Assembly: GCA_963664015.2 (NCBI GenBank)
Contig: CAXXLF010000002.1
Span: 480,001-544,000 of the forward strand
Length of the DNA stretch: 64,000 bases
Origin: Candidatus Binatia bacterium
Lineage (GTDB): Bacteria; Desulfobacterota; Binatia; UBA9968; CAXXLF01
Reading direction: 5' to 3'
This document shows, in pieces, positions 1 to 64,000 of the stretch. Each line of letters begins with the position of its first letter. Positions within the stretch are counted from its first letter, which is position 1. The notes beneath the pieces are model-generated. The model made no database searches. It saw only the letters and a program-made list of their open reading frames with translations, and was not told the DNA's origin. The translations under genes were made by a program, and so were the position numbers.

Positions 1-660
1 CTCAAGCCCCACCGCCGCCCCATGCTTCCTCCCCGCCTCCTCGATGCGGGTCAACGTCCCGTCTTTGTCAAATGCCACAAGGCGCGCCCCCACATCGATG
101 GCCGTAACCTCGGCCACCCGCCCCTCGGTGCATACAGCCAGCTTGCTCGTCCCACCGCCGATATCGATGTTTAAGGTCATTTCGGTGGAATCCGTCGACC
201 GACCTACGGCACCGGATCCATGGGCGGCCATGGTCGCCTCCAATCCGTCACCGGCGCTCACCGAGACGAAGCGTCCCGCCTCTTTCGCAAAAAGCTCGGC
301 GATGGCGCGGGCGTTGCGCCGCCGCAACGCAACGCCAGTTAAAATTAATGCGCCGGTGTCTACCTCTTCCCGTTTTATACCCGCCCGCTGGTACTGCCGG
401 TTGATGAAGTCTCCCAAAACCTCCACATCAATCCGGGTCTCATCCACATAGGGGGTAAGTAGGATCTCGGATTCATTCAGTACGGTGCGCCGAACGACAA
501 CGTACCGGGTGTTCTGTTGCTCCAGTTCGAGGCGGGAAAAAATGAGATGGGTGGTTGATGAGCCAATGTCGACTCCGACGCTGGTAAGCTGGATCTCCTC
601 CTCGTCGACGATATGCCGTGAGGCACCAGTGAAATCCAGCTGCTGCTTCTTCGCTTCCAT
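1..660 (-). CDS. eutA: EutA-like (ethanolamine ammonia-lyase reactivase family) ASKHA ATPase, runs off window edge
   Basis: Manual translation: MEAKKQQLDF...SVGVDIGSSTTHLIFSRL...LLTPY...DTGALILTG...VSVSAGDGLEATMAAHGSGA...NIDIGGGTSK; not in the ORF track because it has no stop in the window. Confidence 0.85.
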   Translation of the reverse strand, partial: MEAKKQQLDFTGASRHIVDEEEIQLTSVGVDIGSSTTHLIFSRLELEQQNTRYVVVRRTVLNESEILLTPYVDETRIDVEVLGDFINRQYQRAGIKREEVDTGALILTGVALRRRNARAIAELFAKEAGRFVSVSAGDGLEATMAAHGSGAVGRSTDSTEMTLNIDIGGGTSKLAVCTEGRVAEVTAIDVGARLVAFDKDGTLTRIEEAGRKHGAAVGLE

Positions 661-672
661 GTTCTACTTAAT

Positions 673-866
673 ATGAAGCCACCACGGGCTTACGCCCTTA
701 GTGCGCTTCCTCTCTTCGGCGGAATCCGCCGAAGCACCATCCTTGCCTACTCCGCCGAATCCGCCGTCTCGGCTGCGAAAACCGGGTGTTCTTCGAGCTT
801 CGGCGGGTCCGTCCACCGCATTCACCCATGGGCTAACGCCCATGGTCTTCCGCGAAGGCGGATAAA
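673..866 (-). mobile_element. Non-autonomous IS200/IS605-like palindromic element (PATE/MITE), copy A
   Basis: ATGAAGCC..CCACGGGCTTACGCCC..TTCGGCGGAATCCGCCGAAGC..CCATGGGCTAACGCCCATGG..GCGAAGGCGGATAAA; collinear with copies at 31793 and 39177. Confidence 0.7.
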
Positions 867-887
867 GAGAAGTTGGTGCCGGGGCTG

Positions 888-2075
888 CTACTTATAGATA
901 GAATCAACCATCCTGGAAGGGACGCCTTCTCGTTTCAGGGTCTCCTCAAATTCCTTACGCAGATAAGGATCTTCGTCCCTGTAGGGAATGGCGGTGCCTC
1001 CCTCTTTGATCTCGATGGCACCGTAGTCGATGGCTTCTTCGCCCGGGCGGCCGGCCTCGCGCCCCGGGGCGTTGGGACCGAACCATGCCATCAAACGGAA
1101 GGGCTCACGACTGATGCCGAAGTGCTGATGGTACCAATGCCCGCCCATGGGCGCTGCGCTCACCATGCCCACAGGTTCGTAGTCCTGCCGCCTAACTTGA
1201 TCGGCCTTACCATCCTTCCACGGCGTTGTCCCCAGGGGGCTGGGCCAGGTGTAGGTGTAGCCCTTCCCTTTAATACAGATTAGCACGGCCGCGGATCCAT
1301 GGGCGTGGGCCTTTGAATAGCGGCCGATTTCATGCTGCCCGATCCACATGTAGAACTTGTTCCCCGTCATGTGCGGCTCGATGCGCCGGTAGCCAGGTGA
1401 GCGGCGGTTGTCCAGAGGTAGTTCACAATCGACCACATCGGGCATGATGTTGGTCTGCCGCATGGCCAGACCGCGCACTGGATCGGGCTCGATCTCTTCC
1501 TGAGGCTTGTAGTAATCCTCGCGCCCGTCATAGCGGTCCGTGAAATCATAAGGACAGTTGAAGATAAAGTTCGTATTCATGAACAGGTTCATGGCGTTGG
1601 GGGCTGTCGTTCCCGCCAGCAGCAGTGCCGGGCTGGAAGCCGCATTGATCAACCGATGGGAGGCGTTCATTGGGATGGAGAAGAGCGAACCGACCTGCCA
1701 CTCGAAGGTGTGCTTTTTGCCATTGCCCTCCTTCCAAACTTCGGTTGTTCCGCGACCCTCAACGACAAAGTACTGTTCTTCGTAAAGATGGCGCTCTACG
1801 TTCAGGGCGCCGGCGCCAGGCACCTCGACCACATAGCAGCCCCACAGCCCTTCGGTTCCAAAGAGTTGGATGAAGGTCCCCTTTCCACCCATCCGCTTCC
1901 AGGGCTTCAACGGCAAATCCTGAACCTTGCTCACCCCAATGTCCCGATAGATGGGGATGCCCTGTTCTTCCATATAGGTGTCATAGGGGGAGTTCGGCCG
2001 GCCCCATTTTCCGTAGCCCGCCTTTTCCACTTCACCGCTGGGTTCGTGCCAATCCTTTATCGGCTCAGTCGCCAT
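888..2075 (-). CDS. Bicupin-domain protein, adjacent to eutA-like gene
   Basis: 395 aa; RHLYEE..FEWQVGSLFSIPMN..H and HAHG..WYHQHF motifs; GGAGG RBS; paralog at 61346-62437. Confidence 0.85.
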   Translation of the reverse strand: MATEPIKDWHEPSGEVEKAGYGKWGRPNSPYDTYMEEQGIPIYRDIGVSKVQDLPLKPWKRMGGKGTFIQLFGTEGLWGCYVVEVPGAGALNVERHLYEEQYFVVEGRGTTEVWKEGNGKKHTFEWQVGSLFSIPMNASHRLINAASSPALLLAGTTAPNAMNLFMNTNFIFNCPYDFTDRYDGREDYYKPQEEIEPDPVRGLAMRQTNIMPDVVDCELPLDNRRSPGYRRIEPHMTGNKFYMWIGQHEIGRYSKAHAHGSAAVLICIKGKGYTYTWPSPLGTTPWKDGKADQVRRQDYEPVGMVSAAPMGGHWYHQHFGISREPFRLMAWFGPNAPGREAGRPGEEAIDYGAIEIKEGGTAIPYRDEDPYLRKEFEETLKREGVPSRMVDSIYK

Positions 2076-2108
2076 AACGCCTCCGTAAATTAATGAAGCC
2101 TTTTTCCA

Positions 2109-2651
2109 CTATTGTATTTCCTCGTCGTTCTCTTCTTTTCGCCCCTCCTCCATCACCTCTTCCATAATCGACTGGTGTTTCTTTTGCGTTTCTTCCACCA
2201 TGGCCTGGCGCTGGCGGGCGAACTCTTCGCTCTCAAAAGTCGTCTTGACTTCGTGCTGCAGGCTTTGAACGAAGCCCTCCATGTCATTTTTGAGGATTTT
2301 GCCCCACCCTCCCCGAATGTTTAACGCCTGGGGCCTATCTGGATCGGTAAAATTGTAGACATAGCACCAGTCCTCAGGTACGACCGAGTTCTCTTCCGGG
2401 TGAGTCATTTCAGCAGTCACCTTTTTCAGAAAGGACTTGATAATGGTCGTCTTACCGGTCCCCGTTAGCCCGGTCACAAGGATATTGAATCCCAATTTAT
2501 TGACTCCAAGACCGAATTCTATGGCACGGATAGCCCTCTCCTGGCCGATGAAATCGGCCAGCGGCGTCATTTCCGAGGTACACCCATACGGCAGCACCGA
2601 AGGGTCACAGCGCCACCGAAGTTTTTCCGGTGGGACAGCAAAGGACGCCAT
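2109..2651 (-). pseudogene. Truncated N-terminus of Lon-like AAA ATPase/protease
   Basis: LRWRCDP..IGQERAIRAIEFGL..GLTGTGKT..DWCYVYNF; stops at 180 aa with no protease domain. Confidence 0.75.
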
Positions 2652-2929
2652 TAATAAGCCTCCTGAAGATGAAGATAAGTAATTTGATTCATCTTAAAAA
2701 TACACTTAGAGATGGTACTGAGGTGCGAATCCACGACTCTCTAACCAACCGAATGTGCACTAGGGCCAAGCTCAACTAAATACTCCCGCTTCATAGAGAT
2801 TACAAGGAGATGCAAAGGTATTTCAGCTTCTTCAACAGGGTCCGAGCCTACCTGGAGCGCGTAAAGTGAACCCGATAAACAAGTAATTTGCATAGCCTTT
2901 GGAAGCGACCAGAAACAGATACCCCTCAC

Positions 2930-3944
2930 TTAGAAGAACTTCTCGTGAGGGATATGGTTCGCACTCATCCCTTTGCTCAACAAGAGCGCCTGGACATCAT
3001 CGACCATAGGGCGCCCACCACACAGATACGCCTCGGTGCGACTCGCCTCTTTGTCAGTTACCCGCTCTCGAATCAAGTCCGTCACCCGGCCGCGAGCCCC
3101 GTCCCAACCCTTGAGATCGGGCTGAGAGAGTATAATCGGAGGCTCAAACAAGGGATGGGCAGCTGCCAACCTGCGCAGCAAGTCCTGATAAAACAGGTCT
3201 AAAACGTTACGTAATCCGAAGAATAACCGTATGCAGCGGGAGTTCCTTGGTTGCAGCAAATGAAGCAACATGGATTTGATCGGGGACCTGCCTGTGCCGG
3301 TGGCCAATAAGGATCTCCCTGTCGGATTTCTCTTCCAAGCAGATCTCGCCATAGGGACCCTCTACCTGGATCGATTCTCCCGGACGCAGCCGGTGTATAT
3401 AGTTGGAACAAAAGCCGCCGGATACGGCACGCACGCAGATCTCGAAGTGATCCTTATCAGAAGGCGAGGATGAGATGGAATAGGAACGGCGCACGACCTG
3501 GTCGATACCGGGGACCCGGAAGATCATGTACTGCCCCGGGTGAAACTTCAGGCCACCACCTTCCAGGGCGAATCGTTGCTCGCATACCGTCAGCGTAAGC
3601 TGCCGGTACACCTCGATCCTGGCATTGACGACCTCAAGCTCGGCGCGATCCTCAGACCTATGAGCGGACCCGCCAAAGGTAAGGTCTCCATGGGCGTCAG
3701 CAAGACAGATGAGACGATAGCACCCGGGGTCGAAAATATTTTATTCCAGGGTACGGGTCTCGCGAGCCCTAGGATCGCCCATAGACTCCCGACCTTCAAG
3801 AACTTCCGTTGCACAGGTTCCGCAAGCACCCGCCTTGCAGGTAAAGGGGATTGATGCCCTAGCGTCCTGGCATACACCGTAAAGCCAATCCCCTTCTTCA
3901 ACCTCGAACGTGATCCGGTCTTTTTTAAAAGTTATCCGAGGCAC
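2930..3944 (-). pseudogene. 2Fe-2S ferredoxin-FAD/NAD(P)H reductase fusion, disrupted
   Basis: CKAGACGTC, in-frame TAA at 3741-3743, then RRSYSISS, GGFCSNY, EGPYG; frameshift near 3300 into ATGTG..YLCG..EKFF. Confidence 0.8.
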
Positions 3945-4067
3945 GGTCCATCCCTCCCTAGAATCACTGTGTATACCAGTTGACCTTTGAAGAAAAGAAC
4001 CCAATTTTCAGGTATGGACTAAAGTGTGCGGGTTGACACCAGGTGTCTGAAGAACAGAGGTGTATAA

Positions 4068-4544
4068 CTAATCTGTTCCGTTCTTTAGAACATTCGGCAC
4101 GGTTTTCAGAGGCTTTGATTCCGTCGGGGCGTCTTTCTTGTTTCTCTGATTGGGATCCAGATGGTAGACCTTGGCTTTTGGGCGCTCCTGATCCCGTTTC
4201 CATTTCAGCAATCCCTTGCGAAAATATTCCGGATGGATCCCCAAATACTCGCAGATGCTCTCAAAGGAGAAACACCCCTGGCCGTCCTTACCGAAGATCC
4301 ACTCCTCGGTTTCATCGAACAAAGTCTTTTCTCTGGGCCACCTGGATTCTAAGTACTTTTGATAGCAGTTTACCCCGTCCTCCAAAACCGCGAACATAAG
4401 CATCTTCTCCGGCTCCAGGTGCAGTTTTATGCGTTGGGCTTCCTGATATTCTTCCGGAAGCAGGACATCCGGTTGAATTAGGGAAGCCGCTCCTTGATCG
4501 TCGTAACCGACGCGTTTTTTGTTCCCGGGATTTGGAACCGCCAT
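4068..4544 (-). CDS. Conserved-looking hypothetical protein (EPEKxLMxAVLED...FSFESIC...YFRKGL)
   Basis: ORF with AGGAGG RBS before ATG at 4544; resembles a family I recall from Binatia-like genomes (unverified). Confidence 0.65.
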   Translation of the reverse strand: MAVPNPGNKKRVGYDDQGAASLIQPDVLLPEEYQEAQRIKLHLEPEKMLMFAVLEDGVNCYQKYLESRWPREKTLFDETEEWIFGKDGQGCFSFESICEYLGIHPEYFRKGLLKWKRDQERPKAKVYHLDPNQRNKKDAPTESKPLKTVPNVLKNGTD

Positions 4545-4713
4545 TGCAATCCCCTCCTGGGGTTTTAATATGTAAGGGGTATGCCAGGGATTTATCCCCC
4601 TTTCTAATAAGATATATATGAGTTTTTGCCAAGATTGAGAAAACGGGGTGACATCAATTCTCACACCCGGTAACCCGTCACCCCCAATGTGTCGAGAAGT
4701 GGAATCCGTAAAC

Positions 4714-5115
4714 CTATAGTCTGGCGATCAACCCTAGGATCTTTTCTTCGATCTGCCGGCGCACGGCTCGGAACTCCTCCGGACCCAATGTCTTGGGATC
4801 CGGTATCTCCCAATCCTCTCTATGGTCGCTATCGAGCCATGGACAGGCATCGCCACAGCCCATGGAAAGCAGGTAATCGTAGTAGGTTTGTGGAACTTCA
4901 TGGATTGCCTTGGAACGATGAGCCGTTAAATCGTATCCCAATTCACGCATCGACTTGATTGCCTTGGGATTGACGCTCCCGGACGGCCGAGACCCCGCGC
5001 TGTAGGCATCGATCAGGCCCTTGCCATGGATTCGCGCAAAGGCCTCGGCCATCTGACTACGGCAAGAGTTCTCCACACAGACAAACAAAACTCGCCTGGC
5101 TGAACGGTCCATCAA
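4714..5115 (-). CDS. arsC: Arsenate reductase, LMW-PTPase family
   Basis: CVENSCRSQMAEAF P-loop; MGCGDACP; WEIPDP. Confidence 0.88.
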   Translation of the reverse strand: MMDRSARRVLFVCVENSCRSQMAEAFARIHGKGLIDAYSAGSRPSGSVNPKAIKSMRELGYDLTAHRSKAIHEVPQTYYDYLLSMGCGDACPWLDSDHREDWEIPDPKTLGPEEFRAVRRQIEEKILGLIARL

Positions 5116-5814
5116 TCAAGCTCTTCCTGCAAGCTCCTCCTGTGACGGGCGGGCCGCACCACAACATCCGGATTCATGGACACATCGGCATGCCAACACG
5201 GCTAGCCAAGCACCTATCACGGGGGCAAGAAAATAGATCCACAGACTATTCAGATACCCAGCCACAAGGGCGGGGCCCAAGGAACGGGCGGGGTTCATGG
5301 AGGCACCGGAAATCGGACCAGCAAAGAGGGCCTCAAGCGCGACTACGCCACCTACCGCAGCCCCGGTCATGAGCCCTTTTTCTCTCGCGCCGGAAGAGAC
5401 ACATAGGATTACAAACATCAGCAAAAATGTCAGTACGACTTCCAGCACCAATGATTGGAGGAACGAACCCGAGGGCAACGTGGCACCGAGGGTAGGATGC
5501 CCCACAAACAGTACGCGGAGGGTCAAGCTGGCTGCTAAAGCACCCAGGCATTGGCTCAGAATGTACGGAAGAACCTGCCGGCCGGGCAGGCGATGGGCGG
5601 CCCAAAACCCCACCGTGACCGCAGGGTTAATATGCGCACCGGATATATCACCGACCGCGTAGATCATAACCGTCACGATCAGACCGAAAGTGAGGGCAAT
5701 CCCTAGATGGGATACGGCCCCCCCAGTCACGTCGTTGATAACGATCGCTCCGGTGCCGACAAAGACAAGGGCATAAGTTCCAAAAAACTCGGCAGCATAC
5801 TCTTTCAAATTCAA
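5116..5814 (-). CDS. MIP-family aquaporin, probable arsenite channel
   Basis: SGAHINPAVT and SMNPARS NPA motifs; directly upstream of arsC. Confidence 0.9.
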   Translation of the reverse strand: MNLKEYAAEFFGTYALVFVGTGAIVINDVTGGAVSHLGIALTFGLIVTVMIYAVGDISGAHINPAVTVGFWAAHRLPGRQVLPYILSQCLGALAASLTLRVLFVGHPTLGATLPSGSFLQSLVLEVVLTFLLMFVILCVSSGAREKGLMTGAAVGGVVALEALFAGPISGASMNPARSLGPALVAGYLNSLWIYFLAPVIGAWLAVLACRCVHESGCCGAARPSQEELAGRA

Positions 5815-5899
5815 GCCCCCGGATTATTTTCCACAGTTAAAACAATCAAGATGGGTACAAGCTACGATTCGCTTCGGGAAATATTTTACGATACGGAAT

Positions 5900-6085
5900 T
5901 GGGTTCTAACCTGATCGCAACGAATTGGCCGGGGAAGCTTAACCCCGTCTTTTCTTTTGGAAGTATCCCCCGTGGGCAGCTCTAATCCACCAATAAAAGC
6001 CATCTGTTTGCTCCCTAACAGGGCATCTTCACGGTGAAAGCGATATTTGCCGACCACGCTGATATCTCCCACCCCCCGTGCATCC
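5900..6085 (-). pseudogene. Internal fragment of an outer-membrane beta-barrel transporter-type gene
   Basis: GDISVVGKYRF..GGLELPTG motif with no flanking gene body. Confidence 0.45.
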
Positions 6086-6094
6086 AGGTGACTC

Positions 6095-6307
6095 TTATTC
6101 GCGAGCCTTCATTCTTTGATCAGATAGGGAACCACCAGTGTAGCTACGGCGTCGGTTGCGAAAAAGAAATAAAATATAATCCAGATAGGGCGTAAGTGCC
6201 ACCAGTCCGATCAAACCAAGGCTCACAACAAGCACCGGAGTAAAACAACAAATGGCAACAACGATGGATCCCCATAGGCTCGTTTTAATGCATTGGTTTT
6301 CGTTCAT
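6095..6307 (-). pseudogene. merF: MerF mercury transporter remnant, C-terminus replaced
   Basis: GSIVVAICCFTPVLVVSLGLIGLVALTPYLDYIL matches MerF; similarity ends abruptly afterwards. Confidence 0.75.
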
Positions 6308-6451
6308 GGCATAGGGCCTTAGCGCGTGTCCGTGTACTAGCATGGAACGGCATTGGGTTATCAGCAATGATTTCTCTTGCCAGGACCATGATCTCACTAT
6401 TCTAATAGTTAGCACTCACTAAGTCATAATTTCATTAGATATGAGTGTAAT

Positions 6452-7456
6452 TTATTTCCAATCTTTGCCTTCACCGCCCGGGCCCCGGATATTTTTACTC
6501 CGACAACCGACAATCCGGCTCTTAACCCCTGCTTGGGAGTTTTTGGGAGAATGGGCCTTTAATTCTTCTTCTTCGCGCATGAAGAGCCGTGCGACCAGGA
6601 AAAGGATCGGAATCAGATACATGTGGCCGCTCACCCACATGATCCCCCCTCCCAATGCCTGGTCATTGATGGGACTCAGGGCCGTCAGCCTGGGCATCGC
6701 TTCGTAGAAAGGATAGAGCACCTTGTTAGGCAAGGAAATAGCCACCCCCAGCAGTGTATTCTGAAGAGTAGCGGCGATGAGATATATGATACGAAAACCA
6801 TAGGAAATTTCCCCGTGAAGTCTTGGTGCCGGGTTCACCACCGGCCACCAGAAAAGAAGGGCCGCGAAGAAATACATAAGGTGCTCGACATCATGGGCCC
6901 ACTCGCTGCGCAAGGCCAATTGGTAAAGCGATGGATGGTGCCATGCCCACAGGTTGACAACATAAACAATCCAGGCCACGGGCAAGAGAGTCAGGGCCCA
7001 AAGCAGGCGGCGAAAGAGAGATAAGGGGCTCAACAATCGGCAAAATGGTTTTCGCCACTTAACTGGAAGCCCCCACAAAAATCCTGCCAATGGGTTAGCC
7101 AAAAGGAAAACCAAAGGCGCAATCATCAGCAAAAGCAGATGTTGAACCATATGCATGCTGAGATTCGTCGCCGCCAGCGCGTCGATGGGAGAGATTACGG
7201 CAGCAATAATCACCCCTAAGGCAACCCAATAAAGAGCGATCTGCCAATGAGATACGGCGCGGGTTGAACGCCGCCGGAGCCTTAGCCACCCCCGGGTATA
7301 GACGGTGCCAAAAAGAGCCAGGACAAAAAGAACATCCGGACGCCAATGCCAGTCTGCAGAAGGGTTGCTCTCTGTTGGAACATGGCCGTAACTATACCCT
7401 GCAAAGGTCAACGCCACGAATACAGAGAAAACAATTGGGGTTAACTTAGTGCCCAT
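6452..7456 (-). CDS. ctaG: Cytochrome c oxidase assembly factor, CtaG family
   Basis: SPID..SMHMVQHLLL..WAWHHP..HDVEH..DQALGGGIMW. Confidence 0.85.
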   Translation of the reverse strand: MGTKLTPIVFSVFVALTFAGYSYGHVPTESNPSADWHWRPDVLFVLALFGTVYTRGWLRLRRRSTRAVSHWQIALYWVALGVIIAAVISPIDALAATNLSMHMVQHLLLLMIAPLVFLLANPLAGFLWGLPVKWRKPFCRLLSPLSLFRRLLWALTLLPVAWIVYVVNLWAWHHPSLYQLALRSEWAHDVEHLMYFFAALLFWWPVVNPAPRLHGEISYGFRIIYLIAATLQNTLLGVAISLPNKVLYPFYEAMPRLTALSPINDQALGGGIMWVSGHMYLIPILFLVARLFMREEEELKAHSPKNSQAGVKSRIVGCRSKNIRGPGGEGKDWK

Positions 7457-7815
7457 AATGCAATGATCCATGGGGGGATGAAGGCAGCGACCCCCAGAAG
7501 CCAGAGGGTCATCCAACGGGGAGCGATATCCCTGGCCTGAAGACGCCGGTGAAAAAAGTCTGTAAAGATCACCCCCAAAAGAGCAGTGGCTGATGAAAAA
7601 AGGACTGAGCGAGGTAAAGGCGTATCGATGACCTCAAGTGGCAATTGGCCTAGTATTGCCAGAATACCCACAAGCCAGGCGGGAGCCAGGGCAGCTAGCC
7701 CCAGAAGCCAGGAATACGCTACCACCAGGCGATCTTCTCTTCTCTTCAAATAAGCCAGGGCACCCACTGTGCCAAAGACCCCAAGGACCCCGATCAACAC
7801 GGACCAATAAATCAC
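7441..7815 (-). CDS. Hypothetical multi-pass membrane protein
   Basis: Hydrophobic 124 aa ORF, GGAGG RBS, overlaps ctaG start. Confidence 0.6.
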   Translation of the reverse strand: MIYWSVLIGVLGVFGTVGALAYLKRREDRLVVAYSWLLGLAALAPAWLVGILAILGQLPLEVIDTPLPRSVLFSSATALLGVIFTDFFHRRLQARDIAPRWMTLWLLGVAAFIPPWIIALWALS

Positions 7816-8009
7816 GTTCCCTCCGAGCTATTTATCTGACCCTATCAAAACCGATTCACAAAATCAGGCCAGTACACGGAACAAGAACAGGCCAGATAAA
7901 TGGCAGTTCATAATAGGCAATTAAAATCGTTGAATTTCGAGTCATACTTAAAAAGTTAGACTAAAGACAAGGGGAACCGAACAAGAGGTATTCCTCAGCG
8001 GTATGCCTT

Positions 8010-10475
8010 CTATAATGTGAGCCTTCGGATCCGAAGTGCATTGGTGATGACCGAAACAGAACTTAAGGTCATCGCCGCGCTGGCAATCATCGGACTCAAC
8101 AGGACACCGAAAAAAGGATATAAAATACCGGCTGCCACCGGCACACCGAGCGAATTATAAATAAATGCAAAAAATAGATTTTGACGGATGTTTCGCATAA
8201 CACCCTGACTAAGTCTGCGTGCCTTGGCAATCCCCCTTAGATCCCCCTTGACCAGGGTTATACCGGCGCTCTCCATGGCCACATCAGTACCCGTACCCAT
8301 GGCGATACCGACCTCAGCCTGAGCCAACGCCGGGGCATCGTTGATGCCGTCCCCGGCCATGGCTACGACACTTCCCTTGGCCTGCAACCGTTTTACCACC
8401 TCGGCCTTTTGATCGGGGAGTACCTCCGCTTCCACTTCATCGATGCCAAGTGTACGTCCCACCGCCTCAGCCGTTGTCCGGCTGTCTCCAGTCAGCATAA
8501 CGATGCGGATCCCACCTTGATGGATCAATCGAACCGCCTCCATGGTTGACCCTTTGATCGGATCGGCCACCCCAAGAAGCCCTGCTACCGACCTATCGAT
8601 GAGGACGAACATAACGGTCTGTCCTTCCTGCCTCAACGGCTCCCCCTGATCGACGAATGCACCGGCCTCCACACCCAGTTCGTCGAGCAACCTCCGATTT
8701 CCCAAAGCCACGCGCCGACCTTCGACGGTACCCATCACACCCTTTCCAGTGACCGAACGAAAGTCCTGGACCTCCGAAAGGTCGATGGCTTTTTCCCGAC
8801 TCCCTTCTACGATGGCACCGGCCAACGGGTGTTCACTGCCTCGCTCGAGGCTTGCCGCCAAACGAAGTATCTCCGCCTCGGTCTTCCCCTCAACAGGTAA
8901 AACCGTGACGAGTCGCGGCTTGCCTTCCGTAAGCGTCCCGGTCTTATCCACAACCAGGGTATCGACTCTCTCCAAAACCTCCAGGGCCTCAGCGTTCTTG
9001 ATCAATACCCCGGAATAGGCGCCGCGTCCGGTTCCGACCATGATGGACATGGGAGTAGCCAAACCCAAGGCGCAGGGACAGGCGATGATGAGTACGGCAA
9101 TAGCGTTCAGCAGGGCATAGGCCATGCGCGGTTCCGGGCCGACTATCGCCCAAATCAAAAAGGTAACGACGGCCGCGATCACGACGGCCGGGACAAAATA
9201 AGATGCAACGACATCGGCGAGGCGTTGGATCGGTGCCCGGCTGCGTTGGGCCTCGCTGACCATCCGTACAATCTGAGCGAGCAACGTGTCGCTTCCGACC
9301 AGTTCGACACGCATGACAAATCCCCCGGTACCGTTGACCGTACCCCCTGTCACCGGGCTGTCTGCGACCTTCTCCACAGGAATCGGCTCACCGGTGACCA
9401 TGGACTCGTCCACGGAGCTTGTCCCTTCCAGGACGACGCCGTCCACGGGGACCTTTTCTCCGGGACGGACCCGAAGGCGGTCGCCGGGCTTGACCAGGTC
9501 CAGTGAAATGTCTTCCTCCGTTCCATTGTCACCCAATCGCCGCGCGGTCTTGGGAGCCAAGCCGAGCAGGGCACGAATCGCGCTACTGGTCTGGCTGCGA
9601 GCGCGAAGCTCCAGGATCTGACCCATAAGCACCAAGGTTGTGATCACGGCGGCGGCCTCGAAATAGACGGCAATCCCCCCTCCCTCACCACGAAACGAGG
9701 CCGGGAACAGCCCCGGATACAGCGTGGCCACCACGCTATAGAGGTAGGCGGTTCCAATACCAATGGCGACCAAAGTAAACATGTTCAGGCTGCGGTATAC
9801 GATCGAGTTCCAACCGCGTTGGAAGAAAGGCCAACCACCCCAAAGCACTACAGGCGTGGCAAGTGCAAACTGGATCCAGGAGAGATAACGGGGCGCGAAG
9901 GCTCGTTGTAACGGCTGGCCCGGGATCATCTCCGACATTGCAAGAAAAAGCACAGGCACGGAAAGTACGAGGCTGACCCAGAAACGTCGGGTCATGTCTA
10001 CAAGTTCGGGGTTGCCCTCTTCCTCTAACGAAACCGTGCGCGGCTCCAGGGACATGCCGCATATCGGGCAGGACCCCGGCTCCGACTGAACAACCTCGGG
10101 GTGCGGGGGGCAGATGAATTCTGTCTTGGTGGGCAGTGCGGTGATGAGTTCCGGCTCCAAAGCCATTCCGCATTTGGGACAGGCTCCGGGGTGAGATTGA
10201 CGCACTTCAGGATCCATCGGGCAGGTATAGGCGCCTCCCCCTTCCAATGGGGTCGTTTTCAAGCCAGGGGTTGGTTCGTCAGCGGGAGTATTGCCGGAAG
10301 ATTGAGCAAGGTAGTGGTCGGGATCGAACTGGAACTTGGCCAAACAGTGGACGCAGCAAAAAAAATAGTCTTGGCCATTATGTTCCAAACGGTGTGAAGT
10401 CTTACCGGGATCGACTTCCATCCCGCATACAGGATCCGTCACTTGGTTACTCCTTTGACAGTCTTTTACAGTCAA
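8010..10475 (-). CDS. copA: Cu+/Ag+ P1B-type ATPase with YHS and two heavy-metal-binding domains
   Basis: DPVCGM, CPKCGM, CPICGM, TGE, CPCALGL, DKTGT, SEHP, GDGIND, YN and MxxSS motifs. Confidence 0.95.
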
Positions 10476-10591
10476 TGACGCTCGGGACTCTTGCCTACCT
10501 CGTTACTACCTCAGGGCCGAGACGATGTCCACGAACAGGAAGACTCAAATTTTTCCTTGCCAATTCCTGAGCGGTCGTATAATAACTGACC

Positions 10592-11382
10592 TTGCCGACC
10601 ATGTTAAAAGCGATTTTCAGTTATATAAGCGTTTCTTTTGTGCTCGTCAGCTTGCTCGTTCCGGGTGATATCTTGGCCGAAGAAAAAGAACGGATCCAGA
10701 TTATCACTGGTTTTTCCTACGAAGAAGGCGACTTCGGCACCGGTGTGAATTCCAAAACCGTCATCGCCCCTTTCACCCTGCGATATCTGGGAGACCGTTT
10801 CGACCTGGGTCTCACGGTTCCTTTTGTCTATCAGGACTCCGCCGATGCAGTTACCATCGTGGGCGGATGACCGGAACAAATCCGGAATGACCATGTTTCT
10901 TTGGCACTCGATAATCTGACTCCCGGAATCGGCGACCCGGGGCTTGACTCGTTCTTGCCAGGTATAGCACCGTTTGCCAAGGTCAAGTTTCCCACAGCAG
11001 GTGAGAGTTCCGGCCTCGGAACCGGGAAGTCCGACTACGGTTTCGGTATGGAATTCGACAAGCAGATCGATGATTTTTCCCAATTTTCTGATGTCGGCTA
11101 CACTTTCATTGGAGAACCGTCGAATACCAACATACGGGATAAGATCTCGGCGGGAGGGGGGCCGGGTACCGAAATTTTAACAACCTTTTGGCAAGCGTGG
11201 CGCTGGCATGGAGTCGCGCGCTGATTAGGGATAGGGACGACCCCTTGGACATCACCCCCGCCCTTACCTGGAGAATTACCAGGCAGACGAGCTTCAGCCC
11301 CTTTGCCTCCATCGGCCTCTCCGAGGGGAGCCCCGATTTTGGCGTTGGTTTTGCCATTTCCTATCGCTTTTTGCGCTTTTAA
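10592..11382 (+). pseudogene. Outer-membrane beta-barrel transporter-like gene, disrupted
   Basis: Signal peptide, YEEGDFG, in-frame TGA at 10868, KVKFPTA..GLGTG..D, frameshift near 11170, SPDFGVG..YRF end. Confidence 0.7.
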
Positions 11383-11593
11383 GATTCCCCGGCGTTATCC
11401 CCTTACAACTTGATAGGCTCGTCTAATCTTTTGCCATTCACTCGTCTTCTGAGACAATTCTTTGAAGATCTCTATCCCTTCATCCACTTTCATGACCGGC
11501 TCAAGTCCTTATAATTACAGTAATATTCCTATCTAGTCCGATCTGCCTCTTTCTTGCGTTCAATCGGGAAAGCTTTACGAAGGAGGATTTGCA

Positions 11594-12484
11594 ATGAAAG
11601 GCCTCAGTGGAAAGGTAGCCGTGATGTTGATGGTCATATCCCTTGTTATAGGCTTGGGATTCGGCTCGGCACACGCTCAGCAGGAAGTAACCCTAAACGG
11701 AAATGATCTCCCACCAGGTCTCCTGGAGGTCATAAACCGAGAATTTAACAACTCCCAAAATCCTGAACTCAGACAGCTTCAATTCCGCGACCTCAATCTC
11801 ACCAGTAATGAGGCCCTGAAATTATTCCTGGCCAGCGATCCTGATAAACGTATCCTACGTTCGGTTGGTGACGCCCTGAAAAATGAACAGCAAGTCAGAT
11901 TCCAGGGGACCGTGGGGGGCAATCCCTTTGCGACCCGGGTGGAACGGGAAGACGATGGTACGCTCCGACTACGCATGGAGGGGATATATATCAGCGGCAT
12001 GTCCCCGGAACAGCTTGGGAGCTACCTTAACAACGGTTTCGACCGGGTTCGCATACAGGGATTAGGTGACCAGCGGTTTGAGATCAGGAGGCGAGATGAC
12101 GGGACGGTCCGAGCCGAATACAGAGGAATGGACGTTAGCGGGATGACCCCGGGGGAGCTTACGCTTTTAGCCAAAGATAAGGGGCTCGACCGCGTGCGCA
12201 TCCGGGGAGTGGACAAAGACGGGAACCGAGTCCGTATCGAATACCGTCAAGATAAGGGCATCGTGAAGTGGGAAGGTGTCGAACGCGGAGCGACCGAGTT
12301 GAGCCGTGAACTAAACAATGACCATGGCCGGGACCGGGGACCAGACCAGGAGAATAAATTTCGAGATCGTGTTGAGCGCAGCGGCCGGAGCGGCCGTGAC
12401 CGGATTGAGCGGTCGGTACGCGAGCGCGTCGAAAGGCCTGTGCGCGACAGGCGGGAACGCCATGGAGGAAGCGGCAGACACTAG
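11594..12484 (+). CDS. Secreted hypothetical protein with internal repeats and Arg/Glu-rich tail
   Basis: AGGAGG RBS, signal peptide AHA|Q, repeated DDGT..SGMxP..DRVRIxG. Confidence 0.75.
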   Translation: MKGLSGKVAVMLMVISLVIGLGFGSAHAQQEVTLNGNDLPPGLLEVINREFNNSQNPELRQLQFRDLNLTSNEALKLFLASDPDKRILRSVGDALKNEQQVRFQGTVGGNPFATRVEREDDGTLRLRMEGIYISGMSPEQLGSYLNNGFDRVRIQGLGDQRFEIRRRDDGTVRAEYRGMDVSGMTPGELTLLAKDKGLDRVRIRGVDKDGNRVRIEYRQDKGIVKWEGVERGATELSRELNNDHGRDRGPDQENKFRDRVERSGRSGRDRIERSVRERVERPVRDRRERHGGSGRH

Positions 12485-12533
12485 TCAATAATTAGATTCT
12501 AGGATAAGAGGGCGGCGCGTGGTAACCGAGATG

Positions 12534-13304
12534 TTACGAGTCGATCTTCACCGACACTCGCGCTTTTCGAATCCAGATAAAGAACACGGCAAGAGCCAGA
12601 ACCAGCACGCCTAACCCCGAATACAGCCAGCGCTTTTCCATATCCCCCTTGTTAGTAGCGACCGTGGGGTTGGCTTGAAGGGGTTCGTCGATCGCCTTGG
12701 CTTGAATTGGCTCGTTGGCCATGCCCTCATCCTTGAGCAGAGCACCAATGAAGTTTTTTGTCTTTTCCGTGTACCAATCCTTGTACCCCATACTCTTTGC
12801 GATCACATTGCCTTTCCGGCCGATCAAAAAGGTTATGGGAAGGGCATGGACTCCGTAGCGCTGGGCGATTTCACCGTTTTTATCCAAAAGGACCGGGAAG
12901 GTAAACCCGCTCTCTTTCAAATAGGATTGAATGGATTTCTCCTGCTCCATGAAATTTACGGCAACGATCTCCAGTCCGTTCCTTTTAAATTCCTGGTACA
13001 ATTTTTCCATGGAGGGCATCTCGAGGCGGCAGGGAGGACACCAGGTCGCCCAAAAGTTCAACAGAACTAGCTTACCGCTGAGATCATCGGATCCGAGGGA
13101 AACACCCGTCATAGTGGTGGAGCCATAACTGGGAGCCGGATTCGGGTCGGATACCGGCGCGAAGCCCAACTTCTGCATTGCGTCGGGGCCCTGCGCAAAT
13201 AAGGAGACTGGGAACAAGAGCGTGATGATCCATACAATGAATCGGAGCCTAAAAGGACCTTGTAATTGCTGCACACGCATACACTTTGAGGTTAGCATAG
13301 TCAC
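12534..13304 (-). CDS. TlpA/ResA thiol-disulfide oxidoreductase with C-terminal TM anchor
   Basis: LNFWATWCPPCRLEMP, cis-Pro ALPIT. Confidence 0.9.
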   Translation of the reverse strand: MTMLTSKCMRVQQLQGPFRLRFIVWIITLLFPVSLFAQGPDAMQKLGFAPVSDPNPAPSYGSTTMTGVSLGSDDLSGKLVLLNFWATWCPPCRLEMPSMEKLYQEFKRNGLEIVAVNFMEQEKSIQSYLKESGFTFPVLLDKNGEIAQRYGVHALPITFLIGRKGNVIAKSMGYKDWYTEKTKNFIGALLKDEGMANEPIQAKAIDEPLQANPTVATNKGDMEKRWLYSGLGVLVLALAVFFIWIRKARVSVKIDS

Positions 13305-13618
13305 CTTGAAAAATCTCCGGATCTCACAGGCAGCCGGCTTAAAACGCTATTGGAATTATCCTCTAGGGGCCTTTACCCATTAACTTATTTCAGGACGTCC
13401 TTGTTCCCCGAATTCAAAACGGTCCTGAAAGTACCAGCTGCCCCACGAAACACACTCGTCCCCACCGGCTCCAAAAGGGTCAAGGTTGATCGGCCCCCCA
13501 GGCTTCCTGAGGTTCACCGAGGCGTCCTCAAGACCTCACAGTGTACAATTTTCGGTAAATGAACACCGTATGCATTGAAAATTCAGCCAATTTGGGGGCC
13601 TTATTGAGCCCACCGCCT

Positions 13619-13634
13619 GGGCATGAATCTTGCT
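13619..13634 (+). promoter_or_regulatory. Sigma-54 (-24/-12) promoter
   Basis: GGGCATGAATCTTGCT fits TGGCACG-N4-TTGCW spacing, 60 nt upstream of the lipoprotein ATG. Confidence 0.6.
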
Positions 13635-13693
13635 AAACAATCAATAGGTTAAAAATGAGATTCTCGACCAATTGGGGTGAAGGAGCGATACCC

Positions 13694-13822
13694 ATGAACG
13701 CGATCCGCATGACTATAATGGCAGTTATCTTGTGTACCATGTTTGTATTCACATCCGGGTGCGCGGCGCTGCTGTTATTGGGTATCGGCGGGGCGGGCGG
13801 CTATCTGATCCAGCCAAGGTGA
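13694..13822 (+). CDS. Small lipoprotein (42 aa)
   Basis: AGGAG RBS; MNAIRMTIMAVILCTMFVFTSGCAALLLLGIGGAGGYLIQPR; lipobox TSGC. Confidence 0.6.
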   Translation: MNAIRMTIMAVILCTMFVFTSGCAALLLLGIGGAGGYLIQPR

Positions 13823-13937
13823 GGGGCAAGACCGTAAGAACAGCGCTCCCGTGGAGCAGGTCGACGGAAATCAGGTGACCAGCGCGCAGGATAGCAACTT
13901 ACAGGAATTGGCCCTTCAGAGCCGGGGGGGTGGAGCG

Positions 13938-14063
13938 ATGAAGATAGCCTTCATTATAATCGCCGTTTGTATCACTCTGTTAGCAGGCTGCTCTACGGCG
14001 AGACGGATTGCACAGGACGCTGAAAATCTCATGGGTGGAATCAAAAGGTCGATCTCCAACTGA
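13938..14063 (+). CDS. Entericidin A/B-like small lipoprotein
   Basis: GGAG RBS; MKIAFIIIAVCITLLAGCSTARRIAQDAENLMGGIKRSISN; lipobox LAGC. Confidence 0.65.
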   Translation: MKIAFIIIAVCITLLAGCSTARRIAQDAENLMGGIKRSISN

Positions 14064-14070
14064 AAAACTT

Positions 14071-15300
14071 TCAAGATCCCATTCTTTTCTTCATTAAAAA
14101 GTAAAGTTTCCCTTTACTATTCATTTGCCCTGCGAGTGCTGCCGCCTCAGGACCCGCTCCAAAATAAAGGTCGACCCGCTTGAACCCACGAATGGCACTC
14201 CCCGTGTCCTGATTGAGAACGAATCGGCTAAAAGGCTCCCACTTAACCAGATTTCCATCTTTATCGAGAACCGGCCGCTGGGTTACGATAAAGGCCAAGG
14301 CCCCTTTGGGAAATAGACGCGCGTCGGTCGCAATGGACCTCTCCGGGGTCAAAGTCACGCCCAGGCTACCAATCGGCCCATCTTCCAGAAAACGGAAAAA
14401 TACAAATCTTTCATTAGCGGAAAAAACCGTTCCCCGCTCATCCGGATTATCCTTCAAGTAGCGACGCAAGCTTTGCATGGAGACGTCTTTGTACGGAATC
14501 TTCCCCCGTTCGACAAGCAACTGCCCAATACTGGTATAGGGTCTCCCATTGGATGCCGCATAGTTGAGCTGAAGCAGCCGCCCATCCTGCAAACGCAAGA
14601 GACCCGACCCCTGGATATGGAGAAAAAACAGATCCACCGGGTCTTTGCCCCATGCAAGCTCGTACCCCTTGCCATTGAGACGTCCCAGGGTTTCGATGTC
14701 ATGGCGTGAAAAATAAGGGACAAACCGACTGGCCTCGACCCGTCCCAGAACCCGTTCTCGCGCAAGTTCCTCGGCCAGGCCCGAGGGAAGATGATCCCTG
14801 AAACTATTCAGCCTGGCTTCGATTAAGTCCGCGGGCCTTCCATAGATGGGATAGCGATATTCGGCGGTCTTTTCGAGGCTGCCTTCGACTACCGGCTGAT
14901 AGTATCCGGTAAACAGCACATCCGCTTCCGATTCATCGGGAGATTCGAACAGATCGAACTGGGAGTGAATCGCCTCGCGAAAACTCTCCGTGCCATCAGC
15001 ACGATCTAGAATATCCATAAAAGCCATCAGGGATTCCCTCACTTCCCCGGCGGTGAACTTACGTGGCCATTCGCCGACGATCCGCTGCGCAGGGAGGCTG
15101 TCGAGATACTTGAGGCTATGCCCGATGGCCTGACGGATCGATTCACGATCCAGATTGTCTTGAACAAGAAAACGGTCAAGGGATACCTTCGGACCCATAG
15201 GCGGGCACGACGAAAGCAGCATAAGGAAAAGAGGAGCCAGTAGGGTAAATTGCCGCTTACGAACAATATTCGTGATCCATTTGGATTTGGCATTATTCAT
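14071..15300 (-). CDS. mltA: Membrane-bound lytic murein transglycosylase A
   Basis: FTGYYQP, FFLHIQGSG, NGRPYTSIG, QDTGSAIRG..RVDLYFG 3D domain. Confidence 0.92.
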   Translation of the reverse strand: MNNAKSKWITNIVRKRQFTLLAPLFLMLLSSCPPMGPKVSLDRFLVQDNLDRESIRQAIGHSLKYLDSLPAQRIVGEWPRKFTAGEVRESLMAFMDILDRADGTESFREAIHSQFDLFESPDESEADVLFTGYYQPVVEGSLEKTAEYRYPIYGRPADLIEARLNSFRDHLPSGLAEELARERVLGRVEASRFVPYFSRHDIETLGRLNGKGYELAWGKDPVDLFFLHIQGSGLLRLQDGRLLQLNYAASNGRPYTSIGQLLVERGKIPYKDVSMQSLRRYLKDNPDERGTVFSANERFVFFRFLEDGPIGSLGVTLTPERSIATDARLFPKGALAFIVTQRPVLDKDGNLVKWEPFSRFVLNQDTGSAIRGFKRVDLYFGAGPEAAALAGQMNSKGKLYFLMKKRMGS

Positions 15301-15387
15301 GAGTTCTCTTACCTACAAAAGTTTGAGCCACATTGAAAGATAAAATAACTCTTTTCTGGCCGCCAGTGAAGAAGGCATACTCCAAAT

Positions 15388-16895
15388 TTGAAAGAATCGA
15401 CAGGCTGTGAAAGGCTCCAGACTCCCTTGAACGAATTGAGCTCGCTCGATTATACGATTGTTATTCTTTACCTCACGGGGATGATCGCCGTAGGGTTTTG
15501 GATTGCCCGCCGGGTCAAGGGTTTCACCTTGTTTTTCGTTGCCGGCCGTATGATGACGACGCCACTCCTCGTCTCAACATTGGTGTCGACCTACTACGGA
15601 CTGGATGTGACATTCGGGGTTTCCGAAGTGAGGTTTTCAGAAGGAGTGCTCTCCTGGTTTGTTTATACCAGGCCCTATTACATCGGCATCCTGATCGCCA
15701 GCTTTATCCTGATCCGACGTTTGAAAGCATTCCCGTTTCTTTCCTTGCCTGACGTCGCAGAGCACTTCTACGGTAGGGCGGAAAGATTGATGGTTGCTCT
15801 GGCGAGTCTCCTCTATGATCTCCCCTTCCTGGGAATTATGGGGATGGGTATCCTTTTTCGCGTTATTCTGGGGCTCCCAGAGATGCAAGGCTATCTCATC
15901 GGCGCTGCTATTGCTGCTGTTTATACCCTCCTGGGAGGATTGTGGGCCGATGCCATTACAGACACGTTCTAATTTGTCTTGATGTGTATCACATTGGCCA
16001 TCGCCCTCCCCTTCGCTCTTGAGCTAGTGGGTGGATTTCAATGGATGCTGACGCTCATGGATCCAAAATACTTTACCCCAGCCGGTGAAATCCCGTTCCC
16101 CTACCGCATGGCTTTTATCCTGACCGTGCTTAGTGTTTTTGTAGAGCCAACCTTTTACCAGCGGATTTTCCAGCCAAAGACGAGCGCTCGCTCCGAAACG
16201 CTCTCCTCATAAGCATAGTCCTTTGGGCCGCCTACGACTGGGCAGCAACGATCCTGGGAATGGCCGCCGCAGCGACCGTAAAACAAAATATTCTTCTAGC
16301 CAGTCTCGTGGGTCGCGAGGCCCTCATGCAGATGGTTCTCATATCACTACCTATCGGCCTCCAGGGATTCTTTATCGCTGGTATCCTATCGTCAGCTATG
16401 TCAACCGTTGATTCCTACCTCCTGGTGGCAGGCGGTAACCTGTCCTATGATCTGTACCGACCCTTCGTCCGTCCGAACCTGTCAGAAGCTGCACTGCTCA
16501 GATTGACCCGTATCGGTATCCTTATTGTCCTGATCCCCTCTCTCGCAGTTGCCGTCTATTTTTAGCGAATTTCCGACGCCTGGGTGTTTATGCCCACGTT
16601 GCTTACGGCAACGGCCCTAATTCCTATCATGCCTGGACTCTTCCTCCCAGGACAGAGAAAACCCATGGAGGGATTTCTCTATTCCCTATTTGCCCTGGGA
16701 ACCGTAGTCCTCTACTACATCCTTGTGACGTTTCTGGGTCACCCAGAAAACGAAAGCTTTGTGTTAAGGATCTCCCTATTTTCACAACCCTGGGATATCT
16801 GGCGAGAATACAGCTTATTTTTTGCCTTACCCGCTTCCCTATTAGGATTTCTTTTAGGCTCAACTATTAACCGGACCCGGAGAGAGGTGTCATGA
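15388..16895 (+). pseudogene. Sodium:solute symporter (SSS), disrupted
   Basis: LDYTIVILY..FFVAGR..YTLLGGLWADAITD, TAA at 15970, frameshift near 16170, LSSAMSTVDS, TAG at 16563. Confidence 0.85.
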
Positions 16896-17026
16896 GCAGT
16901 TGGAGTATCTGGACCTGGATCGCCATTTTCATCCTTGGTCCGGGGGCGGTGGCGATCTTCATCTGGTTCCTACGGGATGCCAAGAGAATGCTACGGGAGA
17001 TAGACGAACAGAATCCATACGAGTGA
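16892..17026 (+). CDS. Small single-TM protein coupled to the SSS gene
   Basis: ATGA overlap with SSS stop, GAGG RBS; MSSWSIWTWIAIFILGPGAVAIFIWFLRDAKRMLREIDEQNPYE. Confidence 0.6.
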   Translation: MSSWSIWTWIAIFILGPGAVAIFIWFLRDAKRMLREIDEQNPYE

Positions 17027-17086
17027 GAATCTCTCAGGCTACTACCAATATAATGTTCAACAGAACAATTTCAAGAACGTTCTTCA

Positions 17087-17215
17087 TGCCAAGACGCCAA
17101 GGGGCAAAGAAAATTAATTTTCTATTTTCTCTGAACTTGGCGTACTTTGCGTCTTTCCCTCGACTTTGCTCGGGACCCTGAGCCTGTCGATGCGTCGAAG
17201 GGTGCGCGAGTCATC
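17087..17215. repeat. Palindromic AAGACGCCAAG / CTTGGCGTACTTTGCGTCTTT repeat with nested TCGAC..GTCGAAGGG unit
   Basis: Related copies at about 45151-45190 and 51499-51610. Confidence 0.65.
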
Positions 17216-17331
17216 TTGTCCCTAATTTGGAATCCACAATCCAACGGAAAATTTCAAACATGTTTGGTTAGTCCTTACACTCCGTCGAAGTTGTCAATTC
17301 CAATGGAATCCGATAACTTCACGGTAACGCA

Positions 17332-17748
17332 ATGAAGCTCCTCTGTTTTCAAGCAAAGCGATTTTGGTGGAAGACGTATTCCAAGAGCCTATCCGATGTC
17401 CAGGATCAGGATATCGAGAAAGAAGTAAAAGAAGGCTTGATCGTTTTTTTCCATGCCGAGCCTACGGATGAAGAAGAGTCGAGGATGGGTTCGGTCCTAC
17501 GTCACAGCTTAAAGCATATCAAGTGGTTGGCCAACAAGAGAAAGCTTAAGAACATCGTGCTCCATTCCTTTGCCCATCTTGGGGGTGAGGTTGCCTCTCC
17601 CCCCTTTGCTCAGGCCCTGATCGGAGAACTTGCTGAGCGACTGCGAGACACTGACTATCATGTTCAAATCACTCCGTTTGGATATTCCTGCGAATGGGAT
17701 CTCAGTGTGAATGGCGATAGCCTTGCCAAGGTCTGGAAGGAAATCTAA
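17332..17748 (+). CDS. Stand-alone archaeal-type threonyl-tRNA synthetase editing-domain protein
   Basis: MKLL..FFHAE..D..IVLHSFAHL..TPFGY..L.V.G.SLAK pattern. Confidence 0.75.
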   Translation: MKLLCFQAKRFWWKTYSKSLSDVQDQDIEKEVKEGLIVFFHAEPTDEEESRMGSVLRHSLKHIKWLANKRKLKNIVLHSFAHLGGEVASPPFAQALIGELAERLRDTDYHVQITPFGYSCEWDLSVNGDSLAKVWKEI

Positions 17749-17803
17749 CAACGAGAGTTGAATCATAGGGTCATGGGCTCAAATTAATTTTAGGAAGACG
17801 ACA

Positions 17804-19072
17804 ATGATATTTCTCACCAATCAACATATTCAGCAGGTCCTGACCATGGATGCCTGCATCGACGTTATCGAAGAAGCCTACCATGAGTTGGCCGCAGAGC
17901 AGGCCGCCTACCGGCCCAGGATCGACTTTTACGTTCCCCAGGAACCCCACTATTACCGTTGGGGAACCATGGAGGGGGCGTCGCGCAAGCTGGGCGTCAT
18001 GGCCATACGGATGAAATCGGACAAGCTCATCTGGAACCGCGAGGGGGAATTCAAAACCGAGGACAAGTATTGCATCCGCCCAGGAACCTACTGTGGCCTG
18101 GTATTTCTCCTGAGCGTCGGCACCGGTTAACCCCTCGCCTTGATGAACGATGGAATTCTTCAGCACCTGCGTGTGGGCGCCTGCGCTGGATTAGGAGCCA
18201 AATACCTCTCGCGACAGAATTCCAAAGTTTTGGGCATGCTGGGATCCGGCGGCATGGCCCGCACTTATACAGAGGCCATTCGAGCGGTTCACCCCATCGA
18301 ACGGATGAATGTCTTCAGTCCTCCCAAAGCCAATCGAGAGCGATATCCCGAGGAAATAACGCAGCAACTGGGCATCGAGGTGCAGGCGGTCCCCACCGCA
18401 GCACAGGCCGTAAGGGGAGCCGACATTGTCGCACTGGCTACCGACTCCTTGATTCCAGTAATGAACCCCGAATGGGTAGAACCCGGTATGCACGTCACCA
18501 ACGTTCGCTCTAACGAGGTGAATCAGGAACTGCTGGCAAAGATGGATGTTATCGGACGACTGGGTACGGCAACCATGATGATCGATCACCTCCCTGAAGA
18601 CACGATTAACGGCAGTGACGGGATGTTCGCCTATTGCGCCGGAACGGCAGAGAAAAAAGGGCGGATTCCCACCGCTCCTCACCGGGGCGTCGACAACCCC
18701 AAGATCGGCACCCTGCCGGACCTGATGGCAAAGCGCTGGGCAGGGAGAACCAACGAGCAGCAGATCACCTTCCTCAACAATCAGGGAACCCAGGGGCTCC
18801 AGTTTGCTGCCGTCGGGGCCAAGGTCTACGAATTGGCCACCGCTCCCATCGCCATCGACAACCATTTTACCACTTGGAAACGTTACGGAACCCGCTACTG
18901 GCCAACGCTCCACATTATCGACAAGAAGGGAATCATCCGCCATACGCGCTTCGGTGAGGGCGGGTACAATGAGATCGAATCCGTTCTGGAGCGCCTGCTC
19001 GAAGAGCGTTGGAAAAATTCTGTCACACCCGCTATCCTAAAAGAATGGACGGATTGCATTGCACAATGGTAA
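17804..19072 (+). pseudogene. Ornithine cyclodeaminase/mu-crystallin family gene with in-frame stop, fused to a DipZ-like thioredoxin tail
   Basis: TAA at 18128; LGSGGMA, ADIVALAT, GLQFAAVG; after about 18840 IAIDN..TWKRYGTRYWPTLHIIDKKG..FGEGGY. Confidence 0.8.
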
Positions 19073-19116
19073 GGTTTTCCTAATCAAGACGAATAACACA
19101 GGAGGATGATCCATAA

Positions 19117-19611
19117 ATGCCGAAACTTAAGGCTATTCTCGGGCTAATTGTTGCCATCGCCCTCGTTACGGGATGGTATCTGTTTCGACCTGAGCTTATG
19201 TTCATTAATAAGACCGTGAATGAACAGCTTCAAGGGATGCCCTCGACCCAAACGACCGACCGATTGTCCATACCCAGTACCCTTGCGGCCGGGCGCTTTC
19301 ATAGCCTGGCCCATGAGACTCAGGGAGTGGCGACTCTCTACCGCCTGCCCGACGGAAAATTGATCCTTCGACTCACCGAGTTCAAGACCTCCAATGGTCC
19401 CGACGTTCGCGTTTACCTAGTCGCCGCCCCCGACTCCAATGATGACGCTACCGTTACCAAATCAGGATTTATCGATCTTGGCCGAATGAAGGGCAACATG
19501 GGCAATCAAAACTATGAACTCCCTCCCGATACCGACCTGAGTCGTTACCGCTCGGTCAGTATCTGGTGCTACCGCTTCGGCGTCAATTTCGGGGCCGCAC
19601 CGCTCGCATAA
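19117..19611 (+). CDS. DM13 domain protein
   Basis: H.T.G.A..NGPDVRVYL..LG.MKGN.G.QNY..VSIWC.RFGVNFG. Confidence 0.9.
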   Translation: MPKLKAILGLIVAIALVTGWYLFRPELMFINKTVNEQLQGMPSTQTTDRLSIPSTLAAGRFHSLAHETQGVATLYRLPDGKLILRLTEFKTSNGPDVRVYLVAAPDSNDDATVTKSGFIDLGRMKGNMGNQNYELPPDTDLSRYRSVSIWCYRFGVNFGAAPLA

Positions 19612-19822
19612 CCATCCGGGAAATCGGTTGTAATCCATGGACGATATCACCATGGACAGCTTGCAAGATACTCCGAGAAAGGGCCTGCAATATGGAGACC
19701 TGATTCTTGCGATAATCCAGTCCGCTCTGACTACTCCCGTTGAGAGGATGGTTGAGAACAATCCTAACGGGACTTGAAGTTATTTTCGGTCTTGCTTGTA
19801 ATAAACATACAGGGGAGGGAAC

Positions 19823-20299
19823 ATGATTGCTAAAGACTCCGTGTTCTATCAGTGGATCGCAGGTCTGGTGAGAGACCTGGATCAGCTGCAATGGATCCCA
19901 ATCCTGCTGGTTAGGATTTCCATTGGTTTACTCTTTTTGGAATCCGGTAGAGGCAAGCTTTTCGTCAAATTCGAGGAATTCACGGATTTTTTCGTCCAGT
20001 TGGGAGTCCCCTTCCCGCACTTCAACGCGCTCTTTGTCGCTGCTACTGAATTCGTCGGGGGGACCTGCCTGATTGTCGGAGTGGCCACTCGTCTCTTTTC
20101 CGCACCTTTGGCTTGTATCATGCTAGTTGCGATTGTAATACCAGAGATCAAGAAAGTAAGCACGTTAGGTGATTTCCTTTATCTACCTGAGGTATCTCTC
20201 CTGGCTATTTTTGTCTGGTTGGTGTTCTCGGGACCGGGCAAGATCAGCATCGACACCATGATGTCGCGCTGGTTCGGATTCGAAGATCAAAAGGTTTAA
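19823..20299 (+). CDS. DoxX family membrane protein
   Basis: LLVRI..SG.GKL..EFVGG..G..TR..GPGKISID. Confidence 0.88.
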   Translation: MIAKDSVFYQWIAGLVRDLDQLQWIPILLVRISIGLLFLESGRGKLFVKFEEFTDFFVQLGVPFPHFNALFVAATEFVGGTCLIVGVATRLFSAPLACIMLVAIVIPEIKKVSTLGDFLYLPEVSLLAIFVWLVFSGPGKISIDTMMSRWFGFEDQKV

Positions 20300-20304
20300 C
20301 GACA

Positions 20305-21165
20305 ATGAAGGCTAATAAAAACGAAAAAACACTACCTAATGTCGTCATGCCCGCGTGCGGCATCGAAAAGATACTGAAGGGTCAAAAGGCCCTCATAACC
20401 GGAGCCAACTCGGGTTTAGGTAAAGGGATCGCCCAGGCCTTGGGAGAGGCAGGAGCAGACGTGGTGGTCAACTACTTTTCTGGTGAGGGAGCCGCCGAGG
20501 AGGTGGTGACCGAAATTAAAGATCACGGCAGCAAAGCATTTGCACACAAGGCCGACGTTTCCAAGGAAGATCAGGTTCAGGCCATGTTCCAGCGCATGTT
20601 AAAGGAGTTTGGTACCGTCGACATTCTCATTAACAATGCAGGTCTCCAAATCGATGCCCCCTTCGACGAGTTGACCCTGGAACAGTGGAATGGCGTCATC
20701 AATGTCAACCTGACAGGACAATTCCTTTGTGCACGAGAAGCCGTCAGAGAGTTCAAGCGCCGGGGCATTGTCCAAACCGTCTCCTGTTCTGCGGGAAAGA
20801 TTATTTGCATCAGTTCGGTTCATGAGATCATCCCATGGGCAGGTCATGTAAACTACGCGGCTTCCAAGGGCGGCGTGATGCTCATGATGAAGAGTATTGC
20901 GCAGGAGGTAGCTCCCCACCGTATCCGAGTCAACAGCATCTCGCCGGGGGCTATTCGTACGCCGATCAATACTGCCGCCTGGAGCACCCCGGAGGCATAC
21001 AACGACCTGATGAAGCTGGTCCCCTACAAACGAATCGGTGAAGCGGTGGACATCGGACGTGCGGCCGTTTGGCTCGCTTCCGACCACGCCGATTACATAA
21101 CGGGAATTAGCCTTTTTGTCGACGGAGGAATGACGCTCTATCCAGGATTTGCGGAGGGAGGTTGA
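20305..21165 (+). CDS. Glucose 1-dehydrogenase-type SDR
   Basis: TGANSGLG, NNAG, SSVHEIIPW..NYAASKGG, DGGMTLYP. Confidence 0.9.
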   Translation: MKANKNEKTLPNVVMPACGIEKILKGQKALITGANSGLGKGIAQALGEAGADVVVNYFSGEGAAEEVVTEIKDHGSKAFAHKADVSKEDQVQAMFQRMLKEFGTVDILINNAGLQIDAPFDELTLEQWNGVINVNLTGQFLCAREAVREFKRRGIVQTVSCSAGKIICISSVHEIIPWAGHVNYAASKGGVMLMMKSIAQEVAPHRIRVNSISPGAIRTPINTAAWSTPEAYNDLMKLVPYKRIGEAVDIGRAAVWLASDHADYITGISLFVDGGMTLYPGFAEGG

Positions 21166-21369
21166 TTTTGTAAATCAAGCGAGGACTCCGAGGAAAATAG
21201 TACTCAAAACACCTGATTCTAGGGCTACGGCTGGTCGCCATAATATCCTCTTCCCCAATCAAGAATTTAGTGGCTTGAACCCACAGAAACTTGTATACTG
21301 GACCTGTAAATCCGTGGGCATAGGAGCCTTCACGGTTGGAATCAATCTACACTGGAAAGGCAGCCGGCT

Positions 21370-23190
<1,821 letters not shown>

Positions 23191-23194
23191 TCCT

Positions 23195-24169
23195 ATGAAC
23201 GCCTCAAGGATCACCCTGAACCGGGGAGTCTTTAAGGGGTGGAAAACCTGGCATATACGTCGCGACCCACTGGAGCTTGTGTTACTACCCGAGGTTGGGG
23301 GCCGGATCATGGGAATGCTCTGGCACGGTCACGACCTCTACTTTACCAACCCCGCCCGCGAGGGACGGATAGAAAATGTTGCTGCCGTTTCCGATCTTCA
23401 CGCAAAGAAACGCGCAATGGGGTTCCCCCTCTGGGGTGGCGATAAGACATGGTTGGCACCTCAGACCCGTTGGACCGACGCGGTCCCCTTTCTCGATCTC
23501 GATAGCGGATCCTACGAGCTATCCGTCGATGACGAGACGGCCTCAAAGGTCTGTCTCAGTATGACCAGTCCCCTCTGCCGCGAGACCGGTACCCGCCTTA
23601 CTCGAACCATCACCCTATCGTCGGACCACGAAGATTGGACCGTAAAGCATCGCCTGACCAATGCCTCGGGTTCGGATATTTGCTGGGCCCTCTGGGACGT
23701 CACCATGGTACGGAAACCAGGCATTGTCTACCTACCACGGTGTAAGACCTCTCAATTTGACGGCGGGGTCAAGACATTTGTCGAGGAAGGCGAATCGAAA
23801 AGTGTCCGGGCCGCCGTGCTCAAAGAAATGGGCAACCTCGCCGCCATCCATTGCCAAGGTGGTCAGGCCTTCAAATTCGGCGTCGACTCGGAAGAAGCAT
23901 GGATACTAAGCGTTATCGACATCGCTGGCCCTGGGCTGGTGGGTTATCGTAAACAAGTCCCGGTTTTTCGGAATGAGGAGTACGGTCATGGTTGCACGTC
24001 CGAGGTGTACAACTCGGACCGCTTTCCCTATTTTGAGATGGAAATCCATGGGCCCTTGGTTCAGTTAAAACCGGGACAGAGTTTCGAACTAGAAGAACGC
24101 CAGGTGTTATTCGATATAACCCAACGGCCCGCCACCGAAGAAGAGTTGCGCCAAATGATTCCCGTATAG
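23195..24169 (+). CDS. DUF4380-like (galactose-mutarotase-like fold) protein
   Basis: PEVGGRI, GGDKTWLAPQ, YFEMEIHGP..L.PG. Confidence 0.7.
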   Translation: MNASRITLNRGVFKGWKTWHIRRDPLELVLLPEVGGRIMGMLWHGHDLYFTNPAREGRIENVAAVSDLHAKKRAMGFPLWGGDKTWLAPQTRWTDAVPFLDLDSGSYELSVDDETASKVCLSMTSPLCRETGTRLTRTITLSSDHEDWTVKHRLTNASGSDICWALWDVTMVRKPGIVYLPRCKTSQFDGGVKTFVEEGESKSVRAAVLKEMGNLAAIHCQGGQAFKFGVDSEEAWILSVIDIAGPGLVGYRKQVPVFRNEEYGHGCTSEVYNSDRFPYFEMEIHGPLVQLKPGQSFELEERQVLFDITQRPATEEELRQMIPV

Positions 24170-24199
24170 TGATCCAGGGACCAGAGGATCCATCCAATT

Positions 24200-24375
24200 C
24201 AATGGCGCAACACGACTCTCGAAGAGGCTGAAGACCGTGGCCACCACGAACTGCTCAACTGATTCTGTCTGGCGGGAGCTATGGCCGAGCTCAACGGAAG
24301 CCCACCGACGCCGTATTCATGGAATCGTGGATTTCAAACTCCAATAAGGCTTTTTTTATTTTTGAGCCCAAATGA
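24200..24375 (+). pseudogene. C-terminal remnant of a LigB-like extradiol dioxygenase
   Basis: WRNTTLEEAEDRGHHELLN*FCLAGAMAEL then frameshift to FMESWISNSNKAF. Confidence 0.5.
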
Positions 24376-24402
24376 TAGTGCTCGGTTTGGAATAGGAGAA
24401 TA

Positions 24403-25110
24403 GTGATGGCTAATCAGGACGTCGCACTCATTGTAGGTTCGGGACCAGGGCTAAGTGCCTCCATTGCCCGCCTGTTTGCTAAAGAAGGCATGCGGGTCGC
24501 CATGGCGGCACGCAATACGGACAAGCTGGAAGCGTTGATCGAGGAGGTCAACGGACGGGCCTATCTTTGCGACGCAATCGTCCCAAAAGATGTGGACAGC
24601 CTATTCAGCTCGGTGGCCAACGACATGGGTACTCCGAACATCGTCATTTACAATGCCAGCCGCCGCGCTCGCGGCCCCGTCACGGAGCTTGATCCTGAAG
24701 AGGTTCGGAACGCCATTCTGGTTACTTGCTACGGGGGCTTTCTCGTTGCGCGAGCAGCCGCCAAGCAGATGATTCCGGCAGGGCGAGGCACCATCCTGTT
24801 CACTGGGGCGTCGGCCGGGATCAAAGGATTTGCCAATTCTTCTTGCTATGCCATGGGAAAGTTTGGTCTGAGCGGGCTCGCCCAGAGCCTGGCCCGGGAG
24901 CTTCAACCCCAGAATATCCATGTCGCCCAGGTCGTTATCGATGGCGGAATTCTCAATGCCAAACGCGAACCAGAGCGGATCAAGACGAAAGGTCCCGATG
25001 GCATGCTACACCCCGACGCCATCGCTCAAACCTATCTCAACCTGCACCACCAACACCGTAGCGCCTGGGCCTCGTATATCGAGCTCCGGCCCTGGGTTGA
25101 GAAGTTTTAG
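24403..25110 (+). CDS. SDR family oxidoreductase
   Basis: GSGPGL, FTGASA, KFGL.GLAQSLAREL, ELRPWVEKF. Confidence 0.9.
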   Translation: MMANQDVALIVGSGPGLSASIARLFAKEGMRVAMAARNTDKLEALIEEVNGRAYLCDAIVPKDVDSLFSSVANDMGTPNIVIYNASRRARGPVTELDPEEVRNAILVTCYGGFLVARAAAKQMIPAGRGTILFTGASAGIKGFANSSCYAMGKFGLSGLAQSLARELQPQNIHVAQVVIDGGILNAKREPERIKTKGPDGMLHPDAIAQTYLNLHHQHRSAWASYIELRPWVEKF

Positions 25111-25228
25111 ACCTACAGACGCAGGGACGCTGCCCTAACCCTATTGAATTGAACTCATTGCAACGTTATACTTATTAGGCAGCGTTTTAGCCTTCATTTT
25201 CATAAAAAATCCTTGAAAGGGAAAGAGT

Positions 25229-25882
25229 ATGCCACAAGCTCAGCTCGCCTTATTTATATTCGCTTGGTTTTTAACCGTTCCGCTTCTTCATGCGGACGAA
25301 GGCAAACACGGGAACGAGACTCCGTTGTATGGGAAAGTGGTACGGGCTCAAATAACCCCACCAGGAACGCCAGGAGATAAGATCCTCAAGGAAGGCAAAT
25401 TCCCCACCTTTCATCCATTGATAACCCATTTCCCTATCGTCTTGATCATTGCCGCGATGCCCTTTTATGCCTGGGGAGCGGCCCGTAGGCGAATCGTGTT
25501 CCGACGCTCTGGCATGATTCTCGCCGCATTCGGTTTCTTGGGGGCTCTTCTGGCGGGCTACGTTTTTCATCCTCATACGGAAGGGCTGAGCCCTGCAGCC
25601 CAAGAGGCCCTGTGGAACCATAACTTCTATGCAAGCATGACCCTATACGTGACCGCGATTGCCATTGGCATAGGTGTCCTTACCTGTATGCAACGATTTC
25701 AGGGGTTGAGCTTGCAGGCTACGGCTTCGATATTCTTGCTGTTATCGGTTTTGACGGTTAGCATCACGGGACACTATGGGGCAACACTGGTTCATATATA
25801 CGGGGTAGGCCCCAAGGGAGATTTTCTCTCAAAAGAGCATATTGGAATCCATATCCCCATTTTCGACATAACTCTTCGATGA
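25229..25882 (+). CDS. DUF2231-like His-containing membrane protein
   Basis: HPLITHFPI..H..TGHYGATLV..YGVG. Confidence 0.75.
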   Translation: MPQAQLALFIFAWFLTVPLLHADEGKHGNETPLYGKVVRAQITPPGTPGDKILKEGKFPTFHPLITHFPIVLIIAAMPFYAWGAARRRIVFRRSGMILAAFGFLGALLAGYVFHPHTEGLSPAAQEALWNHNFYASMTLYVTAIAIGIGVLTCMQRFQGLSLQATASIFLLLSVLTVSITGHYGATLVHIYGVGPKGDFLSKEHIGIHIPIFDITLR

Positions 25883-25903
25883 AATCCTGGGAGGAGACTG
25901 GCT

Positions 25904-26380
25904 ATGAAGATTAAAGGTAAGAAGTTAAGGCTGTTATGGTTTTTTGGGGTCCCTTTAGTCGTTGCGATTACAGCCATCGTCGTATACTCCCAACCGGCCC
26001 CGGCAAACCCCACCATCACGGTCTACAAGAGCCCGACCTGAGGGTGCTGCTCCAGCTGGGTGGGTCACCTGGAAGCAAACGGTTTCAGCGTTAATAAGAA
26101 AAATGTTACGGGGGCGGCCCTCATAGCAGTCAAGCGAGAACAAGGAGTGCCCTCAACCCTCCGTTCCTGCCATACGGCAGTGGTGCAAGGCTATGTGATA
26201 GAAGGCCACGTACCAGCCGACGTTATCAAACGCCTGCTGACCGATAGGCCGCCCCATCGGGGCCTAGGCGTGCCTGGAATGCCCGTCGGTTCACCAGGGA
26301 TGGAGGGCCCCAACCCCCAGCCTTACGATATCTTCGCCTTCGACCATAAGGGAGGGATGGAAGTCTATGCCAACCGATAG
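25904..26380 (+). CDS. DUF411/CopG-like periplasmic metal-binding protein, probable selenoprotein (Sec46)
   Basis: GAGGAG RBS, signal peptide, VYKSPT-TGA-GCCSSWVGHL in frame with SCHTA..IEGHVPA..PGMPVGSPGME. Confidence 0.8.
26049..26076 (+). promoter_or_regulatory. Candidate bacterial SECIS hairpin
   Basis: TCCA(gctg)GGTG-ggt-CACC TGGA; GGTC lies 22-25 nt after the TGA. Confidence 0.55.
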
Positions 26381-26600
26381 GGATCGGACTATTGTTCCAA
26401 CTCGTTTTTAATCGACCGCAGGATTACCCCCAAACAAAATTCCTCAACCGCCCTGCCATGGGGCTGGTTTCAGCTATTGATCCAAAACTACAGACAGTCC
26501 GGATTGCGAAGCCACCTCCCCATAAAACACATGGGATAACAAGGGGTTACTTACCGAACTTCTCTACTAAGGCTGCGTACCAATTGGGGGTGGTTCGCTT

Positions 26601-27643
26601 TCACTCCCGCCATATCAATGCCTCCGCGAGGTTGCGAAAATTTAAGGCCGCACTGCGGCTGAGGGTTATGGTTTGGATTCTCGCTTCATTCAAGCTCGAT
26701 GTGACCTGGCCCTTGATTCGGCGCGCATCGCTTTTGATCCTATCCTCGAATGACCGGCCAAGTTCGCTAAAAGCCCTTCGATCGCCTTGGCTCAACTTTA
26801 ACCATTCTGAGAGATTACATAGAATAAAGATGGCGCCACGAAGCACAGGCGGACCCATCCGATATCGGTAGCTAACCGTCCCCACTCGGCCGGTAGGTCC
26901 GTTCCAAGGAACAGTCTGCCATCGATACTCCCCCGTTCCACACCCGAGGGAGCGACCTGTTCCGAGATACCGACCTCGGTGGCACCAAATTGGCGAAACA
27001 AATGATCCGGTAAATTATGGCCCGAGAGATCGGGACCTTTCGTTCCCAAACGAATCTTGCGTTTGCTAAAGAGCCAGTGTCCGAAGTCGGCCATTGCCCA
27101 CGCGAGCAGATGCACTCCAGCCTTGCGATGAAGCCGTTCATTGAGAAAGTCCAATCCGCCGTTACCACGGATCTCCTGGGGAGACCGTCCGGAGACACTC
27201 AAGACCTTCAGTTCGGGTACGTATTTGGGACCCAGGAGATAACTGGGATCACTGAAAAGGATCGGAATATTCCCGTATTTCATTTTTGTAACCCCACTGG
27301 TCTTGCTTACCCTGCAATCGTATTCCTTTCGATCGTAAATGAGCCACTTGGGATATTCCATCTTTTTTCGACCCCGGGTTACATAACTTCTCTCATAGAC
27401 ATACTCCAGGCCAATGGAGCCGTTACTGACTTCCACCGCCCTTTGAACAAAACGTGTTAGAAATAGTTTCTGTATTGTCGACGTGGGAGAAAAGGTTGAG
27501 AGAACCTCGACGGTCCGTTCCGCTTGCCGTGGTGCAGCTATCTGCTGCCGACTTCCCGTTAGAACACCGAGATCGCCACTGCCGCATGATGCCACGAAAA
27601 CCACCATCGCAACAGTAACAATTGCCGTGGCAATGGAACGCAA
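26601..27643 (-). pseudogene. Degenerate TRAP DctP-like substrate-binding lipoprotein
   Basis: Lipobox VASC, F+..V...SNG.I, F..FGA..V.I...V..G+ERG.IDG; frameshift near 26880. Confidence 0.5.
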
Positions 27644-27753
27644 TTTAAAGAACTGATTTTCATCAAATCATGGTAAAGATCAAGCCAGGCGTATAATTCA
27701 CCCTTTACTTCTTTGGTAAATTTTATAGAATAGATGGGGCTAGGGGAAAAGTT

Positions 27754-28305
27754 ATGCTTCACACCTATGGCGGCAATGTAATCAAGGTCCGGAATTCGAT
27801 ATCAATGGTAGGACCATTAAGCAGTAAGGCCCGTATCACCTTTGGGATCGGGATCGCTCTGATTCTCTGCGTTTCTCTAGTCGGCATCCCGACCACGCAC
27901 AGCGCCCAAGAAATGGTGCGCGTCAAGGTCAAATCGGCCAACCTGCGTACCGGTCCGGGCAAAAACTTCAAGAAAGTTTCGGAGGTCCCGCGCAACTATC
28001 CCTACCAGGTGATTACCCGCAAGGGTCGCTGGCTAAAGGTAAAGGATTTTGAAAGCTTCGAGGACTGGATTTATGGTCCGCTTACGGACCGAGCACCAGC
28101 AGCCGTGATCAAGGTAAAAAGGGCCAACGTCCGCAGCGGCCCGGGGACCCAGAATCCAGTTTTTTTACCGCGGACAAGGGCGTTGCCTTTCAAGTCCTCG
28201 AAAAGAAGGGAGACTGGATCAAAGTACGAGCCAACGACCAAGACGAGGGTTGGATCATTAAAAATTTACTCTGGGGCTTTTTCAAAGATCCTAAGGGAAT
28301 CGTAA
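27754..28305 (+). pseudogene. Tandem bacterial SH3-domain protein, frameshifted at T7 run (28160-28166)
   Basis: ANLRTGPG..YPYQV..WLKVKD and ANVRSGPG; alternate frame continues KGDWIKV..EGWI..LLWG. Confidence 0.75.
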
Positions 28306-28342
28306 GGAAAAAGGAAAGAAGACCAACGGCGAAAAAAGCAGA

Positions 28343-28435
28343 TCAACCAATTAAGAAGAGGGACAAGGCCGGCCAATAGGTAATGATGAGGACAGCCACC
28401 AACAGGATAACGAAAAAGGGAAAGGTCGCTCGGTA
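28343..28435 (-). pseudogene. C-terminal remnant of TRAP DctM permease
   Basis: RATFPFFVILLVAVLIITYWPALSLFL resembles the DctM C-terminus. Confidence 0.5.
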
Positions 28436-28746
28436 CAACAAGATCGCGCAAACCAAATTTGCGCCATTACGCTATCACTCCGTACTGCTGCGTCTATCTA
28501 GCATTCAAGTCAAATCGATTATCTACCCATCTATCTTGCTATCTTGGACCCGTAACCCTTGGGTCCCTGCAGCCTTTCCTGCAGTCGGTGGTAACCACGT
28601 CGCCGATTGTAATAAAGCCAGTTGACAATTCGACTCCTTTTCGAATATTCTCCCCTTCCGTAGGTTTTATATTTCCCTTAATTTAAGGAGAAGGGATACT
28701 CGACGTAGCCTTGCAGGCAAACCGGTAGAGTGTCCTCACCCATATC

Positions 28747-29280
28747 ATGAGTGAAAAAACGAGTAAGGGCATCACTTTGATTCGTCATCATGCCGCCATC
28801 GTAGAGGCTGCAGCCGCTCGAATCTTCCCCACTACATCCACACCGGGAGCGACCGAGGCCGGTGTAACCAACTACGTGAGTCGCCTGCTCACCGAGGCAT
28901 ACCCGAGCCTTGCAGGTTTGTATCGGAACGGGTGCCGCGCATTCGACCGCCATGCCAAGCGCCGGTTCGGTTTAGGTTTCTTACGGATCCCCGAGTCCAA
29001 CCAGGATGCGGTTCTTACAGACTTTGAGGCCGGGCAAGTGCCGGACTTCAAGCAGGCATCCGAATTCTTTGAAACGCTGCGCAGCCATACCATGGAAGGC
29101 ATCCTGGGCGAGCCTGCCTACGGTGGCAACCGTGACATGATAGGTTGGAAGCTTGTCGGCTTTCCGGGCCATCAATTTGGCTACTCGGATTCGTACATCA
29201 ACCGGCCCGTGGACCTGGAGCCTGTCGCCGTTGACAGGCCTTACCCCAAAGAGGAGGATTGGCGTGGCAAATCCCGTTGA
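28747..29280 (+). CDS. Gluconate 2-dehydrogenase subunit 3 family
   Basis: PGA.EAGV..Y, HTMEG...P.YGGNRD..GWKLVGFPG. Confidence 0.88.
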   Translation: MSEKTSKGITLIRHHAAIVEAAAARIFPTTSTPGATEAGVTNYVSRLLTEAYPSLAGLYRNGCRAFDRHAKRRFGLGFLRIPESNQDAVLTDFEAGQVPDFKQASEFFETLRSHTMEGILGEPAYGGNRDMIGWKLVGFPGHQFGYSDSYINRPVDLEPVAVDRPYPKEEDWRGKSR

Positions 29281-30946
29281 CGTTTGTATCGTAGGCATGG
29301 GTGCCGTCGGTGGCATCATGGCAAAAGAGCTCGCTACCGCAGGCCTCAAAGTGGTCGGACTTGAACGGGGTCCAATGCTGGAGTTTGAAAACTATGCTTA
29401 CAAGGATTCCATCCGGGCAATTTCCAGGCGCGATCTCGAAGAACGGGTTAAGCACGAGCCCATCAGTATCCGCCCCAAGAAGGGCACCAAGACACGACTT
29501 CAATACACCACCTCACCCAGCAATAACGTCGGCGGTGGACTGATGATCTGGACCGGTAGCGCTACCCGATTTCTACCGGATGACTTCAAAGTTTATACAA
29601 ATGATGTACAAAGCGGCAATGCCAAAAGGGCTGGTGCCGACCTAAAGGGTTACAACATTGCCGACTGGCCCATCACCTATGACGACCTCGAACCCTATTA
29701 TGAACGTTTTGAATGGGAAATGGGTGTATCCGGGAAGGCCGAATCCAATCCCTTCGCAGGACCACGCAAAAAGGGCTATCCCCTACCACCGCTACGACCA
29801 AGCACTCGTACGAAACTATTTGGCGAGGCCACCTTGCGTCTCGGCTACCATGCCTACGAGACCCCCCAGGGCATTCTGTCCCAGGCTTACAAACCGCCCG
29901 AGCCGTACGACCAACGGATCCCCGAGCGCCGTGGTTGTGTTTATTGCGGTCAGTGCAACAACTACGGTTGCCATGTCCAGGCCAAGACCTCCTCACCCTT
30001 CACGGTTATCCCGGCGGCCCTCGAGACAGGGAACCTGGACTTGCGCACCCGTTGCAAGGTCTTTCGCGTTAACACGGGCCATGACGGGCGGACCAATGGG
30101 GTCTCCTATTTTGACCCAGACGGAAAAATCGTTGAGCAGTCCGCCAAAGTGGTCATTCTCGGCGGCTTTCTCTACGAAAACATTCGCCTTCTGCTGCTCT
30201 CCGGAGAGGGAAAAAAGGGTCTGGCCAACTCCAGCGGACTTGTCGGCCATGCCATTATGGCCCACGGAGACGTCCGCACCACCGGCCTATTCGACGATAC
30301 CATCATCAATGGATTCATCGGCCCCAATGGCGGAATGCGCATGGATGATTTCAACGCCAATAACTTCGATCATACAGGTCTGGGATTCATTCGAGGAGCC
30401 ACTGTCGGGACCAGCGGTGGCGGTACGCCTATCGAACGATGCGACGTTATCCCCCCCGGGTGGCCCCGTTGGGGAGAAAAGTACAAGGAAAATCTAACCC
30501 GCTACTACACCCGTTGCTTTGACATCGGGATGCACCCTGAGACCCTCCCGCACAAAGACAACGTCGTCGATTTAGATCCGCTGCGTAAAGACGAATGGGG
30601 CATTCCCCTACCCAGAGTCACCTTCAGCTTCCATCAGAACGAGCACCAAATGTGGCGTTACATCGGAGAGAAATGCGAAGGAATTATGAGGGAGACCGGG
30701 GCAAGCCATGTTTGGACCAAACCCAGCAAGCGCGGCAGCCGTTGGGCCGGCGGCGTCCGCATGGGCGACGATCCGAAAAAGTCTGTCGTCAATGGATACT
30801 GCCAAGCCCACGACGTGGAGAACCTTTTTGTGGTCGGCTCAGCGGTATTTCCGAGCATGACCGGCTATGCGGCGACTCCCACCGTCAGCGCCCTTGCATA
30901 CCGCGCAGCCGAATATATTAAGTCCAGCGACAAGTTACTCGGCTAG
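29264..30946 (+). CDS. GMC oxidoreductase (gluconate dehydrogenase flavoprotein-like)
   Basis: GTG start after GAGGAGG; [25 protein letters not shown]...GC, RMG.DP..SVVN. Confidence 0.92.
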
Positions 30947-31091
30947 CCGATCCGATATCAAAGCCCTGGCCCATCTCCTTCATCCGGAATGGCAAGTTTG
31001 CGCGTTGAGGGCCTTTGCCGTCTTCGATCACCTTCCAAATAAACTCAAATGCCCTCCGACGAAACGGCAGGGAAAACGGCAATACAAAAAT

Positions 31092-31769
31092 CTAGTTACC
31101 GACATGCCGGGCAAGAAATTCTAACGTGCGCTCCCGGGCAAGCTGTGCCGCGTCCGCTCGATAGTTTTGCCGCTCTTGGTTATCGAAGCCGTGAGGGGCA
31201 CCGGGATAGCTAAAGATCGGCGTACCCGCCTGATCTTTTTTTATCTGATCGAGTGTTTCCCGAGGTATCACCATATCCTCTTCGCCGATATGCATGATCG
31301 CGGGATGCCGGGCGTGGTCATTGGGAAAATGGCTGGTCTCACTGGGGTAATAAGCCACCGCGCCATCAACCTGGCGTCGGCACGCAAACAACCAGGCGGC
31401 TGATCCTCCCCAACAATACCCCACGACCCCAACCTTTTTCGCCCCCGCCGAACGGAGAATATCCCTTGCCACTTCCAAGTCGTCCAGCGCGTTATCCCAA
31501 TCGACCTTACCGGCGATCTTCATACCGCGGTCCCGGCTCTCGAGAGCATAGTCCAGGTTAACGCCGCGCTCGGCACGGTCGAAGAGTGCCGGGGCAATGG
31601 CGGTATAACCGACCTTTGCATAAAAATCACAGATGCCCTCGATGTACGAATTGACCCCGAAAATCTCCTGACAGATGATCACCCCGCCCTTCGGTCTACC
31701 CTCCGGCTCCGCCCTATAGGCGTCCATCTCGAACCCGTCTTTTCCCGTGATTTTTATTCGTTTTTCCAC
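31092..31769 (-). CDS. Dienelactone hydrolase family
   Basis: QEIFGVN, GYCWGG, YPGAPHGF. Confidence 0.93.
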   Translation of the reverse strand: MEKRIKITGKDGFEMDAYRAEPEGRPKGGVIICQEIFGVNSYIEGICDFYAKVGYTAIAPALFDRAERGVNLDYALESRDRGMKIAGKVDWDNALDDLEVARDILRSAGAKKVGVVGYCWGGSAAWLFACRRQVDGAVAYYPSETSHFPNDHARHPAIMHIGEEDMVIPRETLDQIKKDQAGTPIFSYPGAPHGFDNQERQNYRADAAQLARERTLEFLARHVGN

Positions 31770-31792
31770 GATCCCTTACCCTCTTCGATTTG

Positions 31793-31944
31793 ATGAAGCC
31801 TCCACGGGCTTACCCCCGTGGTATCCTTACTATCTTCGGCGAAATCCGCTGAAGCACCCTCCTACGTTCTCCCAGCTTCGGAGGGTTCGTCCATCGCATT
31901 CGTCCATGGGCTTATGCCCATCATCTTCTGCAAAGGAGAATAAA
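31793..31944 (-). mobile_element. IS200/IS605-like palindromic element, copy B
   Basis: ATGAAGCCTCCACGGGCTTACCCCGTGG..TTCGGCGAAATCCGCTGAAGC..CATGGGCTTATGCCCAT..ATAAA. Confidence 0.7.
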
Positions 31945-32039
31945 CGACTTTGCCATAGAACACCATCGTAACCCTTGCCAGCGCCTCATCTGCCATCTAC
32001 CAGAGCCCCTAAAGCCCGGCAGGGGGTTTTGTTCATATA

Positions 32040-32537
32040 CTTCAGGTCCTGATCTCCTCGCGCTTTGATGAGCTGGCGCTCTTCGAATCGGATAAAAGCC
32101 AGGAAGGAACCACTGATCATGACGGCAAACCGGCATGCCTAGCAGGCTGCGCGGGACCGAGAAGTTTGCGAATTCGAAAAAACGAATAACGATAGCAACA
32201 CCGCACAGAGACCCACAAACTGGAGCCAAAAAGGAGAGGTCAGGCCAATGCCCGGCACCGGCCTGTGCAGAACATAGACGGCCAGCCAGGTTACGATAGA
32301 GGTCGAAATATAAATTTGCCGTTCAAAGAGCCTCCCCTGCGGACTTCCAAATAGAACTCGTTTAAAAAAGGGCATGGTCATGAGGATATGGACCATGATA
32401 AAGATTACGTAAAGGATCACATTGAACTTAACATTGCCGGAGGATGCCAGGACATCGAGCCGGGAGCCCATGATGAAAGCCGCAGTAACGGTCATGAGAC
32501 CGAGATGTAAGAACAACCAGTATATCTTCACGAACAT
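32040..32537 (-). pseudogene. Membrane protein (possibly ICMT/NnrU-like), frameshifted and truncated
   Basis: Hydrophobic N-terminal half; frameshift at the A-run near 32180; family call is weak. Confidence 0.45.
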
Positions 32538-32742
32538 GAAACGCCTCCGGGAAAATAGGTTTCCAATTCCCCGACCAATATACCTGTTTTCCGCTAAACT
32601 GTCGAGTCGCTTCACCCGGTCATCGACTGCAAGTTTTTCGCATTTATTTATAAAATGGTCTTTGACAATATATACTGAGCTTTAGTTGACATCCGGGGTC
32701 ACGGCTGCAAATGCTTACAAGAAGAGTAAGAGGTAATAGATA

Positions 32743-33066
32743 ATGCAAAGGACCTCTTGTGTGTTTATTCCGTGCTTTATTGTTATGGGCTGCGCGGCTG
32801 CGACTAGCGATCGGAGCGGCCACGGGCACATCGTCTCCTTGTCCTCACGACCTGGAGTCAAGCATCGAATCTTAATTCTACCCGCGATTAGGACCCCCAA
32901 GGGAAGCGTTCTGCTATTTAAAGGAGGACGAGGTCAAAGCCCATTTATCATAGCGGTCGATACCTATACACTAAGCGGCAATTTTTTGATCCGAAGCGCC
33001 CCCCTATTCACCCGGCGCGGTTTAAACGCCGTAGTTATCGAAACCCAATCTGGACCTTTATGCTAG
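32743..33066 (+). pseudogene. N-terminal fragment of a secreted alpha/beta hydrolase
   Basis: SRPGV..R.L..VLLF.GG.G..GNFLIRS..LF..G; ends at the tctA start. Confidence 0.55.
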
Positions 33067-34553
33067 AGGCGCTGGGGCATGCTTTTGTCAGTGTTTTCTC
33101 GCCAACACATCTTATGATGCTGGTGGCGGGGGTACTCATCGGCCTTTCTCTTGGGGTCATACCGGGAATCGGGGGAGTCACGGGAATGGCGCTGCTCCTA
33201 CCGTTCACCTTCGACATGGATCCGGTATCGTCTTTCTCCTTCCTTATCGGAATGCTCGCGGTAACGACAACGTCGGATACCATTCCCTCGGTTCTGTTTG
33301 CGGTTCCCGGGACAGTCGGATCTCAAGCCACGATAATCGACGGGCATGCTATGGCCAAGCGTGGTGAGGCCGGCCGTGCGTTAGGCGCCGCTTTCACCGT
33401 GTCCGCCCTGGGCGGTCTGTTCGGGGCCATTGTCCTCACTCTATTTATCCCTATTTTGAGATATCTCGTCCTGATCCTCGGAGCGCCCGAGTTCTTCATG
33501 ATGGCCGTCCTCGGGGTATCCATGGTGGCCACGCTGAGCGGGTCGGCCCCGATCAAGGGTATCATTGCCGGCGGTTTCGGGTTTCTCCTTGCGATGGTGG
33601 GAAGCGACCCGATCCTGGGCGTGGACCGATGGACCTTTGATCAGGTCTATCTGTGGGACGGCATCAACGTGGTGCCGTTGTCCCTGGGGCTTTTTGGCCT
33701 GACCGAGATGGCCGATCTCCTGGTGCGTGGAACGAGCATCGCAGACAAATCGGCGAGCTCTTTAAACGGCCAATGGGAAGGCGTGCGCGACGCCTTTCGC
33801 CACAAGTGGCTGGTCCTGCGGTCCAGCGCTCTGGGGGTGTTCATAGGGATCATTCCGGGTCTCGGCAGCCTCGTTGTCGACTGGTTTGCCTATGGACACG
33901 CCCTGCACACGGAAAAAAATACCGAGAAGTTTGGTCAGGGAGATGTCAGGGGTGTCATTGCACCGGAGAGCGCTAACAATGCCAAGGAAGGGGGCGGACT
34001 CATTCCAACCCTTGCCTTCGGCATTCCCGGGAGCACTACCATGGCCCTCTTTCTCGGAGCCATGATCATCCAGGGCCTGTCTCCGGGTCCCGATATGCTC
34101 ACCAAACATCTGGACGTAACCTTTACCATTGCCTGGAGTCTGGCCATAGCCAACGTCCTCGGTACGGGAACCTGCTTTCTACTGGCCGATCGACTGGCCA
34201 AGATCGCCACCATGCGGGCGGGCATCCTGTCCCCTGTTCTCGTGGTCATTATGTTCCTGGGGGCCTTCATGGCCAACCGGCACCGAGGTGATCTTCTGGT
34301 CCTGCTCGTATTCGGTATTGTGGGCTGGAGTATGAAGCGCTTCGGATGGCCCCGGCCGCCCATGCTCATCGGATTCGTTCTTGGCCGGGTTGTTGAAAAA
34401 TACCTCTACATCTCGATTCTGACCTATGGCATGTCCTGGCTGATTCGACCGGGAGTATTGATTTTAATCTTTCTCACGGTGGCGGCCATCGTAGTCCCCG
34501 TCATGAGAAACCGCCGCGCCCGTCGTTCAACTCAGAGAGGTGTGAGCACTTGA
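33060..34553 (+). CDS. tctA: Tripartite tricarboxylate transporter large permease
   Basis: G.IPG.G, DGHAMAKRGEAGRAL, GVIAPESANNA, FGIPG, PP..IGFVLG. Confidence 0.93.
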   Translation: MLEALGHAFVSVFSPTHLMMLVAGVLIGLSLGVIPGIGGVTGMALLLPFTFDMDPVSSFSFLIGMLAVTTTSDTIPSVLFAVPGTVGSQATIIDGHAMAKRGEAGRALGAAFTVSALGGLFGAIVLTLFIPILRYLVLILGAPEFFMMAVLGVSMVATLSGSAPIKGIIAGGFGFLLAMVGSDPILGVDRWTFDQVYLWDGINVVPLSLGLFGLTEMADLLVRGTSIADKSASSLNGQWEGVRDAFRHKWLVLRSSALGVFIGIIPGLGSLVVDWFAYGHALHTEKNTEKFGQGDVRGVIAPESANNAKEGGGLIPTLAFGIPGSTTMALFLGAMIIQGLSPGPDMLTKHLDVTFTIAWSLAIANVLGTGTCFLLADRLAKIATMRAGILSPVLVVIMFLGAFMANRHRGDLLVLLVFGIVGWSMKRFGWPRPPMLIGFVLGRVVEKYLYISILTYGMSWLIRPGVLILIFLTVAAIVVPVMRNRRARRSTQRGVST

Positions 34554-35062
34554 AAAACCAAATCTCAAATCTGCTTTTCGATCTATTGGTCGTTGGGCTG
34601 CTGGGAGGCGCCGTTGTCTGGGCAACACGGTGGCCTTTCGAAACCGCCCTGTTCCCCCTCGCTATCGGGGTACCGGTTTTGGTCCTGGCGCTATTTCAGT
34701 TGGGAAAAGACGCTCTCGCCTTGAGCCTAGGGCAATCACAGGAGGGAAGCTTGGTTCAGGAAAGCATCCCTGATGTTCCGACGGACCGCTCGATACCATT
34801 TCACCTGGTCGCCAAGCGTGCGGGAGGCTTCTACGGTTCGGCCATCGGCCTATACCTCCTGGTGTTGATCGTAGGATTCCACGCTGCCGCAGTATTTTTT
34901 CTCGTCGGATTCCTGAGGTTTTACGGTCAAGCGAGTTGGAGTCTCGTCCTCTTGCTGACCGCCGGCGTCCTCCTTCTGATGGTCGGGCTCTTCGACCAGC
35001 TTCTACACGTTCCCTGGCCTGAACCTCTGATCCGGTCCCTGTTCGAACGGACAACCGGTTAG
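34550..35062 (+). CDS. tctB: TTT small permease
   Basis: Multi-TM, FP..IG, LF..LL.VPWP; overlaps tctA stop. Confidence 0.8.
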   Translation: MKNQISNLLFDLLVVGLLGGAVVWATRWPFETALFPLAIGVPVLVLALFQLGKDALALSLGQSQEGSLVQESIPDVPTDRSIPFHLVAKRAGGFYGSAIGLYLLVLIVGFHAAAVFFLVGFLRFYGQASWSLVLLLTAGVLLLMVGLFDQLLHVPWPEPLIRSLFERTTG

Positions 35063-35074
35063 GGAACAACCGGC

Positions 35075-36097
35075 CTAATTTAACACGCCTACGTATTTTC
35101 TCTCGATGATCTGTTTGAGGTCTTTTACCTCTTTGTCTTTGAGCGTGGTGAAAACCTCTGCCTGTTTGCGAAGTGTTTCAGGAGGATCCCAACCTATTTT
35201 CAGATTCATACGCTCGGCTTCCTTAAGCGCCTCCTTGTCCTTGGTAAGATTGAGCAGTGCTTGTTGAAGAAACCGCCTCTTCTTCGGATCGATTTTTGGC
35301 GTGGAGAGAGTGGCCCGCATCAAGCCCGAGAACGAGATCAAGTAATCGACCCACGGTTGCCTGGCGTTGAGTTTCTTCAAGGAAGGCGCTTCCCGCATTC
35401 TCGAGTCCGGTTTGATCACCGCCAGGACCTTTACCACGTCCTTGAACTTGAGGGCGCCCGTAATGCTCCCCGCAGTGGCGTCCAGCTCCCCGCGCAGGAT
35501 TGCTGCGATACGCCCAGAGAACCCTCCGTATCCCGGTACAATCGTGATATTGGACAGTCCCAGCGCTTCGGCAAACAGCCCCTCGTAAAAGGGCGATGAG
35601 GCACCTACGCGGATTTTACCCATCTTGCGAAGCTTATCGAGATCAGTCGGCAGATCCTTTCTGATAAGGATGGCGGTGTCCGGCGCCATTGTGCGTCCGA
35701 GATAAGTGAAGTTGTTAAAATTATACCGAACGCCTTTGCGCTTGAAGAGATCGAAGGCAACTATCTTGGTATGGGCCGTAAGGAGCGTCAAACCATCAGC
35801 CCGGCTCTTATACAGCTTGTTGTAACCGATAACTCCACCGCCGCCGGGTATATTCTGCACGATGGTCTTGGCCCCGGTATGCTTGGGTAAATACCGAGCC
35901 ATCCAGCGAGCGTGAATATCGAATGATCCCCCGGGCGCGTACTGCACCAGGATGCGCATTCGCTTTCCCTGGTAGAACTCCCCTCCTGCCGCCTCGGCGG
36001 TTGCCGTAGTGAAGGATAACTCTTGTAGAGAAAATGAAACAGGAGCAGAAACAATAAAAAGGAACAGAATGGATACGAACAGCAAAGATCTTTTCAT
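35075..36097 (-). CDS. tctC: TTT substrate-binding protein (TctC/Bug)
   Basis: YAPGGSFD..AR, QNIPGGGG, DGLTL, GY.G..A.LRGELD. Confidence 0.85.
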   Translation of the reverse strand: MKRSLLFVSILFLFIVSAPVSFSLQELSFTTATAEAAGGEFYQGKRMRILVQYAPGGSFDIHARWMARYLPKHTGAKTIVQNIPGGGGVIGYNKLYKSRADGLTLLTAHTKIVAFDLFKRKGVRYNFNNFTYLGRTMAPDTAILIRKDLPTDLDKLRKMGKIRVGASSPFYEGLFAEALGLSNITIVPGYGGFSGRIAAILRGELDATAGSITGALKFKDVVKVLAVIKPDSRMREAPSLKKLNARQPWVDYLISFSGLMRATLSTPKIDPKKRRFLQQALLNLTKDKEALKEAERMNLKIGWDPPETLRKQAEVFTTLKDKEVKDLKQIIERKYVGVLN

Positions 36098-36265
36098 AAC
36101 AGATCCTCCGACAAATAAGTTAGCTACTCTTATCCCTGATACAGCAATAAAATCAAGCCGGTCGACCAGAAAAAACCGGTATTAAATCAGGTCGAAGAAT
36201 TCAAGCCCTTCAAGTTGTTCCAATCGTAATTTCATTTATAACTTTTGGACCTGAGTGGGTAGTCA

Positions 36266-38240
36266 CTACTTTGCCCCCTGGCTGATCAGGCGCTGAGAGT
36301 TCTCCGTCGCAACCTTGCGAGCCACCTTGGGTTTCAAGGCAACTAGGGCTGTCCTAATGATGCGAATGCGGCGGTTATAATCCTCCAGTTGACTGGGGCC
36401 CGCCCCATTATTAACGGCAACCAAGAAACGCTCATGGAATTCTCCGATAATTTTACCCCAGGGGGTAAGAAATCGGTGATTTTCATCAATCAATGGGGCG
36501 GAAAACTCATTCTGCGCCTGCTTTTGGATCCAGGCCAGGTCGCACCGGAGATTCGGGAGTTGCCGGACTAATATACGGATCTCTTGCGGGGAGGAGAACC
36601 CGCACCAATGGGCCCAGATGACGGTCGCCTTTGGCTCACGGGTCAGATTATCGACCAGCTCTTTGAATTCATGCGTTCGGCTCCAGTGTTCCCCCTCTTT
36701 TTCATACGGATTGTGATGGATGGTTATCGGCAAGCCCATCTCTACGGACAGACCCAACAGTTCCTGTAAAACTTTCGTGTCCGGCGGTACATGAAGCCGG
36801 CCGCCAAGCTGCCCACGGATTGAAACCTCACCGAGCCATCCGAATCTGCCCGCGCGTGCTTTCTGTGTTACCTCCCGTAGAAAAGGATGCGTGAGCTGCC
36901 GCCAGCCCTTATTTTGGAAGCCGACGCCGGTGATGACCCGATTCGGATAACGTCCTTGAAAATCCTGGGTATTATCATCGGTCCAGCCACCGCGCGCTTT
37001 TACAAAGATAACCACCTTGTCAATGTTATTCCGGTGCATCGCTTTCACGAGGCCGTCGGGATTGGCCCTTTCCCCAGCGAGGTGGCGGTGACTGTCTGAG
37101 ATAACTCCTTTGTATTTATTAAGCACTTTACGCCGAGGTGAAGTACCAGCAACCTGCTGTTTTTCTTGCCTCCTGTTTACGGTCTGCCAGGTTCGTCCGG
37201 TAATGAGCTGCCAGGCATTGCGATACCCAATGTTGTGCTTGGCCTCATCCGGCAGATTCCTCAGGATCAAACCAACATTGCCGACTTTGTCGGGTTAATG
37301 TTCCGGCAAAGACCTTCGGCCGCCACCGTAATCGGTACCCACGACGAATCGGCCGATAAACTCGGCCAGGATCGCCTTGTATTCCGGCTTCAGCACGTCC
37401 TTCTGACTACCGAGGGAACCGTCCTGCCAGATCACTGTGTCCAACACGTTGCCCTCGCACCGGTACCGGCGACCGGGAGGACCGGTGGAAAGGTCGTAGT
37501 ATAGTTGCCGTAGGTCGCGAACAGCCGGCGAATCAGTTTGGGGCCGTAACGCCTTTGTTTTTCCGGATGACGAATCTGGCCGAAATATGCGATAATCACC
37601 TTTGCCTTTGAATACGCTTTCAGCATGAATTCCAATGCGTCAAGAGCATGATCTTCCGGCTCATGGTGGATGACAAGGAGGAGGCCGGTATTGGACGACA
37701 AGCGGAAGAGCCGGTGACCGTTGGCACCCTCGAGGGGAATGTTTGAGTCACGATCGGTTCGTCCCCTCTTGCACTGACGGTTGGACATGCAGTGACGAAA
37801 ATCAAATTCGCCCATGATCGCATAGGTGCCGCTACGGACATGCTTTTCGACCTGCTTGATGAAGCTACCCTTTTCCTCAAGCCAGTTCTTGCTTGTCCCT
37901 CGTTGGTCATCGGGATGAAGCGGTCAGGGTAGGCATTGACGACCTCGTTGGTGTAAGTACTCCAGCGGTAACCGCTCTGTTCCTCGCTCCGCCTCGGCGC
38001 CTGCTTTCCATCAAAGGCGATCAGAGACACCCCCAGCTCATCCATGACCGGGAGGGCGTTTTCGAGGTGACGTTCCCCATCTGGGCGTTTTAGGCTCGCC
38101 TGGAGGTCGATTTACGGGACAACGCCTTTATCGAGAAAGGACTGCACCCGGGCACTCGACTTCGCTTCAAGCTCTAGCGTGTGTAATTGATTTTGACCGG
38201 CTCCTGGGAACGAACCATTCCCGGTGAGCACGTGAGCGTA
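36266..38240 (-). pseudogene. Amidohydrolase-superfamily protein with two TIM-barrel units, multiply frameshifted
   Basis: DSHRH, GEV..R, LPITIHH, IWAHW.G motifs; upstream fragments GEFDFRH, IHHEPED in different frames. Confidence 0.6.
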
Positions 38241-38351
38241 ACGGAGAGTGAAAGGAAGCAATAGATTGGAAGGTATGGTTCCAAATTACGACGTCGGAAT
38301 GGAATATACTACCTCTTAATACTAGGATACGTCCGAATTTCTATAAGGCTA

Positions 38352-38939
38352 TCATCGCATGACCAGAGTCGCGGTCTCGCCTTTTTGGCCGTAGAAGTGG
38401 CGATGGACGCGGTCGAGCTTCTGAGCCTCGAGACGAATAATCTTGCTCCCCTCGTTCCCCGCGGTGCCCGTCATGTGGATCTCACCCGGTAGAAAAAACG
38501 CAGCCTGCCCCGTCGTCTGGGTAAAGCGGTCATAGATTTCCAACTTGGGCTTCATACGATCTCCGTTCTCGGGACAGGCCCAGCGAAACTTCAGCTGCTG
38601 TGTGGCACCCTTGTATACGCCGTAGACAACCCAGGAAGCTCCGTGATCATGGGGATAGCGCTCGCGCGAGCCACCTCCCCCCGTGGGGTCGGCAATCGTG
38701 GTCATCAAGCAGAAGCCCGGGTCCGGATGGCCGCGCTCTCCGTCCACATGCAGATCGATTCGGCCCGTACGCCCGTCGGCGCGCCGCTTGATTTCGTCCT
38801 CCAGGTCGGGAACAACCAGAAGGGTCTCCATATGCTTGGCTATGGCCCCAGCCTGTGCACGCGGATCCGTGTTTTCTGCGAAGACCTGCTGCGCCTCATG
38901 GATAAACCGATCGATACAATTATCGTTTGAATCTGCCAT
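38352..38939 (-). CDS. Cupin / cysteine-dioxygenase-like protein
   Basis: PHDHGASWVVYGVY.G..PGEIH; AGGAGG RBS. Confidence 0.75.
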   Translation of the reverse strand: MADSNDNCIDRFIHEAQQVFAENTDPRAQAGAIAKHMETLLVVPDLEDEIKRRADGRTGRIDLHVDGERGHPDPGFCLMTTIADPTGGGGSRERYPHDHGASWVVYGVYKGATQQLKFRWACPENGDRMKPKLEIYDRFTQTTGQAAFFLPGEIHMTGTAGNEGSKIIRLEAQKLDRVHRHFYGQKGETATLVMR

Positions 38940-39176
38940 GGCACTACCTCCTATCAAGATTACGCCAATTCAAAATTGATTGATCAGATAGAAATGTTAA
39001 ACTATTTCAAATTTGACCCCTTTGCAACGGTTCAAGCAGATCAAACGTCTTAAACAACCTGGATCCATTGGCCTGCCATACGGAGGCCCGGGGATCAGGG
39101 CCCGGTTTCCCCTAACAAATTGCTAAAAAGCCCGGGCAGCAGCCTGCTAGTGAAATCCGGAGATTATGCTAAGCTC

Positions 39177-39347
39177 ATGAAGCCTTAACGGCTTACGCCC
39201 GTGTTATCTATCATTTCTTCGGCGGAAACCGCCGAAGCGCCCTCCTTCACTCCTTGAGCTTCGGCCGTTGCCGACGAAGGTCGGAGGGTCCGACCGGCGC
39301 ATTCATCCATGGGCTTACGCCTATCGACTTCTGCGAAGGCGGATAAA
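39177..39347 (-). mobile_element. IS200/IS605-like palindromic element, copy C
   Basis: ATGAAGCC..GGCTTACGCCCGTG..TTCGGCGGAAACCGCCGAAGC..CATGGGCTTACGCCTAT..GCGAAGGCGGATAAA. Confidence 0.7.
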
Positions 39348-39370
39348 CATCATCAACGTAAGAGACAGCG

Positions 39371-42300
39371 ATGAAAGACCCCGTAAAACAAATCCAAGAT
39401 CTTATCTCCAAGAGGATCCTACTCTTCGACGGCGCCATGGGGACCATGATCCAGGCCCTCAAATTCGAGGAGAAGGACTTTCGCGGCGAGCCGTTCGCCA
39501 AGCACGATTGGCCCCTCAAGGGATGCAACGATCTGCTCTCGGTAACCCAAGCCAAGGCTATCGAAAAGATTCACAAGGCCTACCTCGATGCGGGTGCCGA
39601 CATAATTTCAACCAACACCTTCAACTCCAATGCCATCTCGCTAGCGGACTACGGACTGGAAAAAGAGGTCTACAACATCAACCTGGAGGCGGCCCAGATC
39701 GCCCGCCTCACCGTTAAAGAAACCGTCAATAAGGATCCGGGGCGTCCCCGTTTCGTTGCCGGTGCTATAGGCCCGACGAACAGGACCGCGTCCCTCTCAC
39801 CGGACGTCAACAACCCTGCCTACCGGGCCGTAAACTTCGACGATCTGGTTCAGGTCTATTCGGAACAGGTCCGGGGCCTGCTCGATGGGGGGGTGGACAT
39901 CCTGATTGCAGAGACCACCTTCGACACACTGAATTTAAAGGCCTGCCTGTTCGCTATCGAAAGCCTGCTGAGGGAACGAAGCATCCGGATTCCGGTCTTT
40001 GCCTCTATGACCATCACGGACCGAAGCGGCCGCACCCTTTCGGGGCAAACCCTCGAGGCTTTTCTTACTTCCATATCCCAAGCAGACCTGACGGCCGTTG
40101 GAATCAACTGTGCCTTGGGACCCAATTTGATGGGGCCCCACGTGGAGGAACTCGCGCGTCTTGCTCCCATTCCCGTCTTCGCTTACCCCAACGCCGGCTT
40201 ACCCAACGAGTTCGGCGGTTACGACCTGGCCCCCAAGGATATGGCCAGCTCACTGTCCGAGTGGATCAAAGAGGGATGGGTTAACATACTGGGTGGATGC
40301 TGCGGAACGACACCGGAGCACATTGCGGCGATCGCCGCCGTTGCCAAGGGTGCCACCCCCCGCATACCACCGGAGCCCGATGGTTTTACCCACCTGAGCG
40401 GACTGGAGGTGCTAACTATCCGTCCCGAATCCAACTTCATCATGATCGGTGAGCGCACCAATGTCGCAGGGTCGCGCCGGTTCGCCCGGTTGATACGGGA
40501 GGAGCAATACGAAGAGGCCCTGACCGTTGCGCGAACTCAGGTCGAGGACGGAGCCAATATTATCGACATCAACATGGACGAGGGGATGTTAGACTCGGTC
40601 AAGGCCATGGGCGAGTTTCTCAACTACATTGCTGCCGAGCCCGAAATCTCCCGTGTCCCCATCATGATCGATAGTTCCAACTTCGAGGTTATCGAAGCTG
40701 GGCTCAAGTGTGTCCAGGGGAAGGCAGTCGTCAATTCCATCTCTCTCAAGGAGGGAGAGGAGGAATTCAGACGGCAAGCCCGCCTCGTCAAGCAGTACGG
40801 GGCAGCGGTGGTCGTCATGGCCTTCGACGAGAAAAAACAGGCGACTAGCGTCGAAGAGCGGGTCCAAGTGGTCAAACGTTGCCACCGGATCCTAACCGAG
40901 GAGATAGGCTTTGACGAAAGCGACGTCATTTTCGATACGAACATCCTCGTTGTGGCTACGGGAATTGAAGAGCACAATGACTACGCCGTGAGTTTCATCG
41001 AGGCGGCGCGCCAGATCAAGGCGCTCTTTCCCCGCTGTCACATCTCCGGAGGCGTGAGCAATCTCTCCTTTTCCTTTCGCGGTAACGACACCATCCGTGA
41101 GGCCATGCACTCGGCCTTTCTCTACCACGCGATCCAGGCCGGCATGGACATGGGCATCGTGAACGCTAGCCAGCTCATTGTGTACGAAGATATCCCCGAG
41201 GACCTTCTTAGGGTAGTAGAAGATGTTATTTTCAACCGCCACCCGGACACTACCGAGCGCCTGTTGGAATTTGCCGAGACGGTCAAGGGCGTCAAAAAAG
41301 AAGTCGAAGAAGAATCGATGCGAGAGCTAGAAGACGTCGATCACCGCCTCTCCCACGCCATCATCAAGGGCATCACCACTTACATCGAGCCCGACCTTGA
41401 AGAGGCACTCCAAAAATACGAGCGGCCGCTTCAGATCATCGAAGGCCCCATGATGGACGGGATGAACGTAGTGGGAGACCTCTTTGGGGAGGGAAAGATG
41501 TTTCTCCCCCAGGTGGTAAAAAGCGCACGTGTGATGAAAAAAGCGGTCGCCTATCTGACCCCCCTTATAGAGGCCGAAAAGAAAACGGGACAGGGCACCC
41601 GTACACGAAAGAAACTGGTTATGGCCACGGTCAAGGGCGACGTCCATGATATCGGCAAGAACATCGTCGGTGTAGTGCTCGGCTGCAACAACTATGAAGT
41701 TGTCGATCTGGGCGTGATGGTCCCATCGGACAAGATTATTCAAACGGCCATCGACGAAAAGGCCGACATTGTCGGGCTGAGCGGGTTGATTACACCTTCC
41801 CTGGATGAGATGGTCCACGTGGCTCGAGAGATGGAACGCCACGGCATGAAGGTCCCGCTTCTTATCGGCGGTGCAACAACAAGCAAACGTCACACGGCGG
41901 TCAAGATTGCTCCCGGCTATGGGCACGAGGTTATCCACGTTATCGACGCATCGCGGGCCGTACCCGTCGTGGGAAATCTCATAAAACCCGACACGCGCAA
42001 GGCACTTGATGCGAAAAATCGTGCGGAACAACGGGTGCTCCTGGAGCAGTTCGAGAAAAAGCAAGCGGCACCGTTGCTAACCTACGAAGAGGCAATCCGG
42101 CGAAAAAAACACATCGAATGGGACGACTCGGACATCTCGGTTCCCCAGTTCACCGGAACAAGGGTGCTCCCGGACCATCCGCTATCGGACCTTGTCCCTT
42201 ATATTGATTGGTCGCCGTTCTTTCACGCCTGGGAGATCCGTGGAAGGTTTCCGGGGCTTCTCGATGATCCGACAAGAGGCCAGGCTGCCCGTGAACTGTT

Positions 42301-43078
42301 CGACAATGCCCAGGAGTTGCTGCAGGAAATCGTTGACAAAAAGCTACTCACCGCGCACGGCGTCTACAGCTTTTACCCCGCCAACAGCAACGGCGACGAC
42401 ATCGTGCTCTATTCAGACATCTCCCGATCAAAAGAACTCAAACGATTCCATACTCTACGGCAGCAAAAGGAAAATCAGCGCAGCTCCTCCCAGCTAGCCC
42501 TGGCCGATTTTGTCGCCCCGCATCAGACGGGACTGGTGGATTACATCGGCGCTTTCGCCGTAACTGCGGGACATGGAACGGATGAGCTCGTCGCGCGTTT
42601 TGAGAAAGACAACGACCCGTACAACTCGATCATGGCCAAGGCCCTAGCGGACCGCCTGGCCGAAGCCTTCGCCGAATACCTTCACCAGAAGGTCCGCTTC
42701 GAATGGGGCTACGGAAAGGATGAGAACTTGAAACACGAGCATCTGATCGCCGAGCAGTACCGGGGCATCCGCCCCGCCCCCGGTTATCCCGCCTGTCCGG
42801 ACCATACTGAGAAATCGACCCTCTTCGAACTGCTTGGAGTGGAAAAGGCGACGGGTATCACCATGACGGAGCATTACGCCATGCTCCCCCATGCCACCAT
42901 CTGCGGCCTCTATTTCGCCCACAAAGAAGTGCGCTACTTTGCCGTGGGCTCTATCGACAGGGACCAGGTCAAATCTTACGCCGCGCGCAAAGGGATGACC
43001 GTTGCCGAAGTGGAGCGATGGCTCTCCCCCAATCTGGGATACGAGCCGAACCCCACAAAGCAAAAAGCTAAGATCTAG
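39371..43078 (+). CDS. metH: Cobalamin-dependent methionine synthase
   Basis: [41 protein letters not shown]; 1235 aa. Confidence 0.98.
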
Positions 43079-43128
43079 TTGGATCAGTTAAAGGGGAAGG
43101 ACCGCTTGATTGCACCGCAAGGCTTTCG

Positions 43129-44001
43129 TCAAGCTGAATCGTTATATTTTCGTTCGCCCGAATCCGGTGAAAGCAGATTCTTTACCGTTTCATTCATAGC
43201 ACCGCGCCGGTAGCCTTCCAGGTCGACGGCCACGAAAGCGAATCCAGCGGCACGAAATTTTCGGTTCACTTCCTGACGTATATCAGGAAGTAGCATGCGA
43301 GGCAGTTCCTCCGCCGCCACCTCGATACGGGCAATAGTATCGTGGTAACGTACCCGGTAAACCCGAAACCCGAGGCCCCTGAGTACCCGCTCGCATTGGG
43401 CTACCTGGGTCAGGCGTGAAGGGGTAATCTGGGTCCCGTAGGGAAACCGGCTCGACAAGCAGGCCAGGGCGGGCTTGTCCCACACGGGGAGATCAATCCT
43501 GCGCGCCGCCTCACGAACATCGGCCTTGGAAAATCCCAGCTCGTCCAGGGGAGAGCGCACACCATGCTCACGGGCGGCCTTTCGACCGGGACGATGGTCG
43601 CCCCGATCGTCCAAATTGAATCCGTCAACGACGTAGGGAAATTCGAGGCACAACGCCTGCTGGATGGCCGTGCTGTAAAGCTCCGTCTTGCAGAAGTAGC
43701 AGCGATTCACTGGATTGGCCGCGTAACGCGGGTCGTCCACTTCACTCGTCTCCACCAGTAAATGGCGTGCGCCAAGCTGCTTGGCCAACTCTTTTGCGTC
43801 GGCCCCCTCTTCCGGTGCGAGGCTTGGCGAGACGGCCGTCAGCCCGACAGCGTTCTGATCCAATACATGGACTGCTTCCGCGAGCAATAAGCTCGAATCC
43901 ACCCCTCCCGAAAAACAGACCACCACACGGCCCATTTCTCGAAGGAGATTTCTCAACCCGGTTATTTTCGTATCTAGATCGGATATCAATGATGCCTCCA
44001 C
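43129..44001 (-). CDS. larE: ATP-dependent sacrificial sulfur transferase LarE family
   Basis: SGGVDS PP-loop, RCYFCK, DHRPG, WDKP..ACLSSRFPYG; exact start uncertain. Confidence 0.92.
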   Translation of the reverse strand: MEASLISDLDTKITGLRNLLREMGRVVVCFSGGVDSSLLLAEAVHVLDQNAVGLTAVSPSLAPEEGADAKELAKQLGARHLLVETSEVDDPRYAANPVNRCYFCKTELYSTAIQQALCLEFPYVVDGFNLDDRGDHRPGRKAAREHGVRSPLDELGFSKADVREAARRIDLPVWDKPALACLSSRFPYGTQITPSRLTQVAQCERVLRGLGFRVYRVRYHDTIARIEVAAEELPRMLLPDIRQEVNRKFRAAGFAFVAVDLEGYRRGAMNETVKNLLSPDSGERKYNDSA

Positions 44002-44038
44002 GAGCTTACGCCCATGGCCCGCTGCGAAAGCGGATCAA
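43989..44038 (-). mobile_element. Collapsed single-hairpin copy D of the palindromic element
   Basis: ATGATGCCTCCACGAGCTTACGCCCATGG..GCGAAAGCGGATCAA: both ends joined through one hairpin. Confidence 0.6.
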
Positions 44039-44295
44039 TCAAAATTAATGGGTTCGCTCTGATTTCCAGATTTGCCATCTTACGTCAAAAAACCACGACG
44101 CCACTAAAAGTTCCCAAACTTTTTGACCAGATTATACTGGATTGGAATTGTAGCCTCTCCATCACCGTATTAAAAAGTTTTTTCTAAGCAAGAAGAGATA
44201 CTTACGGGAAGTTTTTTCAAGTCGATCATTAGTATAGTCACCACGGTCTGTCAATCAAATTATTCGAGAACTCTTCAGGAACAGGGATTTTCAAA

Positions 44296-45090
44296 TTATC
44301 TGCCGATGGGCCAGTGGCGTCCTTTTTTCTTAGTGATCTGAAGCGACACTTTATAGAGCTTTTGCAGAATACCTTGCCTGAGGAGCGCGCTGGTGCTTCC
44401 CGTCTGAAGGACCTTCCCCTCCTTCAGGATCAGCGTTTTTTTGAACATGGGAAGGATCTCTTCGATATGGTGCGTTACATAGATGAGTGACGGGACCTGT
44501 TTCTGTTTTGTCAGTGTTTGCAATGTGTCGAGAAAGTTCTCCCTGGCCCCGGGGTCCATCCCGGCGCATGGTTCGTCGAGAAAGATGAGGAAAGGCTTGG
44601 TCATGCGCGCCCTGGCGATGAGGACCTTTTGCTGCTCCCCTTGAGACAGAGTGCCGAATTCCTGCTCGATCAGGTATGAGCATCCCATTTGCGTCAGATA
44701 CTCTTCCGCCTGGTTGTAATCTTTCTTGATCGGCATTGCCCAGGGCCCCTCAAGGAGTCCGACCTGGGCAAATTTGCCCGAAACCACCGTTCTCACGATC
44801 TTCTCCCGTGGCGGCATGATGGGGGGAAGCACCGAACTCACCCATCCCATACTCTTTCTGAGATCGCGTAGATTGACGCGTTCCTTCCCGTTACGGAAGA
44901 TCTCGCCACCGTCGTTGGGCCAGAGAAAACCGCAGGCCATTCTGAGGAGGGTGGTCTTCCCCGAGCCGTTAGGACCGAGGACAGCCCAGTGCTCACCCTG
45001 CCCAACGGTCCAGTCGATGGCATCGAGAAGGCGTTTTCCATCGACCTTGTAGGATGCGCTTCGGATTTCGAGGGCTGGAGTTTTTTTCAT
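44296..45090 (-). CDS. ABC ATP-binding protein (ModF/YlmA-like), orphan
   Basis: GPNGSGKT, LSQGEQ, LDEPCAG, VTHH. Confidence 0.9.
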   Translation of the reverse strand: MKKTPALEIRSASYKVDGKRLLDAIDWTVGQGEHWAVLGPNGSGKTTLLRMACGFLWPNDGGEIFRNGKERVNLRDLRKSMGWVSSVLPPIMPPREKIVRTVVSGKFAQVGLLEGPWAMPIKKDYNQAEEYLTQMGCSYLIEQEFGTLSQGEQQKVLIARARMTKPFLIFLDEPCAGMDPGARENFLDTLQTLTKQKQVPSLIYVTHHIEEILPMFKKTLILKEGKVLQTGSTSALLRQGILQKLYKVSLQITKKKGRHWPIGR

Positions 45091-45150
45091 TTATCAGACC
45101 AATCAATCTGTCTAGGGGCCAGATTGCATCGTAAGGAGGTAAGAAACCCT

Positions 45151-45190
45151 TTTTCTATTCTTCCGGACTTGGCGTGCTTTGCGTCTTTCC
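45151..45190. repeat. Partial CTTGGCGTGCTTTGCGTCTTT repeat copy
   Basis: Near-identical to 17121-17160. Confidence 0.6.
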
Positions 45191-45201
45191 CCCGAATTCC
45201 G

Positions 45202-46746
45202 TCACTTCTGCGTGCGTTTGAGAGACTTACCCAAGGCTAACAAGAACATCACGCTCTTACCAGCCGCATGGGGTGAAAAGAAGTCGGTCACGTCGTCATC
45301 AAAAAAGGTTAGCCCGGAGGCGCCGAGCCGTTGGGCGTAGGCAGCTAGATAAAATTTCCCGGCGGTGATGGCCGATTCCAGCTGGACGGCGCGGTAGCCT
45401 CGATTGCCGAATCGTTCGAGAACCCTCTCGAGGTCGACGAGAAAAAAGAGATTGACGCTGGCGTCGGCGGGTATCTCCTGGCCCAATCCCAGATGACCCG
45501 CTTCACGACGAAAATCGCCTTCTTTAAGCAACTCGAGGGCCGACTCCTCTCGATGAAAGACATAGCTTCCGCTGGGAAGGCCATCGACGGCGTTAATAAT
45601 AAGGTAAAGGTCGTAGATCGGGATTCGGTCAAGGAAATCGGCAGGCACGCCCCGGGTGGCCCGGACCATCATAGTGGAAAGCTGTTCGAAGCCAATCGCC
45701 TCCTGGGCAAATTGACGGCTGGAACCGCGCCGCTTGATCACCGATTCTATTGTATCTTGCGCCATGCCCTCATCTGGTAGTGGACGTAAAGGGAAACGCC
45801 GACCTACGAACCGACCGGACGAACCCGCCTTGCCACAAGGGCCGCGCCAGGATACAACCTCTCCAAAACTCTCCAATGACGAAGCCCCATGCATGGCGCG
45901 AATAGCCGGATAGTCAACCTCCCTCTCTGAAAGTGGCAAGGTCGTTAACCGAAGGGGCTCCAGTATTACCGATGAGTGTAACAGATTCTTTTCATCTCGA
46001 CCGAGAGGAATAAGAGTCAATGCCGCCTCACGCTCTGTATCCAGCCCAAGCAGATTGTTAATAGGGCGGTCTTCAAAACCGGCAACGATCTTTACCGGAA
46101 GCCCGTAGACGCCCGTGGCCGCAAGGAGCCCAGCCAGGATCGTACCGCTGTCCCAGTAGCAGTGCCGATAGGCCCTAGCTTGATATTTCCAACTGTTCCG
46201 CCAAAAGGTCGTCGCGGTGACGAGGATAACAGGGGCCGCGGAGATAGCGGGTTCTCGTCCGCTGGCCTGAACCACGACATCCCGGTAGTCCCCAACGCGT
46301 AGCCTGCGCAAGGCAAAGTCGTCGGGTGCGAAGTGATAGACCCCGGCTTCCAGGTCGGCGAGATCACCGCAGACCAGATAGAGATCGATATGATATAGGG
46401 CGCCGGTGCATGCCGCCGCGCGGAAGAGGATTTGTCCACCGGCGTGGAACCTGCGTCGGGTTATGCCGGCGGACAGGAATAGAGTGTCGGCAAGAATCTG
46501 CTTGGTAACGGCCGGATGGCCAACCGATTTCGAGGCCGTAACCGCGATGGCGGATAATGCCGGGACTCCCATAGAGGCTGAGGGCTCGGGCAATGAAATG
46601 GGTTCCAGCTCGGTATAGACCTTGAAAGGTCGCGGTTGATTGTCCCAGTCCAGATAGTGCCGGCTGGTATGGACGCTTTGGTAGGTGTGTTTAGTCCGGT
46701 TATGATATTCCCATGCAGCTTGCTGATCTTGGTTATTTACGGACAC
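45202..46746 (-). CDS. SagB/ThcOx-like tandem nitroreductase-domain protein
   Basis: YHNRTKH, RAAA..GALY, WKY..RAYRH...D.G, RRGSSR.F, RGYR..QLE, GLTFFDD. Confidence 0.88.
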   Translation of the reverse strand: MSVNNQDQQAAWEYHNRTKHTYQSVHTSRHYLDWDNQPRPFKVYTELEPISLPEPSASMGVPALSAIAVTASKSVGHPAVTKQILADTLFLSAGITRRRFHAGGQILFRAAACTGALYHIDLYLVCGDLADLEAGVYHFAPDDFALRRLRVGDYRDVVVQASGREPAISAAPVILVTATTFWRNSWKYQARAYRHCYWDSGTILAGLLAATGVYGLPVKIVAGFEDRPINNLLGLDTEREAALTLIPLGRDEKNLLHSSVILEPLRLTTLPLSEREVDYPAIRAMHGASSLESFGEVVSWRGPCGKAGSSGRFVGRRFPLRPLPDEGMAQDTIESVIKRRGSSRQFAQEAIGFEQLSTMMVRATRGVPADFLDRIPIYDLYLIINAVDGLPSGSYVFHREESALELLKEGDFRREAGHLGLGQEIPADASVNLFFLVDLERVLERFGNRGYRAVQLESAITAGKFYLAAYAQRLGASGLTFFDDDVTDFFSPHAAGKSVMFLLALGKSLKRTQK

Positions 46747-46758
46747 CCGATTTTGATC

Positions 46759-47913
46759 CTAGGCAATATCTCGGAGGTCTTCCAGGCGGTACCTGGCAAG
46801 TTGAAAAGAATCTGAGTCTCGATCTTCGCAAACGTTTATCGGGTCCTCGCCCCGCTCAACACGTTCGATCTGTTCCATCAGTAATTCACGGTATAGTGTG
46901 ATTCCAATATCAGAGACACAGAGACGCTCGTTGCTCCGCTGGGTTGTCTCCCCCTGTGACACCACCGCCATATGGTCTTGTCCATTGGCTGTGTCCAGGA
47001 TAAATTTTCCGGCCTTGTCGATGCCCGGCACATTGATAAACCGGGGGGTTTCCTGCCAGGGGATTGAGCCCCCTGTGCGCTCGGCCAGATAGATGACCAG
47101 CCACGTGTGCGTATCGTCTAACGGGACCACAAAGTAAACCACCTTGCTATTCTTGGGAGACCCAATCAACGTTGTCGTCGGGAAATAGGTGGGCGCTCCT
47201 TCTTTCCAGCAGCGTTCTTCTGCGTCGTGGTACATGTGTCGCTCTACGATACCATTCTCGAAACGGTCGAAGGCGATCTTCTTCATGGGCTTCGGAGCGA
47301 AGTGCCCGAGAAATTCTTCGAGTTGCCCTCCCCCTTTGCGCCGCAGTATATATTCAAAATATCGGCCATGCAGCGATTCAACGTGATAGGGATCCAGTAA
47401 ATTCTCCATGACCTGAAGCCAGTTGGAGTCAATGACGGTTCCGTCGGTTTCACGCATTGCATCATCCCACAACATGGCATCGTACCGGGGTATCAAGGGT
47501 GCCGGTTCGGGGCCGAGATACGCAAAGATCAGTCCGCCAAGTTCACGGACCGGATAGGATGTCGTTCGAACCGGCTCGTCAAAGCACCCTTCCCACGGCT
47601 CCAACGGTTGCTGGATACAGTGCCCCTCCGAATTATAAAGCCAACCGTGGTACGGGCAGCGCAGGCCTTCGTTCTCAATGATTCCGTAGGCTAGAGACGC
47701 ACCACGATGTGGGCACGCCTCAGTCAGAAGACCCAATCGACCCCTCTTGTCACGGTAAAGAACCAGTGACTCACCGAGAAGTTGAAACAGTTTGACCGGA
47801 TTTTCTTCCAGCTCCGCTTTGGCTGCAACCGGATGCCAATAGCGCCGCATCAGATTACCCATCCGCGTGCCGCTACCTACTCGAGTCAGGGCGTCATTTT
47901 CCTCTGAAGTCAT
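46759..47913 (-). CDS. Rieske non-heme iron oxygenase (phthalate 4,5-dioxygenase-like)
   Basis: CPHR..CPYHGW; EN..D..H...H; QD. Confidence 0.9.
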   Translation of the reverse strand: MTSEENDALTRVGSGTRMGNLMRRYWHPVAAKAELEENPVKLFQLLGESLVLYRDKRGRLGLLTEACPHRGASLAYGIIENEGLRCPYHGWLYNSEGHCIQQPLEPWEGCFDEPVRTTSYPVRELGGLIFAYLGPEPAPLIPRYDAMLWDDAMRETDGTVIDSNWLQVMENLLDPYHVESLHGRYFEYILRRKGGGQLEEFLGHFAPKPMKKIAFDRFENGIVERHMYHDAEERCWKEGAPTYFPTTTLIGSPKNSKVVYFVVPLDDTHTWLVIYLAERTGGSIPWQETPRFINVPGIDKAGKFILDTANGQDHMAVVSQGETTQRSNERLCVSDIGITLYRELLMEQIERVERGEDPINVCEDRDSDSFQLARYRLEDLRDIA

Positions 47914-47957
47914 AAGGAAGTGTTGCCACTCCTGAGCGTTGGACGAAAAACCGAGAC

Positions 47958-48281
47958 CTATTTCGCCTGTGCTGATTCCAGCAACGGTGCGAGTTCACCC
48001 TTCTCGTGCAACTGGTTCAGGATATCGCAACCGCCGATGAACTTACCCTTGATATAGATCTGGGGTATGGTCGGCCAATTGGAGTACTCCTTGACGCCCT
48101 TGCGGACGGCCGGGTCAGCCAGCACGTCTACGGTATCGAAAGGGACTCCATAGGATTGCAGGATGCCCACCGTATTCGCGGAAAAACCGCATTGGGGAAA
48201 CTGGGGATTGCCCTTCATAAAGACCAGGATATTGCTCTTCTTGACCTGATCTTCGATCGTGGGATTCACGTCATCAGCCAT
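47958..48281 (-). CDS. grxD: Monothiol glutaredoxin Grx4
   Basis: FMKG..PQCGFS, WPTIPQ, GGCD. Confidence 0.95.
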   Translation of the reverse strand: MADDVNPTIEDQVKKSNILVFMKGNPQFPQCGFSANTVGILQSYGVPFDTVDVLADPAVRKGVKEYSNWPTIPQIYIKGKFIGGCDILNQLHEKGELAPLLESAQAK

Positions 48282-48463
48282 TTTGAACCTCCCATAGTTA
48301 TTAATTCAATTCTGTAAAATCTTACCGCTTCCATACCTGTCAACCAAAAAATATAGACCTAAAGGATCTGCTTTTCAAGCCCCCCCTTATCAAACACACG
48401 GGATTCTCACCTGCCCTTGCCCTCCACCTGGTAAAATAACCTTTTTTACGTTAACCCTCTAAT

Positions 48464-49387
48464 ATGCGTATCTGTTCTCTTTTACCCAGTGCAACCGAGA
48501 TTGTTTATGTGCTCGGCTTGGGCGATTCTATCGTCGGTGTGACCCACGAATGCGATTACCCGACGCAGACAAAACAGGCACCCGTCGTCGTGCACAGTCG
48601 AATCGATCCGCACCATACCTCCAGCAGCGAAATAAACCAAAGCGTCACACAACATCTAAAGAGCAACAAGGGCATTTACACCCTGGACATGCCCCGTTTC
48701 AATGAGGCCGATCCCGACATCATCCTAACTCAAGCCCTCTGCGATGTCTGCGCCCTGGATTACAATGAAGTCGTGGCCGCGGCCCGTTCGCTGCCGCGTC
48801 GGCCACAGATCCTCTCCCTCAATCCATCCAATCTCTCCGAGGTCTTTCAGGATATTGTCCGCGTCGGAGAAATTACCGGTCAGGGCGGAACTGCGGAGAA
48901 CGTTGTCAGGGGGCTGGAAGGGCGAGTCCAGATGATCAAGAACGCGCTGCCCCACGGCGCTCCCCGGCCGAAGGTCGCGTGCATAGAATGGCTCGACCCC
49001 TTGTATAGCGCTGGACACTGGATTCCCGAGATGGTCGAGATTGCAGGAGGCTGGGATCCGCTAGCCGATACGGGGCAGCCTTCACAGCAAATTCCATGGA
49101 GCAGGATTCGGGATTGCCAGCCGGACGTGGTGATCCTGATGCCCTGCGGCTTTGATATCGATCGAACAGTCGAGGAACTCGACCTGCTTGACCGCCTCCC
49201 GGGTTGGAATACGTTGCCTGCAATCAAGGAGGATCGTCTCTATCCGGTCAACGGTCATGCCTACTTCAACCGACCGGGACCGCGGCTGGTTGACGGCCTG
49301 GAAATCCTCGCCCAGATCATTCACCCCGAGATCTTCCCTTGGACAGCGACTTCCGATCAGGCTGTTAGACTGACCCAAGACAAATGA
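48464..49387 (+). CDS. Cobalamin/Fe-siderophore binding-fold protein without signal peptide
   Basis: MRICSLLPSATEI, THECDYP, TQ.LCDVC, GHWIPEM, PCGF, FNRPGPRL. Confidence 0.85.
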   Translation: MRICSLLPSATEIVYVLGLGDSIVGVTHECDYPTQTKQAPVVVHSRIDPHHTSSSEINQSVTQHLKSNKGIYTLDMPRFNEADPDIILTQALCDVCALDYNEVVAAARSLPRRPQILSLNPSNLSEVFQDIVRVGEITGQGGTAENVVRGLEGRVQMIKNALPHGAPRPKVACIEWLDPLYSAGHWIPEMVEIAGGWDPLADTGQPSQQIPWSRIRDCQPDVVILMPCGFDIDRTVEELDLLDRLPGWNTLPAIKEDRLYPVNGHAYFNRPGPRLVDGLEILAQIIHPEIFPWTATSDQAVRLTQDK

Positions 49388-49800
49388 TTGCAAAGCTGTT
49401 CCTACTGTTCACGCTGGTACCCCTCACGGAACTGTACATTCTGTTGGAGATCGGTTCGGTCATGGGGGCGCTGAACACCATCCTGCTGATTATTTTCACC
49501 GGAGTCCTTGGAGCCTATCTGGCACGCATGCAAGGATACCGAACCTTGCAACAGATCAACGTAAGCCTGGCCCAAGGTGTCGTGCCCGCGGAGGAGCTGG
49601 TGGATGCAGTCTTGATCTTCTTCGCCGGGATTGTCCTGCTCACGCCGGGTGTCCTAACCGATATCGCGGGTTTCCTTTTGCTCATTCCTTATACCCGGAC
49701 CATCTTCAAACGCTGGCTGAGAAAAAAGTTTGATCACATGGCCGCCTCGGGTAATGTCCAGATCCGTTTCCCCGGAGGCGGCAACGACAACCCTTTTTGA
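49384..49800 (+). CDS. fxsA: FxsA family membrane protein
   Basis: P..EL..L, G..L.R.QG, LLTPG..TD..G. Confidence 0.9.
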   Translation: MIAKLFLLFTLVPLTELYILLEIGSVMGALNTILLIIFTGVLGAYLARMQGYRTLQQINVSLAQGVVPAEELVDAVLIFFAGIVLLTPGVLTDIAGFLLLIPYTRTIFKRWLRKKFDHMAASGNVQIRFPGGGNDNPF

Positions 49801-49921
49801 TTGAATTTCCCCGCTTTGCACCATACTCTTTGCGCTTTGCTCTCCAGCTCAGTCCTTCCCTTGACAGCCCAAGGGGTGGTATGCGATTAAGATAAGATTC
49901 CAAAGAGCCCCTCAGGAGGAA

Positions 49922-51430
49922 ATGAACATGGCCAAGACAAGTCCCGATTTAACCAAGATTGACGCGAACGCAGCCTTTCCATTTGACGATCTACGCAGCT
50001 TTATCGAAGCCGCCAAGGAAGTCGACGAATACCGCGATATTGATGGGGCCGATTGGAACCGGGAGATTGGCGCCCTTACGGAGGCGGCGGCCGAGCTCAT
50101 CACCGATCCTCCCATGCTGATCTTCGACAATATCAAGGGATACCCGAAGGGATTTCGTCTCGTCAGTCTTTCCGTTGCCTCGATCAAACGTGCGGCCCTG
50201 GCCTGGGGACTCCCCATCGACAAACATAAACTGGAGCTAATACGGCTTGGCACGAGACGGCTAGCGGCAGCCCGGGCCAACCTAATTCCCCCTAAGACGG
50301 TGAAAACCGGACCGGTCATGGAGAACGTCCTAACGGGAGACAAGATCGACATGTGGAAGTTTCCCAGTCCTCTGTTTCATCTCCAGGATGGCGGCCGCTA
50401 TATCGGCACTGGCGATATTATAACCACCAGGGACCCGGACACGGGCTACCTCAACACGGGAACGTACCGGATGCAGGTGCACGAGAAAGACCTCTTGGGC
50501 TTGTGGATCAGCCCCGGTAAACATGGGCGCTTGATCCTGCAGCGCTACTGGGAACAGGGCAAGGCCGCTCCTATTACAGCGTCTTTTGGCCATGACCCCC
50601 TCACCTTTCTTGCCTCCACTGCGTTTCTTCCCTGGGGAAAATCCGAACTGGATCTTTTAGGAGCGGTCAGGGGCAAGCCCGTTGAAGTCATCGAAGGCCC
50701 GGTTACGGGTCTACCGATCCCCGCCCACTCGGAGATCACAATTGAAGGCGAAGTGCCGCCCCCGTCTGAACAGGCACGGGACGAGGGACCCTTTGGGGAA
50801 TGGCCGGGCTATTACTCAGGGGGCACTATCGGTACCGGTGAACAACAGCCGGTCGTGCGCATCAAGGCCGTTTACCATCGTAATAACCCCATTATCCTCG
50901 ACTCCACGCCGCTCTGGCCGGGCGCTTCCAAATACGCCATTCCGTTCATGGCTGGAGTCTTCTGGGACCAGCTGGAAAGCGCGGGAATCCAGGACATCCA
51001 GGGAGTTTGGCAGCACACCTCCTATTGGCTGGTGATCTCGATCCGCCAACGCTTCGCCGGTCACGCCAAACAAGCCGGCCATGCGGCCCTGGGGGCTCGC
51101 GGCGGGGCCTACAACGGCAGGTACATCATCATCGTGGACGAGGACATTGACCCCAGCGATATGAAGGAAGTGGAATGGGCCATGATGACCCGTGTGAACC
51201 CGGCCACCGATATCGAGTTGATCGACGGTACGTGGAGTACGCCGCTGGATCCGCGCATGACGCCTGCTCAGCGGGAGTCAGGGGACCATACCAACAGCCG
51301 CGCGATCATTTATGCGGTGCGCCCATGGACGTGGCGGGACAAGTTTCCCAAGGCAAGCCGAACGGAGAAGGACCTGCGGGCCGATATCGTAAAAAAATAT
51401 AAAACGATCTTGCCTTTTCCTAATCTGTAA
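49922..51430 (+). CDS. UbiD family prFMN-dependent (de)carboxylase
   Basis: DGGRY, N.G.YR.Q, EGPFGEWPGYY, IVDEDIDP. Confidence 0.93.
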   Translation: MNMAKTSPDLTKIDANAAFPFDDLRSFIEAAKEVDEYRDIDGADWNREIGALTEAAAELITDPPMLIFDNIKGYPKGFRLVSLSVASIKRAALAWGLPIDKHKLELIRLGTRRLAAARANLIPPKTVKTGPVMENVLTGDKIDMWKFPSPLFHLQDGGRYIGTGDIITTRDPDTGYLNTGTYRMQVHEKDLLGLWISPGKHGRLILQRYWEQGKAAPITASFGHDPLTFLASTAFLPWGKSELDLLGAVRGKPVEVIEGPVTGLPIPAHSEITIEGEVPPPSEQARDEGPFGEWPGYYSGGTIGTGEQQPVVRIKAVYHRNNPIILDSTPLWPGASKYAIPFMAGVFWDQLESAGIQDIQGVWQHTSYWLVISIRQRFAGHAKQAGHAALGARGGAYNGRYIIIVDEDIDPSDMKEVEWAMMTRVNPATDIELIDGTWSTPLDPRMTPAQRESGDHTNSRAIIYAVRPWTWRDKFPKASRTEKDLRADIVKKYKTILPFPNL

Positions 51431-51498
51431 GGCGAGATATAACTAATGGCATTTTGAAATTTTCATTGAAATTTTGACTACAGAATCAAAAAAACAAA

Positions 51499-51660
51499 TC
51501 GCGCAAAGACGCAAAGGACGCCAAGTTCGGAAAAAGTTAGAAAATATTTTATTCGCTCATGGCTCAGCCAGAAGTTGATCCGTCCTATGGCTGAGTCTGG
51601 GCGCGAGATTCTCCTACGCTAAAGCTTCGGAGGACCCCCCAAAGCCTTCGCGAAGAGGAA
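51499..51660. repeat. Composite of nested palindromic repeats
   Basis: GCGCAAAGACGCAAAGGACGCCAAG + CTCAGCCA..TGGCTGAG + CTACGCTAAAGCTTCGGAGG between convergent genes. Confidence 0.6.
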
Positions 51661-51895
51661 ACTTTGTTGCCGTTGTTCTATTGGAACTTCTAAAACTTCA
51701 AAGGTAAGATTCTAGTAACCCAGTTCCTTGTCGACCAGGTTTTTCAGAGGTTGACCGGACAGAAAGCGCTCCAGGTTGTCCCGAAAGATGGAAAAGACCT
51801 TTTCCCCTTTATTTCCCGAACTACCCAGCCACGGGCTTACCCCAATAATCTAACTAGCACAGCCAACTGTTTGAATGCGAATACAGGCAGGGCGT

Positions 51896-53077
51896 TTAAG
51901 ATGCGGCCTTGTGGAGTTCCTTTTCGAGTTCGGGCCCAGATGCGGTGACAGAGCCTTTTCCATTGGACTGCCTGGCAATCTTTTGGGCAAGACGGCGGTA
52001 TAGGTTCACGCCCACATCGGTGGAGCAGAGGTGCTCAGGTTCACGGTAGTTTTGCACCTCCATGTAACGCTTGTCCTGGTAGGTAAAAAAGAAACGGTGA
52101 ATGAAATTATAATAGGTTTTCCACCAGAGTTTATAAAACAGCTTGTGAAGAAAGGTCTTGGGATAGGTGACACTGACCTCCAATATGCGGGTTTTACTCG
52201 GCCCGACGTAGATGGGCCACTGCATGGTAGAATACGTAAACCCCAAATAGGGTTCCTTCCTTTTTGCCAGGACGATAAAACCGGGCATGCGTACTTCCGC
52301 TCCAACACCGCCGGAGGTCCTTCGTTTCAGGACTCGATACCAATTGCTACTGGGATACTTGCCCAACCCCGGGTAATCGGCCTGCATGGCCATGCCCGGT
52401 CCTTGGACAAAGAGTCCTTTACCGTCGTCTAGGAGTTTAACGATCATTTTTCCCCAGACAGGAACTTGCTGGAATAGGATTTCGGGCGAGTTTCGGTGAA
52501 CGAAGATGGCGTGTAGCATATCAGGATAGTTTTCAGTGACGTTACGCCAGTCGCAGTCCCAATACTCGAAGACAAACTGGACCAAGATATTCGGCTCCAA
52601 AAGCCTCGGCGGCAGATCCTCGTCCAAGGGCGGGGCCTCTCCCTCCCCAATGAAAGCCCACACAACACCGAAACGTTCTTCCGTGGGATAGGCCTTGACA
52701 CACACTTGACCTGGCAAACGGGATTCGGGGCCCTCAACAATGGCCGCAACGCAATCGCCTTTTTCATTGTAGGTCCAGCCATGATAACCGCAGCTAATGG
52801 TACCCGGAAAAAGGATGCGGCCGCGGGAGAGCATGGCCCCCCGATGGGGGCAGCGGTCTTCTAGGGCAGCGATTTTTCCGTCTTTCCCACGAAAGAGAAC
52901 GACGTCCTCGCCAAGGAGGGTTACTGAAACTGGCTGCCGCTTGGTGACCTTCTTTGCTTCGATAATGGGATACCAGTAGTTCCGGTGACCTAGGGGTGGC
53001 AAACTGGGGATCGAAAACGACTCGGTAATCCAAGTCCCATTCTCTTCTTTCCGCCCCTCGACCGGTTGATCCGTCAT
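51896..53077 (-). CDS. Rieske non-heme iron oxygenase alpha subunit
   Basis: DRCPHRG..CGYHGW; EN..D..H...H; QD. Confidence 0.9.
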   Translation of the reverse strand: MTDQPVEGRKEENGTWITESFSIPSLPPLGHRNYWYPIIEAKKVTKRQPVSVTLLGEDVVLFRGKDGKIAALEDRCPHRGAMLSRGRILFPGTISCGYHGWTYNEKGDCVAAIVEGPESRLPGQVCVKAYPTEERFGVVWAFIGEGEAPPLDEDLPPRLLEPNILVQFVFEYWDCDWRNVTENYPDMLHAIFVHRNSPEILFQQVPVWGKMIVKLLDDGKGLFVQGPGMAMQADYPGLGKYPSSNWYRVLKRRTSGGVGAEVRMPGFIVLAKRKEPYLGFTYSTMQWPIYVGPSKTRILEVSVTYPKTFLHKLFYKLWWKTYYNFIHRFFFTYQDKRYMEVQNYREPEHLCSTDVGVNLYRRLAQKIARQSNGKGSVTASGPELEKELHKAAS

Positions 53078-53214
53078 TACGGTCTCCCTCCAAATTCCTT
53101 CAATAATTCAGATGCATCCAACGAAGCCTGAAACTATTAACGCACCCGACCCCGCGTATGTCAAGGCCCCCCGGCTCGGCCATGAGCTCACCGTCGAACA
53201 CCCGTGAGGTGCTG

Positions 53215-54444
53215 TTAGAATGTTTGCCTTTTATCGGTGTCAAGACTGATGAAGCCGAGTATAACCACACCTATAAAATAAGATATGGCCATGGTCACGA
53301 GCGCCGGCGCCAGCCCGAACCGATCCACAATCAATCCCGTGACCAGTATCCACACGGGTCCGGTGATTGCCGAAAGGGTATGAAACACGCTCAGCTGAGT
53401 GTCGACCCGGGTCTCCTTCGGTGCCACGTTGATCAGCAAGCTCTGAAGCAATGAGCTGCGACCGAAAATAAAACAACCGGCAAAAAAGGTAATCCCGAAC
53501 AGACCGACTCCCGCTGTTTTTGGGATCAGGATCAAGAGCGTAAAGACGGCGGATAGGACGAGATCGATACGGATGGCGAACCGGGGAGAGGTCCGGTCGG
53601 AGAGCCAACCCAAAACCATGGGGCCTATTACGCCCCCGAAGGTGTACATGGCAACAAAGAGGGCCGCATAAGAGGCACTGATACCGAACCGGTCCACCAG
53701 GATCACGGCAAGATAGGTATTCAGCGACCCGGTACCGCGACCGGCGGCACCCACCATCATGACACTAGCAAGGAGGAGGGCCCTACGGTCCTGGATCAGG
53801 ACTTTGTATTCATGGAGACCCAGCCTGGACCGTCGTTTCGAACCGCCTTCGGCAACTACTGAGGGAGACGGCTCCTCCAGGAAAAAGAAGGAAAAGCTCA
53901 TGATTATGAGGGGAAGACTCATCACCACGACGATCTGGCGCCAATCCAGGTAGTACAGCAAACCAGCCACAACTAGCGGGGCGATCCAGCCCCCCATGTT
54001 TCCGCTGGTATGATGAAAGGCCAAAGCCTTGGCCCGGTCCTTGGGAAAGCTGTATGCCATGACCGATCCGCCGACCGGATGGTTTGGGCTGGTCCCTAAC
54101 CCCCGCGTCGCCATAGCAACGGCCATATGGTTAAAGCTTTGAGCAAATCCCATGGCCGACATGCCCACAAAGGCCACCGCCGTGCCAATGCCCAGGATAT
54201 GGGTCCTACGAAGGAAGCGCGTCATCACACCAAAGGTAATCTGCATCGGCCCCTCGACCAGCATGGTGATCACGGACAAAAAAGCGATCCCCGTATAACC
54301 GAAGTTCAACTGATCCCGGATTATTGGATAAAGAACCGACAGCCCCTGGGAGCTCATGTGGCTAAGGCCGTGTGTCGTATTGACAATTGCGACGGTCAAC
54401 CAACGACGCTTGGCTGTTTCCATGCTCTGGGACGCTTCAATCAT
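53215..54444 (-). CDS. MFS transporter
   Basis: About 12 TM, HPVG, GN.GG, GWLSDR. Confidence 0.88.
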   Translation of the reverse strand: MIEASQSMETAKRRWLTVAIVNTTHGLSHMSSQGLSVLYPIIRDQLNFGYTGIAFLSVITMLVEGPMQITFGVMTRFLRRTHILGIGTAVAFVGMSAMGFAQSFNHMAVAMATRGLGTSPNHPVGGSVMAYSFPKDRAKALAFHHTSGNMGGWIAPLVVAGLLYYLDWRQIVVVMSLPLIIMSFSFFFLEEPSPSVVAEGGSKRRSRLGLHEYKVLIQDRRALLLASVMMVGAAGRGTGSLNTYLAVILVDRFGISASYAALFVAMYTFGGVIGPMVLGWLSDRTSPRFAIRIDLVLSAVFTLLILIPKTAGVGLFGITFFAGCFIFGRSSLLQSLLINVAPKETRVDTQLSVFHTLSAITGPVWILVTGLIVDRFGLAPALVTMAISYFIGVVILGFISLDTDKRQTF

Positions 54445-54741
54445 AGGAACGCACCTCCTCTACCGGGGAAAACCATCTGATACGGATCCTAGCAGACCGA
54501 CAGAACATTTTCATTTGAAAACTCTAGGCAAAAACAAACCTATGGGTTACGCGAATGGAAACTGTCAACCAGAAGTTCCTTTTCAGGGGATAGCTAGTGT
54601 GTACTCGAATTAACCCCTTTCTCCTATTCCACTGTTCAACCTCCTGTGCTCGAGCCCAATGGGACTTGACAGATCATAGAATTGCGACTATGGGATCATT
54701 ACTGATAGACATACGGGTTAACCACGATTGGAGGAGCCACA

Positions 54742-55833
54742 ATGAAAACGAACCGCATTACCGTGACCTTAGGTTTTTGGGCCCTATTATTCCTGCTACC
54801 GGGATTGGTCCCTTTAACATCGGCTGCCAGCCCCTGGAACATGGATAATGTCGAGGCGGCGGCGCGAAAAGAAGGCAGCCTTGTCATCTACTCGGCACCG
54901 GGTCATATTAACCGTAAAGCCCAGAGCGCTATCAACAAGATTTTTAAGGACAGATACGGTGTCAGCATAGAGTGGACGACGCTGAGTGCGAGGGATATCT
55001 CCCCTCGTGTATTCGCAGAGCAAAGGACCAAGAATTACACCGTGGATCTCACGATGTCAGGCATCGCCGGCCACTATGGACAGCTCAAACCCAAAGGATA
55101 CGTGCAGCCGATCGTCCCACCTTCTACTTTTCAAAAAGGGGGTTGGCGTTTGGACCCGACATCGGTCAAGCCCAAAGCGAGGGACTGGCTTTTTATCAAT
55201 ATGCCGCTCAGACCCAGCTTTCTGATCAATACCAATCTGATCCCCTCGGGCCAGGAACCGAAAAGCTACCAGGATCTCCTGGACCCCAAATGGAAAGGGA
55301 AGATCGTATTTCAAACCCCAGCGAGAGGGGGTACCGGCTCCGGCTGGTTCCGTGCCACTCACAGTCATCTCGGTTTGAAATACATGAGGGCGTTAGCCAA
55401 GCAGGTGGTGATCGTGGCCAAGGTCAACGATACTCCCCAGGGTGTCGTTCGGGGGCAGTATCCCATTGGGCTTGCAGCGTCAACGACGAGAGTCCGAAGG
55501 CTCATCGAACAAGGCGCTCCCGTCAAATTCATTCAGCCCAAGGAAGGTTCCCATATGGCCAGTCAGGGAACCTGCTTTATCGTGAATGCACCTCACCCCA
55601 ATGCAGCCAAACTCTTTTACCATTGGTTTTTCACTAAAGAGGGTCAAATCGTTTACGCGACCAACACCCAAGCCATCTCCGTAAGAAAGGATGTGCCACA
55701 GGATTTCATACCGGCCAATCAGCGTTACAAGGAAGGACAGCCCTATTTGATGGCCTTACTGGAAGACCAACAGGGGTCGAGGCCGAGAGAACTCTTAAAA
55801 CTGGGTAAAAAAATCTTCATAGAAGGCAAGTAA
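54742..55833 (+). CDS. ABC substrate-binding protein (Fe3+/thiamine/polyamine-type)
   Basis: Signal peptide, AARKEG.L..Y, PKSYQDLLDPKWKGK, APHPNAAKLF. Confidence 0.88.
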   Translation: MKTNRITVTLGFWALLFLLPGLVPLTSAASPWNMDNVEAAARKEGSLVIYSAPGHINRKAQSAINKIFKDRYGVSIEWTTLSARDISPRVFAEQRTKNYTVDLTMSGIAGHYGQLKPKGYVQPIVPPSTFQKGGWRLDPTSVKPKARDWLFINMPLRPSFLINTNLIPSGQEPKSYQDLLDPKWKGKIVFQTPARGGTGSGWFRATHSHLGLKYMRALAKQVVIVAKVNDTPQGVVRGQYPIGLAASTTRVRRLIEQGAPVKFIQPKEGSHMASQGTCFIVNAPHPNAAKLFYHWFFTKEGQIVYATNTQAISVRKDVPQDFIPANQRYKEGQPYLMALLEDQQGSRPRELLKLGKKIFIEGK

Positions 55834-55876
55834 CGCAATACTCCAGACACTACTGACGCGGATCTGAGGCAGTTGA

Positions 55877-57613
55877 GTGGAGTCAGTTACCGGACTGTGG
55901 AGTGCGGCCCAAGATAAGGGGCGGTTCATCTGGACCGCAACCCTTGTAGCGATCCCCCAATGGGCGTTGCTAGCCCTAGTGAGCATCCTGGTCATCTACC
56001 CGATGGCCATGATCGTTTTCGGCGCCTTCTGGAGCTCGATGCCGGGAGAGCCGGGCCATCTTACCTTTGCAGGGTATACCGAGGCATTCTCCCAACCGGG
56101 CTTATTGAAGGCCCTGTGGACCACCTACTGGCTGACCATCCTGGTCAAGATCATCTCAATCACCCTCGCAATATTTTTTGCCTGGATCATCGCGCGAACC
56201 GATACCCCGGGTAGACAATGGCTGGAAGTAGGCTTCTGGCTCTATTTCTTTATGCCCTTCATGCCCCTGGCCATGGCATGGGTCCTCCTGCTGGCACCGG
56301 ACTTCGGGCTGATCAATCAGGCGCTGCAACGGCTGCCTTTTATTGATGGCTCGGTGTTCAACGTCTATTCCTACGGAGGGATCATCTGGGCCAGCACCCT
56401 CACCAGTACGTCCTTTATGGTGCTTCTCATCACCCCGGCCTTTCGCCGGATGGAGGCCAGCCTTGAGGAGGCGTCGACACTGGCAGGGGCCTCCAGGATG
56501 ACTACGATCAAACAGATCTTGATCCCGTTGATGGCCCCCACCATTCTTGGCGTCCTGTTCCTGACCTTTATCAGGGGGATCGAAGCCTTTGAGACACCGT
56601 TGATTCTAGGATATCCCGCGGGAATCCATGTCTACGGGACCAAATTATACGACCTTTTGCATGAAGAACCGCCGGCCTTTCCTCCGGCCATGGCCTTGAC
56701 CAACATTTTCTTGTTCACCCTCTTTGGTCTGATTTACCTTCAGAACAGATTCATCAAGGGGAAAACCTATACGACTATTGGAGGACGTGGATTCTCCGTA
56801 CGACCCATTTCCCTGGGACGCTGGCGATACGTCACAATGGGGATCTGTCTCGTTTGGCTCGCCATCAGCACCCTTCTTCCCGTCTTGACCCTCCTTTTCG
56901 GATCGTTCATGAAGATTTTTGGTGTTTTTTTACCAGGCGGCTCTTTTACGAGTAATAATTGGATCTATCTCTTCGAGGATCCCAGCTTCTGGTTCAGCCT
57001 GAAGAATACCCTTTTGATGGGAGCCGCCGCGGCCACCTTCGGGCTGATTCTCCACTCCATGATCAGCTACGTGATCGTCAAATCAACTTTTAAAGGCAAG
57101 AAAGCCCTCGAGTTTGTCAGCTGGTTGCCGTGGGCTGTGCCCGGAATCGTCTTAGGATTAGGGATCTTCTGGGCCTATGTGGGGGGTATCCGTTTGCCTT
57201 TCGTCCTCTATGGAACCCTTTGGATTCTGGTAATGGCAATGATCATTAAGGAAATGCCCATTGGCATCCGGGCCATGAGCGGCGGGCTGATGCAACTCAG
57301 TAACGAATTGGAAGAATCCTCCCGGGTTCACGGAGCCTCGTTCCCGCGCACCTTTCGTTCCATCGTCGTGCCCTTGTTGGCCCCTACCTTTATCGCCACG
57401 TGGATAATTATCTTCCTCGCAGCAGTAAGGGACTTGAGCACGGTGATACTTCTCTACTCGGCGAAATCCAAGGTTTTATCGGTCTTGAACTACGAGTTGT
57501 GGGCGTCTGGCCGCATGGAGTCCGCATTCGCCATCGGGCTCGTCACGACCCTTATCGTCATTGTCGCAGCGATAGCCGCCCGCCTCCTCGGAGGCAGACA
57601 AGAACTCAACTAG
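55877..57613 (+). CDS. ABC permease with two fused TM domains (FbpB-like)
   Basis: Two EAA loops: SLEEAS..GA and ELEESS..GA. Confidence 0.9.
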   Translation: MESVTGLWSAAQDKGRFIWTATLVAIPQWALLALVSILVIYPMAMIVFGAFWSSMPGEPGHLTFAGYTEAFSQPGLLKALWTTYWLTILVKIISITLAIFFAWIIARTDTPGRQWLEVGFWLYFFMPFMPLAMAWVLLLAPDFGLINQALQRLPFIDGSVFNVYSYGGIIWASTLTSTSFMVLLITPAFRRMEASLEEASTLAGASRMTTIKQILIPLMAPTILGVLFLTFIRGIEAFETPLILGYPAGIHVYGTKLYDLLHEEPPAFPPAMALTNIFLFTLFGLIYLQNRFIKGKTYTTIGGRGFSVRPISLGRWRYVTMGICLVWLAISTLLPVLTLLFGSFMKIFGVFLPGGSFTSNNWIYLFEDPSFWFSLKNTLLMGAAAATFGLILHSMISYVIVKSTFKGKKALEFVSWLPWAVPGIVLGLGIFWAYVGGIRLPFVLYGTLWILVMAMIIKEMPIGIRAMSGGLMQLSNELEESSRVHGASFPRTFRSIVVPLLAPTFIATWIIIFLAAVRDLSTVILLYSAKSKVLSVLNYELWASGRMESAFAIGLVTTLIVIVAAIAARLLGGRQELN

Positions 57614-57900
57614 AAATCCGACCAAAACTATTTCGAAAATTTTCTTTGAATTTGTAGCCGGGGAATCGGACAAACGACGACTTGCCCTGTGAGAATTAGG
57701 CTCAACCGAAGTCGAAATGTTCGCCCAAGCGCTATTCCACGGGGCGAACCCCAAAGGTGCAAAGCGAGAACAGCAAGCAGGTAGCAGCACGCGGTTAGGA
57801 GCCAGAACGAGGTAAATCGGCCGCTGATTTACTCAGATGGACGCAGAAAGAAATCCCTCTATGAATATTACCGCAGAAGCGCCCTTCCATCGCGACGATT

Positions 57901-58920
57901 CTAAGGACGATATGAATCCTGCGCCGCCTTCAGGGCATCGAGGCGAAGCGCGTTTTCCATTTGGAACCCCCGCGGCACGAGACCATCCCGCTGGCACTCC
58001 TCGAGAACTCCCAACAAGCCGTTCATCGGCAATGTAAAAGTAGGATCGATCCGGGAATAAAGGGAGTTCAGCAATTCCTCAAAACGATACCGATCCTCGG
58101 GCTCTTCCGTTGCAAATCCGCTAGCCTGTACCAGTTTGCGGATGGCCTCCCGTTCTCCAGGATCAATAACAACCTTGGCCGCATGCATCATCCCCCGAAA
58201 ACAGGAAACCACAGCGTCAAAATGTTCCCGCACTGCCAGATCAGAAACAACGGTAACCCGGTCTTGCCTGGGAGGGAAAAACTGTCCGCCATCCACCAGC
58301 TGAGGGTAACCCGCTTTGTCCATATGACGCGCGAAGGAGACACTCACCATCACCGCCTCGCCCCGACCCTCTTCGAGGAAGCGTAACGTCTGTGGCATGT
58401 CGTGCATGTTACCATGGTAAACGAATTCAACATCCTTATCCGGTTCGATCTCGAATCGACGAAATATTTCCCGGGCCTGGATATCCGTGGCACCGTTTCG
58501 GGCCCCGATAATAATCCGCTTCCCCATGAGATCTTCCATCTTCTTTATCTCTTTGGCGCCGTAGAGATGAAAGGTGTGCCCTTTGCGCCGTGCACCGCCG
58601 ATAAAAAGCGTCTTACCCTGAGCATTGGCCGCCAATACCATTGAAGTCAGGGGGTCGACTCCGAGATCAATCCATCCCTGCTCCAGTCCACGCACCTGTG
58701 CTTCCTCGTCCCCAGTGGCGATAAGCTCCACATGGCGGAGCCCCTCCTTTGCAAAGAATCCCCGCTCCATGGCCACCAGTGGTATCGCCAAGTGATTCCA
58801 TTCATCATGGGCAGCGGAAATTCGAAAAGGCCTCTCGCTGGATCCGGACTTGCCGTCAACGGCCAACCAACTACGGTACGGTCCTGCAATTAAAGTTTGT
58901 GATGAGAACGTAATGATCAA
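57901..58920 (-). CDS. NitT/TauT-type ABC substrate-binding-like protein
   Basis: VA.ERGFF..EGL..VE, I...EDL.GK; start uncertain, no clear signal peptide. Confidence 0.75.
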   Translation of the reverse strand: MIITFSSQTLIAGPYRSWLAVDGKSGSSERPFRISAAHDEWNHLAIPLVAMERGFFAKEGLRHVELIATGDEEAQVRGLEQGWIDLGVDPLTSMVLAANAQGKTLFIGGARRKGHTFHLYGAKEIKKMEDLMGKRIIIGARNGATDIQAREIFRRFEIEPDKDVEFVYHGNMHDMPQTLRFLEEGRGEAVMVSVSFARHMDKAGYPQLVDGGQFFPPRQDRVTVVSDLAVREHFDAVVSCFRGMMHAAKVVIDPGEREAIRKLVQASGFATEEPEDRYRFEELLNSLYSRIDPTFTLPMNGLLGVLEECQRDGLVPRGFQMENALRLDALKAAQDSYRP

Positions 58921-58943
58921 GCACCCCCTATTTTAGCTTGCCC

Positions 58944-60101
58944 CTATAGAAGCTTGTCCTCGAAAGGCATATCGGCCATTTTTACCGGGCCCTGATCCGT
59001 AATGAGGATCTGCTCTTCCAACTTGACAGCCACGTCATCTCCCTCGGCACCAAAGACGCAGTCCACGGAAAGGACCTGATCCTTCTTGATTGTGTCTTCC
59101 ACATCCTTTTGATATTTCATAATGCTCGGATATTCCCCGGGAGTCAGGCCATTGGAGTGGGCGATATGGAAAGAATAGAGATATTTATGAAACTCCTCGG
59201 GCACCGGGGGCAAGTTCGCCTTGACTTGCGCGATGGGGGTGCCGGGCTTGAACAATGAAATGACCCCATGGAGATATTCATGGGCACGCCGATAACGGTC
59301 CCGTTGTTTGTCCGATGCCTTGGTGCCACAGAGAAAGGTCCGGGAAGAGTCGAAGATATATCCGCAAGGCCCATAGACATGGAGGTCTAAACCCACAAGA
59401 TCTCCGTCCTGGAATTTGCGTTCCGTCGGCCAGCGCCGCCATGGATTCATGTTTTCCCCGGAGCATACATTAATTTGCAAAAGATCCTCCGCGCCCAATA
59501 GGATCACGCGGGAGAAGATAAGGCTAATCATCTCCTCTTCGCTCATTCCCGGAGCCATCTCGTCCCGAAAGGTCCGCATAATGCTGCTGTAGATCTTGGC
59601 GATTTCCTTGTAGATCAGTATCTCGTCCTGTGTCTTTACTGTCTTTGACAGCTCGAGTAAATTATCCGCAGTCATCAGGGGAATCTCTTGATGACTGAGA
59701 GCGCTAAATCCGATAGGATCGAGAGTGTCGATTCCAAGTTTTTGTCCAACAACGCCAAACTCCCTCATGAGGTCCTTAAGCTTATCGGCCCATTTCAAGG
59801 CCTTTTGATCCGCATCCGAATCCGAAGGATCCACACGATAAATGATTGGGCGGGTATCGGGATGGGAGAGCTTGACGAAACCTTCGTCCATGGACCGGAC
59901 AAAGGCAACCGGTTCGCCCTCTGCTGGAACAAATGCAGTCCCACCTGGAATACGCAGGTTCAGCACATACCTTACATTGATTCGGTTGGTCAGAAAAATC
60001 CCGCCGACGCCTTCTTCCTTCATGATTTTCTGAAGATTGCGCACACGGTCCCGTTTCAAACGCTGATCATCCCATGTCTTTTCAATAAGGCGCATATTCA
60101 C
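58944..60101 (-). CDS. M24 (pita-bread fold) peptidase/amidohydrolase-like protein
   Basis: KT.DEI, GDLV..D..GY..D.SRT, H..GL...E.P, KLEEQILIT. Confidence 0.85.
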   Translation of the reverse strand: MNMRLIEKTWDDQRLKRDRVRNLQKIMKEEGVGGIFLTNRINVRYVLNLRIPGGTAFVPAEGEPVAFVRSMDEGFVKLSHPDTRPIIYRVDPSDSDADQKALKWADKLKDLMREFGVVGQKLGIDTLDPIGFSALSHQEIPLMTADNLLELSKTVKTQDEILIYKEIAKIYSSIMRTFRDEMAPGMSEEEMISLIFSRVILLGAEDLLQINVCSGENMNPWRRWPTERKFQDGDLVGLDLHVYGPCGYIFDSSRTFLCGTKASDKQRDRYRRAHEYLHGVISLFKPGTPIAQVKANLPPVPEEFHKYLYSFHIAHSNGLTPGEYPSIMKYQKDVEDTIKKDQVLSVDCVFGAEGDDVAVKLEEQILITDQGPVKMADMPFEDKLL

Positions 60102-60364
60102 CTACCTTCCCTTCACTCATGATCTCGTTGAACTCCAGGGTGAGAAATCCTTTTTTTCGCCCTTTGCGGAGCCCACTATCACCAACAGTATCCGATCAAC
60201 AGTTTTTAATCCACCCTATGTAGGAGCAGACATCTCCCTGCCATAACACAACCCTGATAGCACATCAATGAATGACAGCGGCCTTGAACTTTCAAATCAA
60301 AATGACTATGGTTCGCACTAACCGGCAAAGCCGAGAAAACTGTGAACGGGTTGGGAGGGCAAGT

Positions 60365-61276
60365 ATGAAGGTTCTTAGATTCAACGATGACAGAATTGGA
60401 ATATCAAAAGACGGTAATACGCTCGTAGACGTCAGTGACACCATTACCCACAGGGCGGAGAAAGGCCCTAATCGAGCCATGGAAGAATTCATCGAGAGGC
60501 TCGGTTCGACACGCGGCGAAATCGACCAGGCCGTGGCGCAGGGAAAGTCGCTCCCATTGAGCAGCGTCAAGCTTCTAGCGCCAATCCCGCGGCCGAGCAA
60601 GGTGCTCGCCGCCTTTGTCAACTACCTGGACAGGATCGGAGCAGAGCCTGGAATGGTACCCATCGAATTTTTCTACAAGTGCCCCGAGTTGCTGGGACCG
60701 GAAGGGACGATCATCATCCCCGACATCCCCCCTGTCACTGTATTCCAGCCTGAGGCGGAACTTGGCTTTGTTATGGGCAAAGGGGGCAAGGATATCAGCG
60801 AATCCACCGCAATGGACTATGTCCTCGGCTACATGCCATTCATCGACGTGTCGTCCAGGGGTATGGTCCGTCGGACTCAGTTCCTGGGTAAAGGGCTGGA
60901 CACGTGGGGTCCTTGCGGCCCCTGGATTACCACTGCAGACGAAGTCGGCGACCCCTACACCCTCCAGGTCAAATCCTGGGTCAACGGAAAGCCGCGCCAG
61001 GACTACAACACCAGAGAAATGGCTCAAAAAATTCCGGCACTCATAGCCTGGGTGACCCGCTTCGTTACCCTCAATCCTGGGGATGTCATTACCACGGGCA
61101 CCTTTCATGAAGGACTGGGTCCACTCAACGACGGAGATATCGTCGAGATCGAGATAGAAAAGCTTGGACGAGCAAAGTTCTTTACCAAAGGGTATGGCGA
61201 ACGCAAGGAAGGAAACTGGGCACCCCCCATCCCCAAACCGGGTCAAAAGACCGGGCCGGGGATGAGCAAGGTTTGA
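60365..61276 (+). CDS. Fumarylacetoacetate hydrolase family
   Basis: EAEL, D.S.R, GK..DT..P.GP, PGDVI.TGT; GGAGG RBS. Confidence 0.92.
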   Translation: MKVLRFNDDRIGISKDGNTLVDVSDTITHRAEKGPNRAMEEFIERLGSTRGEIDQAVAQGKSLPLSSVKLLAPIPRPSKVLAAFVNYLDRIGAEPGMVPIEFFYKCPELLGPEGTIIIPDIPPVTVFQPEAELGFVMGKGGKDISESTAMDYVLGYMPFIDVSSRGMVRRTQFLGKGLDTWGPCGPWITTADEVGDPYTLQVKSWVNGKPRQDYNTREMAQKIPALIAWVTRFVTLNPGDVITTGTFHEGLGPLNDGDIVEIEIEKLGRAKFFTKGYGERKEGNWAPPIPKPGQKTGPGMSKV

Positions 61277-61345
61277 AAAACGACGATCCTGAGATCGCTT
61301 AAACTTTAAAACAGTCGATACCGATCGAGCGCTTGGACCCGATAC

Positions 61346-62437
61346 TCAAATGTCCAAGACCTTTCCCATCTGAACCGGGGTCCCGCGCTTGGCACACTCG
61401 TCGAGAAAGAGTTGCTTGACCTCCGCCATGGTCTCGGCGGGAATATCCTCGTAGTTCATCTGGTTACCGCCTCTTTTGGTGCTTCGCATGGTGTAAAAAG
61501 TACTTCGGTCCACCTTGTTTCGCTTGCTACTGAGCTTCAACGCCAGGTGCTCCGCCGGATCACTACTGATCACGCAGTGTTGGTGCCACCACCAGTTAGG
61601 CGGCACGATCATAGTTCCCGGCCCCCAGTATTCCTTGGTCTTGTTCTTCTCCGCCCCGTCGGGCCACATTAAGGAATAGCCCTCACCTTTAAGCCAGATC
61701 ACATGGGCCCCGGGCCCGTGGCGGTGTATCTTGCTGAAGGTCCCCCCGGGGAGCTCGACGAGATGGGCGCCGAGAACGCCGTTGGCCATCTCGAAGGAAT
61801 ATCCCCTCGAATTTACGCCCCGATTGGATTCTCGCAATTCAACGTTATAAACATCAGCGAAAAAATTACTGAAGCTTATCTCAGTTGGGATATCCCAGAG
61901 ACCAAACTTTTCGTTCTTTACCTTACCGGAAAAATAATTCTCTTCGCTATCGTACCGTTCGGGAAAGGGCGCATCGTTGTTGAAGATGAAATCGTCGTTT
62001 CGAATCAGATTCATCATGATCGGCGCCGTGGTCACCGCCAGGTACCGGGCCGTCTCCGTCCCCGAGCCATTGAAATGCTGATAGTGGCAGTTAAGCGGGA
62101 TGGCGAACAGGCTTCCCGCTTGCCACTCGAACGAGTTCTTTTTCTTCGGGTTCGTCCACACGCTGGTGCTCCCGCGACCGCTCAGCACAAAGATCATCTC
62201 CTCGTACATATGCCGTTGTGGCTTCAGCTCGCCACCCACCGGGATCTCGCAGATGTACGACGCATTCATCTCGCCGGTGCCGTCCAGTTGTATCTGCACC
62301 GCCTTACCGCCGGTGCGGTCCCAGGGCCTGAGGGACTGGGTATAGACATTGTCGATCTTGGCACCCCGAATCAGGTCCAGCCCTTCCCGCTCCACCCACT
62401 CGTCAAAATACAGGCAGTTCCACTTCATCTCAGCCAT
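61346..62437 (-). CDS. Bicupin-domain protein (paralog of 888-2075)
   Basis: RHMYEE..FEWQAGSLFAIPLN..HFN, HRHGPGAH..G.GY..WWHQH. Confidence 0.85.
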   Translation of the reverse strand: MAEMKWNCLYFDEWVEREGLDLIRGAKIDNVYTQSLRPWDRTGGKAVQIQLDGTGEMNASYICEIPVGGELKPQRHMYEEMIFVLSGRGSTSVWTNPKKKNSFEWQAGSLFAIPLNCHYQHFNGSGTETARYLAVTTAPIMMNLIRNDDFIFNNDAPFPERYDSEENYFSGKVKNEKFGLWDIPTEISFSNFFADVYNVELRESNRGVNSRGYSFEMANGVLGAHLVELPGGTFSKIHRHGPGAHVIWLKGEGYSLMWPDGAEKNKTKEYWGPGTMIVPPNWWWHQHCVISSDPAEHLALKLSSKRNKVDRSTFYTMRSTKRGGNQMNYEDIPAETMAEVKQLFLDECAKRGTPVQMGKVLDI

Positions 62438-62727
62438 TTAATTTCCTCCTATATCGATGGATTCATGATTGCCTATAACTACCAAACCTTGACAATCGAG
62501 GCAACGAATCAATAGTATCCCTCCTGTGATTAACCACAAGGGCGGAAAGTCGTAGTACCTGCCAGGAAACGCACAGGGTAAAGGGATCTGAGGGGAAATG
62601 ACCTATCAATCGTATAAGACACAGGTTTCCTGCATATTCAGCTTATGATGACCGGGGACACCTAGCGCCTCCAGACCCTAAGCAACTGCACCTGGGCACG
62701 GGACAAATTCTATTCTAAGGAGGGCCA

Positions 62728-64000
62728 ATGAAGGAGACTTGGGCGACTGTCGGTCAAAGAACCGTCCCCGTGTACGCAAGGGAAAAGGTTATGGGAACGG
62801 CCAAGTTCGCGCCCGATATCAGCCTGCCCAATCTCTTGTGGATGAAAATCCTGAGGAGTCCCCATCCCCACGCCCGGATCCTCGAACTGGATACCTCCGA
62901 GGCCGAGCGTCTTGCTGGAGTAAACGCCGTTCTCACATACCGGGACGTCCCGCGGGTCCTATTCGGGCCGTTCGAGAACGAGCTCTATCCACTGGACCAG
63001 GAGGTTCGCTTTATCGGCGATGCCGTAGCAGCAATAGCGGCGGAAGATTGGAACATCGCAGAGGAGGCAACACGGGCAATCCAAGTAAAGTACGAAATTT
63101 TACCGGCAGTCTTCGACCCGGAGACTGCAGCGCAACCGGGTGCGCCCATCGCAGTTTTGGACCTTCCGGACCCCGATAGCACAATTCCTTGGTGGCAAGA
63201 CCACGCAAATCCCACCTTTCGGGACAATACGACCAATGTCTACAGCCGAGCCCCTGGTGAACCGACCTTATTTAACCGGAGGGGCGACGTAGAAAAGGAT
63301 TTTCAGGAAAGCGACTATCTGGTTGAGAGGGTTTTCCACCAGCCCCATGTGAGCGGGGTCGCCCACGAGCCACGAGCCTGTGTGGCAGTTTGGGAGAATG
63401 GGCAATGCACCCTCTGGTGTTCAGTACAGGAACCCTACAAGCTGGCCAACTCGGTCGCCCGCGTTCTGGATATTCCCGAAAAATCGGTCAGGGTCATTTC
63501 AACCATGATTGGGGGTGGCTTCGGCGTCAAAGTTACGGGAAGATTTGCTATCCTGTGCGCCCTCATGGCCCGGAAAACCGGGAGACCGGTCAAGGTCTGG
63601 CACACTAGAGAAGAGGAGAGTCTGGACTCCCACAACCGGCCCGCCCTGGTTCATTACGTAAAGGCAGGTGCTAAACGTGATGGATCTATCGTTTCCTTCA
63701 AGATTAAGACCTATTTGAATAACGGCTATTGGCTGGGCAAGAGCACAACCAGGCTTGCTCACGGAATGGTCAATCACATCATGGACCTCTACCATCCATG
63801 CCCCAATGTCCTGTGGGAAGTATTTGTCACCAGAACGAATCTGCCCTCCGCCGGTCCTTATCGGGGACGTTCCGATGCGGAGAGTCACTTCGCCATCGAT
63901 TCGGTGGTGGATGAGCTAGCTCACAAGGCTCAGATGGATCCCCTCGAGTTTCGCCTGAAGAACAGGATCCATACCGGCAACGACCTCTGCTCATCTCCGG
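62728..64000 (+). CDS. Xanthine dehydrogenase/CoxL-family molybdopterin subunit, runs off window edge
   Basis: AAGGAGG RBS; EKV.G.AKF..D..ILRSPHPHARI, IGGGFGVK, PYRG, MDPLEFR. Confidence 0.92.
   Translation, partial: MKETWATVGQRTVPVYAREKVMGTAKFAPDISLPNLLWMKILRSPHPHARILELDTSEAERLAGVNAVLTYRDVPRVLFGPFENELYPLDQEVRFIGDAVAAIAAEDWNIAEEATRAIQVKYEILPAVFDPETAAQPGAPIAVLDLPDPDSTIPWWQDHANPTFRDNTTNVYSRAPGEPTLFNRRGDVEKDFQESDYLVERVFHQPHVSGVAHEPRACVAVWENGQCTLWCSVQEPYKLANSVARVLDIPEKSVRVISTMIGGGFGVKVTGRFAILCALMARKTGRPVKVWHTREEESLDSHNRPALVHYVKAGAKRDGSIVSFKIKTYLNNGYWLGKSTTRLAHGMVNHIMDLYHPCPNVLWEVFVTRTNLPSAGPYRGRSDAESHFAIDSVVDELAHKAQMDPLEFRLKNRIHTGNDLCSSP

Follow-up and report, generated by a model that had tools for sequence, protein, structure and literature searches.

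We find that the UGA at positions 26039–26041 of an intact CopG/DUF411 gene, in a stretch of 64,000 nucleotides from a Candidatus Binatia bacterium (hereafter the window, to whose first letter all positions without a contig prefix refer), is very probably decoded as selenocysteine (Sec). An earlier note on this DNA had proposed that an exported, Sec-containing CopG/DUF411 metal protein is hidden at this site, and that core reading is supported by conservation of the TGA, by a hairpin that follows it, and by Sec machinery in the genome. The gene at 25904–26380 would encode one exported CopG/DUF411 protein of 158 residues.

The frame that opens at ATG 25904 reads, when TGA is translated as U, MKIKGKKLRLLWFFGVPLVVAITAIVVYSQPAPANPTITVYKSPT-TGA(26039–26041)-GCCSSWVGHL..., with ...ITVYKSPT directly before the TGA, and it stays open until the TAG at 26378–26380. 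This TGA is the single one within the 158-codon frame on the forward strand. The ribosome-binding site, start codon, signal peptide, VYKSPT-TGA-GCCSSW junction and in-frame run into a 106-residue open reading frame (ORF) that the earlier note described could all be confirmed in the sequence (Table 1). At the N-terminus, the AlphaFold2 model of the window protein has a helix at residues 6–28, and judging from the sequence a signal-peptide cleavage site may lie near residue 34. The note had also expected standard pipelines to truncate the gene; the ORF that is called starts at GTG 26060, and the protein database entry for the window sequence is the corresponding 106-residue fragment (P0002).

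Table 1. Features of the predicted Sec-form CopG/DUF411 gene and its upstream neighbor in the window.
Feature	Position	Strand	Details
DUF2231 membrane-protein gene	25229–25882	+	Pfam E = 2.4e-10; ends 21 nt before ATG 25904
Shine-Dalgarno-like GGAGGAG	25890–25896	+	7 nt upstream of ATG 25904; read from the sequence
Complete CDS, predicted Sec-containing CopG/DUF411 protein	25904–26380	+	158 residues including U46; stop TAG 26378–26380
Signal-peptide-like N-terminus, residues 1 to ~34	25904–26005	+	Basic start, hydrophobic helix, ...PAPANP
In-frame TGA, predicted Sec codon U46	26039–26041	+	Ortholog conservation; aligned with the first Cys of the 6WIS CGCC
U-G-C-C motif, counterpart of the CopG copper-cluster CxCC	26039–26050	+	Alignments
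SECIS-like hairpin	26048–26077	+	Single-sequence MFE register; core helix 26056–26062 with 26066–26072
106-aa ORF, GTG start	26060–26380	+	Product reported by gene callers; missing UxCC and the fold's first strand
S-C-H-T motif (C89, H90)	26165–26176	+	Invariant in the family alignment
PGMPVGSPGME loop with M126 and M133 (M-x6-M)	26273–26305	+	Invariant alignment columns; Met copper ligands in CopG/CutG

The read-through protein belongs to the CopG/DUF411 family by sequence and by predicted fold. It matches PF04214 (DUF411) with 90 bits (cut-off 27; E = 7.7e-26) and PDB entry 6WIS with E = 1.1e-27 over residues 38–155, an alignment that sets U46 opposite the first Cys of CGCC and agrees with the note's assignment of the TGA to that Cys. 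All of the invariant family positions are present (C48, C49, W52, H55, C89, H90, M126, and M133), and the CxCC signature of CopG/DUF411 proteins appears as U-G-C-C, provided that the UGA is read as Sec, the Cys analogue. The AlphaFold2 model has a pLDDT of 84.5 and a pTM of 0.74, with low pLDDT at residues 127–133 of the M-x6-M loop in this metal-free model. The top five Foldseek matches of the model are CopG chains of 6WJE and 6WIS (E values of 6e-13 to 3e-12, target TM-scores of 0.81–0.84, 44–45% identity), and the next are ordinary thioredoxins with E values above 0.01. None of the NCBIfam models, curated selenoprotein models included, matches the window protein.

CopG-like proteins are described as periplasmic (PMC7558416). 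Accounts of them also describe a tetranuclear copper cluster bound via CxCC and two Met residues, a contribution to anaerobic copper resistance, and a proposed role in oxidizing Cu(I) and handing copper to cuproproteins, with the Rhodobacter capsulatus protein CutG being partly dispensable (PMC7558416, PMC8456105). The window protein resembles Pseudomonas aeruginosa CopG and R. capsulatus CutG in being a small exported protein with the same fold and the same x-C-C, SCHT, and M-x6-M positions. Unlike in those proteins, the first Cys of CxCC is replaced by a UGA, predicted to specify Sec, with a SECIS-like hairpin behind it; the Sec form is known from sequence, and its gene in the window does not adjoin a copA, cus, or multicopper oxidase gene.

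Linkage to such genes is typical of CopG/DUF411 genes and not obligatory, and there are no copper-resistance genes within ~3 kb of the gene in the window. Its neighbors in the window are GH15, DUF4380, SDR, DUF2231, and SH3 genes and two ORFs without a Pfam match; the ORFs directly downstream, at 26392–26871 (+) and 26798–27643 (−), gave no match to Pfam. The earlier note had pointed to the upstream DUF2231 membrane protein as co-transcribed with the CopG/DUF411 gene, rich in His, and a possible electron partner. The gap of 21 nt and the His content (11 of 217 residues, 5.1%) are as claimed, and co-transcription of the two genes in the window's genome is plausible from their spacing and shared strand. 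That the DUF2231 protein is a dedicated electron partner of the Sec protein is unlikely, with its gene adjoining a DUF411 gene at only one of 86 loci (phmmer E ≤ 0.01), the window's own, and with no neighbor family recurring at more than seven of the 86. Assembled RNA-library contigs cover 25443–25683 and 26147–26374 (X1) and 25725–25930 (X2), and none of them covers the TGA at 26039–26041. The X2 contig spans the junction between the two genes and would favor a joint transcript, but it extends only 27 letters past the ATG and may, like the others, be DNA carry-over; assembled contigs do not in themselves demonstrate a transcript.

Conservation of the TGA was scored in the order to which the window's genome belongs by searching 61 genomes in six frames, namely that of the window and 60 relatives, with 14 genera sampled. 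The gene was present in 17 of the 61 genomes and 10 of the 14 genera: family f1 has it in the window's genome and one of four others, 15 of the 28 genomes from f2 have it, and it was found in none of the 28 from f3. Each of the 18 strong matches in these 17 genomes, two of which are identical copies from one genome, has exactly one in-frame TGA, at 49–60% protein identity. The TGA stands at the identical position in all 18, within Y-x-x-P-[TG]-U-[GS]-C-C, and translation shows a frame that is open and conserved on either side. The earlier note had held that a simple nonsense mutation would leave close orthologs with TGY codons and no conserved hairpin; instead, all 18 strong matches in the order carry TGA, and a hairpin downstream goes with it among the orthologs. 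The two identical proteins are encoded ~1.16 Mb apart in one genome, at G002:C1:3295253-3295726 (L007) and G002:C1:4453733-4454206 (L023), and may represent a recent duplication or a repeated element. A nineteenth, weak match in the order (L024, G045:C33:42180-42518; E = 1.2e-6, 29% identity) is interrupted by both a TGA and a TAG and may represent a DUF411-like sequence that is either distant or decayed. In 400 genomes drawn evenly from the remainder of the phylum, nothing reached E ≤ 1e-10.

Outside the order, the same site holds either TGA or a Cys codon. We scanned one genome per species with a mixed-alignment query, which gave 594 confirmed loci, and retained the 80 best; the codon at the Sec site was TGA in 19 of these and TGC or TGT in 61. 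A Sec/Cys pairing of this kind is typical of selenoproteins. A first motif pattern recognized 70 of the 80 loci (16 TGA, 54 TGC/TGT), and the remaining 10 comprised three TGA loci, all intact, and seven Cys loci. The TGA loci L028 and L015 are one and the same gene and were treated as a single locus from then on. According to their records, the TGA loci come from Gemmatimonadota, Acidobacteria/Vicinamibacterales, Rokubacteria, Chloroflexota, Caldilineales, and Binatia, and also from a delta proteobacterium, Pseudomonadales, and 'Candidatus Fredericiella'. Among 251 sampled Gemmatimonadota genomes, 188 had a homolog, and 15 of the 150 matches listed had one in-frame TGA, counted wherever in the match it fell. 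Two Gemmatimonadota genomes had both Sec and Cys forms among the matches listed. This sample included three unpublished genomes (G602, G662, and G565), none of which is among the TGA matches listed.

Of 8000 protein database candidates that we scored, 7990 were relatives at E ≤ 1e-5. The full-length relatives examined have CGCC, CNCC, or CSCC at the site, and the database holds thousands of full-length Cys forms. Two further entries of 106 residues (P0013 and P0044) resemble truncated Sec forms. One full-length entry, P0005, has Trp at the Sec position (…DPGWGCC…), most likely reflecting a gene caller that used a code with TGA as Trp; entries of this type disguise Sec forms as apparent Trp variants.

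Bacterial SECIS elements, as bSECISearch describes them, are stem-loops just 3′ of the UGA with a G in the apical loop. In Escherichia coli fdhF, the SECIS is a hairpin inside the coding sequence, just 3′ of the UGA, whose loop starts with GGU(C) ~20 nt past it. The hairpin in the window pairs CUGGGUG (26056–26062) with CACCUGG (26066–26072) around an apical GGU (26063–26065). The GGTC that the earlier note placed 22–25 nt past the TGA is found at 26063–26066, and the loop, GGU followed by C ~22 nt past the UGA, is in this respect like that of fdhF. Unlike the fdhF element, the window helix is short (6–10 bp) with a 3-nt loop and no bulged U identified, and its binding by SelB is a prediction. 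Folded alone, the window hairpin has an MFE of −16.5 kcal/mol, no better than that of shuffled sequences (z = −0.08), so a single-sequence fold is uninformative and significance comes only from comparison across genes.

In comparison across genes, the hairpin stands out. RNAalifold predicted a helix at alignment columns 18–23/29–34 for 17 sequences of the order. We scored each gene by its longest perfect stem with a loop 20–30 nt past the first base of the codon. The mean stem was 7.06 bp for Sec forms (33 rows, including a duplicate) and 4.63 bp for Cys forms (54 rows), a contrast between samples that are not independent because 25 of the 32 Sec forms in the tree described below fall in one clade. 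Stems of at least 6 bp were present at the site in 33 of the 35 Sec forms, compared with 15 of the 61 Cys forms, and all seven core pairs were present in 21 of 35 and 5 of 61, respectively, with the Cys forms in both counts taken from the best 80 of 594 loci and with the same dependence among Sec forms. A G lay within the first two loop bases in 32 of 33 Sec rows, one duplicate included. The SECIS-like hairpin with a G-containing loop that the note had described is a recurrent property of Sec forms. The commonest version is GUGGGUG-GGU-CACCUGC, and in some orthologs the register differs and the loop is GGU or GGGC. The hairpin is likewise present in Sec forms that branch outside the main clade (L083, L061, L062, L043, L046, and L087), and two TGA forms, L059 and L045, have weak hairpins at the site.

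Across 32 Sec sequences, 76.7% of cells were paired, compared with 28–49% when the partners were slid. The pair formed by columns 18 and 34 was G-C in 21 of these sequences, C-G in four, and U-G in one. Changes on both sides occurred at three of nine pairs, a number attained in 164 of 500 shuffles; covariation is thin because the helix falls in the conserved W-V-G-H-L codons. Overall folding energies differed modestly (−10.97 kcal/mol for Sec and −9.37 kcal/mol for Cys forms). At the protein level, 31 of 32 Sec forms of the main set have G, V, or S as the second residue past the conserved Trp, whereas Cys forms mostly have E, D, or K there, with G in one of 54, as expected if an RNA structure constrains these codons. 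This one Cys form with G, L054 of a member of the Gemmatimonadaceae, has its Cys codon at 3025–3027 of the locus, in CDCC...WVGHL, and retains a 7-bp GUGGGUG-GGC-CACCUGC hairpin of the type common in Sec forms; SelA was not detected in its genome, which suggests a recent reversion from Sec to Cys after loss of the Sec trait. A search of Rfam gave no matching model, only chance-level matches to snoRNA and SRP models (E = 0.24–9). Downstream of the UGA in the selD gene of the window's genome, there are hairpins of another shape (−13.2 kcal/mol).

The window's genome has SelA, SelB, SelD, and tRNA-Sec. A genome without this machinery would, according to the earlier note, speak against Sec; selA, selB, selD, and the tRNA-Sec gene (selC in the note) were all found. 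The first three lie outside the window in one cluster, G000:C2:1306765-1312057, where selD has an in-frame TGA of its own, and tRNA-Sec lies ~10 kb beyond the cluster at 1322535–1322629 of the same contig. In the order sample, SelA scored above the cut-off in 58 of 61 genomes, including all 17 that hold the gene, and strong SelA matches were found in 14 of 15 and 3 of 3 TGA-form genomes outside that sample. Overall, SelA was present in 34 of 35 TGA-form genomes and in 18 of the 34 Cys-form genomes tested, with sub-threshold matches only in two of the latter and none in 14. No SelA was found in the remaining TGA-form genome, G474, whose completeness is uncertain. Its gene, L083, combines the TGA with a strong hairpin of 9 bp, and its sister in the tree, L084, which shares the phylum label, has Cys; the assembly may be incomplete, or the gene may have been caught amid loss of the Sec trait. 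The alpha subunit of formate dehydrogenase is the most widespread bacterial selenoprotein in a recent inventory (PMC13188914). In the window's genome, no Sec-type form of this subunit was found (best match 85 bits, cut-off 814).

The UGA could be read through without Sec, by near-cognate insertion of Trp or Cys or by means of a SelB-independent local recoding signal. Sec decoding is here a prediction from sequence, P0005 has Trp at the site (most likely a matter of the gene caller's genetic code), and two TGA forms have no clear hairpin, but we regard this alternative as very improbable. Of 80 relatives (best 80 of 594), 61 have at this site a metal-ligand Cys, for which Sec is the natural substitute, and SelA accompanies the TGA form (34 of 35 genomes, versus 18 of 34 for the Cys form). 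Moreover, the UGA is followed by a G-rich-loop hairpin at roughly the spacing familiar from SelB-dependent decoding, and TGA is the commonest stop in the genome: of 1535 open frames that are 300 codons or longer, 563 end in TGA, with TAG and TAA each accounting for fewer. A simple nonsense mutation, leaving a recent pseudogene or a gene from which just the 106-residue C-terminal ORF is made from GTG 26060, might be suspected because gene callers report that ORF alone and because the window hairpin by itself is statistically ordinary, but it is least probable of all given a TGA kept with open and conserved flanks in 18 of 18 matches in the order and found at 19 loci of other groups (best 80 of 594), a 106-residue product that would be missing UxCC and the opening strand of the CopG fold, and SelA in 34 of 35 TGA-form genomes. 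The flanking genes that we scanned (GH15, DUF4380, SDR, SH3, and gluconate-2-dehydrogenase subunit 3) are intact. Genome-wide reassignment of TGA was also considered and rejected, as TGA is a normal stop here, the commonest one, and also terminates the upstream DUF2231 gene.

If the UGA specifies Sec, SelB carrying Sec-tRNA(Sec) would bind the hairpin (core 26056–26072, GGU loop ~22 nt past the UGA) when the ribosome reaches the codon, and the complex would allow Sec to be inserted in place of termination. After export, the thioredoxin-like domain would hold copper by U46-G-C48-C49 together with M126 and M133, and the selenolate would take the place of one bridging thiolate ligand of the tetranuclear CxCC cluster of CopG. 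By homology, the protein would serve in periplasmic copper handling, either by balancing Cu(I) and Cu(II) redox states or by transferring copper. We infer Sec insertion, copper binding, and a benefit from selenium in the form of a lower pKa, a softer ligand, and easier redox cycling. A more specific proposal, to which we give somewhat less than an even chance, is that Sec bridges copper in a CopG-type tetranuclear cluster and that the switch from Cys to Sec was gained or lost several times in soil and sediment phyla as selenium tunes periplasmic Cu(I)/Cu(II) redox chemistry. If this proposal is correct, the protein would contain what is, to our knowledge, the first natural copper–selenolate metal cluster. 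With Sec at residue 46, selenium would occupy a ligand site in a copper cluster whose structure has been solved, and the natural Sec/Cys pair could be used to probe the role of selenium in copper chemistry. Selenium availability would also be linked with copper handling in uncultured Gemmatimonadota, Acidobacteriota, Rokubacteria, and Chloroflexota.

The Sec-form CopG/DUF411 proteins are very probably a widespread Sec/Cys family missed by those selenoprotein catalogues that could be searched. A literature search that paired DUF411 or CopG with selenoprotein, selenocysteine, or SECIS terms showed no report of a Sec-form CopG among the papers listed. A 2026 inventory, whose Table 1 is presented as the most comprehensive and comprises 119 prokaryotic selenoprotein families and subfamilies, gave no hit in a search for the terms DUF411, CopG, PF04214, UxCC, and UGCC (PMC13188914). 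DUF411, CopG, and copper go unmentioned in the main text of the paper on BSepDB (111 families), whose family list sits in the supplement. The inventory does catalogue metal-related and thioredoxin-fold selenoproteins, including the UxC form of the SO_0444-family Cu/Zn efflux transporter, CopZ-family forms, a cation-transporting ATPase with UxxC, and a UGC-containing TlpA family (PMC13188914). Like these, the CopG/DUF411 proteins have predicted Sec in place of a redox or metal-ligand Cys, common Cys homologs, and genes truncated in annotation; unlike these, they constitute a different protein family. Annotation systematically cuts Sec-form genes to a C-terminal fragment without the metal site, and a Sec-aware PF04214 model would correct many annotations.

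We inferred a maximum-likelihood phylogeny for 86 proteins, 32 of the Sec form and 54 of the Cys form, from 132 columns, omitting L028, L023, L024, and the 10 loci that the first motif pattern had dropped. The main Sec clade contains members of several phyla, and the other Sec forms lie among Cys forms. Eight state changes are needed on the tree (bootstrap 5–95% range 6–9), and its well-supported branches alone force two changes between Sec and Cys. A single origin of the Sec forms was rejected, as none of 200 trees from a bootstrap that is not fully settled allows one change. Given the 132 columns, the unresolved forks, and the state of the bootstrap, the safe statement from these sequences is that the Sec/Cys state appears to have changed more than once.

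Two sequencing runs that hold the whole stretch (X3 and X6) also contain a second contig of 1013 letters, at higher depth, that matches only 26021–26070 with four differences. The matching segment begins just 5′ of the TGA and reaches into the downstream arm of the hairpin. This contig is probably the Sec-form gene of another organism, and its match suggests that, at the nucleotide level, the UGA and the hairpin are the most conserved part.
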